From Propionibacteriaceae bacterium (GTDB lineage Bacteria > Actinomycetota > Actinomycetes > Propionibacteriales > Propionibacteriaceae), in NCBI GenBank assembly GCA_031256725.1, contig JAIRQE010000011.1, positions 6,547 to 38,546 of the forward strand: a stretch of DNA of 32,000 bases. Reading direction: 5' to 3'. Position numbers and translations under genes: made by a program. Under the pieces are notes generated by a model that did no database searches, was not told where the DNA came from, and saw only the letters and a program-made list of their open reading frames with translations. Positions within the stretch are counted from its first letter, which is position 1, and the number at the start of each line of letters is the position of its first letter. Positions 1-32,000 of the stretch are shown one piece after another.

Positions 1-71
1 TGTGGGTATTACATCGAAGTAGTAAAGGGATATAGTGGATCATAGATTTCGTGCTGAGTGAAGGAATCATC

Positions 72-1124
72 ATGCTGAGTGCTTTTGGGGTGTCCACTAT
101 TGTGGCCATCATTATTGGTGGTGGGCTGGCTATTCTGGCTTTTCTTCCTATGGTTGCCTATCGGTATAGAAAAGTTGGCCGCTTGAGATTCCTTGATATG
201 GTTCTGCTTCTTGGGGTCGTGATCTATGCCATGACCTTGTGGACCTACACCCTCGTACCATTGCCGGAAACTGCTGATTACACCTGCGCTTCCGCGAATT
301 TCTATCCTTTTGAGTTCGTGAAAGAGGTGATCAAAGAAGGGTTGCCCATCACACACAACAGGTCACTGTTTCATGCCTTCTTCAATGTCATATTCTTTAT
401 TCCACTTGGGGCCATCCTGCGGTTTCTTGCCCATAAAGGGATTGTGTTCACAACCCTCATCGGTTTCGGAGTTTCAGCTCTGATCGAAACGACACAGTTG
501 ACTGGAATCTGGGGGATCTACAAATGTGCATACCGCTACTTTGATGCAGATGACCTCATTTTGAATACTTCGGGAGCCTTACTTGGGTCCCTCATTGGTA
601 TTCCTGTTGCATGGCTTTTCGGAAAGTCTCGTCCACTACCTAAGGTCACAACAGTTACCTTTGGTCGCCGTTTTGTGGGGATGGTGGCTGATGTGATAGC
701 CATCGGCTTTATCGGCTTCCCGACCGCAATCGCATGGCGTGCTGTCCAGTTGTACCTCCTTGGTGTGCCTGCTCGTGAGATGGTGCCAACAATGGATCAG
801 ATCTTCTTGTTCGGTGTACCAGGACTCGTCCAACTGTGCTTTGTGCTCATTGGTGGGCGTACTTTAGGTGAGACCATTGTGCAACTCAGGCCTGTACCTT
901 CGTCTCGCATGGTGGTTATCTCACGGATTATAAAGTACATAACTGGTGTCGGTGGTTTCGTTATTTTGGCCTCTGATCTTGTGCCAAATATCTGGATAAT
1001 CCTTGGATTCCTCCTTGTCACCTTGGTATTCGCTGCTCTGGGAGATCATCGAGGACTCAGCCACAAGCTCGCTCGGATGGAGTTGGAAATTGAGACGAAC
1101 GAGCCGGAGTCGAAACTGGACTAG
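72..1124 (+). CDS. VanZ-like membrane protein fused to an RDD-like C-terminal membrane domain
   Basis: Track ORF 51..1124. The profile is polytopic and hydrophobic. VanZ-type stretches are FFNVIFFIPLGAILRF, ETTQL and DADDLILNTSGALLGSLIG. The C-terminal half (FGRRFVGMVADVIAIGF...) resembles an RDD-family domain. ATG 72 lies 6 nt after GAAGGA (60-65), so it is preferred over GTG 51. Family call is from motif memory. Confidence 0.6.
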   Translation: MLSAFGVSTIVAIIIGGGLAILAFLPMVAYRYRKVGRLRFLDMVLLLGVVIYAMTLWTYTLVPLPETADYTCASANFYPFEFVKEVIKEGLPITHNRSLFHAFFNVIFFIPLGAILRFLAHKGIVFTTLIGFGVSALIETTQLTGIWGIYKCAYRYFDADDLILNTSGALLGSLIGIPVAWLFGKSRPLPKVTTVTFGRRFVGMVADVIAIGFIGFPTAIAWRAVQLYLLGVPAREMVPTMDQIFLFGVPGLVQLCFVLIGGRTLGETIVQLRPVPSSRMVVISRIIKYITGVGGFVILASDLVPNIWIILGFLLVTLVFAALGDHRGLSHKLARMELEIETNEPESKLD

Positions 1125-1185
1125 ACTGTGCCAAAACTTCCGTTGCTTCGGTTTTCGTAGCAATGAGTGATAGGTGGCTCGCGAA

Positions 1186-1521
1186 ATGGACGACCTTGGT
1201 TTCGGGTTGTGGATGACGCTCTTTGGTATGGGTACAGTTTTCGCCCTGCTCTTTCTGCTCATGGGAATCCTGTGGCTTATCGGATGGGAACCCCGTCGAA
1301 GCTCAGACCACCAGGTTCAAGACCCAACACCGACCACTGAAGCGGGTCTGGGTGCTGACTTGTCGGCTGCCATCATGGTTGCCATTGCTGCGTATAGACG
1401 GGATCAGGGTGGTACGCCAACAAAGACCCGTCAGATTCGACGGATATCCGAGATGAGCAGGTGGGGGCAGATTACTAGGAGCATGCAACACCATCATCTT
1501 CCACATCGGGGCCAAGACTAG
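1186..1521 (+). CDS. OadG/MmdD-like small membrane subunit of a Na+-translocating decarboxylase
   Basis: Track ORF 1174..1521. The N-terminus DDLGFGLWMTLFGMGTVFALLFLLMGILWLI fits the OadG-type single-TM anchor pattern, and LSAAIMVAIAAY occurs later. It sits directly upstream of the biotin carrier and beta subunit genes. ATG 1186 follows AGGTGG (1172-1177). Confidence 0.55.
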   Translation: MDDLGFGLWMTLFGMGTVFALLFLLMGILWLIGWEPRRSSDHQVQDPTPTTEAGLGADLSAAIMVAIAAYRRDQGGTPTKTRQIRRISEMSRWGQITRSMQHHHLPHRGQD

Positions 1522-1535
1522 AGAATAGGGTAACA

Positions 1536-1955
1536 ATGACACGGCGGTACACAGTCAAAATTGGCGATGTTGATTATGTCTTGGATCTTGCCGAAGTGTC
1601 CAAGGATCGCTATAGCGTGGGTCTCAGTGATGGTCGAGTCTTGGACGTCACTCTTGTTGGCGAGGAAGACCTTGACCAAAAAACCTCTGAAACCCTTCAA
1701 CCTGCTGAAGAATCTGGTGTGCCCCTGACACAGAATCAAGCTGGAGTCGTCAAGGCGCCAATGCCTGGAGTGGTCTTTGGTGTCGAAGTGGCTGTGGGTA
1801 CACAGGTACACAGGGGTGACCTGGTGGTTGTCCTCGAAGCGATGAAAATGGAGAATGCCATTTGTGCCCCCCACGATGGGATTGTCACCGCAATTCGCGT
1901 GGCTTCGGGCGACGCGGTTGAGCATGGTGCTGTACTCGTCGAGCTTGGGGGGTAG
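1536..1955 (+). CDS. Biotin carboxyl carrier (biotinyl-domain) subunit of a decarboxylase
   Basis: 139 aa. The C-terminal biotinyl/lipoyl-type domain carries the canonical biotinylation motif EAMKMEN (VVVLEAMKMENAICAP). The context is between the OadG-like and beta subunits. Confidence 0.85.
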   Translation: MTRRYTVKIGDVDYVLDLAEVSKDRYSVGLSDGRVLDVTLVGEEDLDQKTSETLQPAEESGVPLTQNQAGVVKAPMPGVVFGVEVAVGTQVHRGDLVVVLEAMKMENAICAPHDGIVTAIRVASGDAVEHGAVLVELGG

Positions 1956-1963
1956 GCTCAATC

Positions 1964-3073
1964 ATGTGGGACTCACTCTTCGAGGGAATACTGAACGTCA
2001 CATGGCAGTCCGTGGCGATGATTGCGGTCGGAGCCCTTCTTATTTGGTTAGCAGTTGCTCGTAAGTACGAACCCCTGTTGCTCCTGCCTATTGGCGCTGG
2101 AGCTATTCTCACCAATCTGCCCCTGTCGCCCTTGGTGGCCCCAGATGGGATGTTGAGTTTCCTCTACAACGTGGGTGTGGGTAATGAGTTATTTCCCTTG
2201 CTGATCTTTGTTGGGATTGGCGCACTCACCGATTTTGGTCCACTTTTGGAGAATCCGAAGATGGTTCTCTTGGGCGCAGCCGGTCAGTTTGGGATCTTCC
2301 TCACACTCATCCTGGCTTTGTTGTTGGGGTTCACTCGCGAAGAGGCAGCCTCAATTGGGATCATTGGCGCCATTGATGGACCAACGTCGATCTATGTTTC
2401 TGGGATCCTGGCCCCACATCTTATGGGCCCCATCACTGTTGCTGCCTATAGTTACATGGCCTTGGTGCCCATCATCATGCCCCCAATTATGAGGGTGCTG
2501 ACCACGAAGAAGGAACGCTCCATAAGGATGCCGTACACCCAGCGCGAGATCAGCCGTCGTACGCGAATCCTCTTCCCCATCATCGTGACCATTGTGGTCG
2601 GGATCTTGGTACCTTTTGCAACACCATTGATTGGGATGCTCATGCTGGGTAACCTCATGAGGGAATCCAAGGTTGTGGAACGCCTGACACATGCTTCGGC
2701 TAATGAACTGGCCAACGTGGTGACCCTCTTCCTTGGTCTGGCTATCGGCTCAACTATGAAGGGTGAAGCCTTCCTTCAACTCACGACTTTGGCGATCCTG
2801 GCCTTGGGGTTGGGTGCCTTCATCCTTGACACTGCAACAGGGGTACTTTTCGGGAAGCTCATGAACCTTTTTTCTCGGGGAAACTTCAACCCTCTTATTG
2901 GCGCTGCAGGGATCTCTGCCTTCCCTATGGCTGCCCGTGTGGTACAAAAGGAAGCAGCTCGTGAGGATTTCGACAACTTCATCCTCATGCATGCCATGGG
3001 TGCCAATGCTGCTGGTCAGATCGCCTCAGTGGTTGCCGGCGGTACTCTGCTTGCACTCATGAGTGTTGCATAA
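1964..3073 (+). CDS. Na+-translocating decarboxylase beta subunit (OadB/MmdB/GcdB family)
   Basis: 369-aa polytopic membrane protein. Family-typical stretches are SIGIIGAIDGPTSIY, IGAAGISAFPMAARVV and MHAMGANAAGQI. The substrate (oxaloacetate, methylmalonyl-CoA or glutaconyl-CoA) cannot be decided from this subunit. Confidence 0.85.
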   Translation: MWDSLFEGILNVTWQSVAMIAVGALLIWLAVARKYEPLLLLPIGAGAILTNLPLSPLVAPDGMLSFLYNVGVGNELFPLLIFVGIGALTDFGPLLENPKMVLLGAAGQFGIFLTLILALLLGFTREEAASIGIIGAIDGPTSIYVSGILAPHLMGPITVAAYSYMALVPIIMPPIMRVLTTKKERSIRMPYTQREISRRTRILFPIIVTIVVGILVPFATPLIGMLMLGNLMRESKVVERLTHASANELANVVTLFLGLAIGSTMKGEAFLQLTTLAILALGLGAFILDTATGVLFGKLMNLFSRGNFNPLIGAAGISAFPMAARVVQKEAAREDFDNFILMHAMGANAAGQIASVVAGGTLLALMSVA

Positions 3074-3082
3074 AGGCGTTGG

Positions 3083-3868
3083 ATGCTGGATCTTTCTGTA
3101 CTCACTCTGATCGCCATATGTGTAGCTTCGCTGGTTGCAGGATGGGTGAATGCCGTTGTTGGCGGCGGGGGAGTAATCCAGATGCCTGCCCTATTGATTG
3201 CGCTTCCCTCTGAAACCCCTGTTGCCACGATCTCGGGTACAAACAAACTCGGGTCAATATCGGGTACTGCTGCCGCCTGTGCCGCCTATATTCCTAAGAT
3301 GTCTATTCAATGGCCGACGGTGATCGTGGCAATCGTATTCGCGTACGCAGGAGCTACCGCAGGTGCGAATCTTGTTCAATATGTACCTCGGTCGGTGTTC
3401 ATTCCCATCATCATTGTGGTTGTTGCCCTCGTTGGTATCCACACCCTGCGTAACCCCCAACTCGGACAGATCAGCGCTGAAAAGTACACAGGGCGAAAGA
3501 GGTCACTGATCTCGGCTGGTATCGGGACGGTCTGCGGAATCTGGGATGGGGTCATCGGTCCAGGTACGGGAATCTTCCTCATCCTCGGTTTCGTCGTCAT
3601 CCTGGGTTTCGGGTTCCTCGAAGCCTCCGCGATGGCGAAACTCGTGAACCTCACCTCGAATCTTGCTGCCCTCATCGTTTTGGGAGTCACCGGTCATGTC
3701 CTATGGTTCTTGGGTGGACTCATGGCTCTGTGTAGCCTGATTGGCGGCTTCATCGGCGCTCACATGGCTCTCAAGTACGGCAATTCCTTTATCCGAAGGA
3801 TCTTCCTCATTGCGGTCATCATCCTTGAAGTCCGACTCATCTATGACGCCATCCTGTTATTCATGTAA
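3083..3868 (+). CDS. TauE/SafE (TSUP, DUF81) family anion permease
   Basis: 261-aa polytopic protein. It has the family-typical N-terminal VVGGGGVIQMPALL and a repeated half-domain architecture. Confidence 0.75.
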   Translation: MLDLSVLTLIAICVASLVAGWVNAVVGGGGVIQMPALLIALPSETPVATISGTNKLGSISGTAAACAAYIPKMSIQWPTVIVAIVFAYAGATAGANLVQYVPRSVFIPIIIVVVALVGIHTLRNPQLGQISAEKYTGRKRSLISAGIGTVCGIWDGVIGPGTGIFLILGFVVILGFGFLEASAMAKLVNLTSNLAALIVLGVTGHVLWFLGGLMALCSLIGGFIGAHMALKYGNSFIRRIFLIAVIILEVRLIYDAILLFM

Positions 3869-4046
3869 CCCTTGGCTAAATGATAGTAAAATTCTTGAGT
3901 AAACGCGCAATCAAACGTAGCACTATCTTGTCTGTCGCAGATGGACTGTTGTGGTTGAGGTAGATTTGGTGCGATTGAGGGGGGGATACGGCTATCGACT
4001 TCATCATCGTCTCGATCCCAGCGCTGAGTGCCGATATCCAAGACAC

Positions 4047-4076
4047 ATTCCAGGGCCTTGTATTCCAGGGCCTTGT
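4047..4076. repeat. Perfect 15-bp tandem duplication (attccagggccttgt x2)
   Basis: Read directly: unit 1 is 4047-4061 and unit 2 is 4062-4076, and they are identical. It lies in the 440-bp gap between the convergent genes ending at 3868 and 4312. Confidence 0.9.
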
Positions 4077-4254
4077 ACTGATCACGGTGATTCTCATACA
4101 GACTGCTGGACCTCCCATAAGGGAACGTTTGAAATCTATGAAACGAAAATGCAGTCTCACCCCTGCGCCAAGCTGAGTAGATCAACACAGGAAAATCCTG
4201 TAGTGCGGAACTCCGCCCAATCGGTCATATACCCCATGACGTTGGTGGAGTTAG

Positions 4255-4294
4255 GGGGTGGTTTCAGACCGGAAATCGCCCCACCACCCCTTTT
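4255..4294 (+). terminator. Candidate intrinsic terminator (plus-strand orientation)
   Basis: 8-bp GC-rich stem ggggtggt (4255-4262) / accacccc (4283-4290), a 20-nt loop, then tttt (4291-4294). The T-run follows the stem only on the plus strand. It lies ~390 nt after the TauE stop and 18 nt from the stop of the minus-strand gene. Confidence 0.35.
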
Positions 4295-4311
4295 CGGTAT
4301 GGGTTAGGTGT

Positions 4312-4917
4312 CTAATTCGCTGAGTCAACGAGTACGAAGGTGTATTCGTCGGTTCCAGGCAGGGAGTCGATAAAGCCTTTCACCTGGTCCTTGGCTTCCT
4401 TGGAGGCAGTCAGAAGCATGCCACTCGTACGAGCGCGATCTTCCATGGCAGATAACTCATGGTCGAAAAGCTCAGTAAAGTCAGCGATCTTGTTGTGGTT
4501 GAAAACATTGTCGTGATCGAAGAGTACTTCGGTTGTACCTGGAACTAGGGAATGGGAGAGGATCTGAGCAGGTGGGAAGGCAATAGTGACTACAGTCCCA
4601 GACTGGGTGAATGTCAACCTACTAGCATCAACACCAATCTCCATGACTCCGTCGTAGCGTACGGCCAAATAGGCTTTGGTGAAGGGAATCTCAATCCCAG
4701 CGATTTGGGACACGCTTTCGTGGTAGACCACATTGGAATACTGGTAGGTCAGCGATGAGATCTTGAAGCCTTTCACCACTGATTCCTGAAAAGGAGCACC
4801 TGTGGGTGGAGTGTCGTTGGTTCCCTTATCCCGATCCCAGGGGCTCATAATCACCACAGTGATGACGCTGGCAAGAACGAGAATGATGCCGATGAGGATG
4901 ACGACGAGTTTCTTCAT
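4312..4917 (-). CDS. Membrane-anchored protein, DUF4230-like
   Basis: 201 aa. It has an N-terminal TM anchor (MKKLVVILIGIILVLASVITVVIM). The stretch LTYQYSNVVYHES...IEIPFTKAYLAVRYDGVMEIGVD...VTIAFPPAQILSH matches my memory of DUF4230 proteins. It starts 3 nt after the upstream phosphatase gene on the same strand. Confidence 0.6.
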   Translation of the reverse strand: MKKLVVILIGIILVLASVITVVIMSPWDRDKGTNDTPPTGAPFQESVVKGFKISSLTYQYSNVVYHESVSQIAGIEIPFTKAYLAVRYDGVMEIGVDASRLTFTQSGTVVTIAFPPAQILSHSLVPGTTEVLFDHDNVFNHNKIADFTELFDHELSAMEDRARTSGMLLTASKEAKDQVKGFIDSLPGTDEYTFVLVDSAN

Positions 4918-4920
4918 CGT

Positions 4921-5484
4921 TCACTTTGCTGTGAGTACATGAGTAATCGTGGTGACGGCCTGATAGATGAGGGTGAAGGCCGTGATGTAGACATCTTCAC
5001 CATGACCATAGGGGTCAGGTACATCCAACTGCTTATCCGTCAAACGCATCTTGGGGCGCGAACTCTTCACATAATCAGCTAGGGGTTCTAAGCGTTCCTC
5101 AATGGAGAGATGGGCGATCTCTCCCAGATCTAGGACAGACAGTGGAATTGCGAATTCTAAAAGTGTGAAGGTTTTATGCATCGCTTTGGGTTGAAGATCG
5201 ACAACTTTGGCGCGATGCTCAACAGTTGCGGTAATGATCAAATCGGCGCCATCAATCAAAGGTGCAGTGAGTTGGCGTGCCTGGAAATTCGCGGTAGGGA
5301 CGTTAACCCTGTCAAGAAGTTCAGACATGTCTGGGGCAATAGGTGAACCAATCATGGCTCCTGTACCTGCGCTGGCTACGAGGGCTTCTTGACCTAACCG
5401 AGAGCGGAAAACGCGCTCAATAGCAGGGGAGCGGCAGATATTGCCTGTACAAACAGCGAGAATTCGAGGGGCTCCGTACTGCAT
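4921..5484 (-). CDS. Low-molecular-weight protein-tyrosine phosphatase
   Basis: It has the CX5R(S) P-loop ILAVCTGNICRSP near the N-terminus and a DP-loop (LDVPDPYG) near the C-terminus. It is divergent from a BY-kinase gene. Confidence 0.85.
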   Translation of the reverse strand: MQYGAPRILAVCTGNICRSPAIERVFRSRLGQEALVASAGTGAMIGSPIAPDMSELLDRVNVPTANFQARQLTAPLIDGADLIITATVEHRAKVVDLQPKAMHKTFTLLEFAIPLSVLDLGEIAHLSIEERLEPLADYVKSSRPKMRLTDKQLDVPDPYGHGEDVYITAFTLIYQAVTTITHVLTAK

Positions 5485-5553
5485 GTCTCTCTCTTTATGT
5501 GGTCGAATCCGGGATTGTATCTCGCCGTATTCGCGACAACATACAATGAACAG

Positions 5554-5570
5554 TGCTTACATTGTAAGCA
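5554..5570. promoter_or_regulatory. 17-bp perfect palindrome (candidate operator) in the divergent phosphatase/kinase promoter region
   Basis: TGCTTACA-T-TGTAAGCA, with 8-bp arms and a 1-nt centre. It is too tight for an RNA hairpin and so fits a dimeric DNA-binding site better. It lies 64 nt upstream of ATG 5634 and 70 nt upstream of the minus-strand start at 5484. A TACAAT sequence sits at 5542-5547. Confidence 0.3.
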
Positions 5571-5633
5571 GGGTTTTCATCTTGGGCTAGCCTATCGTGT
5601 ACTGTAGACGAGCAAGAACTAGGCTCATTAGAA

Positions 5634-7070
5634 ATGGAAGATGAGGGGTCAGTGGAGTTTCGTGAATACCTAACCGTACTGCGGAAGTATTGGTTTAGCA
5701 TTATTCTTCTCACCCTGCTGGGTGCAGGTGCCGCAGGTGCCTATATCTATGTCACTCCTCCTGTGTATACCGCACGAAGTACGGTGTTCCTCACTGTGAA
5801 TATTGGTAACTCGGTGAGCGACTTTGCGCAAGGGTCCAACTATGCGACCTCTCAGGCTCGATCCTTCGCACAGATTGTGACAACTCCTTTAGTGTTGGAC
5901 CCGGTTATCAAGGAACTCCAGCTCACGACCACTGCATCGGGTTTGTCCGGCAGGATCTCGGCAACGATCCCCACAAACACTTCCCTCATCACTATTACTG
6001 CGCGTGACGGCGATGCGAAGCTCAGCGCAGACATCGCTCAGAAGGTCGCCATGAGCCTCCGTACCGCTATTGGCAAGCTGACTGCCACGGACAAAGATGG
6101 ACGCCCTGTGGTCGAGGGTACGATCGTTACCCCCGCTGCGACCCCAGTGTCACCCACAAGTCCGCAGGTCACCCAGACTTTGGCCTTGGGTATCGTGGCT
6201 GGTTTGGCTATTGGTATTGGTCTGGCGGTTTTACGTAAGTCTCTCGACGTTCGAGTACACACCAGCAAGGATGTTACCGACGCGATCCCCTACCCTGTGG
6301 TCGGCTCAATTCCTAAGGATCCGGTTCTTATCCGAGACCCGGTGATCATGATCGCACAACCAACCTCGGGTCTCGCTGAAAGATTCCGCCAGCTTCGTAC
6401 CAGCCTCCTCTTCTTCAATATTGAGGATGATAAGCCCTTCAACTTTGTTGTCACCTCCGCTCTAGAGTCTGAGGGTAAGACTTCGATCGCTGTCAACATT
6501 GCCTATGCCTTGGCTGAGCAGGGGGACCGTGTGCTCCTGATCGACGCTGACTTGAGGCGTCCAAGGGTTGCTGCCTACCTCCAGCTTGAAGGCGGTGCCG
6601 GTTTGACCACGGTACTACTGAATCGTGCCCGTTTCGGTGACGTGGTTCAGTCCCTGGGCGTGGGGTATCCTGATGTACTCGCTTCTGGACCTGTACCTCC
6701 GAACCCTGCAGAGTTGGTTGGTTCCAGGCGAATGAAGCAACTCCTTGAGCAGGTCTCCAACCACTATCAGGCTGTTGTGGTTGACGCAGCCCCCCTACTG
6801 CCAGTAGCGGACTCCTTGTCCCTGCTTCCTCACGTGACTGGCGTGGTCATGGTCAGTGCCGCAGAGCGTGCAACCATCCCTGAACTGAAGCTGGCTGTTG
6901 AATCTGTTGAGCGTACGGGCACCCCAATCATGGGTGTCGTGATGAACAAGCTGCGCCGTCATGGTGGTCGTAGTTCCCATTACTACTACACCTATGAGCA
7001 ACGTGACCCCAATAATCTCACCAAGGCTGATAAGAAGAGGGGCAAGAGGGCTTCCTCCAGCTTCTCCTGA
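5634..7070 (+). CDS. Polysaccharide co-polymerase/BY-type protein-tyrosine autokinase (Wzc/CpsCD-like fusion)
   Basis: The N-terminal Wzz-like domain has two TM segments (FREYLTVLRKYWFSIILLTLLGAGAAGAYIYV ... LALGIVAGLAIGIGLAVL). The C-terminal P-loop ATPase has Walker A TSALESEGKTS, A' VLLIDADLRRPR and B VVVDAAPLL. The tail is Tyr-rich (SSHYYYTYEQ). GTG 5652 is an alternative start. Confidence 0.85.
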   Translation: MEDEGSVEFREYLTVLRKYWFSIILLTLLGAGAAGAYIYVTPPVYTARSTVFLTVNIGNSVSDFAQGSNYATSQARSFAQIVTTPLVLDPVIKELQLTTTASGLSGRISATIPTNTSLITITARDGDAKLSADIAQKVAMSLRTAIGKLTATDKDGRPVVEGTIVTPAATPVSPTSPQVTQTLALGIVAGLAIGIGLAVLRKSLDVRVHTSKDVTDAIPYPVVGSIPKDPVLIRDPVIMIAQPTSGLAERFRQLRTSLLFFNIEDDKPFNFVVTSALESEGKTSIAVNIAYALAEQGDRVLLIDADLRRPRVAAYLQLEGGAGLTTVLLNRARFGDVVQSLGVGYPDVLASGPVPPNPAELVGSRRMKQLLEQVSNHYQAVVVDAAPLLPVADSLSLLPHVTGVVMVSAAERATIPELKLAVESVERTGTPIMGVVMNKLRRHGGRSSHYYYTYEQRDPNNLTKADKKRGKRASSSFS

Positions 7071-7173
7071 TCATCCTTACTTAGGGGGAATCCGCCTGGC
7101 GACTCCCATATCTGTGGGGGGTCACTAAGCAGTACAATGGTGGCGATAAATCTACAATTTCAGGGAGATTGCT

Positions 7174-8013
7174 GTGAGCGACGAAGACGACATCTTAGTG
7201 TTGGTTCCAGAGCCAGGCCCCAGAAACCCAGAACTCACTGAGGCTGTCATCATTGCGATGTGTAACCAGAAGGGCGGGGTTGGAAAGACCACGACCACAA
7301 TCAACTTGGGTGCAGCACTTGCAGAATTCGGGCGACGTGTTTTGCTCATCGACTTGGACCCGCAGGGCTCACTATCTGTGGGACTGGGGTTTAATCCTCA
7401 TTCCTTGGAGGCTTCGGTCTATGACCTTCTCATGGTCAAGGGTACGAACCCCCATGATCTGATCTTGGGTACAAAGGTCCCTGGGCTCGATATTCTTCCA
7501 GCCAATATTGATTTGTCTGCAGCGGAAGTGCAATTGGTCTCCGAGGTGGCCCGTGAACACACATTGACGAGGGTGATCCAGCCACTCAAGAAGGATTACG
7601 ACATCATTCTTATTGACTGTGCCCCATCCTTGGGTCTGCTCACAGTCAATGCACTGACATGTGCTGATGGGGTGCTCATCCCTCTGGAAAGTGAGTTCTT
7701 CGCCCTTCGAGGTGTCGCCATGCTCACCGATACCATCTCCAAGGTTCAGGATCGACTCAACCAGTCGCTGCAACTTATTGGGATCGTGGGGACAATGTAC
7801 GATCCACGTACCCTCCATAATCGTGAGGTCCTTGAAAGGGTACAAGAAGCCTTCAAGGAAGTAGTCTTCCAAACCAGGATTAGGCGGACCGTGAAATTCC
7901 CTGAGACCACTGTTGCTGGGGAACCTATTACGACCTATGCGCCCACCTCCTCTGGTGCTCAGCAGTACCGCAATCTAGCTAAGGAGGTACTTGCCCGATG
8001 TCCAGCCGCGTAA
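7174..8013 (+). CDS. ParA/Soj-family P-loop ATPase (orphan ParA preceding scpAB)
   Basis: It has the deviant Walker A CNQKGGVGKTTTTINLG and ParA-typical LLIDLDPQGS and ILIDCAPSLG. The GTG start lies 6 nt after AGGGAG. No parB-like gene follows. Confidence 0.9.
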   Translation: MSDEDDILVLVPEPGPRNPELTEAVIIAMCNQKGGVGKTTTTINLGAALAEFGRRVLLIDLDPQGSLSVGLGFNPHSLEASVYDLLMVKGTNPHDLILGTKVPGLDILPANIDLSAAEVQLVSEVAREHTLTRVIQPLKKDYDIILIDCAPSLGLLTVNALTCADGVLIPLESEFFALRGVAMLTDTISKVQDRLNQSLQLIGIVGTMYDPRTLHNREVLERVQEAFKEVVFQTRIRRTVKFPETTVAGEPITTYAPTSSGAQQYRNLAKEVLARCPAA

Positions 8014-8291
8014 CACTACCAGGGGCTCAGGAACTCTTTCGTCAAACCGGCGCTAAACCCCTAGAGTCTGGGGAAGCCATGGCCTCAGGCAGGGTACGAC
8101 ACGACGAAAAGATCACCGTCTATGTTTCATCGGATGAGTTGATCGCATTGGAGGATGCCCGTTTGGCTCTTCGCAAGGCAGGAATCAGCGTGGATCGCGG
8201 TCGCATAGTTCGAGCTGCCATTGCTCGTGCACTGGCTGACCTTGATGAGAATGGGGCTAATGCTGAGATTGTGGCCAGGTTGGGGACGTGA
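7998..8291 (+). CDS. Small conserved-looking protein, possible ribbon-helix-helix fold
   Basis: 97-aa ORF. A strong SD AAGGAGG (7981-7987) lies 10 nt before ATG 7998. The ORF overlaps the parA end by 16 nt and the scpA GTG by 4 nt (GTGA). The pattern KITVYVSSDELIALEDARLALRK...RGRIVRAAIARALADL reads as strand-helix-helix. Function unknown. Confidence 0.5.
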   Translation: MSSRVTLPGAQELFRQTGAKPLESGEAMASGRVRHDEKITVYVSSDELIALEDARLALRKAGISVDRGRIVRAAIARALADLDENGANAEIVARLGT

Positions 8292-9112
8292 CCACAGTCA
8301 CTGCTCAGATGGAATCCGAGACCCCAGGATTCTCAGTTAGGCTCGACAACTTTGAGGGCCCCTTCGATCTTCTTCTCTCCCTGATCGCTCGCCATAAGCT
8401 GGACATTACTGAGGTGGCGTTATCCCATGTCACTGATGAGTTCATCTCCTATATCAAGGAGCAGGGCCCAGGATGGGACCTGGATCAGGCCAGTTCCTTT
8501 CTGGTTGTTGCCGCAACCCTTTTAGACCTCAAGACCGCTCGACTCCTGCCCCAAGGTGAGGTCGATGATGAAGAGGATCTGGCTCTCTTGGAGGCCCGGG
8601 ATCTGCTCTTTGCGCGACTGTTGCAGTACCGTGCCTTCAAGGAGGTGGCCTCCTGGGTGGATTCTGTTCTTGGTGAAGAGGGCAAGAGGATTCCACGTCC
8701 AGGTGGATTGGAGGAAGCCTTCGCTTGCTTGCTTCCTGAGGTTCAGTTCACGGTGACACCCGAGGAGTTCGCTCAATTGGCCATCTCAGCGATGACGGTG
8801 AGTGCGAAGGCTGAAGTCAGTGTGGAACATATCTACTCATCTGCAGTATCCGTAGCTGAGCAGGCGAATCTTGTTGCTGATCGCCTTCAGAGGAACCAAA
8901 CGATGTCTTTCCGTTCCCTCATTGCAGACTCGGAATCCTTGGCTACTACTGTGGCACGATTCCTTGCCATCCTGGAGTTGTACAGATCTGACTTGGTTGT
9001 CTTCGAGCAACTAGACTCCTTAACTGAACTAGTGATTCGTTGGGTGGGCGATGAGATCGACGAGGTTCAGATTTCCGGTGAGTACGACCACCCCCACGAG
9101 GAGACCCCATGA
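8288..9112 (+). CDS. scpA: Segregation and condensation protein A (kleisin)
   Basis: The N-terminal signature is LDNFEGPFDLLLSLIARHKLDITEVALSHVTDEF, and the gene is followed by scpB. GTG 8288 overlaps the previous stop. ATG 8309 is an alternative start. Confidence 0.9.
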   Translation: MTTVTAQMESETPGFSVRLDNFEGPFDLLLSLIARHKLDITEVALSHVTDEFISYIKEQGPGWDLDQASSFLVVAATLLDLKTARLLPQGEVDDEEDLALLEARDLLFARLLQYRAFKEVASWVDSVLGEEGKRIPRPGGLEEAFACLLPEVQFTVTPEEFAQLAISAMTVSAKAEVSVEHIYSSAVSVAEQANLVADRLQRNQTMSFRSLIADSESLATTVARFLAILELYRSDLVVFEQLDSLTELVIRWVGDEIDEVQISGEYDHPHEETP

Positions 9113-9762
9113 ACGAGGTACAACCCATAGATGCTGAGATCGAGGCTTTACTCATCTTGGCCACAGAGCCACTGACTGAGATGGAATTGGCCGAAACCCT
9201 GGAGGCCAGTGTTGGCGAGGTCACTTGGGCACTCAAGAGACTTGCCGCCTTCTATGATGAGACAGGCCGTGGATTTGAGTTGCGCCACGTTGGTGGCGGG
9301 TGGAGGTACTATACCCGTCCAGAACACGCTGATACGATCGCCCGAAGTGTCCTTGAAGGTCAACATGGTCGGCTGAGCCAAGCCAGCTTGGAAACCCTTG
9401 CGGTCATTGCCTATCTTCAGCCCGTATCGCGTTCGCGGATCTCAGCAGTACGAGGGGTGAATGTTGATGGGGTTGTACGAACCCTCATCACTCGTAATAT
9501 GGTCTGTGAGGTGGATAAGGATGAAGCCAGTGGTGCAGGACTGTTGGGGACAACCACGTACTTCCTGGAAAGGATGGGCTTGGGATCCTTGGAAGATCTA
9601 CCACCCCTAGCCCCCCATCTTCCAGATGCCTCCCATCTTGACGAGGAGTTGAGGAGACTGGCGACCATGCCTCAGATCCCTGATCTTGGTGTCAGCGATG
9701 AGACAGCTGATGGGCAGGCGAGCAACGAGAATGCAGACCACAAGGAGATGGATAATGAGTGA
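9109..9762 (+). CDS. scpB: Segregation and condensation protein B
   Basis: Signatures are EALLILATEPLTEMELAE and SQASLETLAVIAYLQPVSRSRISAVRGVNVDGVVRTL. It has an ATGA overlap with scpA and the SD GAGGAG at 9097-9102. Confidence 0.9.
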   Translation: MNEVQPIDAEIEALLILATEPLTEMELAETLEASVGEVTWALKRLAAFYDETGRGFELRHVGGGWRYYTRPEHADTIARSVLEGQHGRLSQASLETLAVIAYLQPVSRSRISAVRGVNVDGVVRTLITRNMVCEVDKDEASGAGLLGTTTYFLERMGLGSLEDLPPLAPHLPDASHLDEELRRLATMPQIPDLGVSDETADGQASNENADHKEMDNE

Positions 9763-10498
9763 ACAAGGATCAGCCGAGGGCGTACGTCTACAGAAGGTGA
9801 TTGCTGCTGCTGGGTTGGCATCTCGGCGTGAGGCCGAGGAAATGATTGTTGATGGCCGAATCGAGGTCAATGGTCGTCTTGTGACAGAACTGGGTACACG
9901 GGTCAATCCTGAACGGGATCATATTCGACTTGATGGTGCCAGGATCCCTCCCCAGCGTCACCACGTGTACCTCGCACTCAACAAACCCAAAGGAGTGGTC
10001 TCCACCATGGAGGACCCTCAAGGTCGACCCACCTTGACTGACTATCTTCCACGCAAATCCACAAGACTGTTCCATGTTGGTCGCTTGGATGTGGAAACCG
10101 AGGGGCTCATCATCTTGACCAATGATGGTGATTTTGCACAGAGGCTCAGCCATCCCTCCTTCGAGATCGACAAGGTCTATTTAGTGGAAGTTGATGGGGT
10201 CATGGACAATCATGGGCTCAAGAGACTCAGCAAAGGGGTGACCCTTGACGATGGGTTTATCAAGGCTGACAAGGTGAAACTCGTGAGCAGGTCGGGGTCG
10301 AAAACCCTCATTGAGGTGAGTTTGCATTCCGGGAGAAACAGGGTCGTACGTCGGATGATGGATACAGTGGGCTACCCCGTATCTCGCCTAGCCCGAATCA
10401 GGATTGGCCCCATTCGGTTGGGGAATCTCCCCAGCGGGCAAACCCGTCCACTGTCATTAGGGGAGATCGGGTCCCTCTACGATAAAGCCGGATTGTGA
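9755..10498 (+). CDS. rluB: RluB/RsuA-family 23S rRNA pseudouridine synthase
   Basis: It has an S4 domain (RLQKVIAAAGLASRREAEEMIVDGRIEVNGR) and the catalytic motif HVGRLDVETEGLIILTNDG. The track ORF starts at 9686, but ATG 9755 (MSEQG...) has the SD AAGGAG (9742-9747) and overlaps the scpB stop (ATGAGTGA). Confidence 0.85.
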   Translation: MSEQGSAEGVRLQKVIAAAGLASRREAEEMIVDGRIEVNGRLVTELGTRVNPERDHIRLDGARIPPQRHHVYLALNKPKGVVSTMEDPQGRPTLTDYLPRKSTRLFHVGRLDVETEGLIILTNDGDFAQRLSHPSFEIDKVYLVEVDGVMDNHGLKRLSKGVTLDDGFIKADKVKLVSRSGSKTLIEVSLHSGRNRVVRRMMDTVGYPVSRLARIRIGPIRLGNLPSGQTRPLSLGEIGSLYDKAGL

Positions 10499-10578
10499 AG
10501 TGGAGATGGCATCGTTTAACGTATTGCGGAGCCATCCTTGTAGAATAGGCCGAGTGTGCCCACCGGGGTGCGAGAAAG

Positions 10579-11565
10579 ATGGGTGAAGATATGGCGAGGA
10601 AACTGGCGAGCCAAATCATTGGATGCATCATGGTTGTGGGATTAAGCTTCGGCATGGTCTCTTGTTCGACCCCCGAGGATCCAGAAACCCCTGACACCGA
10701 ACAACCAACACACAATGAGCCCCTTCCCTCAACAACCATTGATGGTATCGAGGTCACAGGTGCCTTTGGTGAGGAACCGACTGTAGTTGTCCCTGAGGGC
10801 TGGTCGATCACCTCAACACAGGCCCAGATCATCACCCAAGGTGATGGCCCGGCTGCTTTTGTCACCGGATTGATTCAGGCCAACTATGTTGGGATCAACG
10901 GTCGTACAGGCGAAATCTTCGACTCGTCCTGGGAACGTGGAGCCCCTGTCACCTTCGCACTGAATCAGGTCGTCCCTGGATTCCAGAAGGGTTTGAATGG
11001 CCAGAAGGTCGGTACGCGTGTCCTCATCGCCATGCCTGGTGCTGACGGGTACGACGCTAATGGTGGGCAGGAGAGTGCCGGTATTGAGATCGGTGATACT
11101 CTCGTCTTTCTCGTCGACATCCTCAAGGCCCAATACCCTGAACCAACAGGTACGCAGATCCCAGCCAATGATCCACAGATGCCAACAGTAACGGGTCCGC
11201 TTGATGCCCCCGAGGTCACGATTCCTCAAGGAGTGGAAGCTCCCACTGAGTTGAAGGTACAGGTCCTCGTTGAGGGTGATGGTCCTGAGATCACAGCTAT
11301 GGACACTATGGCTGTGAATTACGCCGAATATCTGTGGACTGGAACCATGATCCGTCAGACCTATGGTTTTGAGCCACTTATGGGTTACCTCATGGGTACG
11401 ATCCCCGGCTGGCAGGAGGGCCTTGTGGGCCTTAATGTTGGGTCACGAGTTCTCCTCGTTGTACCTCCAGAGTTGGGCTATCCTGAAGGCAATCCTAAGA
11501 TTGGTATCCCTGAAGGATCGACCTCCGTCTTCGTGATCGACATCCTCTATTCAGCTCAGGGTTAA
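10579..11565 (+). CDS. FKBP-type peptidyl-prolyl isomerase lipoprotein with two FKBP domains
   Basis: It has a signal/lipobox-like N-terminus (IIGCIMVVGLSFGMVSC). Two FKBP-like units are present: NYVGINGRTGEIFDSSW...VVPGFQKGLNGQKVGTRVLIAMP and NYAEYLW...TIPGWQEGLVGLNVGSRVLLVVPPELGY. ATG 10591 is an alternative start. Confidence 0.85.
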   Translation: MGEDMARKLASQIIGCIMVVGLSFGMVSCSTPEDPETPDTEQPTHNEPLPSTTIDGIEVTGAFGEEPTVVVPEGWSITSTQAQIITQGDGPAAFVTGLIQANYVGINGRTGEIFDSSWERGAPVTFALNQVVPGFQKGLNGQKVGTRVLIAMPGADGYDANGGQESAGIEIGDTLVFLVDILKAQYPEPTGTQIPANDPQMPTVTGPLDAPEVTIPQGVEAPTELKVQVLVEGDGPEITAMDTMAVNYAEYLWTGTMIRQTYGFEPLMGYLMGTIPGWQEGLVGLNVGSRVLLVVPPELGYPEGNPKIGIPEGSTSVFVIDILYSAQG

Positions 11566-12479
11566 GCCCACGTCATTGGATCAACCAACCAGGGTTCTTT
11601 CGGAAGTACAACGGGATCAAATCGATCCACCAACTGGTCAAGGCCGACGGACTCATCCTCAGTTGCCAGATTCAGGGATTGAGCTAGGTGGTTGAGGATC
11701 ACTTGGGTGGATATGCCTTTCTTGCGTAGTCTCCCCAGGGACACTGCCTTGTCTCTTTTAGCCATACGGGTACCATCGCCTGAATAGACCAAGGGAACAT
11801 GAAGGTATTCGGGTGGAGTGAACCCCAATTGGGTGGCAAGCCATGCTTGGCGTGGGGCTGATTCGAGGAGATCATCCCCGCGTACGACCTGATCCACGAA
11901 CTGGAGTCCATCGTCAACAACCACGGCAAAGGTGTAGGAGAAGACCCCATCTGCGCGGCGTACCACAAAATCATCGACCTCATCGCTGTGGTGACCATGA
12001 AGAAGATCAGTGACCCCCACCACTGTTGAGGAGGCGTTGATCCGAAGTGCTGGTGGTCGTTCCCTTCTCAATGCTGTGCGTTCATGGGTGGACAGATTCC
12101 GACATGTGCCGGGATAACGGGGCAGAGTGCCGTGAGGGGCTGTACTGGCTTCAAGGATGTCTTTGCGTGAGCAATAACACTCATAAATGAGGGGTTCGAG
12201 TCGTGAAAGAGCCTGTTCATAGACCAGGCTACGATCCTGTTGGCGAAGTATTGGTCCATCATGGGTGAGACCCAGGTCGGTGAGATCCCTGAGCTGGTTG
12301 CATGTGATCTGGTCAGCATCCTTCATGCGTGGGCCATCAAGATCCTCGATTCTTATGAGGAAATCTCGACTGGTCGAACGAGCCATTAGCCAGGCCACAA
12401 GTGCGGTTCTCAGGTTTCCAATGTGAAGATCCGAGGTCGGTGTTGGAGCGAAACGTCCAGACATATGCAGTGGGTTCAC
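11562..12479 (-). CDS. gluQ: Glutamyl-Q tRNA(Asp) synthetase (truncated GluRS paralog)
   Basis: 305 aa, a catalytic domain only. It has the HIGH-type motif RFAPTPTSDLHIGNLRTAL and a KMSKS-like GTRMAKRDK. There is no anticodon-binding domain, as expected for GluQRS. Confidence 0.85.
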   Translation of the reverse strand: MNPLHMSGRFAPTPTSDLHIGNLRTALVAWLMARSTSRDFLIRIEDLDGPRMKDADQITCNQLRDLTDLGLTHDGPILRQQDRSLVYEQALSRLEPLIYECYCSRKDILEASTAPHGTLPRYPGTCRNLSTHERTALRRERPPALRINASSTVVGVTDLLHGHHSDEVDDFVVRRADGVFSYTFAVVVDDGLQFVDQVVRGDDLLESAPRQAWLATQLGFTPPEYLHVPLVYSGDGTRMAKRDKAVSLGRLRKKGISTQVILNHLAQSLNLATEDESVGLDQLVDRFDPVVLPKEPWLVDPMTWA

Positions 12480-12542
12480 ACTCCTTAAGTCGATGGGTGA
12501 ACTAGACTACACAACATCGGTACCCAGTATGGGAGGGATGAT

Positions 12543-13508
12543 ATGGCGCCAGCAGTTTCGGAAAGAATCCTCAATCTGATGATAGCCCTGCTCGTTACCA
12601 AGAGACTCATTTCTCGCAGGGAGATCTTCCAACGTGTCTCAGGATATCTCGCTATTGATCAAGACCGTGATGTGATCACAGAGGACCCAGCTGCTGATCG
12701 GAAATTCCAAAGGGATCTTGAGAATCTCCAACAGATGGGAATTGAGGTCATCAAAGGTACGATCCAGGATGCCAATCAAGACGTGGGTGGGTACAGAATC
12801 GATCCAGGATCCTTCTATCTGCCAGACATCCACCTCACACCGCGAGAAGCCATGGTGGCAGCAATGGCCTCATCGGCATGGTCGGAAGCAAGCCTCGCCT
12901 CAGGGGTGGGGACTGCTGTTAGGAAACTGCATACCCTAGGGGAGGAAACCAGTGGAGGCCAGTCCTATTTCCTGACACCACGACTGAGGGCGGCTGAGCC
13001 TGGGCTAGCCCAACTGTGGGAGGGGTTCACAACACAGTCGACGGTGGAGTTCACCTACAACTCACGGGTACGACGGGTCAACATCTGGAGGATGATTGGA
13101 CGATCGGGTGCGTGGTACGTCTTAGGTGAGAGTGTGGGTGAGGGGCCGAAGATTTTCAAGGTCGCCCGAATTGAGGACACTACACGTGTACTGCCCACTC
13201 CCCAAGGTTATGAAACCCCCGATCAAGCAGTGATTTCTCGTGAAGCTGAGTCCTTGAATCCGCCGCCGGATTCTTCGGTTCTGGTCGCTATTCGAGTCTC
13301 GACCACAGGAGTACTACGCAAACGGGGGACACCTGTGGACAGTGATGGTCCTGAGGGGTTCGATGTGTACAGGATTCCCTATGCCCGTGTCGATGAAATT
13401 GTCTTCGCGATCTGCGCCTCAGGCCCAGATGTCCTAGTTCTGGAGGAAGGGGAGGTACGTGATCGTGTCATAGCTCAACTCCAATTCATTGCAGGAGGTC
13501 AGTCATGA
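12543..13508 (+). CDS. pafB: PafB-like HTH/WYL-domain transcriptional regulator
   Basis: The N-terminal wHTH is ERILNLMIALLVTKRLISRREIFQRVSGY. FQRDLENLQQMGIEVI, GYRIDPGSFYLPDIHLTPREA and the WYL-type GAWYVLGES closely parallel mycobacterial PafB as I remember it. The SD GGGAGGG precedes the ATG. Confidence 0.75.
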   Translation: MAPAVSERILNLMIALLVTKRLISRREIFQRVSGYLAIDQDRDVITEDPAADRKFQRDLENLQQMGIEVIKGTIQDANQDVGGYRIDPGSFYLPDIHLTPREAMVAAMASSAWSEASLASGVGTAVRKLHTLGEETSGGQSYFLTPRLRAAEPGLAQLWEGFTTQSTVEFTYNSRVRRVNIWRMIGRSGAWYVLGESVGEGPKIFKVARIEDTTRVLPTPQGYETPDQAVISREAESLNPPPDSSVLVAIRVSTTGVLRKRGTPVDSDGPEGFDVYRIPYARVDEIVFAICASGPDVLVLEEGEVRDRVIAQLQFIAGGQS

Positions 13509-14449
13509 GCCGATCCATTGAACAGGTGGCGCGCCTGCTTGTTGAGATCCCTTATATCCAAGCCCGCCCAGGAGTGAAACTATCCCAGATTGCCCGTACC
13601 CTGTCGATCACGGAGGCTCAGGTGGTAGCCGACCTTGAAGTCGCTCGATGGTGTGGGTTGCCTGGAGGGTACTCTGAGGAGCTTATCAACATCGACTATG
13701 ACATTGTTCACGGTGAGAAGGCTGTCCACATTCACAATCCCACAGGCCTTGATCGACCCATGAAGCTCACCATTGTTGAGGCTGCAAGTCTGCGCTTGGC
13801 ACTGATGGCCTTAAGGGATCTCGTCGAAAAAGACCTCGTGGGTACCATTGACTCTCTTCTGGAGAAGATACTCCTTCCAGCCCATATGAGTGTGGATCTT
13901 CACCTATCAGGAGGAGACCAAGATATCCGTGACCGTGTACAACATGCCATTCACAATGCTGAACGCCTGGAATTGGCCTATGCAGGTTCCAAGAGTGGGA
14001 AGAATAGTACCCCTGTGATCGACCCCGTGGGTGTACGCGTCCTTGAAGGGAAGTCCTATCTTGTTGCCTATCGCGTCGATAGTGATCCAGGGTGGCGCCA
14101 CTATCGCTTCGACCGTATTCTTGAGGCTCGCCCCACGGGTGAGGCAACCTTTGGACATGGGGATCCACCATCCCCAGATGATTGGGCTAAGAATCTTGCT
14201 TCCAGCGAATCAGCTACCCTGGTCGTCACCAAAGAAGGCAGATGGATTCAGGAGTACTATCCCACAATCTCAGTTGTTGACTGTGACAATGATCTTACCC
14301 GTATCACGATCCCAGTCATGGAACAGGCATGGCTTTTGAGGCTCATCCTTGGGTTGGGGGAACGTATCACATGTGTTGAACCTTCGATCTATCGTGATGC
14401 GGCTCGCAGTCTAGCTCAACAGGCACTCGACGCCTATGATGACTTGTGA
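13505..14449 (+). CDS. pafC: PafC-like HTH/WYL-domain transcriptional regulator
   Basis: VARLLVEIPYIQARPGVKLSQIARTLSITEAQVVADLEVARWCGLPG and DRPMKLTIVEAASLRLAL parallel PafC. The WYL-type motif is KSYLVAYR. It has an ATGA overlap with pafB and the SD AGGAGG. Confidence 0.75.
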   Translation: MSRSIEQVARLLVEIPYIQARPGVKLSQIARTLSITEAQVVADLEVARWCGLPGGYSEELINIDYDIVHGEKAVHIHNPTGLDRPMKLTIVEAASLRLALMALRDLVEKDLVGTIDSLLEKILLPAHMSVDLHLSGGDQDIRDRVQHAIHNAERLELAYAGSKSGKNSTPVIDPVGVRVLEGKSYLVAYRVDSDPGWRHYRFDRILEARPTGEATFGHGDPPSPDDWAKNLASSESATLVVTKEGRWIQEYYPTISVVDCDNDLTRITIPVMEQAWLLRLILGLGERITCVEPSIYRDAARSLAQQALDAYDDL

Positions 14450-14575
14450 CCTAGGAGCCGTAACGGTCATCCATCCTTCAGTATGAGACAACGTACAAGG
14501 TTCGGCTAACTAAGGGATTGATGGCTGTAGTACGATCAGGACCATAAACGTGTGGGTTCGACAGAAGGAATGAAC

Positions 14576-15541
14576 ATGCGCATTGACAATGCCACGACTA
14601 CCTTAGTCGTCAACCCGACCGCTGGACGCGGTAAAGCATTGAAGATCCTTCCCAAGGTTCTCAACGAATTACTGCGCGGATTACCTGAAGGCAGTCTCAA
14701 GGTTCGCCAAGCGAATACCTACCAAGAGGCTCAGCAATTCTGCAAAGAGGCCGTCGACAAAGCGCGGGTGAGTACAGACACTCGAGACTGTCTGGTGGTC
14801 ATGGGTGGGGATGGCATCATGCACCTGGGGATCAATGCCGCTGGGGGTACCGGAGTTCCCCTTGGGATGATTCCCGCTGGTACAGGAAATGATATGTGTC
14901 GAAGTGTGGGAATCCCTTTGGACCCAGTCAAAGCAGCTCATGTCATCGTTGAAGGCCACCTCCTCCACATGGACCTCATCTCTGTTGTCGGCAAACTTGC
15001 CCACGGTGGTACCCAAAGATATGTGGGTACGGTCGTTGCCACCGGGTACGATGCCCGAGTCGGACGTCGTGGAGCCCTGATGTCGAAGGCCTGGGGGAGT
15101 CTCGCCTATGGTGCCGCAGCTCTGGCCGAATTGAGGGCCTTCGAACCGGTGACCTACAGGATCAGGGTCGATGGGCAGGAAAGGGTACTCCCAGCGATGT
15201 TCATCGCAGTAGCCAATGGTGGGTACTATGGCGGAGGAATGCATGTTGCACCTACAGCATCAGTGTCCGATGGAGTCCTCGACATCACGATCGCTCATCC
15301 TGTGTCATCAATGACTTTGCTGCGCCTACTCCCACGAATGTTCAACGGGTCCTTTGTTTCCGATCCGGCAATTGAGCGCCTCACCGCTAAAGAAATCATG
15401 ATTGATGGTGATGGCCTCATCGGTATGGCTGATGGTGAAGCCCTCGGTCAGCCTCCCTTGGGTGTGACTGTCGAAGCGGGCGCATTGCCAGTGTTCATCC
15501 CCAATCCTGACCCGCTCACCAAGCGTAGAGGAAAGAAATAG
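14576..15541 (+). CDS. Diacylglycerol/lipid kinase family protein (DAGK catalytic domain)
   Basis: Signatures are LVVNPTAGRGKA, VVMGGDGIMH and IPAGTGNDMCR. The track ORF starts at GTG 14552. ATG 14576 lies 6 nt after GAAGGA (14564-14569) and is preferred. ATG 14570 is also possible. Confidence 0.8.
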   Translation: MRIDNATTTLVVNPTAGRGKALKILPKVLNELLRGLPEGSLKVRQANTYQEAQQFCKEAVDKARVSTDTRDCLVVMGGDGIMHLGINAAGGTGVPLGMIPAGTGNDMCRSVGIPLDPVKAAHVIVEGHLLHMDLISVVGKLAHGGTQRYVGTVVATGYDARVGRRGALMSKAWGSLAYGAAALAELRAFEPVTYRIRVDGQERVLPAMFIAVANGGYYGGGMHVAPTASVSDGVLDITIAHPVSSMTLLRLLPRMFNGSFVSDPAIERLTAKEIMIDGDGLIGMADGEALGQPPLGVTVEAGALPVFIPNPDPLTKRRGKK

Positions 15542-17658
15542 TGTCTCTGGCAGAGTTTTCTGCTCAACTCGGCTTCGCCTTAGATGACTACCAGATCCAG
15601 GCCTGTCACCATCTGGAGGAGGGGTCTGGGGTACTTGTGGCGGCCCCCACAGGTGCTGGGAAGACGGTTGTTGGTGAGTTCGCTGTACACCTGGCTGTGA
15701 AGGCCGGTACGAAATGCTTCTACACCACCCCCATCAAGGCTCTATCCAACCAGAAGTTCCATGATCTTGTTGAGGTTTATGGGCTTGAGAAGGTTGGCCT
15801 GCTGACTGGGGATCAGGTGGTGAACTCTGAGGCTGATATTGCTGTGATGACCACTGAGGTACTGCGCAACATGATTTACGCTGGATCTCCTACTCTGGAA
15901 GGCCTTGAGTTCGTTGTCATGGACGAGGTCCATTACCTCTCTGATTCTTTCCGAGGCCCAGTATGGGAGGAAGTCATCCTTGGCCTGGATCTCGGGGTCA
16001 AGATCGTGGGTCTGTCCGCAACCGTCAGCAATGTGGAAGAGTTCGGCGCCTGGATGGAGAAGGTACGCGGGGACATCGCCACCGTGGTTTCTGAACGCCG
16101 CCCTGTGCCGTTATTTCAGCATGTCTTCGCAGGGAAACGCCTCGTTGATCTTTATGAGGGTCAGGCCCCAACTGCTGGGGGAAGTTCCCCACGGGTGAAT
16201 CCTGAGTTGACGCGTCTGGCATCCACAGAGAACAAGACCATGAGGGATGATTCCAGGCAGATGAGGGGTCGGTCTGGGAAGGGGAAACGGGGCACACAGT
16301 CTGGGCTTGGTGGTCGAGCTCACGGACGGTTCGCCTCAAAATCCCACTTGGTGCCCCGTCGAGTTGCTGTCATCACCGAATTGGATCGCCTGGATTTGCT
16401 GCCCGCGATCTACTTCATTTTCTCCCGTCAAGGATGCGATCAGGCTGTGAGCCGTCTCGTCAATGATGGGGTGTGGCTCACGCGGGCCTCGGAGAGGGAT
16501 CAGCTTCGTGAGATTGCCTCCCGACATATCACAGGCTTGGATGAGGATGATTTGGAGGCTCTGAGGTACAGATCCTGGTTGGAGGCCTTTACGCGTGGGA
16601 TAGCGGCCCATCATGCTGGGTTGCTGCCCATGTTCAAGACGGCCATAGAGGAAGCCTTCTCTTTAGGGTTGGTCAAGGTGGTCTTCGCCACAGAAACCCT
16701 GGCTTTGGGTATCAACATGCCTGCGCGTACGGTTGTCCTCGACAAGTTGGTGAAGTACAACGGCGCCTCCCATGCGGACATCACACCTGGGGAGTACACC
16801 CAGTTGACTGGTCGAGCTGGTAGGCGTGGGATCGACATTGAGGGACACGCAGTTGTGACCTGGCAGGCTGGCCTTGATCCTCGTGCTTTGGCAGGTCTGG
16901 CATCGAGACGTACCTATCCACTGCGGTCGGCATTCACCCCGACCTATAACATGGCTGTGAACCTGATTGCTTCAGTTGGGGTTGATCGTGCTAAGAAGAT
17001 CCTTCAAGATAGTCTGGCTCAATTCCATTCCGATTATGCCCAGGCTGCCAATACCAAGAAGGCCCGCTCACATAGGTTGGTGGACAAGTTTGAATCCATC
17101 TGTTTGGTCCTGGAATCCTTCGGTTACGTTAATTCTCAACCTCTTCAGGTGACGGATACGGGGATGATGCTGTCTCGACTCTATGGTGTCCATGATCTGC
17201 TCATCGCTGAATCCATTCAAGCCGGAATCTTCGATTCACTCGATGTGGAATCCCTGGCTGCAACCCTGTCCACTCTGGTTTATGAATCCCGACTCACAGA
17301 TAGAAGGGCTGATCCCAGAATGCCAACCCGTGAGTCAGCTTCTGCTGTTGAAGCCATGCGAAAGCTCTGGCGTCAACTTCACTTGACTGAACGTGATCAT
17401 CGACTGGAATCCTCTCCTGCCTTGGATCTGGGTTTCGCCCGATCCGCTCATGCCTGGGCCTCAGGTGCCACCCTCGCTGAGATCGTTGACATCTCTGGGT
17501 TGGCTGCAGGGGACTTCGTGCGTTGGGTACGCCAATGTGTGGATTGCGCTGGTCAAATCGCTGATGCCACCAGAGGTAGTGCATTGGCTGGGAAATGCCG
17601 CGACCTCATAGCCATCATGAGACGTGGAGTCGTCGACGTGGACATGACCGCAGACTAG
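15541..17658 (+). CDS. helY: Ski2-like DEAD/DEAH-box RNA helicase HelY
   Basis: It has Walker [16 protein letters not shown] box [11 protein letters not shown] (LSATVSN), motif [14 protein letters not shown] and a C-terminal DSHCT-like region ([15 protein letters not shown]...LVYESR). Its position after pafBC matches the mycobacterial gene order. The GTG overlaps the previous stop by 1 nt. Confidence 0.85.
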
Positions 17659-17672
17659 ATAGAGTTAGTACC

Positions 17673-18446
17673 ATGTCTGTGGCTATTCGTGTGATTCCTT
17701 GCCTTGATGTTGATGCTGGTCGAGTGGTGAAGGGGGTCAACTTCCAGAACCTTCGTGATGCTGGTGACCCTGTGGAACTCGGGCGGGCCTATGGTCAACA
17801 GGGGGCCGATGAGTTAACCTTCCTCGATATTTCCGCCTCTGTCAAAGGGCGCGCTACGACACACAAGGTGGTCACCGCAACGGCCGAAACGGTCTTCATT
17901 CCCCTGACCGTGGGTGGGGGAGTACGTACGGTCGATGATGTGGATGCGCTGCTTCGTGCTGGTGCTGACAAAGTGGGAATCAATACCGCAGCCATCGCGA
18001 ACCCCGACCTGATCAACGACACTGTTGCCCGTTTCGGTAACCAGGTGCTTGTTCTCAGTGTGGATGCCCGCCGAGAAATGGGGATGCCGTCAGGTTTTGG
18101 TGTGACCACCCACGGAGGTCGCCGCAGTGCAGGATTGGATGCGATGGCATGGGTACGTGAAGCTGCAGATCGTGGCGTGGGGGAGATCCTTCTCAACTCC
18201 ATGGACGCCGATGGTACCGAAGCTGGATTCGATATAGAGATGATCCAGGCTGTACGCGCGCTTGTGGATCTCCCACTGATTGCTTCAGGAGGTGCAGGAA
18301 AGGTCGAGGATTTCGTCCAGGCTGTCAGGGCCGGAGCCGATGCTGTCCTTGCTGCTAGTGTCTTCCACTTTGGTACCCTCACGGTGTCTGAAGTCAAGGA
18401 TGCTTTACGCCAAGCTGGGTACCCTGTTCGTGGAGAGACCACCTGA
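17673..18446 (+). CDS. hisF: Imidazole glycerol phosphate synthase cyclase subunit
   Basis: [35 protein letters not shown] is the canonical HisF N-terminus. The track ORF (17595) carries a 26-codon Arg/His-rich extension overlapping helY, which I discarded. Confidence 0.9.
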
Positions 18447-18509
18447 GAATCTATCTATACCTTGCCGAACCACTGTAAACTTCCTGAAACTAAGGAAATG
18501 AGAAACTAG

Positions 18510-18914
18510 ATGAGTGACTGCCTCTTTTGTCGGATTGTTGCTGGTGAGATTCCTGCGCGCATGGTCTACACCGATGATACCTGTATAGGTTTCTTGGATA
18601 TCGCGCCCTATCACCGTGGACACTCTCTAGTTATTCCGCGCCGCCATATCGCAGATGGTACCTGTGAGGCTGAGGCATGGAATGAGGTCGCTGCGGGCAT
18701 CATCGCTGTCTCCAACCTTCTCAAAGAGAAATTGGGGGCAACCGGGGTCAACATTTTGTCCAATGCGGGCTCTGTCTCAGGCCAAGAGATCTTCCATTTT
18801 CACGTACACATCCTTCCGCGCTATCCCAGCAACCCAGGGATGGGCGCTCTAGCCCAGCGTGACGTAGATGCCGACATGGATCTTGATGCTTTGTACGTCC
18901 AGATCATGGGTTGA
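18510..18914 (+). CDS. HIT-family (Hint-like) nucleotide hydrolase
   Basis: 134 aa. It has CLFCRIVAGEIPA at the N-terminus and the histidine triad HFHVHILPR. Confidence 0.85.
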   Translation: MSDCLFCRIVAGEIPARMVYTDDTCIGFLDIAPYHRGHSLVIPRRHIADGTCEAEAWNEVAAGIIAVSNLLKEKLGATGVNILSNAGSVSGQEIFHFHVHILPRYPSNPGMGALAQRDVDADMDLDALYVQIMG

Positions 18915-19036
18915 CCATGCCGATGGTGTCCATCATCTGAACCAAAGTTGACACAGGTTGGTGGTCTTTGGAAGAGTATGGTTCGTGTTCAGACAGGTCG
19001 TAGTACTTTAGACAGCGCGTATAGCAATGTACGCGC

Positions 19037-19070
19037 ACCCTCGTATGCCAAATGGCAGCGGGGGTTTTTT
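19037..19070 (+). terminator. Intrinsic terminator / attenuator in the ilvB leader
   Basis: The stem is accctcg(19037-43)-ta-tgcc(19046-49), the loop is aaat, and the return arm is ggca(19054-57)-g-cgggggt(19059-65), with one G.U pair. It runs into a T6 tract (19065-19070) only 31 nt before the ilvB ATG. A second hairpin, gcgcgta/tacgcgc (19015-19036), abuts it. Confidence 0.55.
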
Positions 19071-19101
19071 GTTGGAGGACATCGAAAGAAAGGAGTCGGG
19101 T

Positions 19102-20826
19102 ATGACTGAAGTCATCACCGGTGCACAAGCGATGGTGAGAGCCCTAGAGAAGTTGAATGTCGACGTTGCCTTCGGTATTCCTGGAGGTACGATTCTGCCT
19201 CTATATGACCCCTTGTTCGATTCTTCAATTCGCCACATTCTCGTACGCCATGAACAGGGTGCAGCACATGCAGCCGAGGGGTACGCAGCGGCGACCGGCC
19301 GGGTGGGGGTATGCATGGCAACCTCCGGGCCTGGTGCAGCCAATCTGGTAACAGGGATCTCGAATGCTTACATGGATTCCACACCAGTTGTGGCCATCAC
19401 TGGCCAGGTGAGTTCGGCCCTCATTGGTACTGATGCCTTCCAGGAAGCCGACATTCGAGGAATGACCTTCCCGATCACCAAGCATTCCTTCCTCATCAAG
19501 AAGGCTGAGGACATCGTTCCTGCTGTTGTGGAGGCCTTCCATATTGCTTCGACGGGACGTCCTGGTCCTGTACTTGTTGATGTGGCCAAGGATGCCTTCA
19601 CAAATACCACTGAGTGGACCTGGCCCATCGATATGAACCTTCCAGGGTACAAACCCACCACCAAGCCCCATAGCCGTCAGGTTCGCGAGGCTGCCTCCAT
19701 GATCTCTGACGCGAAGCAGCCCGTACTCTTCATTGGTGGCGGGATTATCAGGTCTGGTGCCTCGGATGCGGTGGCCTCCCTCATTAAGAAGGCCCCCATG
19801 CCGGTTGTCACCACACTCATGGGTCGTGGCGCCTTCCCTGACTCCCATGAACTCAACTTCGGTATGCCTGGGATGCATGGAACAGTCGCTGCAGTTGGAG
19901 CCCTCCAACGTGCCGACCTGATCGTGGCGGTGGGTGTACGATTCGATGACCGTGTGACGGGAGCCAAAGACTCTTTCGCGACCAATGCGAAGATCATTCA
20001 CTGCGATATTGACCCCGCAGAGATTGGCAAGAATATCGCCGTAGACCTGCCTATTGTCGGTGATGCTGCGCTCATGTTGGCTGACTTGGAGAATAATCTC
20101 AACGAACGGCCATTGTCCGATTGGAGTCCATGGGTGAACTACCTCACGGGTCTTCAAACCAAGTACCCAACCTGGGCTGGGGACCCACAAGATGGCATCA
20201 TCCAACCCCAGGAAGTAATGCGTCGCATTGGTGAACTGTCACCACCCGATACGATCTTCGTTACCGGTGTTGGCCAGCATCAAATGTGGAGTGCCCACTT
20301 CCTTCCTCATGAGCGACCCAATCAGTGGTTGACCTCTGGAGGGGCTGGAACCATGGGGTACTGCGTCCCTGCAGCCATGGGCGCCCAGGTCGGATGCCCA
20401 GATCAAACGGTCTGGGGTGTCGATGGTGACGGGTGTTTCCAGATGACCAATCAGGAGTTGGTGACCTGTGCCCTGAACAAGATCCCCGTCAAGATTGCCA
20501 TCATCAACAATCAGGTTCTGGGGATGGTACGCCAATGGCAGACCCTGTTCTACAACCAGCGCTATTCGAACACCGAACTCCACACCGATCTTGTGCCAGA
20601 CTTCGTGAAACTGGCTGAGGCCATGGGATGTGTGGGGTTAAGGGCCTCAACACCAGACGAGGTTGACTCCGTGATCGAGCAGGCTTTAGCCATCAATGAC
20701 AAGCCTGTGGTTGTGGAGTTCATCGTCTCCAAGGATGCACAGGTCTGGCCGATGGTTGCGGCTGGTACCTCCAACAACGATATTAAGTACGCCCGAGATA
20801 TGGCTCCAGATTGGGATGAGGTCTAA
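19102..20826 (+). CDS. ilvB: Acetolactate synthase large (catalytic) subunit
   Basis: [29 protein letters not shown] is the family-typical N-terminus, and the ThDP motif is [18 protein letters not shown] 19102 follows AAAGGAG. The track start at 19027 would read through the terminator and was rejected. Confidence 0.9.
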
Positions 20827-20829
20827 AAG

Positions 20830-21345
20830 ATGCCCACCATCACAACACTGTCAGTTTTAGTTCAGAACAACCCTGGTGTGCTCGCCAGGATCGCTGGACT
20901 CTTTGCCCGTCGAGGATTCAACATTGAATCGCTTTCTGTGGGTCCCACAGAGCGTGAAGATACCTCACGTATGACCATCGTTGCCATCACCCCCGATGAG
21001 GCCACGGTTGAGCAGATCACCAAACAGTTGAACAAGCTCATTGAGGTCATCAAGATCACAGAGATGGAGAAGGGTAAGACCGTCCGTCGCGAGATCGTAC
21101 TCGTTAAAGTGAGGGCAGATGCCTCCACACGCGCCGACATCCTCTCCCTTGTAGACACCTTCCGTGGCAAGGTCGTCGATGTAGCCGCCGAGACAGTTAT
21201 CGTTGAGGTGACAGGAAAGTACGGCAAGATCCACGCCTTCCTCGAAATGGTCGCGCCTTATGGAATTACAGAACTCGTACAATCCGGTTCGGTTGCCCTC
21301 GCACGTGGGCCGCGAGCCATCACCGAGAACAACAAGAATTCGTGA
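20830..21345 (+). CDS. ilvN: Acetolactate synthase small (regulatory) subunit
   Basis: It has the ACT-domain N-terminus LSVLVQNNPGVLARIAGLFARRGFNIESLSVGPTE. The gene starts 3 nt after ilvB. Confidence 0.9.
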   Translation: MPTITTLSVLVQNNPGVLARIAGLFARRGFNIESLSVGPTEREDTSRMTIVAITPDEATVEQITKQLNKLIEVIKITEMEKGKTVRREIVLVKVRADASTRADILSLVDTFRGKVVDVAAETVIVEVTGKYGKIHAFLEMVAPYGITELVQSGSVALARGPRAITENNKNS

Positions 21346-21405
21346 GCCCTAACCCCTGTCATCCTGCGCGCAGTCGCGGGATCCAGATCACCAAGAATTC
21401 GTGAG
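21319..21405. repeat. Direct repeat of the ilvN 3' end flanking a 40-bp hairpin-containing insert
   Basis: Copy A (21319-21346) is atcacc-gagaacaac-aagaattcgtgag. Copy B (21387-21405) is atcacc-aagaattcgtgag, identical apart from a 9-nt indel. Between them lies the hairpin atcctgcg(21361-68)/cgcgggat(21375-82). Copy B still reads I-T-K-N-S-stop. Confidence 0.75.
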
Positions 21406-21446
21406 TCTGAAGGGTTCACACTAAACTCATCCAAGAAGGAGAAAAA

Positions 21447-22475
21447 ATGGCAAAAATGTTCTATGACGACGATGCGGATCTGAGTCTGATCCAGGGTCGT
21501 AAGGTTGCGATCATCGGTTACGGTTCCCAGGGCCACGCACACGCTCTGTCGCTTCGCGATTCCGGGGTTGACGTACGCGTAGGTCTGCGCGCTGGCTCGA
21601 AGTCCCGCGACAAGGCTGAGGCTGAAGGTTTGCGAGTGGTACCAACGGCCACTGCTGCTGAAGAAGCCGACCTCATCATGATTCTGGCGCCCGATCAGGT
21701 GCAGCGTGGACTCTATGCTGAAGAGATCGCCCCCCATCTCAAGCCTGGTGATGCTCTATTCTTCGCCCACGGTTTCAACATCCGCTTCGGGTACATCCAG
21801 CCTCCCGCTGGTGTGGACATCTGCATGGTTGCCCCCAAGGGTCCCGGCCACCTCGTACGCCGTGAATATGCCTCGGGTCGTGGTGTGCCTGTGATCGTGG
21901 CTGTGGAGAAGGATGAGTCCGGTCAGGGGTGGCCTCTCGCTCTTGCGTACGCTAAGGCTATTGGTGGTCTGCGCGCTGGCGGTATTGAGACCACCTTCAC
22001 TGAGGAATGCGAGACCGATCTTTTTGGTGAGCAGGCAGTCTTGTGTGGTGGTTTGTCACACCTGATCCAGGCTGGTTTCGAGACCCTCGTTCATGCTGGG
22101 TATCAGCCTGAGGTCGCTTACTTTGAGTGCCTTCACGAAGTGAAGCTCATCGTTGATCTGATGTACGAAGGTGGGATCGCCAAACAGCGGTGGAGTGTCT
22201 CCGACACCGCAGAGTACGGTGACTATGTCTCGGGGCCACGTGTGATTGATGACCACGTCAAGCAGTCCATGCAGGAAGTACTCGACGACATCCGCTCGGG
22301 TGCCTTCGCTGAACGTTTCATTGCTGACCAGGATGCTGGAGCTCCCGAGTTCAAGGCACTTCGGGCCAAGGAAGAGGCCCATCCGATTGAGGCTGTGGGT
22401 CGCGATCTTCGTAAGCTCATGAGCTGGGTCAAGGCAGATGATGCTGACTACGTCGAAGGTACCGCTGCTCGCTAG
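21447..22475 (+). CDS. ilvC: Ketol-acid reductoisomerase
   Basis: [40 protein letters not shown] is the canonical class I KARI N-terminus. The SD AAGGAG lies upstream. Confidence 0.92.
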
Positions 22476-22477
22476 TA

Positions 22478-22548
22478 CTATCATCCCGTCATCCTGCGCA
22501 CTGCGACTTCGCGCACGCAGGCTTCGTTGCAGGATCCAGAGATGATAG
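22478..22548. repeat. 71-nt imperfect palindromic element after ilvC, related to the insert after ilvN
   Basis: The outer stem is ctatcatc(22478-85)/gatgatag(22541-48) and the inner stem is atcctgc(22491-97)/gcaggat(22529-35). It shares the 12-mer gtcatcctgcgc (22488-99 and 21358-69) and the 9-mer ggatccaga (22532-40 and 21379-87) with the element downstream of ilvN. It may act as a U-tract-less terminator. Confidence 0.6.
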
Positions 22549-22599
22549 TTCTTTCATAGAACTGACGAGGAGGGGTATATCTCTTGTGAACACATTCAC

Positions 22600-22640
22600 G
22601 GATTCGTTTCCGTAGAAAACGAATCCTCCATTCGGGAGGA
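22600..22640 (+). other. Two overlapping hairpins in the ilvC/maf convergent spacer
   Basis: Hairpin 1 is ggattcgttt(22600-09)/aaacgaatcc(22617-26), a perfect 10-bp stem with a 7-nt loop. Hairpin 2 is tcctcc(22624-29)/ggagga(22635-40). They share 3 nt, so they are mutually exclusive. Neither has a T-run. Confidence 0.3.
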
Positions 22641-22885
22641 CGGTTCACAACAAATGTACCCCACCAACCTCCTATTATGTATCATCATTATTCTCAACTC
22701 AAATAACATACTACCCATTCAAAACCACAAGCAGATCGCATCAGGGAATCACGATTCGTCTTGCCTCAAGTCAAATTTGGTTTTCGACTCTGCTAGCCAC
22801 GAGAATCTGGTGAAAAAGAGACAGTTTTTGCTGATGGGAATGAACTGGGGAAAGGTGATGTGGTTTACTCGTTAGGCCGAAATCA

Positions 22886-23494
22886 TTATCCTTCGTGGGG
22901 AGTCCAAAGAGAGGTCCATTGGATTCCGCAGTCGGCTAGCATCATTCGTACTAGGGGGAGGGAGAGGCCTACTACGTTGTGGGGGTCTCCTTCGATGCCG
23001 GTGATGAAGGGGCCGCCTAAGGCGTCGATGGTGAAGCCTCCCGCTACGTGTTGGGGTTCGCCGGTTGTGACGTAGGCGTCGATTTCGTCGTCGGTGAGGT
23101 CAGCTACGTGGATGATGGTTTTTGCGGCTCGGTTGGCTCGTTGTACTTCGTCTTGGGAGACGATGATGTGGTGGCCTGTGACGAGGACACCTGAGCGTCT
23201 ACGGGTGCGTTTCAGGAGGGAGATGGCGGCTTCTTTGGAGCCGGGTTTGCCTTGTGCTTTGCCTTCGAAGTCCAGGATCGAGTCGCAGCCGATGATGATG
23301 GAGTCTTTGGGGGAACCGAGGTTGGCGAACACTGCCTCTGCCTTCTTTTCGGCTAGGAGACAGGCTAAGTGGGTGGGGGTGTCGGCTGCGAATTGGGACT
23401 CATCAACCTCGGAGATGACAACCTCGGGGAAGGTACCTGCTGAGCGCAGTGTTTGAAGACGAGCCGGGGATGCGGATGCGAGAATGAGTCTCAT
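22886..23494 (-). CDS. maf: Maf-like nucleoside triphosphate pyrophosphatase
   Basis: MRLILASASPARLQTLRSAG is the canonical Maf N-terminus. The 20-codon upstream extension in the track ORF (to 23554) is not family-like and would overlap birA. Confidence 0.85.
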   Translation of the reverse strand: MRLILASASPARLQTLRSAGTFPEVVISEVDESQFAADTPTHLACLLAEKKAEAVFANLGSPKDSIIIGCDSILDFEGKAQGKPGSKEAAISLLKRTRRRSGVLVTGHHIIVSQDEVQRANRAAKTIIHVADLTDDEIDAYVTTGEPQHVAGGFTIDALGGPFITGIEGDPHNVVGLSLPLVRMMLADCGIQWTSLWTPHEG

Positions 23495-23512
23495 TCTGTT
23501 ACGGTACCAGTC

Positions 23513-24301
23513 ATGAGTAAATTTCGGTGGCTTAACCAGGAAACTCTTAACCAACTCCCATTTTCTTTGCCTTGGAAAATTGAGGTTGTTGAGCAGACTG
23601 GTTCCACCAACGCCGATCTTGCGGCTCGGGTACGCGCGGGGGGCTGCCCCGATTACACAGTGTTGGTGACCACCGATCAGTGTGGCGGACGCGGTCGGCT
23701 AGCGCGTACCTGGACTGCACCTGCGGATACTGCTGTGGCAATGTCGATGGCCGTACCACTGAAGCCCTTTGAAGGACACTGGGGTTTGCTGCCCTTGGTG
23801 ATGGGGAGTGCAGTAGCGGGGGCCCTGTTTGACTGGGGGGTTAAAGCGAAGCTGAAATGGCCGAACGATGTGTATATCGGGGACAAGAAAGTTTGCGGGA
23901 TTCTGGGGGAGTTTGTGGGAGGTACCGCCGTTATCGGGTGTGGAATCAATGTCGCACAGACCCAGGAAACCATTGGGTACGAAACTGCCACATCACTAGC
24001 GATGACTGGGGTTCATGTCACCCATGATGAAGTCGTCTCCCGTGTACTGGATCATTTCGGGCGAGCCCTGGATGTCATGACCACCGAAGATGGACCAGCT
24101 TTGCTGAGGGACTTTTATCGAGCATCCAGTATGACCCTGGGTCAACAGGTCAGGATCTATCATGATGAGGATTCCTATGTTGAAGGCCTCGCCATAGATA
24201 TTTCCGATGATGGCCAACTTCTAATCGACATAGATGGAGAGGTACAGTCCTTTGCCAGCGGAGACGTGTACCATCTTCGTTCGCAAGACAGGGGTGACTG
24301 A
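23513..24301 (+). CDS. birA: Biotin-[acetyl-CoA-carboxylase] ligase (no N-terminal HTH visible)
   Basis: It has the biotin-binding loop QCGGRGRLARTWTAP, KWPNDVYIGDKKVCGILGE, and a C-terminal SH3-like tail. I prefer ATG 23513 (MSKFRWLNQ...) over the track start at 23453. Confidence 0.85.
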   Translation: MSKFRWLNQETLNQLPFSLPWKIEVVEQTGSTNADLAARVRAGGCPDYTVLVTTDQCGGRGRLARTWTAPADTAVAMSMAVPLKPFEGHWGLLPLVMGSAVAGALFDWGVKAKLKWPNDVYIGDKKVCGILGEFVGGTAVIGCGINVAQTQETIGYETATSLAMTGVHVTHDEVVSRVLDHFGRALDVMTTEDGPALLRDFYRASSMTLGQQVRIYHDEDSYVEGLAIDISDDGQLLIDIDGEVQSFASGDVYHLRSQDRGD

Positions 24302-24395
24302 GTGGCGAGCACCATCCACAATGCGAAATTAAAAAGAAATCTGAGGTGGAAATCTTAAATAGTGAGATCTTTACGCGAGAGTGTCCTATCCGTGA

Positions 24396-24424
24396 TTGAC
24401 GGCAAGGCAAATATATGCAAGAAT
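24396..24424 (+). promoter_or_regulatory. Candidate promoter for the rhs gene
   Basis: TTGACG (24396-24401), then 17 nt, then AAGAAT (24419-24424), in an AT-rich 155-bp spacer. A short palindrome atgca-agaa-tgcat (24415-24428) overlaps the -10. The SD AGGGAG (24447-52) precedes ATG 24457. This is a sequence-pattern guess only. Confidence 0.25.
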
Positions 24425-24456
24425 GCATGACATCAGAATGATTTCAAGGGAGTGTC

Positions 24457-27400
24457 ATGTCTGGATTTTCGCGGCCTTGGTTGGCGCCTGCTGTTATTGT
24501 TGCTTTTTCGGTGTTTATTACGATGTCACCAGTATCGAGTAATTGGAGTGCTCGTGCTGATAATGAGGTGGTAGAGGAGATTCCGGTAGTCCCCGCAAAT
24601 GATGATTCCTTTACTCCTGTTCCATTGGAAGATATATCTTCAGACAACGGGCCAGGTTCTGAAGATACAAACGATTTGCCTGGAGTCGAGGAATCTGAGG
24701 ACTCGGTAGACCAGGTGAGTGATTTTAACCCAGTTTCTGTCGTAGAGGAGATATTGCCTGAGTCTGCAGTTGTACCCTCCAGTGACTCGCTGGTTCTGGA
24801 TCCTAATAGTTATGAATCCGTATCGGGAGCGGTGGATGCAACCTTTGCCCCCTTGCCCTCACCGGAAAACCCTGAGGAAGTTGGCTTACTATCGGGTGCT
24901 TGGATGGATTTTGAGCCAGAGCCCATAGTTCAGCCTGCTAGTGAACCTGATGTTTTGATTTGGCAGCGCGCAGGTGGATCATCGTTGGTGTCGTTGGAGT
25001 CTCCAAGTGATGGACCACAAGCGAGCGATGCCCCAGTTGGTCTAGTTGTGTCCTCGTGGCCTGAGATGAATAACAAGCAAGTGACTGACAATGAGGTTCT
25101 TCATCCTTCTTTGAGGGAGAGGATAGTAATTTCAGCACTCTATGCCTATATAGCCATCATGAAGTGGGTTATCAGAGTAGTTGGTTCGTCCAAGCCAAGT
25201 CTCAAGGGCATTGCGATTCTTCCCGTTGAGCCTTTAGCGGAGTTAATTGATCGAGTAAAATCGTTACAGTCTGTTCAGTTGAAACCAGAGGGTTATGCGA
25301 TAAATGTAGGGCTGACTCCAGTTCTGGTGGCTTCAGTTGTCAATGATGTTGAGGGGGTTTTATATGCATATCAATTCACTGTGTGTCCTGGGAATACTAG
25401 TCGTGGATTAGGGGCTTGTGAACAATCTATAAAACCGGTGGCTCAATCAGGGTGGACGGGTCCGGAGTGGAGGATTCCAGAGGGAGTTTTGAGTCCTGAT
25501 TCTTATTACACGTGGACGGTGTCGGTGGGTGAAGTTTCTTCTTCTGGGGTCCCCGAAGCAGCGTCTGCCTATAATGCTGTTCGAGCATTCTCGACAGGTG
25601 GCCATTTCATTGAACCTCCCATGGCCGCAGCGCCATCAGCGCCATCGCTTACACTTCAAAGTCCATCGGATGGTGCTATTCTCTCAACAGTCAAGCCAAC
25701 GTTGGCTTTTAGTTACCTGACTCCTGCGTCGGGGACTTCCTTCAGTTATTCCATCTATGTAGATGCACTTGATAAGTCCTTGGCATGGCAGACTCCACCA
25801 ATGACCTCCAATAAGTCGTCGGTATCATATACATTACCTAATTTGCTGTTCTGGAATCGAGGTTATTCATGGCAAATTTCTGCGGCATATTGGGATCTCA
25901 AACCTAATATTATGTATGTTGCACTTACGCCAAAAAGAACTTTTTACCCAATTGTCCCCGTTGCTTCTGAGGCGAAAATTGTTTCAGATCGATTGGCTCC
26001 AATGGATCATTCAGTGAGTATAGCATCAGGTGCCTACAGTATTTCAGTATCCGATGCGAGTATTCCGATTCCTGGTGGATCACTTGCAGTAGTGCGTTCT
26101 TACCGTAGTGTCGATACGGCAGTCCGAGTTCTCGGATCTGGCTGGGCATCAATTCTTGATATGTCTATTTCTACTCCAGCTGGAGCAGCTGGGCCGATTG
26201 TGCGTTTCGCGGATGGTCATGCAGAGAGCTTCGGTACGAACCCTAATGGAAGTTACGCTAGCGCTCCAGGAAACTTGGGAACGACTCTTGTGAAAGCTTC
26301 CGCATCTACATGGCAGGTAGTAGATGATAGTGGGTTTGTGTATACCTTGGATTCTAAGGGTTTAGTTTCAATGCAGGGTGGTGAGGGAGCTAAGGTCACG
26401 GTTGCCCGTAATAGCACTGGCCAAATAACTGCTATTAAAGACGTCCTATCGAATCGAGCACTGTCTATGACTTGGACTGGTTCACATGTCACTAAAATTG
26501 CTGCCACTCCTGCCCCATCAGGGGTGTCCGCTGTATGGACATATCAATATTCTGGTGACAGGTTAGTGAAGGCCTGTTCTCCTTATAGTGGAACGACAAC
26601 ACGATGTACTTCGTATGTGTATGGCAGTTCATCCATGCCCAATGCAATCACGCAAATCACTGAGGCAAATGGTGCAATAACCAAGATTTCATACGTAAAT
26701 GGTGGTGTTGTCACGTCGGTCACGGATGCGGTCAACTCAGTATGGTCCTTCTCGCGTAAGTCGGTCACGGGCAGTACTGAGATCACGGCAACTGCTCCTG
26801 GGTCTATTAAAACTGTTTATATCATTGATTCAATGTCTCGCATTACGCGATTAGTCAATGCGCTTGGTGGGGTGCAAACGTGGACATATGACAACGGTGG
26901 GCGGTTGGCAAAATACTCTGATCCTGATGGTGAATTGGCCATGACATTCGATGATGAGGGACGAGTTTTGTCGAGAATGGTCTGGCGAGGAAGTATTACA
27001 TATAGCAAGCAGTACTACACGTACTGGACAACAAATGATGCAAAAAAGGGCAAGTTGCGCACTATTTCCGATCCAAGGAGTTCATTGGGGGTCGCCCCAT
27101 TGGTTTCTTATGCTTATGACAGCAAAGGGCGTGTAACTCAGGCTATTTTGGGGCCAGAAGCAACCGGGGTGAGAACGAAATATGCTTATACTACGGGCAC
27201 TGAGAGCGCAGTGGGTGGCGGAGTTACTCCCGCCGGGTTACTTGCAAGTGTTACTGATCCGATGGGTGCTGTGACGAAGTGGGCTTATGCCTCAAATGGT
27301 TTGGTTCGGACGCAGACAAGTCCCAGTGGTTTGGTTACCTCTTATGCCTATGACTCTCTTGGGCGTTTGGCTTCTGAGTCTGCATCTGTGAGCGGGGTTG

Positions 27401-30400
27401 AGCGAAAGAACTCTTATACTTATTATGATAATGGTTTATCTAGAGCGGTTACTGGTCCCTCTGTCCGTGATTCGGTGACTGGGTCCACTCGTCAAGGCAC
27501 TGTTATTACAGAACTTGATGCGGTTAATCTTCCAGTGAGAATTACCACGAAGGATTTGATGGCTGGTTCTTCTCAAACTGTAGCCTTGACTTATGACAAA
27601 CTGGGGCATATCACAAAGGTAGTGGGGCCTGATGGTGTCACTCAATCGGTCTATGCTTACGACGCTAGGGGTAACCTGACTTCAGAAACAGATGCTCGAG
27701 GGGCGGTAACAAAACACACCTATGATGTGCTGGGACGTGTAATCAAGAGTGTGGCGAGTGGTTACAAGGATCCCAATGTAACTACTACGCGAGACGTAAC
27801 ATTGGCTACCTATACCTGGACTGCGTCGGGCAGAGTAGCTACTGTAAGTGATGTTAATGGTTTAACCCGGGCTTATTCCTATACTCGTGATGGCCTAATT
27901 ACTTCAGTAGTAGCAAAGGGTGTTGATAAGGGTAAAGACCTTGTTGAGATGAAAACCTCGTATGATGCGATGGGGAATCCTATCATGTCATCATATAACA
28001 ATTCTACTAGCACATGGGTAGGAACCTATGATTCACTTGGACAGTTGTCAACATCTGTTGTCAATGGAGCGTTGACTGAGTATTCCTATGATGCTGCTGG
28101 TCGCATGACCATGTCTCGGTTGCGAACTCTTCTAAAAATCGATTCAACTACTACTTTTACTTATGACAAAGCTGGCCGGGTTACTGCAGTAACAGAGGGG
28201 AGTCCACAACGAATTACACGGTACGCGTATAACGAAGCTGGGGAAGTTACGGGCATTACCGACCCTCGCAGTTCGACGGCAGGTGCTGTGGCATGGACTA
28301 CAAATTACACATACGATGCTACTGGGCGTGTAGTCCAAGTGGTTGCACCGTCAGTGACTCTTGAGGGGAAGACGCAAAGACCAACTACGAAAACAGGATA
28401 TGATGTCTTTGGTAGGCCAGTGAAACAGGTTGCTCCCAACGGTGCTATTACCACTGCTACTTATGACGCTGCTGGTAGGGTCACCAAGATTGTGGAGCCT
28501 AGTGTAGTGCTTTCGACGGGTAAAGCACATACCCCAACTTCATCGTGGACGTACAACGGCGCTGGGGATGTGGTGAGTGAAACTCGACCAGATGGGTTGA
28601 AGTCGACTTTTACCTATGACAATTGGGGGCGTTTAGTTAAGGAAGTAGCGCCCGCATCTACCAGTGGTGGATCTACTCGAGTATCAACATGGGCGTATTC
28701 CAATGGAGGGATTCCTGTGTCGATGATTGATCCGCAAGGACGAAAAGTAACTCAGACTGTAAATAATCTGGGGCAAATCATCTCCCAGTCAGTCTATGAA
28801 GGATCCACCGCACTTACCTCAATATATCAGTATAATATTAGTGGAAACCTCATTAAAGTGACAGACCCTCTGGGTAAGTCTCTGACGATTGGTTACGACG
28901 CTAACCAACAGGTTACGAGTGTGAAGGACGCTGATGGTGTTACTAGTGCGTACTCGTACGATGTTGCTGGACGAACAACCAAGGTCGAATCAGGGGGGCA
29001 GACGGCAGTCATGGAGTACAACGGCCTGGGGCATATGGTGGCCATGTCGCATGTGACGGCTGGTGGATTGGTGACTATGGATACAACCAAATACACTTAC
29101 GATGTAGTTGGTAATGTTCTAAGTGTTGCAGGTCCTTTGGGTACGGGTTATTCCAGCACATGGGATGCTCTGAATAACATGCGAAGCTATACCGAGGGTG
29201 CTGCCAAAACCCAACTGGATTACGATTTATTGGGAAATCTAGTTAAAATGGTTGATCCTAGAGGTAATACAACCACAATGGGGTACAACGCCAGACGGCA
29301 GTTGATCAGCGTAGTGGAACCATCAACAACGTCTCATCCCAACGCAGCAGATAGAACATGGACCAATGCTTACGATGTGATGGGTCAAGCTGTGCAGTCT
29401 ATTGCACCTGGGGCGGTGAAAACGACCCGAACATTCAACAGCGATGGCCAGATTTTAACAGAATCAGCATCTGGAGGAGGAGTAGTATCTGCTAGTCGTT
29501 CCTTTACTTATGACGCTACTGGTCTTTTGACTGCTGAAGCTACACCCAAAGGCAATCAAACCTTTGCCTACAACGGGCGCGGTCTTATGAAGAGTTCAGC
29601 TGGACCTCTAGGGACCTCCTCATTTACGTACGATAATGCTGGTCGAGTCACATCTATTAATGATCCTTCAGGTACGACAGCATTAACATGGACAGCTGCT
29701 GGTCGGCTGGCCTCAGCCACAACAAGTGGAGTTAAGAGAGAATTCACTTATAACGGAAGCGGACAGCTAACGGCGCTTTCTCACCCGGGAGGAAAAACTA
29801 TTTACTCCTATGATGGAGCGGGGCGTTTGAGCGGGGAGACCGTGACCAAAGGACTTTTGTCTGTGGTCTACGGATGGACCGGAACCTATGATCAGGCGGG
29901 GCGTCTAGTTAAACAAGAGGTAAAACCCGCTTCAGTGAAAGGCGCAGGAGTAACCTCATATACATACAATACGAGTTCTCGGTTAACTGGATGGACTGAT
30001 CCAAGTGGAGGCAAGCACTCCTTTGCCTATGATTTGGCGGGAAATCTCACTAATAATGATGGATTAGCTGCAACATATGATCAACGCAATCGACTATCTA
30101 AGATGGGGACCACGAGCTACACCTGGAGTCCTCGCGGAACACAAACTCAAGCAGGGAATGTTGGTTATTCCTGGGATGGTTTTGATCGCTTAACTGCGGC
30201 TGGATCAAGTAAATACACATACGACAGTCTCGACCGTTTGGTCTCGTTGGACAATTCTTCCTTTACGTATGCAGGAGCCAACTTGGAACCAGCAGGTGAT
30301 GGTTCGTCCAAATGGACTCGGGTTGGAGACCAGTTGCTGGCTGTTAATCAGAAGCCGGTTGTCCAGGATCATCATGGGGATGTTCGTGCCACAATTGGTG

Positions 30401-31848
30401 GTGACGGAAGTATTGAGTCCAGTGCATCATGGAAACCCTATGGTTCCATACTCGAAGGTTCCACCACATCGGCTCTTGGTTTTCAAGGGCAGTGGACGTC
30501 TGCCACTTCTCTAGTTCACATGCAAGCTCGTTGGTATGATTCCACAACTGGCTCTTTCCTGTCCCGAGATCAAGCAACGCTTCCCGTTACTCAGGCGAAC
30601 AGGTACCAATACGCAGGTGGTAACCCAATTAACAACGCTGATCCAACGGGACAAACGGTATGTGCGTTAGCGGTTCCTTCCCTTCCGACATTCACGTTGT
30701 GTGTGGCCGCATCGGTTGGATCAATTGCCGCAGGATCAAGTGCCAGTGGCGCTGTGAGTATGAGCATCGCATCTGGGACTGCTGCGGGTACTGTTAGTGC
30801 TTCAATAGCAGGAGGTGCTGCTGTTGCTGGCACTACAGCTGGTGGAAGCCTCGCACTCGGAGCAGTTGGTGCAGGGGTTGGTGTAGGGCTATTCCTTGGC
30901 TGGGGTATTTATGCAAGTTATTTAACAGCTGAGATTTTGCGGGATGGCACAGATCTGTTCTACGAGACTCTTGAGTCGCCTTTATATCGAGACGGAGCCG
31001 ATGGAACCTATAGGTATCCTTATTCACCGCAGCGCTACGGATCCTATTTTGACTATCCACAATATCAAGCCTCTATTCGTTTCGCGGCTGAGATATATAC
31101 AAATAGTCAAGCGATTATAAAACAACTGAAAGCTATGATAGCTCGTCTTGCAGATCAGGCTATCTCTGAGATGTATCGCCAGGCTTCGTACTACGTACAG
31201 CAGGTGGTCGCACAAGCAATGAGTAGTATTGCGGCGCAATTAGAAAGACAGATATGGGAATGGGAGCAAGAGTGGAATAAGTATTTTCTTGACCAAGCTA
31301 TGTCTAAGTGGAAATTTGAGTGGGACGATCTTTCTCGCCCAATCGGGGTCTTGCCTATAGACCTTCCACGATTATGCGAATCATCTTCCTCAGCCGAGAC
31401 TTGTAAAGGCTCTGCATTGGATCACGCCCTGGGTGACATGGGTAAACCGGTTGATCTGATTACTTCATTTGCACCCATCGCGTCTTTGCCTGATGATCCA
31501 TCTCCGGGATCGAATTCTGGGAAGGGCGAGTCCCAAACGGATCAGGCTCCTGCCGAAGCTGCTAGAACCGCAGCACAAAACCCATCTAGTGACAGTGATA
31601 CCGCGCCAGCAATTCCGCGCACTAATAAAGAGGCAACGGAAGCAGCCAAGTCGCTTGGTTTCTGGAAGCTGAGAGGACCAGACAGTCACGGGCAGGCGAT
31701 TTTCACTAATGGAAAGGTGGTTATAAGTCTTGATAAAGACAGACATAATGGAGGTGTATGGAAAATGGCCAAAACAAGAGAGGATTTGAAAAGTAAGTCA
31801 ACACGTATGGGTACCTATGATGGTGAATTGAATAGGATTGGTGACTAA
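24457..31848 (+). CDS. RHS/YD-repeat polymorphic toxin with N-terminal signal peptide and long variable C-terminal region
   Basis: 2,463 aa. The signal-like N-terminus is MSGFSRPWLAPAVIVAFSVFITMSPVSSNWSARA. The RHS entry region is IPGGSLAVVRSYRSVD...LGSGWASILD. About 4 kb of degenerate YD repeats follow (YTYD..GR, Y.YD..G type). The core end is RWYDSTTGSFLSRD...NRYQYAGGNPINNADPTGQ (aa 2025-2066, nt 30529-30654). Then come 397 aa of non-repeat sequence. Confidence 0.9.
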   Translation: MSGFSRPWLAPAVIVAFSVFITMSPVSSNWSARADNEVVEEIPVVPANDDSFTPVPLEDISSDNGPGSEDTNDLPGVEESEDSVDQVSDFNPVSVVEEILPESAVVPSSDSLVLDPNSYESVSGAVDATFAPLPSPENPEEVGLLSGAWMDFEPEPIVQPASEPDVLIWQRAGGSSLVSLESPSDGPQASDAPVGLVVSSWPEMNNKQVTDNEVLHPSLRERIVISALYAYIAIMKWVIRVVGSSKPSLKGIAILPVEPLAELIDRVKSLQSVQLKPEGYAINVGLTPVLVASVVNDVEGVLYAYQFTVCPGNTSRGLGACEQSIKPVAQSGWTGPEWRIPEGVLSPDSYYTWTVSVGEVSSSGVPEAASAYNAVRAFSTGGHFIEPPMAAAPSAPSLTLQSPSDGAILSTVKPTLAFSYLTPASGTSFSYSIYVDALDKSLAWQTPPMTSNKSSVSYTLPNLLFWNRGYSWQISAAYWDLKPNIMYVALTPKRTFYPIVPVASEAKIVSDRLAPMDHSVSIASGAYSISVSDASIPIPGGSLAVVRSYRSVDTAVRVLGSGWASILDMSISTPAGAAGPIVRFADGHAESFGTNPNGSYASAPGNLGTTLVKASASTWQVVDDSGFVYTLDSKGLVSMQGGEGAKVTVARNSTGQITAIKDVLSNRALSMTWTGSHVTKIAATPAPSGVSAVWTYQYSGDRLVKACSPYSGTTTRCTSYVYGSSSMPNAITQITEANGAITKISYVNGGVVTSVTDAVNSVWSFSRKSVTGSTEITATAPGSIKTVYIIDSMSRITRLVNALGGVQTWTYDNGGRLAKYSDPDGELAMTFDDEGRVLSRMVWRGSITYSKQYYTYWTTNDAKKGKLRTISDPRSSLGVAPLVSYAYDSKGRVTQAILGPEATGVRTKYAYTTGTESAVGGGVTPAGLLASVTDPMGAVTKWAYASNGLVRTQTSPSGLVTSYAYDSLGRLASESASVSGVERKNSYTYYDNGLSRAVTGPSVRDSVTGSTRQGTVITELDAVNLPVRITTKDLMAGSSQTVALTYDKLGHITKVVGPDGVTQSVYAYDARGNLTSETDARGAVTKHTYDVLGRVIKSVASGYKDPNVTTTRDVTLATYTWTASGRVATVSDVNGLTRAYSYTRDGLITSVVAKGVDKGKDLVEMKTSYDAMGNPIMSSYNNSTSTWVGTYDSLGQLSTSVVNGALTEYSYDAAGRMTMSRLRTLLKIDSTTTFTYDKAGRVTAVTEGSPQRITRYAYNEAGEVTGITDPRSSTAGAVAWTTNYTYDATGRVVQVVAPSVTLEGKTQRPTTKTGYDVFGRPVKQVAPNGAITTATYDAAGRVTKIVEPSVVLSTGKAHTPTSSWTYNGAGDVVSETRPDGLKSTFTYDNWGRLVKEVAPASTSGGSTRVSTWAYSNGGIPVSMIDPQGRKVTQTVNNLGQIISQSVYEGSTALTSIYQYNISGNLIKVTDPLGKSLTIGYDANQQVTSVKDADGVTSAYSYDVAGRTTKVESGGQTAVMEYNGLGHMVAMSHVTAGGLVTMDTTKYTYDVVGNVLSVAGPLGTGYSSTWDALNNMRSYTEGAAKTQLDYDLLGNLVKMVDPRGNTTTMGYNARRQLISVVEPSTTSHPNAADRTWTNAYDVMGQAVQSIAPGAVKTTRTFNSDGQILTESASGGGVVSASRSFTYDATGLLTAEATPKGNQTFAYNGRGLMKSSAGPLGTSSFTYDNAGRVTSINDPSGTTALTWTAAGRLASATTSGVKREFTYNGSGQLTALSHPGGKTIYSYDGAGRLSGETVTKGLLSVVYGWTGTYDQAGRLVKQEVKPASVKGAGVTSYTYNTSSRLTGWTDPSGGKHSFAYDLAGNLTNNDGLAATYDQRNRLSKMGTTSYTWSPRGTQTQAGNVGYSWDGFDRLTAAGSSKYTYDSLDRLVSLDNSSFTYAGANLEPAGDGSSKWTRVGDQLLAVNQKPVVQDHHGDVRATIGGDGSIESSASWKPYGSILEGSTTSALGFQGQWTSATSLVHMQARWYDSTTGSFLSRDQATLPVTQANRYQYAGGNPINNADPTGQTVCALAVPSLPTFTLCVAASVGSIAAGSSASGAVSMSIASGTAAGTVSASIAGGAAVAGTTAGGSLALGAVGAGVGVGLFLGWGIYASYLTAEILRDGTDLFYETLESPLYRDGADGTYRYPYSPQRYGSYFDYPQYQASIRFAAEIYTNSQAIIKQLKAMIARLADQAISEMYRQASYYVQQVVAQAMSSIAAQLERQIWEWEQEWNKYFLDQAMSKWKFEWDDLSRPIGVLPIDLPRLCESSSSAETCKGSALDHALGDMGKPVDLITSFAPIASLPDDPSPGSNSGKGESQTDQAPAEAARTAAQNPSSDSDTAPAIPRTNKEATEAAKSLGFWKLRGPDSHGQAIFTNGKVVISLDKDRHNGGVWKMAKTREDLKSKSTRMGTYDGELNRIGD

Positions 31849-31851
31849 GTC

Positions 31852-32000
31852 ATGGACTTTGAGGATCGATGGGCGGTGTGGCTGCCTGGATTGACGGCGG
31901 CTCAGGCGGATGAGATTGTTGAACTGTCGCAGGAATGGCCTAATATCTTTGTGTCTGATACAGATAGTCCGCAGGATTTCTTGTTTATTCCATGGGGGTA
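31852..32000 (+). CDS. Putative cognate immunity protein (5' part only, truncated by window end)
   Basis: The ATG lies 3 nt after the rhs stop, on the same strand. The ORF is open to the window edge (MDFEDRWAVWLPGLTAAQADEIVELSQEWPNIFVSDTDSPQDFLFIPWG...). The call rests on the canonical toxin-immunity position. I recognise no family. Confidence 0.45.
   Translation, partial: MDFEDRWAVWLPGLTAAQADEIVELSQEWPNIFVSDTDSPQDFLFIPWG

Follow-up and report, generated by a model that had tools for sequence, protein, structure and literature searches.

A Sec-type RHS polymorphic toxin gene with a predicted 16S rRNA ribonuclease tip in a Propionibacteriaceae bacterium

Introduction

An RHS shell protein of 257 kDa encoded by a Propionibacteriaceae bacterium raises the questions of how such a protein leaves a Gram-positive envelope and by which route the nuclease that it carries would reach the cytoplasm of a neighbouring cell. 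Sec-dependent WapA toxins have been experimentally established in Bacillus subtilis and Streptococcus suis (PMC12704120), and the combination of a signal peptide, RHS repeats, and Ntox21 was catalogued in Actinobacteria in 2012 (PMC3482391). Our literature searches found no experimental study of a Sec-dependent RHS toxin in Actinobacteria, in agreement with the initial annotation of this locus, which had described actinobacterial RHS toxins as barely characterised. Here we analysed a window of 32,000 nucleotides, in which the RHS gene lies near the 3' end. We conclude, with a probability of about 0.8 for the reading as a whole, that the gene was acquired horizontally and encodes a Sec-exported, WapA-like RHS polymorphic antibacterial toxin with a 16S rRNA RNase tip.

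Results

An intact RHS gene of foreign composition

The locus contains a single intact ORF of 7,392 nt (24457–31848, forward strand, as for all features below), which encodes a protein of 2,463 residues (MDR0488506.1), and no other long ORF. The NCBI name of the protein is already "toxin C-terminal domain-containing protein". The sequence AAGGGAG at 24446–24452, 4 nt 5' of the ATG, reads as a Shine-Dalgarno-like element. The 155-nt spacer between birA and the RHS gene holds one promoter-like site (24396–24424; TTGACG, 17 nt, and AAGAAT, with TG ahead of the second hexamer), a candidate at chance level given the mean of 1.0 such sites in shuffled sequences, and no terminator-like site was seen 3' of birA. 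The composition of the gene is foreign, its GC3 being 0.40 when the 19 core genes nearby range from 0.51 to 0.65. If the gene were a horizontally transferred toxin gene in decay and no longer functional, this composition, the degenerate N-terminal cleavage motif described below, and the very small number of relatives might also be seen, and yet we regard such decay as highly improbable, because the 7.4-kb frame is uninterrupted, the same sequence is present in two independent assemblies, the Shine-Dalgarno sequence is good, and both the RNase tip, at its four catalytic residues, and the core, at its catalytic Asp, are conserved.

The upstream neighbour is birA; a Maf gene also lies upstream, and the other upstream genes are housekeeping genes. 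No T6SS, T7SS, chaperone, or adaptor genes were found among the 29 upstream ORFs scanned, and a further 6.5 kb upstream contains no secretion, chaperone, or adaptor genes, bringing the covered upstream sequence to 30.9 kb. The scan detected neither the VgrG/PAAR linkage or T6SS genes typical of T6SS Rhs proteins (in the RHS protein or the 29 ORFs), nor the LXG/WXG helical domain or EssC/WXG100 genes typical of T7SS toxins, nor the srtB or secF-like partner genes of the S. suis WapA subtype. The end of the window is most likely the end of the contig, and the scans cover the upstream side only. The initial annotation was thus right about birA and the lack of secretion, chaperone, and adaptor genes upstream, and its description of the locus as stand-alone holds for the upstream side.

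The N-terminal leader and modules

Residues 1–34 (24457–24558) are predicted to form a Sec-type signal peptide cleaved at ARA|D, as judged from hydropathy, charge, and the A-x-A site, and the leaders of the relatives are similar. The N-terminus reads MSGFSRPWLAPAVIVAFSVFITMSPVSSNWSARA|DNE. [quoted passage not shown] The leader has neither a twin-Arg (Tat) motif nor a lipobox Cys, the first Cys of the protein being residue 310. No Pfam match to an LXG, WXG, PAAR, or VgrG domain was obtained for the RHS protein, and the earlier proposal of a Sec-like leader in place of these delivery domains is upheld. A signal peptide joined to RHS repeats is a standard architecture of Sec-dependent polymorphic toxins.

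The same toxin may nevertheless be exported not by Sec alone, with the N-terminal hydrophobic stretch serving as an uncleaved membrane anchor or with dedicated partners (ESX/T7SS, a sortase, a SecF-like protein, or a holin) whose genes would lie past the contig end or at another place in the genome. S. suis WapA requires adjacent srtB and secF-like genes (PMC12704120), the DNA downstream of the window is missing, no wall-anchoring domain was detected, and a second hydrophobic stretch is present at residues ~223–242. We consider this rather unlikely, since the leader has the canonical n-h-c layout with A-x-A, the relative P0047 has an equivalent leader (AQA|D), the protein carries no LXG, WXG, or PAAR domain, and neither partner genes in the 30.9 kb upstream nor secretion genes at the loci of both relatives, P0047 and P0003, were found.

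The leader is followed by an acidic, low-complexity spacer rich in Ser, Val, Pro, Glu, and Asp (residues 35–210, 24559–25086; net charge −35), which has no Pfam or PDB match and is not kept in the relatives. Two tandem FN3/Ig-like β-sandwich modules lie at 25264–25953 (residues ~270–385 and ~394–499). Both are common to P0003 and P0047, and the second also occurs in Streptomyces-type RHS proteins. The AF2 model of this region was confident for residues ~394–499 only (pLDDT 70–89, all-β), and Foldseek retrieved FN3/Ig domains of a generic kind, with low TM-scores and a best E of about 3.5e-4; the first module is predicted from its sequence pattern. A cell-wall-binding domain (LysM, DNRLRE, SLH, or CWB) was not found in the N-terminal 520 residues, where no Pfam family matched at E ≤ 10 and no PDB sequence match was obtained, leaving the FN3/Ig-like sandwiches as the only domains there. 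The protein contains four close Cys pairs, which fits an extracellular protein.

The YD-repeat shell and its two plugs

The initial annotation had recognized in this ORF an RHS cocoon protein with about 4 kb of degenerate YD repeats, and had proposed a check with RHS family models. The check supported it well above chance, and the motifs that it quoted were all found. The matches to RHS_repeat (PF05593, E = 3.7e-116, 16 stretches), YD_repeat_2x (TIGR01643, E = 3.8e-85), DUF6531 (E = 1.5e-8), and Rhs_assc_core (TIGR03696, E = 6.7e-18, residues 1993–2066) all exceed the curated cutoffs. The DUF6531 N-terminal plug spans residues 518–592 (26008–26232) and includes SYRS (548–551) and GSGW (560–563). 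The shell (residues 593–1992, 26233–30432) extends over 4.2 kb and has 27 YD dipeptides versus one in the remainder of the protein.

The RHS-associated core, an aspartyl-protease plug (residues 1993–2066, 30433–30654), contains RWYD at 2025–2028 and ends in DPTGQ at 2062–2066. Following the motif logic of PMC8636562, by which RHS cores end in DPxG with a catalytic Asp, the first DPxG motif is degenerate (SRDQATL) with its Asp kept, and the second, DPTGQ, keeps the catalytic Asp. We predict that D2062 is catalytic and that the C-terminal fragment would be released after Q2066. The published N-terminal autocleavage signature is DPVxxxSGE, and its D288N substitution abolishes cleavage (PMC8636562). 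The corresponding sequence in the plug here, DHSVSIASGAY, departs from DP(V)xxxSG(E/N), with other residues in place of the Pro and of the aligned Asp. As a separate observation, this signature marks only the RHS members that cleave twice and does not define the whole family.

The Ntox21 tip

The C-terminal 68 residues (2396–2463, 31642–31845) matched Ntox21 (PF15526) with E = 1.6e-21 and 76.9 bits within the whole protein (cutoff 25), and with E = 1.5e-23 and 83.4 bits as a domain alone. Records of Ntox21 assign it to the Enterobacter cloacae CdiA-CT type and give 16S rRNA cleavage as its activity. A phmmer search matched the tip to E. cloacae CdiA-CT (PDB 4NTQ_A, E = 1e-8). The catalytic residues listed for that toxin, D203, D205, H207, and K214 (PMC9086364), are identical in the alignment to D2426, D2428, H2430, and K2436, which we predict to be catalytic here. 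Judged from its sequence, the tip is thus a CdiA-CT(ECL)-type 16S rRNA RNase of the Ntox21 family, and rRNA would be the substrate in the Propionibacteriaceae host. The same extreme C-terminal position, with a small ORF within a few bases downstream, is seen for the domain at 133 further Ntox21 loci.

Tip replacement and the downstream ORF

Only two close relatives of the RHS protein were found, P0047 (Micropruina sp.) and P0003, which share residues ~270–2066 (the N-terminal modules and the shell) at about 40–50% identity. Their tips are an HNH domain in P0047 and a WHH/colicin-DNase domain in P0003, and the small overlapping ORF downstream also differs, being DUF4265 in P0047 and DUF7716 in P0003. 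A variable toxin on a conserved shell, as is typical of the RHS family, is therefore seen, judged on two relatives and not on strains of one species. The suggestion that the sequence downstream of DPxG and the next ORF swap as a cassette stood in part: tips and next ORFs differ in both relatives, but there is no simple break, since the sequence diverges after DPTGQ and a Cys-loop motif (residues ~2294–2351) returns before the swapped toxins of both.

As had been pointed out, an ORF begins in the immunity position, its ATG at 31852 lying 3 nt after the TAA stop (31846–31848). This start of a candidate immunity gene (31852–32000) comprises 49 codons, is most likely cut by the contig end, and has no protein entry in the database. 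It weakly matches a ~100-residue family encoded after Ntox21 at five further loci (10.8 bits versus at most 6.5 in 2,000 shuffles, with 49 codons available), whereas the toxins most similar to the tip pair with a different family of ~170 residues. The short length, the absence from the database, the weak match, and the ~170-residue partner of the nearest toxins count against our main reading. We presume that the ORF most likely encodes an immunity protein, which would guard the producer and its kin.

The YD shell and the FN3/Ig-like modules would also suit a protein that is not antibacterial, such as a surface adhesin, a teneurin-like protein of cell-cell interaction, or a Tc-like toxin against eukaryotes; TEN_YD-shell is among the precomputed Pfam domains of P0002, and bacterial teneurin-like proteins exist in Actinomycetota and use Sec/SPI (PMC13018210). 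We judge such a role very unlikely, given that Pfam detected no NHL propeller, FN-plug, TIP domain, or SpvB/TcB propeller, that the tip resembles a bacterial-type ribosomal RNase with its predicted catalytic residues intact, and that small cognate ORFs, a hallmark of self-protection against antibacterial toxins, lie downstream here and in the relatives. Teneurin-like proteins combine an FN-plug, an NHL propeller, and a YD-shell superfold (PMC13018210); the present protein has no match to NHL (PF01436) or another propeller, and its plug is DUF6531. Nor was it a Tc toxin (TcB/TcC) by its domains, with no Pfam match to SpvB or an integrin-like β-propeller and no TcA-like gene upstream.

The pre-toxin region

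Between the core and the tip lie 329 residues (2067–2395), for which a set of 1.84 billion proteins yielded next to no homologues. The first segment (residues 2067–2160, 30655–30936) is hydrophobic and rich in Gly, Ala, and Ser; Cys2069 and Cys2082 flank it, and it has 19-residue Kyte-Doolittle peaks of 1.73 at residues 2074–2085 and 2136–2149 and 35 small-xxx-small motifs. The second (residues 2161–2295, 30937–31341) is Tyr/Gln-rich and then helical, the helix spanning residues ~2201–2290 in a single-sequence AF2 model (pLDDT 55–83). No homologue of either segment was found. The Cys-loop motif follows (residues 2294–2351, 31336–31509; RPIGVLPIDLPRLC...C...DLITSFAPIASLPDDPSPG) and, alone within the linker, has a homologue, in P0047 (E = 1e-10, 48% identity); it is recognisable in P0003 too, so that it stands ahead of three different toxin domains. 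An acidic spacer rich in Pro, Ser, and Ala (residues 2352–2395, 31510–31641) completes the region.

The same arrangement is met again in Sec-type RHS toxins of actinobacteria, though the sequence is almost an orphan. It is conceivable, albeit doubtful, that the region is a self-contained device to cross the cytoplasmic membrane of Gram-positive targets, made up of the Gly/Ala-zipper hydrophobic segment, the long helix, and the Cys-loop motif, the last acting as a recombination and processing joint for grafted nucleases. If so, it would explain the entry of WapA-type toxins into recipient cells. The role of the region depends on composition and low-confidence models, which counts against the main reading.

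Discussion

We propose that the 257-kDa protein, still unfolded, would pass through SecYEG, directed there by its 34-residue leader. Once across the membrane, its YD repeats may fold into a closed shell, with DUF6531 plugging one end and the aspartyl-protease core the other; cleavage by the core after DPTGQ would leave a 42-kDa C-terminal fragment shut inside. The acidic spacer and the two FN3/Ig-like modules might keep the shell off the cell surface or present it to a neighbour. At a target bacterium, the fragment would be freed, and the pre-toxin part of it, hydrophobic and Gly/Ala-rich and then helical, could help the Ntox21 RNase into the cytoplasm. There the RNase would cut 16S rRNA in the decoding centre, like colicin E3 and CdiA-CT(ECL), and translation would stop. 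The absence of a wall-binding domain, the absence of srtB/secF-like partners upstream, and the degenerate N-terminal signature count against this reading.

The locus adds a clean Propionibacteriaceae case to the Sec-dependent RHS toxins, a class shown to work in Firmicutes. It is a compact test case, with a single gene, 31 kb of upstream sequence free of accessory secretion genes, and a toxin whose fold and chemistry are known, and the long near-orphan pre-toxin region can be deleted or swapped.

Comparison with known systems

T6SS PAAR-Rhs effectors (Rhs1 of P. laumondii and Tse5 of P. aeruginosa) differ in that the present protein has no PAAR, prePAAR transmembrane domains, VgrG, or Eag chaperone, and has a Gram-positive host and a Sec leader. 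E. cloacae ATCC 13047 CdiA-CT (PDB 4NTQ) has a homologous toxin domain with the identical D, D, H, and K, so that colicin E3-like cleavage of 16S rRNA would be expected here. In that Gram-negative bacterium, a CdiB/CdiA two-partner (T5SS) filament carries the toxin, which uses its own cytoplasm-entry domain, whereas the toxin here is joined to an RHS shell through an unrelated pre-toxin region. The LamG/DNRLRE-RHS proteins of Streptomyces, Kutzneria, and Micromonospora (P0004–P0013) share signal-peptide-like N-termini, the β-sandwich module, the plug, and the shell (28–34% identity), and in their post-core tails of 374–414 residues the toxin is often preceded by a Gly/Ala segment of hydrophobic character and a Pro-rich spacer. 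They are 500–1,100 residues longer, carry LamG or DNRLRE N-terminal domains absent here, and keep the canonical DPQxGN[YF] plug motif.

The WapA proteins resemble the present one in architecture. They have an N-terminal Sec signal, a DUF6531 plug, a large YD shell, an RHS-associated core with an autocleavage motif, a long C-terminal fragment made up of pre-toxin and toxin (42 kDa here versus about 50 kDa in S. suis), a toxin of the RNase type (tRNases in B. subtilis), and a directly downstream immunity gene (at this locus a candidate), and they lack T6SS/T7SS (PMC12704120). The present locus differs in having no detected LysM, DNRLRE, or other wall-binding domain, no upstream srtB/secF-like genes, a single shell as opposed to the double Rhs shell in S. 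suis, a degenerate N-terminal cleavage signature, an Ntox21 toxin, and an actinobacterial host. The locus is thus a fresh example in a well-known toxin class and leaves the current understanding of polymorphic toxins unchanged.

Identification of the RHS protein

The RHS gene is a single open frame of 7,392 nt encoding 2,463 residues (window 24457–31848, + strand), and all other ORFs overlapping it are shorter than 100 residues. The exact protein is recorded as MDR0488506.1 under the NCBI name [quoted passage not shown]. The initial annotation had read this ORF as an RHS cocoon protein from the sequence alone, and all the motifs quoted were found (SYRS, residues 548–551; GSGW, 560–563; RWYD, 2025–2028; DPTGQ, 2062–2066). 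The profile search that it proposed was carried out with curated family models, and gave RHS_repeat (E = 3.7e-116, 16 stretches) and YD_repeat_2x (E = 3.8e-85) together with the DUF6531 plug and the RHS-associated core. The family match is far beyond chance; the finding is real, and the reading was correct. The ORF described as starting right after the stop is also present: the RHS frame ends with TAA at 31846–31848, and an ATG at 31852 starts the next frame, which is open to the window end.

Domain organization and predicted autocleavage

The leader (residues 1–34) combines a single Arg with a hydrophobic core and the site ARA↓D, and neither a twin-Arg motif nor a lipobox was found in it. It is followed by an acidic, low-complexity spacer (residues 35–210, net charge −35) that is not conserved in the relatives, two β-sandwich modules (residues ~270–499), the plug (518–592), the YD shell (593–1992), and the aspartyl-protease core (1993–2066). 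The AF2 models had mean pLDDT values of 48 and 45, and their usable parts were one β-sandwich and one long helix. The second β-sandwich module (pLDDT 70–89) resembles generic FN3/Ig domains in the fold comparison and is common to other actinobacterial RHS proteins. A second hydrophobic stretch, IVISALYAYIAIMKWVIRVVG (window 25123–25182, residues 223–242; 19-residue Kyte-Doolittle value 1.76), follows the acidic spacer and precedes the β-sandwich modules; it is not kept in the two closest relatives, P0047 and P0003. This stretch could be an amphipathic or membrane-/wall-associating helix, or a buried element. Four close Cys pairs (310/321, 707/717, 2069/2082, and 2307/2316) fit an extracellular protein.

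Rhs1 of P. laumondii has two DPxGL motifs; it is cut behind the second one, whose Asp is catalytic, and a further cut requires the Asp-Pro of the DPVxxxSGE signature in the plug (PMC8636562). The second C-terminal motif is intact in the RHS protein (DPTGQ, D2062), whereas the plug signature is degenerate and reads DHSVSIASGAY. The identical variant occurs in P0047, and DPQxGN[YF] is retained in more distant actinobacterial relatives. From these motifs we expect the C-terminal release but doubt the N-terminal cleavage. The fragment predicted to be freed after Q2066 would comprise 397 residues (2067–2463) with a mass of 42 kDa.

The pre-toxin region

The 329-residue region between the core and the toxin is nearly an orphan. 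Pfam and PDB sequence searches gave no significant match for this linker or for the N-terminal 520–581 residues, and pattern scans with the C-terminal 397 residues, covering 185,579 genomes and the JGI metagenomes, detected Ntox21 modules only and no relative of the linker. An exhaustive phmmer search of 1.84 billion representative proteins matched only the protein itself and, partially, P0047 (E = 1e-10, residues ~2290–2380 only). A protein-database query with the linker and toxin combined was dominated by low-complexity Gly/Ala words and gave one match.

The region consists of a Gly/Ala/Ser-rich hydrophobic part (residues 2067–2160, 19-residue Kyte-Doolittle peaks of 1.73), a Tyr/Gln-rich part leading into a long helical segment in a low-confidence model, a conserved Cys-loop motif RPIGVLPIDLPRLC...C...DLITSFAPIASLPDDPSPG (residues 2294–2351), and an acidic Pro-rich spacer. 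This layout is not unique to the RHS protein: in 13 of 39 relatives, a segment within 150 residues after the core reaches a 19-residue Kyte-Doolittle value of at least 1.6, and most of the actinobacterial relatives P0003–P0013 have post-core tails of 374–414 residues, in which a poly-Pro spacer is often present. For WapA of S. suis, a similar fragment of ~50 kDa, termed "PreT-CT", is described, and entry into the recipient cell is called enigmatic (PMC12704120). We can only hypothesize that the pre-toxin region might act in membrane translocation.

The Ntox21 toxin tip

The protein ends with an Ntox21 domain (residues 2396–2463; 83 bits against a cutoff of 25), which aligns with the nuclease domain of the E. 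cloacae CdiA-CT (4NTQ_A, E = 1e-8). The latter has a colicin E3-like fold, the catalytic residues D203, D205, H207, and K214, and 16S rRNA as its substrate (PMC9086364). All four residues are identical in the alignment, corresponding to D2426, D2428, H2430, and K2436. Zhang et al. (2012; PMC3482391) equated Ntox21 with this CdiA-CT, and a review of 2026 places Ntox21 among the BECR-fold RNases and gives 16S rRNA cleavage as its activity. The domain match, the homology, the identity of the catalytic residues, and the published activity together make 16S rRNA cleavage, with translation arrest, the most likely activity of the tip.

The downstream ORF and candidate immunity families

At 133 loci from many phyla, Ntox21 was the last domain of the encoded protein, and the next small ORF began no more than a few bases beyond it. 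These ORFs belong to at least six unrelated families: 76 ORFs of ~170 residues, 17 of ~145, 15 of ~111, and 10 of 114 residues, a small family of ~100 residues that includes Leifsonia and Mycobacteriaceae loci, and further families. Representatives of nine groups of downstream ORFs matched no Pfam family; among these were the representative tested from the largest family, which accounts for 76 of the 133 ORFs (loci L001–L137, for example L001:10240–10755), and likewise the ~145-, 111-, and 114-residue families. These look like uncatalogued immunity families for the Ntox21 RNase. In several loci (L006:8035–10852, L027, L071, and L118), two Ntox21 modules lie within ~2 kb of each other, each with its own small ORF; these are classic orphan toxin/immunity arrays. 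In another locus (L025), the ORF that follows Ntox21 encodes a further RHS core fragment.

The 49-residue fragment encoded downstream of the RHS gene scored 10.8 bits against the profile of the ~100-residue family, where the best of 2,000 shuffled sequences reached 6.5 bits. Its four best phmmer matches all belong to this family, and the profiles of the other families gave negative scores or no match. However, the low scores count against this assignment, as do the pairing of the toxins most similar to that of the window with the ~170-residue family instead and the lack of a protein record: the protein search with the fragment gave no candidate, the fragment itself not being on record in the database. 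An exact DNA search for the ORF in metagenomes gave no match. The putative immunity role is thus backed by position and, tentatively, by homology.

Relatives and exchange of the tip

Only two reasonably close proteins were found: P0047 from Micropruina sp. (WP_415086328.1), with ~50% identity across the shell, and P0003 from a Logan assembly, with 39% identity over residues 270–2148. The β-sandwich modules, plug, shell, and core are kept in both. The tip of P0047 is an HNH nuclease followed by an overlapping 151-residue DUF4265 ORF, and that of P0003 is a WHH/colicin-DNase followed by an overlapping 99-residue DUF7716 ORF. The proposal that the tip and the next ORF are exchanged together thus held in both relatives, with one refinement: the identity to P0047 falls to 16–32% after DPTGQ, rises to 58% at the Cys-loop motif, and is lost again in the toxin. 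Exchange of tips on a shared shell is the polymorphic-toxin pattern, to which these relatives add a conserved joint just 5' of the toxin.

P0047 is annotated with a GTG start (652 in L138:1–7389, the P0047 locus), and its frame is open in the 5' direction to an ATG encoding MAPHFAKSATSLITALSVLFASIVFQSAPAQA↓DG (…SAPAQA↓DG). This sequence is a canonical Sec leader, and the called start is probably wrong. Synteny of this locus with birA was tested and is absent. IS21-family genes (rve and IstB) are located ~3.5–6.4 kb downstream of the Micropruina RHS gene.

Genomic context

The genes 5' of the RHS locus are actinobacterial housekeeping genes: VanZ, oxaloacetate/methylmalonyl-CoA decarboxylase subunits, TauE, a Wzz tyrosine-kinase-like protein, ParA, ScpA, ScpB, a pseudouridine synthase, FKBP, a GluRS-like protein, PafB, PafC, a DAG-kinase-like protein, a HelY-like helicase, HisF, HIT, IlvB, IlvN, IlvC, Maf, and BirA. 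The pafB/pafC-like pair (window 12543–14449; WYL, HTH_PafC, and WCX) adjoins the DAG-kinase-like gene and the HelY-like DSHCT helicase, a neighborhood that fits an actinobacterial origin and has no bearing on the RHS finding. Two small ORFs have no Pfam match, one between ilvC and maf (22654–22875) and one inside maf on the opposite strand (23094–23456). The longest birA ORF, with a TTG start at 23453, overlaps the oppositely oriented maf, and the Logan gene call places the birA start at 23513.

A Logan contig from run SRR14710887 (L056) is 100% identical to window 11578–31824 and ends at 31824. Searches for exact copies of the RHS protein and of BirA returned no record, and those for IlvC and OadB returned only same-strain Logan contigs (L056 and L139), which end at 31824 or are located upstream of the RHS gene. 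A second Logan contig, whose coordinates differ from those of the window by exactly 6,546 bp, contributes 6.5 kb more of housekeeping genes. This sequence and the window together establish that secretion machinery is absent from the 30.9 kb upstream of the RHS gene. The NCBI contig of 38,546 bp is exactly as long as the window plus this offset (32,000 + 6,546), so that the window most likely forms its final 32 kb. The two independent assemblies break within ~180 bp at the toxin/immunity junction, at 31824 (L056) and, by this arithmetic, at 32000 (NCBI), which points to a repeat (an IS element or orphan cassettes), or to heterogeneity between strains, immediately beyond the breaks.

The RHS gene has a GC3 of 0.40 (GC 0.48), whereas the 19 core genes in window 51–24301 have GC3 values of 0.51–0.65, and this difference marks it as foreign DNA. 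The low GC3 is evenly spread along the gene, and the downstream ORF has a GC3 of 0.53 over its 49 codons. No integrase, direct repeat, or tRNA was found at the birA-side boundary, and the whole window, including the flanks of the insertion, contains no tRNA genes or Rfam elements.

Comparison with known systems

Readings of the protein as a T6SS Rhs effector, a T7SS LXG toxin, a Tc toxin, or a teneurin-like protein were rejected because the defining domains are missing. A signal peptide with RHS repeats is a standard Sec-dependent architecture, and Ntox21 with RHS repeats has been catalogued in Actinobacteria (Zhang et al. 2012; PMC3482391). No experimental work on an actinobacterial RHS toxin turned up in our literature searches; the experimental support for a role of Sec-dependent RHS toxins in interbacterial competition comes from WapA of B. 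subtilis and S. suis (PMC12704120). In contrast to WapA, the RHS protein has no detectable wall-binding domain and no srtB or secF-like neighbors, and its N-terminal cleavage motif is degenerate. The RHS locus belongs to a catalogued class, of which it is an ordinary example, and is annotated as a toxin already. Three features are not routine: a pre-toxin region that is nearly an orphan, the lack of a wall anchor, and the two assembly breaks coinciding at the toxin/immunity junction.

Follow-up and report, generated by a model that had tools for sequence, protein, structure and literature searches.

The window, that is, the whole 32,000-nucleotide stretch of DNA analysed, contains a gene encoding an RHS polymorphic toxin and, beginning 3 nt past its stop codon, the 5′ part of another ORF. 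The features of this locus are as follows (amino acid numbers refer to the toxin).
24457..31848, + strand: 2463-aa RHS polymorphic toxin ORF (MDR0488506.1, Propionibacteriaceae bacterium MAG)
24457..24558, + strand: probable Sec signal peptide, aa 1–34 (ending SARA/DN), read from the sequence, with an uncharged run at aa 7–32
26008..30654, + strand: RHS/YD shell region, from DUF6531 (aa 518–592) to the core end (aa 2066), by Pfam
30433..30654, + strand: RHS repeat-associated core ending in DPTGQ (TIGR03696, E 6.7e-18)
30655..30714, + strand: hydrophobic beginning of the cargo with the Cys pair C2069/C2082, a pair found in matching position in a Micropruina homologue
30715..30840, + strand: uncharged Ala/Ser/Gly/Thr low-complexity spacer, aa 2087–2128, coil in both low-confidence AF2 models
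30841..30930, + strand: glycine-zipper-type, marginally hydrophobic helix, aa 2129–2158, from a low-confidence AF2 helix and an analogous helix in the Micropruina homologue
30931..31068, + strand: acidic Tyr/Pro-rich irregular segment, aa 2159–2204, with 8 Tyr in 29 residues
31069..31323, + strand: long amphipathic helical region ending Trp-rich, aa 2205–2289, from hydrophobic-moment (muH) shuffles and low-confidence AF2 helices
31324..31509, + strand: conserved Cys-loop pre-toxin module, aa 2290–2351, by conservation with the Micropruina homologue
31510..31626, + strand: acidic Pro/Ser/Ala-rich linker, aa 2352–2390, by composition
31627..31845, + strand: Ntox21 (PF15526) domain, a CdiA-CT ECL-like RNase, by Pfam, PDB 4NTQ_A and motifs
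31852..32000, + strand: candidate immunity ORF, 5′ part, about 49 codons

Logan contig L003, part of another assembly and located via ilvC, was 100% identical to window positions 11578–31824, stopping seven codons short of the RHS stop codon. A frameshift artefact joining the RHS core to Ntox21 was ruled out by the single continuous ORF, by this identity and by the GC3, which was even along the whole toxin gene. The protein contains eight Cys residues, all in four close pairs, a pattern consistent with a disulfide-bonded extracytoplasmic protein.

The Pfam search showed RHS_repeat matches in 23 stretches of the toxin ORF (E 3.7e-116) in addition to DUF6531, and the shell region comprises 1549 aa with a computed molecular weight of 163 kDa. 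The Rhs_assc_core profile TIGR03696 matched aa 1993–2066 with 65 bits (cut-off 32.5). The DPTGQ motif occupies aa 2062–2066 (nt 30640–30654) and is followed by a tail of 397 aa (42 kDa); the coordinates and lengths given in the preliminary description of this region were correct. The best PDB matches of the core end were SGS1 and SGS4 (8FJP and 9ON3; E 4e-7 and 2e-6), and in the alignment R2025, D2038 and D2062 coincided with the autoprotease residues of SGS1, SGS4 and Rhs cores. By likeness to Tse5 and SGS1 these three are the predicted residues of an aspartyl autoprotease, with a predicted cleavage site after Q2066. Since both the RHS core and the catalytic R/D/D set are intact, the tail should be cleaved cargo. 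In the PDB search and alignment, similarity to SGS1/SGS4 ended about 10 residues past the DPxGQ motif.

A known domain was recognised only in the last ~70 aa of the tail. Pfam matched Ntox21 at aa 2396–2463 (E 1.6e-21, 76.9 bits against a gathering score of 25), and PDB entry 4NTQ_A, the Enterobacter cloacae CdiA-CT, matched the same domain with an E of 1.8e-8. The family motifs [DS]xDxxxH, RxG[ST] and RxxD (PMC3482391) are present as SLDKDRH (2424–2430), RMGT (2450–2453) and RIGD (2460–2463). As an RNase of the Ntox21/CdiA-CT ECL type, the terminal domain must reach the cytoplasm. The ~49 codons of the candidate immunity ORF up to the window end at 32000 encode a soluble, acidic sequence, for which Pfam gave no family match; the cognate immunity genes of Ntox21 toxins are of the Imm41 or barstar-like kind.

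The remainder of the tail, aa 2067–2395, matched no profile in Pfam or NCBIfam. None of the pre-toxin families PT-TG, PT-HINT and PT-VENN was found there or in the tail of the Micropruina homologue, the Pfam search gave no pre-toxin family, PT-VENN included, at E up to 1, and a reading of the tail revealed no VENN string. A PDB sequence search with the tail at E up to 10 returned only 4NTQ and noise, with no similarity to Tse5-CT or any other solved pore-former. Word-index protein searches with aa 2067–2395 (8000 candidates, dominated by low-complexity words) and with an alignment of the Cys-loop module gave no match, and profile searches of that alignment against PHROGs and PDB gave noise or no match. 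The preliminary description had assigned the region to no known domain, and the Pfam, NCBIfam, PDB and HMMER results agree in offering no known soluble domain for aa 2067–2395. LPxTG sortase, lipobox and GlyGly-CTERM signals were considered for aa 2067–2090 and rejected, as the motifs misfit and the position is not C-terminal. The AF2 models of the tail were unreliable (pLDDT 44.7 from the single sequence, 32.2 from a two-sequence alignment).

The preliminary description had divided the region ahead of the toxin into a small-residue block with glycine-zipper spacing (block (i), aa 2069–2158), a Tyr/Gln/Trp-rich helical block (block (ii)) and a Pro/Ser/Ala-rich linker. The composition of block (i) was as described, with 22 Ala, 17 Gly, 13 Ser, 9 Val, 8 Leu, 7 Thr and 4 Ile among 90 residues. 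Residues 2063–2158 form a 96-residue run without a charged residue. With independent, identically distributed residues, about 4e-6 such runs would be expected per protein; apart from this one, an uncharged run of at least 25 residues occurs only in the signal peptide. The block is tripartite, with a Cys-pair segment (2067–2086), a spacer (2087–2128) and a helix (2129–2158). The zipper, A2136xxxG2140xxxG2144xxxG2148, lies in a helix of transmembrane length that ends in a Trp/Tyr belt. Compared with shuffled sequences, block (i) contained 5 GxxxG (2.9 in shuffles, p 0.12), 4 [GAS]xxxGxxxG (1.5 in shuffles, p 0.06) and 35 small-xxx-small spacings (27.9 in shuffles, p 0.003). The zipper motif is present within aa 2129–2158, and the spacing is mostly accounted for by composition. 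In the Kyte–Doolittle analysis one 19-mer only reached the maximum of 1.68, and the best apparent insertion free energy (dG_app) was +2.3 kcal/mol on the Hessa scale. Block (i) holds one marginally hydrophobic zipper helix of ~27 aa, and a standard transmembrane predictor could well call none. A DNA repeat array was ruled out as the source of the block, the only tandem repeat being a 24-nt, two-copy one at 30865–30888 (GVGAG codons).

Block (ii) was likewise as described, with 14 Tyr, 14 Gln and 5 Trp in 135 residues and with helix propensity in the low-confidence AF2 models. Its mean muH was 0.39, as compared with 0.21 ± 0.04 in shuffles, and the observed value was reached in none of 1000. 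It is followed by the Cys-loop module, with the pattern PIGVLPxDxPRLC...C.G.ALD...DLITSFxPxASLPxDPxP, and then by the Pro/Ser/Ala-rich linker, which was found at aa 2352–2390 and is acidic.

When 1.84 billion proteins were searched exhaustively with HMMER, a single relative came up, the Micropruina RHS protein (P0002); it and the window protein were the only two there with the Cys-loop module. A scan of genome contigs with the module alignment recovered the Micropruina locus (L001) and a weak Guyparkeria match; the latter, 19 residues on contig L002 with a tblastn E of 1e-4, was judged spurious. The metagenome contig scan gave no confirmed match. The RHS body of the Micropruina protein is 48% identical to that of the window protein, and its tail is built up in the order found in the window protein, namely a Cys pair, a small-residue spacer, a Gly-zipper helix, long helices, a Cys-loop module and a Pro-rich linker. 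Both tail Cys pairs are positionally conserved, and in both proteins an uncharged stretch leads into a Gly-rich helix that carries an aromatic belt, despite complete sequence divergence. Sequence conservation between the tails is limited to the Cys-loop module, and no homology was detectable for blocks (i) and (ii) (BLASTP E 0.65). The C-terminal toxin of the Micropruina protein is an HNH nuclease and not Ntox21, a DUF4265 ORF lies downstream, and no membrane-protein ORF was found beside it in the Micropruina locus. Since the common order precedes Ntox21 in one protein and HNH in the other, the region appears to travel with the carrier and not with a particular toxin. This speaks for a delivery or pre-toxin region common to both proteins rather than an element tied to one toxin, the common order being drawn from two sequences and their composition.

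The arrangement can be compared with several known systems. In SGS1, about 230 aa of predicted transmembrane helices lie inside the RHS shell, and past an opening, through which the chain exits, comes the toxin domain (PMC9935623). This solved structure answers by analogy the doubt raised in the preliminary description as to whether so large and partly hydrophobic a cargo would fit an RHS shell, the precedent being in SGS1 and not in the window protein itself. SGS1 and SGS4 share with the window protein an R/D/D autoprotease site, which in them ends in DPDGQ/E, directly followed by a hydrophobic helical moiety, a linker and a toxin-type domain. However, SGS1 is eukaryotic, acquired from bacteria, and has six predicted transmembrane helices as against one marginal helix; its linker carries a furin processing site and its toxin domain is Tox-SGS, whereas the window protein has an RNase and, unlike SGS1, amphipathic helices and a Cys-loop module. 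In the Pseudomonas aeruginosa T6SS effector Tse5 the RHS shell chaperones a membrane-inserting CT that is released by the aspartyl autoprotease. Tse5-CT is a 16-kDa fragment, is itself the toxin, is delivered by a diderm T6SS and is not followed by an enzymatic domain, in contrast to the 42-kDa cargo, 1549-aa shell and predicted Sec export of the window protein. The Agrobacterium tumefaciens T6SS DNase Tde1 resembles it in having a GxxxG-rich marginal transmembrane segment upstream of a nuclease domain; this N-terminal glycine zipper is needed for target membrane permeabilisation and DNase translocation. Tde1 differs in being a non-RHS protein of 278 aa that uses the adaptor Tap1 instead of a cocoon, lacks the helical and Cys-loop parts and shows no homology. 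CdiA-CTs consist of an entry domain, which hijacks inner-membrane proteins, and a toxin. The E. cloacae CdiA-CT has a terminal domain homologous to that of the window protein and a variable entry domain on the N-terminal side of the nuclease, but it belongs to a VENN-demarcated T5SS filament of a diderm and has no similarity to aa 2067–2390.

WapA of Bacillus subtilis, a Sec-dependent RHS/YD toxin of a monoderm that acts by cell contact, combines a signal peptide and a long RHS region with a C-terminal RNase and has a downstream immunity gene. The window protein shares with it the monoderm host, the probable signal peptide, the long RHS region and the C-terminal RNase. To our knowledge, WapA-CTs are of about 100–150 aa and lack a long hydrophobic or helical pre-toxin region. 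WapA is a delivered tRNase (PMC5566331).

With these systems as analogues, there is about an even chance that aa 2067–2351 serve as a module for membrane insertion or entry, which is stored in the shell and delivers the nuclease. On this view a WapA-like RHS toxin, exported through Sec by a monoderm actinobacterium, would release the tail as its cargo by autoproteolysis. This cargo is composed in order of a Cys pair, an uncharged spacer, a marginal zipper helix, a Tyr-rich segment, ~85 aa of amphipathic Trp-tipped helices, the Cys-loop module, an acidic Pro-rich tether and Ntox21. We infer that the RHS shell would hold aa 2067–2351 soluble, as with Tse5-CT and the helices of SGS1, and that marginal hydrophobicity would let the module pass the Sec channel of the producer without anchoring. 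Freed at the target cell, the module may insert into or perturb the cytoplasmic membrane and so aid the tethered RNase across. The constraint on the Cys-loop module would reflect something common to both proteins, either the shell, as a place of exit or docking, or a processing step by which the toxin is set free. The membrane-insertion or translocation device suggested in the preliminary description is partly and indirectly supported by the part order shared with the Micropruina protein ahead of a different toxin, and weakened by the marginal helix and by the non-homologous blocks.

A wider reading can be put forward only tentatively, namely that aa 2067–2351 represent a new class of cocoon-stored, self-inserting translocation domain in monoderm RHS toxins, carrying a nuclease without a needle. 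In this picture the shell would enclose a ~24-kDa hydrophobic and amphipathic part, with the conserved disulfide-loop module docking at the shell exit or serving as the release or processing site and the tethered nuclease placed farther out, following the SGS1 layout. Upon contact, insertion of the module into the membrane of the target would follow.

It appears unlikely that the uncharged stretch and the helices are an inert spacer that fills or lines the cocoon or tethers the toxin without membrane activity, in which case the protein would be a polymorphic toxin of the usual kind whose linker happens to be long. Tc cocoons require a minimum cargo size of ~20 kDa for function, so that a large shell might conceivably hold filler; moreover, the zipper motifs are explained by composition, hydrophobicity is marginal, blocks (i) and (ii) are unconserved in sequence, and the low-confidence AF2 models are mostly coil over aa 2067–2128. 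Against a spacer, the charge-free run, Gly-rich helix and aromatic belt recur in the divergent Micropruina protein, the helices are strongly amphipathic, and ordinary flexible linkers are polar and charged, as is the tail's own aa 2352–2390.

The other proposal of the preliminary description, a second, pore-forming toxin, seems distinctly improbable. In that case the hydrophobic block, alone or together with the helices, would be an autonomous pore-forming or depolarising toxin of the Tse5-CT or EsxX kind upstream of the RNase. Membrane-depolarising glycine-zipper toxins have been described, the N-terminus of Tde1 alone is bacteriostatic, and purely hydrophobic RHS cargos exist, as in Tse5 and in an RHS protein (P0015, contig L004) that carries nothing but a 163-aa G/A/V/S/T-rich tail as cargo and has repeated small two-TM ORFs downstream. 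However, no membrane-protein ORF adjoins the Micropruina homologue, the first ORF past the window's toxin is soluble over its visible ~49 codons, one arrangement precedes two different nucleases, and the tail offers a single marginal helix without similarity to the pore-formers solved in the PDB. A stop-transfer role for the block in Sec export, leaving the RHS region on the producer's surface and the toxin in the cytoplasm with its immunity protein, would suit a long hydrophobic stretch within a Sec substrate and account for the encounter of a soluble immunity protein with the toxin, but it is highly improbable given the positive dG_app (+2.3 kcal/mol), an acidic rather than positive-inside flank past the helix, Cys pairs on both sides of the block, autoproteolysis at DPTGQ, which would free the shell from the anchor, and the shell-enclosed cargo of known RHS systems.

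The entry-module reading bears on how Sec-exported RHS/WapA-type toxins of Gram-positives move a nuclease across the target cytoplasmic membrane. The window protein and its Micropruina relative define a candidate entry module, aa 2067–2351, with a conserved 60-residue Cys-loop island. If the reading is true, the SGS1-type arrangement of shell-chaperoned hydrophobic helices with a toxin beyond would extend to bacteria. It also touches on how large a cargo RHS cocoons can take, which is relevant to engineering them as delivery vehicles.

In Streptomyces, the tails of RHS-core fragments begin with a Gly-rich hydrophobic sequence, and genes for soluble, immunity-like proteins lie downstream. These tails lend weak support to an entry module.

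The last large ORF of the window (24457–31848, + strand) encodes a 2463-aa product in which Pfam recognised 23 RHS repeats and a DUF6531 domain at aa 518–592. The RHS repeat-associated core (NCBIfam) occupies aa 1993–2066 and ends in DPTGQ (aa 2062–2066, nt 30640–30654), and by inspection the N-terminus resembles a Sec signal peptide. The protein is identical to MDR0488506.1 of a Propionibacteriaceae MAG, which forms a cluster of its own and is encoded on a 38.5-kb contig. The gene is located directly after birA and maf in a housekeeping neighbourhood (helicase, hisF, HIT, ilvBNC, maf, birA), and its GC content is 47–51% along its length (window 24001–32000), in contrast to 52–57% in the genes just upstream; window 1001–24000 has 50–57% and the first kb 47.7%. 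The low GC and the place after birA and maf suggest a horizontally acquired toxin island. GC3 of the gene (about 0.40) is even along the RHS body and tail, and a second assembly, the Logan contig L003 (SRR14710887), is 100% identical over window 11578–31824; the sequence and frame of the gene are therefore sound. This independent assembly stops at window 31824, seven codons short of the RHS stop and at the toxin/immunity junction, where strain heterogeneity or repeats just downstream could have caused the break.

The tail following DPTGQ comprises 397 aa (42.1 kDa, pI 5.1). All coordinates and lengths in the preliminary description were correct, as was the composition of its block (i) (aa 2069–2158), said to be made almost only of Gly, Ala, Ser, Val, Thr and Ile. 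Residues 2063–2158 form a 96-residue run without any D, E, K, R or H, which under an i.i.d. model would be expected about 4e-6 times per protein; apart from one at the N-terminus, in the signal-peptide region, the protein has no further uncharged run of at least 25 residues. The glycine-zipper spacing claimed for the block held for small-xxx-small, the only significant spacing in comparison with composition-preserving shuffles (35 observed vs. 27.9, p 0.003), and not for GxxxG (5 vs. 2.9, p 0.12) or [GAS]xxxGxxxG (4 vs. 1.5, p 0.06). The hydrophobicity of block (i) is marginal; one 19-mer (aa 2131–2149) reached a Kyte–Doolittle value of 1.68, and the best ΔGapp was +2.3 kcal/mol, calculated with scale values attributed to Hessa et al. 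2005. Block (i) is better described by three parts than as a single zipper block:

aa 2067–2086: hydrophobic start with the pair C2069/C2082
aa 2087–2128: Ala/Ser/Gly/Thr spacer
aa 2129–2158: zipper helix of roughly 27–30 aa (A2136/G2140/G2144/G2148), ending with W2149, Y2152 and Y2155

Block (ii) is Tyr-rich, as had been noted, and predicted to be helical. It starts with an acidic Tyr/Pro-rich segment (8 Tyr in 29 residues), continues as a helix of about 85 aa with strong amphipathic periodicity (mean μH 0.39, as compared with 0.21 ± 0.04 in shuffles, none of 1000 attaining the observed value) and closes with 27 residues that are rich in Trp (5 Trp). Helix propensity at about aa 2130–2172 and 2200–2290 was obtained in both AF2 runs, with pLDDT values (44.7 and 32.2) too low for a fold. 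All eight Cys residues of the protein are found in four close pairs, a pattern that would fit disulfide loops of an exported protein.

The C-terminus (aa 2396–2463) is an Ntox21 domain (Pfam E 1.6e-21), the family of the E. cloacae CdiA-CT (PMC3482391). It aligned to PDB 4NTQ chain A (E 1.8e-8) and retains the family motifs SxDxxxH, RxGT and RxxD. An ORF starting from the ATG at 31852, 3 nt past the toxin TAA stop, has about 49 residues inside the window, whose acidic, soluble character suits the start of a candidate immunity protein.

In agreement with the statement that neither block could be assigned to a known domain, aa 2067–2395 gave no family match in PDB, Pfam, NCBIfam or PHROG. Run exhaustively against 1.84 billion cluster representatives, phmmer retrieved, besides the window protein itself, only P0002, a 2245-aa RHS protein from a Micropruina MAG, the match being limited to aa 2290–2380. 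Over 1872 aa the two RHS bodies share 48% identity, and the 385-aa tail of P0002 has its parts in the same order as the window tail:

from DPTGQ: Cys pair, Gly/Thr/Val spacer of about 40 aa, Gly-zipper helix
continuing: irregular segment, Ala-rich helices, Cys-loop module, Pro-rich linker, HNH

The Gly-zipper helix of P0002 is TLVGGGLGGLIGGAIGFGIGLWIV (ΔGapp +1.65), both tail Cys pairs are positionally conserved, and the terminal toxin, HNH, differs from the Ntox21 of the window. Blocks (i) and (ii) showed no detectable similarity between the two proteins (BLASTP E 0.65), whereas identity in the Cys-loop module is about 48% across a 95-column alignment, with the invariant runs PIGVLPxDxPRLC, C.G.ALD and DLITSFxPxASLPxDPxP; the module is thus a conservation island inside a variable tail. 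A DUF4265 ORF 3′ of the Micropruina gene and overlapping the toxin's end (L001 7311–7841) is likely its immunity gene; about 4 kb beyond it lies a long ORF (L001 11325–12983), transposase-like by eye.

The best PDB matches to the end of the window RHS core were the mosquito proteins SGS4 (E 4e-7) and SGS1 (E 2e-6). SGS1 has the closest known layout: by cryo-EM, some 230 aa of predicted TM helices come after its autoprotease site DPDGQ and lie, partly folded, within the RHS shell, where they contact hydrophobic patches; the chain exits via a mid-shell opening, beyond which come first a furin site, then the Tox-SGS domain (PMC9935623). This precedent answers the hydrophobic part of the earlier doubt that such a cargo fits an RHS shell. 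The Tse5 shell, with a cavity of about 32,000 Å3, chaperones a membrane-inserting 16-kDa CT (PMC10684867), and TcB–TcC cocoons of about 250 kDa hold 30–35 kDa (PMC6868009); the window cargo (42 kDa) is the largest among all these systems, and its shell region (1549 aa, 163 kDa) is intermediate in size between those of Tse5 and TcB–TcC. Crude scaling from the Tse5 cavity, with a Tse5 shell of about 1120 aa (our own estimate from the cleavage sites), allows us only to infer a window cavity of about 44,000–52,000 Å3. Since the whole tail needs about 51,000 Å3, this crude scaling suggests that its full enclosure would be tight, and that blocks (i) and (ii) alone (24 kDa, about 29,000 Å3) would fit comfortably.

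The proposal of a membrane-insertion or translocation device gained comparative evidence and is still unproven. We favour reading the hydrophobic/amphipathic region and the Cys-loop as a putative delivery module, because the RNase cargo has to reach the cytoplasm, the same layout stands before two unrelated nucleases, no membrane-protein ORF was found after the Micropruina gene, what can be read of the ORF behind the window's toxin is soluble, and a marginally hydrophobic helix could ride a Sec substrate, passing export without becoming anchored. By analogy, the glycine-zipper N-terminus of Tde1 is needed for membrane permeabilisation and DNase translocation (PMC10240207), and CdiA-CTs pair a variable entry domain with the toxin (PMC11630599).

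There is a small chance that the tail region is an inert spacer, as the sequence of the blocks is not conserved and the zipper motifs are compositional in nature, but a spacer fails to explain why a charge-free run whose end is a Gly-rich helix with an aromatic belt recurs after complete sequence divergence, with amphipathic helices again behind the run. The chance is slimmer that the hydrophobic block is a second, membrane-acting toxin. Purely hydrophobic cargos do occur in RHS proteins: in the metagenomic P0015, split over two ORFs (L004 3234–7362 and 7344–9365), a 163-aa G/A/V/S/T-rich hydrophobic tail is the sole cargo, and behind it come two to three copies, one apparently frameshifted, of a small 2-TM ORF. 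L004 probably pairs a membrane toxin with immunity genes that likewise encode membrane proteins. An anchor on the producer side is unlikely given the positive ΔGapp, the acidic flank after the helix, the Cys pairs flanking the block and an autoproteolysis that would free the shell from it.

What is new in this RHS polymorphic toxin is a cargo that combines, ahead of a known RNase, a cocoon-compatible hydrophobic/amphipathic region with a conserved Cys-loop pre-toxin module; the evidence for delivery comes from two sequences and from analogy. For the passage of monoderm RHS toxins through the target membrane, the window tail provides a concrete candidate that can be tested. Weak support for recurrence of a hydrophobic pre-toxin segment in actinobacterial RHS toxins comes from three Streptomyces RHS-core fragments (P0004, P0009 and P0010), whose tails start with Gly-rich hydrophobic stretches. 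Soluble immunity-like genes come next in P0004 and P0010; in the P0004 locus (L006), an 88-aa ORF weakly resembling the Endonuclea_NS_2 end (E 0.009, below cut-off) precedes a SUKH/SMI1_KNR4 gene, probably a decayed toxin cassette. The tails of the Streptomyces fragments at L006 5001–7034 and L005 3316–4671 have in common, at their start, the hydrophobic motif ..WE.(V/L)GWG.A....GGG.

At the other end of the window protein, the signal peptide is followed by a long acidic low-complexity region rich in Pro, Ser, Glu and Asp (aa 35–215, window 24559–25100), which the annotated Micropruina protein lacks. DUF6531 is preceded by a tandem of two domains, each about 115 aa long (aa 270–508, window about 25264–25980), kept in the Micropruina protein, with the common pattern P.DGA...PTL...Y.Y.F.V...W...VP...Y.W.V and a Cys pair 310/321; they matched no Pfam family and may serve, as Ig-like domains, in adhesion or wall binding. 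Upstream in the window, two adjoining ORFs (12543–14449) with WYL-domain matches in the identical L003 locus, weak in the first and accompanied by HTH_PafC and WCX in the second, are PafBC-like regulators, as would fit the genome of an actinobacterium. They are followed by a DAGK/YegS-type kinase and then a HelY-type helicase (DEAD, Helicase_C, DSHCT).

Follow-up and report, generated by a model that had tools for sequence, protein, structure and literature searches.

The 32,000-nt stretch of DNA analysed here (the window), from a metagenome-assembled Propionibacteriaceae genome (Actinomycetota), encodes a large RHS protein at its right edge, and this locus raises two questions: what kind of toxin forms the C-terminus of the protein, and does the gene directly behind it encode the protecting partner? 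Exact matches to five housekeeping proteins encoded in the window gave the assignment to Propionibacteriaceae. A sequence-only reading had taken the last 75 residues for a HicA-like RNase carried as RHS cargo. Our data indicate that these residues are, by profile match and predicted fold, an Ntox21 polymorphic-toxin RNase domain, a known family. Judged on gene order only, the gene that follows the toxin most likely encodes the cognate Ntox21 immunity protein.

The open reading frame and the limits and sequence of its last 75 residues (aa 2389-2463, nt 31621-31845) were as had been quoted. The gene and the parts of its product upstream of the toxin were located as follows:

24457..31848 (stop included), plus strand: RHS polymorphic toxin gene, carrier and toxin, 2463 aa (ORF list, translation, Pfam, NCBIfam)
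24457..24558, plus strand: probable Sec signal peptide, aa 1-34, MSGFSRPWLAPAVIVAFSVFITMSPVSSNWSARA, then DNE (hydrophobic window aa 7-28, AXA-like ARA motif)
26008..26232, plus strand: DUF6531 domain, aa 518-592 (Pfam PF20148, E=1.5e-8), which usually accompanies RHS repeat shells on their N-terminal side
30433..30654, plus strand: RHS repeat-associated core domain, aa 1993-2066 (matched by NCBIfam TIGR03696 with E=6.7e-18 over positions 2-76 of its 76)
30655..30912, plus strand: Gly/Ala/Ser-rich hydrophobic stretch, aa 2067-2152 (two Kyte-Doolittle segments >1.7)
30913..31620, plus strand: linker, aa 2153-2388, Tyr-rich, then helical/coiled-coil-like, then Pro/Ser/Asp-rich (translation)

RHS_repeat was matched in Pfam over 24 stretches of the protein (E=3.7e-116), along with DUF6531 and Ntox21, while NCBIfam matched YD_repeat_2x, RHS_core and Rhs_assc_core. 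The repeats, the core domain and the Ntox21 match bear out the earlier description of an RHS carrier with a toxin module at its C-terminus, and the protein displayed the make-up of an RHS/YD-repeat polymorphic toxin: many repeats, a core ending in PxxxxDPxG, a variable C-terminal toxin and a downstream ORF. The motif PINNADPTG (aa 2057-2065, nt 30625-30651, located by motif search) ends the core domain; there the conserved shell gives way to the variable C-terminal region, which extends for 397 aa beyond the motif. The N-terminal Sec signal peptide, judged by eye, is probable. Neither the hydrophobic stretch at aa 2067-2152 nor the linker matched a family in Pfam or NCBIfam, and tblastn of the pre-toxin region against plasmids yielded no match; we infer that the hydrophobic stretch may be a membrane-interacting or entry segment. 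Within the 32,000-nt window, no genes for secretion or delivery were identified. The Logan contig L007, from the same organism, stops at window position 31824.

A close model for such a carrier is WapA of Bacillus subtilis, reportedly characterised by Koskiniemi et al. in 2013 among gram-positive RHS/YD-repeat contact-dependent toxins. A signal peptide, a YD/RHS shell, a core motif, a variable RNase tip and an immunity gene directly downstream would be common to WapA and the 2463-aa protein, whereas WapA-type cell-wall-binding repeats were not detected in the latter by Pfam, and a 320-aa unclassified pre-toxin region with the Gly/Ala-rich hydrophobic stretch sets it apart. The WapA toxins are tRNases of families other than Ntox21.

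The toxin part of the gene comprised two features:

31621..31845, plus strand: Ntox21 RNase toxin module, aa 2389-2463 (75 aa; PF15526, sequence match to 4NTQ_A, AlphaFold/Foldseek)
31732..31764, plus strand: predicted active-site stretch, D2426 (nt 31732), D2428 (31738), H2430 (31744) and K2436 (31762), from alignment to CdiA-CT(ECL)

The Pfam envelope of Ntox21 covered aa 2396-2463 (nt 31642-31845). The 71-position profile PF15526 matched the module from its position 2 to 71 with a score of 83.8 bits (E=1.1e-23). This is far beyond chance and clears the 25 bits of Pfam's gathering threshold, which served as the cut-off for membership; the same family was present in 17 of 17 database homologues of the module (48-79% identity). 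The sequence also matched 4NTQ_A, the CdiA-CT of Enterobacter cloacae, with E=5.1e-8 over residues 162-235. An AlphaFold model of the module (pLDDT 76) predicted a helix at residues 3-11, five strands, a 4-residue helix and strands at the C-terminal end; with this model, 4NTQ_A was the sole Foldseek match at E<=0.001 (E=1.5e-4, probability 1.00, TM 0.59). Because the model is of medium quality only, confidence in this likeness of fold is moderate.

Ntox21 has been described as the family of the E. cloacae CdiA-CT, occurring on RHS and FilH carriers, Actinobacteria included, with the signature K, [DS]xDxxxH, K, RxG[ST], RxxD (Zhang et al. 2012, PMC3482391). The module carries SLDKDRH at aa 2424-2430, K2436, RMGT at aa 2450-2453 and RIGD at aa 2460-2463. 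D2426, D2428, H2430 and K2436 aligned with D203, D205, H207 and K214 of CdiA-CT(ECL), which PMC9086364 gives as its active site. In module numbering, D38, H42, K48, R62, G64, T65 and D75 were invariant across 16 homologues, and so were G44, G45, W47 and A50, which lie with H42 and K48 in the NGGVWKMAKTREDLKSKS segment (HNGGVWKMA...). This segment, taken before for an extra insert interrupting the motif order, holds the catalytic Lys and is conserved more strongly than any other part of the family. D2428, the D205 equivalent, was not kept in several close relatives, which read DETSH or DNTSH. The histidine of the SH motif, H2411, which had been proposed as catalytic, was not kept in 6 of the 14 homologues covering that column, which have R, S, N or K there; the invariant histidine is H2430, within SLDKDRH.

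The solved relative is the toxin of Enterobacter cloacae ATCC 13047 (4NTQ chain A). It belongs to the same Pfam family and its whole 74-aa nuclease domain aligned with the module, with D, D, H, K and a C-terminal R-x-G-T-Y-D-x-x-L-N-R-I-x-D in common, while the module has a segment of 6 additional residues after K2436 and a loop before the SHGQ motif that is 5 residues shorter. The carriers differ as well: a proteobacterial type V CdiB/CdiA filament in one case and an actinobacterial Sec-type RHS protein in the other.

The end of the toxin gene and the start of the next one were arranged as follows:

31840..31844, plus strand: GGTGA, a Shine-Dalgarno-like sequence within the last codons of the toxin ORF, with 7 nt between it and the ATG at 31852
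31852..32000, plus strand: probable immunity gene, first 49 codons (translation), cut by the window edge

As had been noted, the next ORF begins only 3 nt beyond the toxin stop (TAA at 31846-31848, ATG at 31852), with MDFEDRWAVWLPGLTAAQADEIVELSQEWPNIF..., and leaves the window at its edge; the spacing and the Shine-Dalgarno-like sequence suggest that its translation may be coupled to that of the toxin. The full downstream ORF, which the earlier reading had called for, was completed to ~205 aa by the database protein P0023, which is 100% identical to it starting at aa 14. A full HMMER scan with the downstream ORF recovered P0023 as well as P0024 and P0025, the alignments of these last two beginning at residue 2. 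W7, L11, P12 and G13 were kept in the homologues at positions upstream of the TTG start called by the source, and their conservation supports the ATG at 31852 as the start. A unit of ~95 aa, duplicated in tandem, makes up the protein; the pattern of the unit is W-x-V-W-L-P-G-L...Q-A...W-P-N...W-D-Y-S-T-T-R-M-M. No signal peptide was apparent in the protein sequence, and the protein is thus presumably cytoplasmic.

Homologues of this protein were rare. A set of 5.8 billion protein clusters yielded only P0024, P0025 and P0026, making four members with P0023, and there was none among 185,579 species-representative genomes. A PT-HINT-Ntox21 ORF ends 1-4 nt before the start of each of P0024, P0025 and P0026 (on five contigs, which come from four samples; loci L008, L009/L010/L011 and L012), and the preceding Ntox21 domains were 63-70% identical to the module; the window itself holds the RHS carrier. 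Ntox21 directly upstream on both RHS and PT-HINT carriers is the conserved position expected of an immunity protein, and all homologues following Ntox21 ORFs in this way bears out the earlier view of the downstream ORF as the likely neutraliser. A search for related loci with the immunity alignment found no relatives in genome contigs and, in metagenome contigs, only the already known L011. With the 49-aa fragment as query, a word-index homology search returned no candidates; degenerate DNA patterns for the N-terminus had zero matches in genome and metagenome contigs, and tblastn of the protein against plasmids had no match. An exact look-up of the 2463-aa RHS protein in the assembly index gave no entry, and a look-up of P0023 gave none either.

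Comparison with known families was likewise negative. P0023, P0024 and P0025 matched no family in a Pfam and NCBIfam scan, no Imm or barstar model of Pfam matched the downstream protein at E<=1, and searches of the PDB by single sequence and by profile produced only noise (E>0.5), CdiI(ECL) not being similar. The AlphaFold model of P0024 was mainly helical but of low confidence (pLDDT 53.5), and a fold search with it detected no likeness to a solved protein.

Taken together, we consider it highly probable that the locus encodes a Sec-exported, WapA-like RHS toxin with an Ntox21 tip that would cut 16S rRNA and with the downstream ORF as immunity gene. The RHS repeats would form a shell ending at PINNADPTG, followed by the variable region of which the last ~70 aa are Ntox21. 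The toxin would be released by autoproteolysis at the RHS core motif and the Ntox21 domain delivered into a neighbouring competitor cell, by a route that is presumed. There it would act as a metal-independent endoribonuclease, with D2426, H2430 and K2436, and possibly D2428, as catalytic residues; the predicted cut, between A1493 and G1494 (E. coli numbering) in the 16S rRNA decoding centre, would stop translation. In the producer cell, the ~205-aa downstream protein would bind and block the toxin, its synthesis being coupled to that of the toxin.

The substrate in this scheme is extrapolated from a relative of 43-55% identity. CdiA-CT(ECL) is described in PMC5435912 and PMC9086364 as resembling the colicin E3 nuclease and as cleaving 16S rRNA between A1493 and G1494. 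In our searches the colicin E3 Pfam family did not match the module and no ColE3 chain was among the Foldseek matches listed, so the link to colicin E3 rests on the literature; since the literature places CdiA-CT(ECL) and Ntox21 with colicin E3 and at the same 16S rRNA bond, the module may be expected to kill in the same way. Colicin E3 differs in its delivery system, and no Im3-like immunity protein is present in this case.

The HicA reading, in which the module is a dsRBD-fold mRNA interferase with a catalytic histidine in G-x2-SH and a motif order interrupted by an insert, receives almost no credence from these data. It had reasons on its side: the strings LGFWKLR, GPDSH, VVISLD...H and GTYDGELNRIG are present in the order described, the module is small, starts with a helix and then strands and is an RNase by family, and H2411 has a counterpart in CdiA-CT(ECL), H188. 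HicA (PF07927; PDB 6HPB) is likewise a small RNase toxin neutralised by the product of an adjacent gene, and the order of short motifs is superficially alike. However, HicA_toxin did not match the module in the Pfam scan even at E<=10, compared with 1e-23 for Ntox21; when the family alignment of 16 sequences was compared with E. coli HicA (6HPB_A) by hhalign, the probability was 0.17% over 1 aligned column; and HicA was absent among the 50 Foldseek matches listed, in which two dsRBD chains scored no better than E~3-4.5 (TM 0.18). The model ends in strands and lacks the C-terminal helix of the alpha-beta-beta-beta-alpha dsRBD fold, and the substitutions at the SH histidine in six homologues and the invariance of the supposed insert point the same way. 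HicA is thus ruled out as the identity of the module by sequence, profile and predicted fold: the topology and the conserved histidine are others, and HicA is an intracellular type II toxin-antitoxin (TA) toxin, whereas the module is predicted to be an exported interbacterial one. The Foldseek and profile comparison of aa 2389-2463 with HicA, suggested along with that reading, returned 4NTQ_A and Ntox21 instead. As the HicA or dsRBD fold is unsupported, the claim that a type II TA toxin fold was recruited in an unusual way lapses with it. Two other parts of the reading survived: an RNase activity is supported through the Ntox21 family, and the caveat that the module might belong to a dedicated polymorphic-toxin family was right, the family being Ntox21 (PF15526).

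Within Ntox21, a different RNA target, such as tRNA anticodon loops or RNA cut non-specifically, with depletion of tRNA or mRNA, appears quite improbable. The family was first entered as a tRNase and annotated as "shown to be a tRNase" (Zhang et al. 2012, PMC3482391), BECR-fold toxins often switch substrate between close relatives (PMC9086364), the identity to the characterised enzyme is limited, the D205 equivalent varies in the clade, and the six residues TREDLK of the module are missing from CdiA-CT(ECL). Against this, 16S rRNA cleavage was the outcome in both cited characterisations, that of the E. cloacae CdiA-CT and that of the gram-positive ABP toxin Ntox21, which a table in a 2026 review (PMC13460014) marks as experimentally validated, and the module shares with CdiA-CT(ECL) the D, H and K of the active site as well as the C-terminal RxGT...LNRIGD region. 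It is also unlikely that the downstream ORF is a passenger, an accessory protein or chaperone, or the first gene of another cassette, with the true immunity gene beyond the window. Such a role would fit a protein dissimilar to known immunity families (Imm41, barstar and CdiI(ECL) included), larger, at ~205 aa with a duplication, than many of the proteins that give immunity to a 70-aa toxin, and replaced by a different family next to the nearest toxin relatives. However, the gene lies 1-4 nt behind Ntox21 in five of the five contexts found, on RHS and PT-HINT carriers alike; the downstream ORF of L008 stands where an orphan toxin cassette canonically has its immunity gene; the protein is presumably cytoplasmic; and the neutralisation of one toxin fold by unrelated immunity folds is documented (PMC9424270).

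With the downstream gene kept as the probable immunity gene, its family can be placed beside those already linked to Ntox21, namely Imm41 and Imm-Barstar (Zhang et al. 2012, PMC3482391) and the FdL-Imm families (PMC9424270, 2022), which occupy the same slot directly behind Ntox21. Imm41, barstar and CdiI(ECL) are without similarity to the duplicated protein, in a comparison that covered Pfam, NCBIfam and the PDB. The closest relatives of the toxin, P0001 and P0003, were paired with a different and unrelated downstream family, unnamed and of 175-181 aa, and hhalign of one putative immunity family against the other revealed no relationship. The downstream gene may well found an undescribed and very rare Ntox21-specific immunity family, with a second unnamed family serving the same toxin clade otherwise, and the pseudo-dimer might bind in a new way or bind two toxins; we put this forward tentatively, just short of favouring it.

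The Ntox21-tipped RHS protein is an ordinary addition to a known kind of toxin, with minor novelty in its immunity gene. It changes little for the field: actinobacterial RHS-Ntox21 proteins were catalogued in 2012, the structure of the family has been solved and its target is known. The check is chiefly corrective, in that it removes the HicA-cargo reading, a coincidence of motif order not worth pursuing. A duplicated putative immunity family, found strictly with Ntox21, and a second, unrelated one on near-identical toxins offer a compact system for the replacement of immunity specificity while the toxin stays constant. The 320-aa pre-toxin region and its hydrophobic, Gly/Ala-rich part may shed light on the passage of gram-positive RHS toxins through the target membrane.

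The 75 residues that end the RHS protein matched the polymorphic-toxin family Ntox21 in Pfam (PF15526, E = 1.1e-23, profile positions 2-71 of 71). The features of the locus are as follows, with nucleotide positions in the window and residues (aa) in the RHS protein.

24457-31848, forward strand: RHS toxin gene, 2463 aa, stop codon TAA at 31846-31848
aa 518-592: DUF6531 of the RHS carrier (Pfam)
aa 1993-2066: Rhs-associated core domain of the RHS carrier (NCBIfam)
30655-31620, forward strand: pre-toxin region, aa 2067-2388, directly after PINNADPTG
31621-31845, forward strand: toxin module, aa 2389-2463, which reads TNKEATEAAKSLGFWKLRGPDSHGQAIFTNGKVVISLDKDRHNGGVWKMAKTREDLKSKSTRMGTYDGELNRIGD
31840-31844, forward strand: GGTGA, 7 nt upstream of ATG 31852
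31852 to beyond the window edge, forward strand: downstream ORF, which begins MDFEDRWAVWLPGLTAAQADEIVELSQEWPNIFVSDTDSPQDFLFIPWG
12543-14446: two adjoining WYL-domain regulators, pafB/pafC-like, upstream of a DAGK/YegS-like kinase and a DSHCT (HelY-type) helicase

Translation confirmed the 2463-aa ORF and its last 75 residues as the sequence-only reading had quoted them, and the next ORF indeed begins 3 nt past the stop, with GTC between TAA and ATG 31852, and leaves the window.

PF15526 was found in 17 out of 17 homologues of the module in a large protein collection (48-79% identity). The invariant residues of their alignment (module numbering: I35, D38, H42, G44, G45, W47, K48, A50, T61, R62, G64, T65, D67, L70, N71, G74 and D75) matched the published Ntox21 signature of K, [DS]xDxxxH, K, RxG[ST] and RxxD (PMC3482391). 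The sole sequence match in the PDB was the nuclease domain of the CdiA-CT toxin of Enterobacter cloacae (4NTQ chain A, residues 162-235, E = 5.1e-8). An AlphaFold model of the module, with the homologue alignment as input, had a mean pLDDT of 76 and consisted of one helix, five strands and a short helix; in Foldseek, 4NTQ_A was its only PDB match at E ≤ 0.001 (E = 1.5e-4, probability 1.00, TM 0.59). Residues D203, D205, H207 and K214 of CdiA-CT(ECL) aligned with D2426, D2428, H2430 and K2436 of the window protein. Ntox21 is the family of E. cloacae CdiA-CT, with RHS and filamentous-haemagglutinin carriers and Actinobacteria among its hosts (PMC3482391). CdiA-CT(ECL), which is similar to the nuclease domain of colicin E3, uses these four residues to cut 16S rRNA between A1493 and G1494 (PMC5435912, PMC9086364); for gram-positive ABP toxins with an Ntox21 domain, 16S rRNA cleavage is marked as experimentally validated in a 2026 review table (PMC13460014).

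The sequence-only reading had proposed a HicA-like RNase as RHS cargo, based on a shared order of motifs that an "extra insert" seemed to interrupt. No second Pfam family, HicA_toxin included, matched the module even at E ≤ 10. A profile comparison of the hhalign type between the Ntox21 alignment (16 sequences) and E. coli HicA (reference sequence checked as 6HPB_A, E = 1.9e-36) yielded a probability of 0.17% and 1 aligned column. The 50 Foldseek matches listed contained no HicA and two dsRBD chains (E of about 3-4.5, TM 0.18), and the module is predicted to finish in beta strands, without the C-terminal helix of the dsRBD. The HicA idea failed in Pfam, profile comparison, fold search and model topology, and the shared motif order is thus a coincidence among short, low-information strings. 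According to the homologue alignment, the supposed insert (HNGGVWKMA...) is invariant core and holds the catalytic lysine, and six homologues carry R, S, N or K in place of H2411, the "SH" histidine suggested as catalytic. The same reading had allowed for a dedicated polymorphic-toxin family, rightly so, since that family is Ntox21.

An independently assembled Logan contig (run SRR14710887), corresponding to window positions 11578-31824, was 100% identical to the window and broke off inside the Ntox21 module, 24 nt short of the RHS stop codon. Strain-level polymorphism at the toxin/immunity tip within that sample is a possible cause of the break.

The carrier contained 24 RHS_repeat stretches (Pfam, E = 3.7e-116), together with YD repeats and RHS_core (NCBIfam). 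PINNADPTG (aa 2057-2065) closes the core domain, and the C-terminal region beyond it comprises 397 aa. By this architecture the window protein is a true RHS toxin. Its N-terminus, with a hydrophobic stretch (aa 7-28) followed by ARA (aa 32-34), appears to resemble a Sec signal peptide. GC3 was about 0.40 in the RHS gene (24457-31848) versus 0.60 in the neighbouring ilvC (21447-22472), and GC was about 0.47 versus 0.55-0.60 in the flanking genes. This distinct composition suggests that the entire RHS locus, beyond the toxin tip alone, was horizontally acquired. The rest of the window carries ordinary chromosomal housekeeping genes, including pafB/C-like WYL regulators, a DSHCT helicase, hisF, ilvBNC, maf, birA, scpA and parA-like genes, and the products of five of them are exactly identical to entries of a metagenome-assembled Propionibacteriaceae genome, MDR0488503.1 among them; the regulator-kinase-helicase order is typical actinobacterial housekeeping synteny, without connection to the toxin.

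The C-terminal region opens with a Gly/Ala/Ser-rich hydrophobic stretch of about 85 aa (aa 2067-2152) containing two strongly hydrophobic segments, and the linker runs from a Tyr-rich through a helical, coiled-coil-like to a Pro/Ser-rich part. The pre-toxin region had no family match in Pfam or NCBIfam and no tblastn match among plasmids. We regard this region as a candidate domain for membrane entry by a gram-positive RHS toxin.

The 49-aa fragment of the downstream ORF inside the window found no match in Pfam, the PDB or a word-index search. When 1.84 billion representative proteins were scanned in full with HMMER, three relatives came up, and a profile search added a further homologue, P0026 (208 aa). 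P0023 (192 aa) is 100% identical from residue 14 on and evidently represents this very protein, with its start assigned to an internal TTG; its source annotation places this start (LTAAQ...) at window positions 31888-31893, 13 codons past ATG 31852. The alignments of P0024 (207 aa) and P0025 (208 aa) begin at residue 2. W7, L11, P12 and G13, all upstream of the TTG, are kept in the homologues, which argues that ATG 31852 is the real start of a protein of about 205 aa and indicates that the database gene call of P0023 is N-terminally truncated. The halves of the protein are mutually homologous (BLASTP E = 8e-10, 26% identity over 87 aa), and it is, to judge from this, a tandem duplication of a unit of about 95 aa. 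Neither Pfam nor NCBIfam gave the downstream protein a family assignment, and a PDB profile search brought up no relative. An AlphaFold model of P0024 from a shallow alignment was mainly helical and unreliable (pLDDT 53.5), and its fold search was uninformative. The family is rare: no relative occurred among 185,579 species-representative genomes, and the JGI metagenome collection held one on a single, already known contig. The downstream ORF is in frame with the RHS gene, with only TAA GTC between them (window 31846-31854), and stop read-through would join toxin and putative immunity protein in one chain; the shared frame is probably coincidental.

All homologues of the downstream ORF start 1-4 nt past an ORF ending in Ntox21. 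The loci compared were as follows.

L008, 2-2514: metagenomic orphan array with a PT-HINT-Colicin_E5 toxin end, two small ORFs, a truncated PT-HINT-Ntox21 ORF (139 aa) and a 207-aa downstream-ORF homologue
L009, L010 and L011: PT-HINT-Ntox21 ORF before a downstream-ORF homologue
L012: likewise PT-HINT-Ntox21 ORF before a downstream-ORF homologue
L001, 2185-2730; L003, 5264-5788; also L002 and L004-L006: 174-181-aa ORF family behind stand-alone Ntox21 ORFs

The Ntox21 domains at L008-L012 were 63-70% identical to that of the window. The carrier varies between RHS and PT-HINT while the pair of Ntox21 and downstream ORF stays constant, a pattern characteristic of toxin-immunity modules. The closest Ntox21 relatives, P0001 and P0003 (62-65% identity), are stand-alone; such relatives are short ORFs of 86-104 aa, each followed after 1-2 nt by a conserved 174-181-aa ORF. 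This second family shares motifs including KY.P...EWT..SD.G and GYDYY, had no Pfam match and is unrelated to the downstream-ORF family (hhalign probability 0.2%). It represents a second, unnamed putative Ntox21 immunity family. Two unrelated downstream families behind Ntox21 agree with the published finding that unrelated immunity folds neutralise a single toxin fold (PMC9424270).

This analysis established the family, the predicted fold and the conserved catalytic residues of the module, the RHS architecture of its carrier and a conserved gene pair, and we hold with high confidence the overall picture of an exported RHS-Ntox21 toxin with a downstream immunity gene. Within it, the downstream ORF is quite probably the immunity gene for the Ntox21 toxin, and 16S rRNA, by analogy, is probably the substrate of the module. 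In RHS biology, the C-terminal region is encapsulated in a shell and autoproteolysis takes place at the core motif. The toxin would be exported via Sec, its shell would enclose the C-terminal region until cleavage at the core motif, and delivery into neighbouring gram-positive cells would perhaps be helped by the hydrophobic Gly/Ala segment. The module would then cut 16S rRNA at the decoding centre, and the 205-aa protein, whose translation would be coupled to that of the toxin gene, would shield the producer by binding the toxin stoichiometrically. The toxin is of a known type, RHS-Ntox21 in Actinobacteria being present already in a 2012 catalogue; as far as our searches show, the only parts without an earlier description are the immunity family with its internal duplication and the pre-toxin region, which is unclassified.
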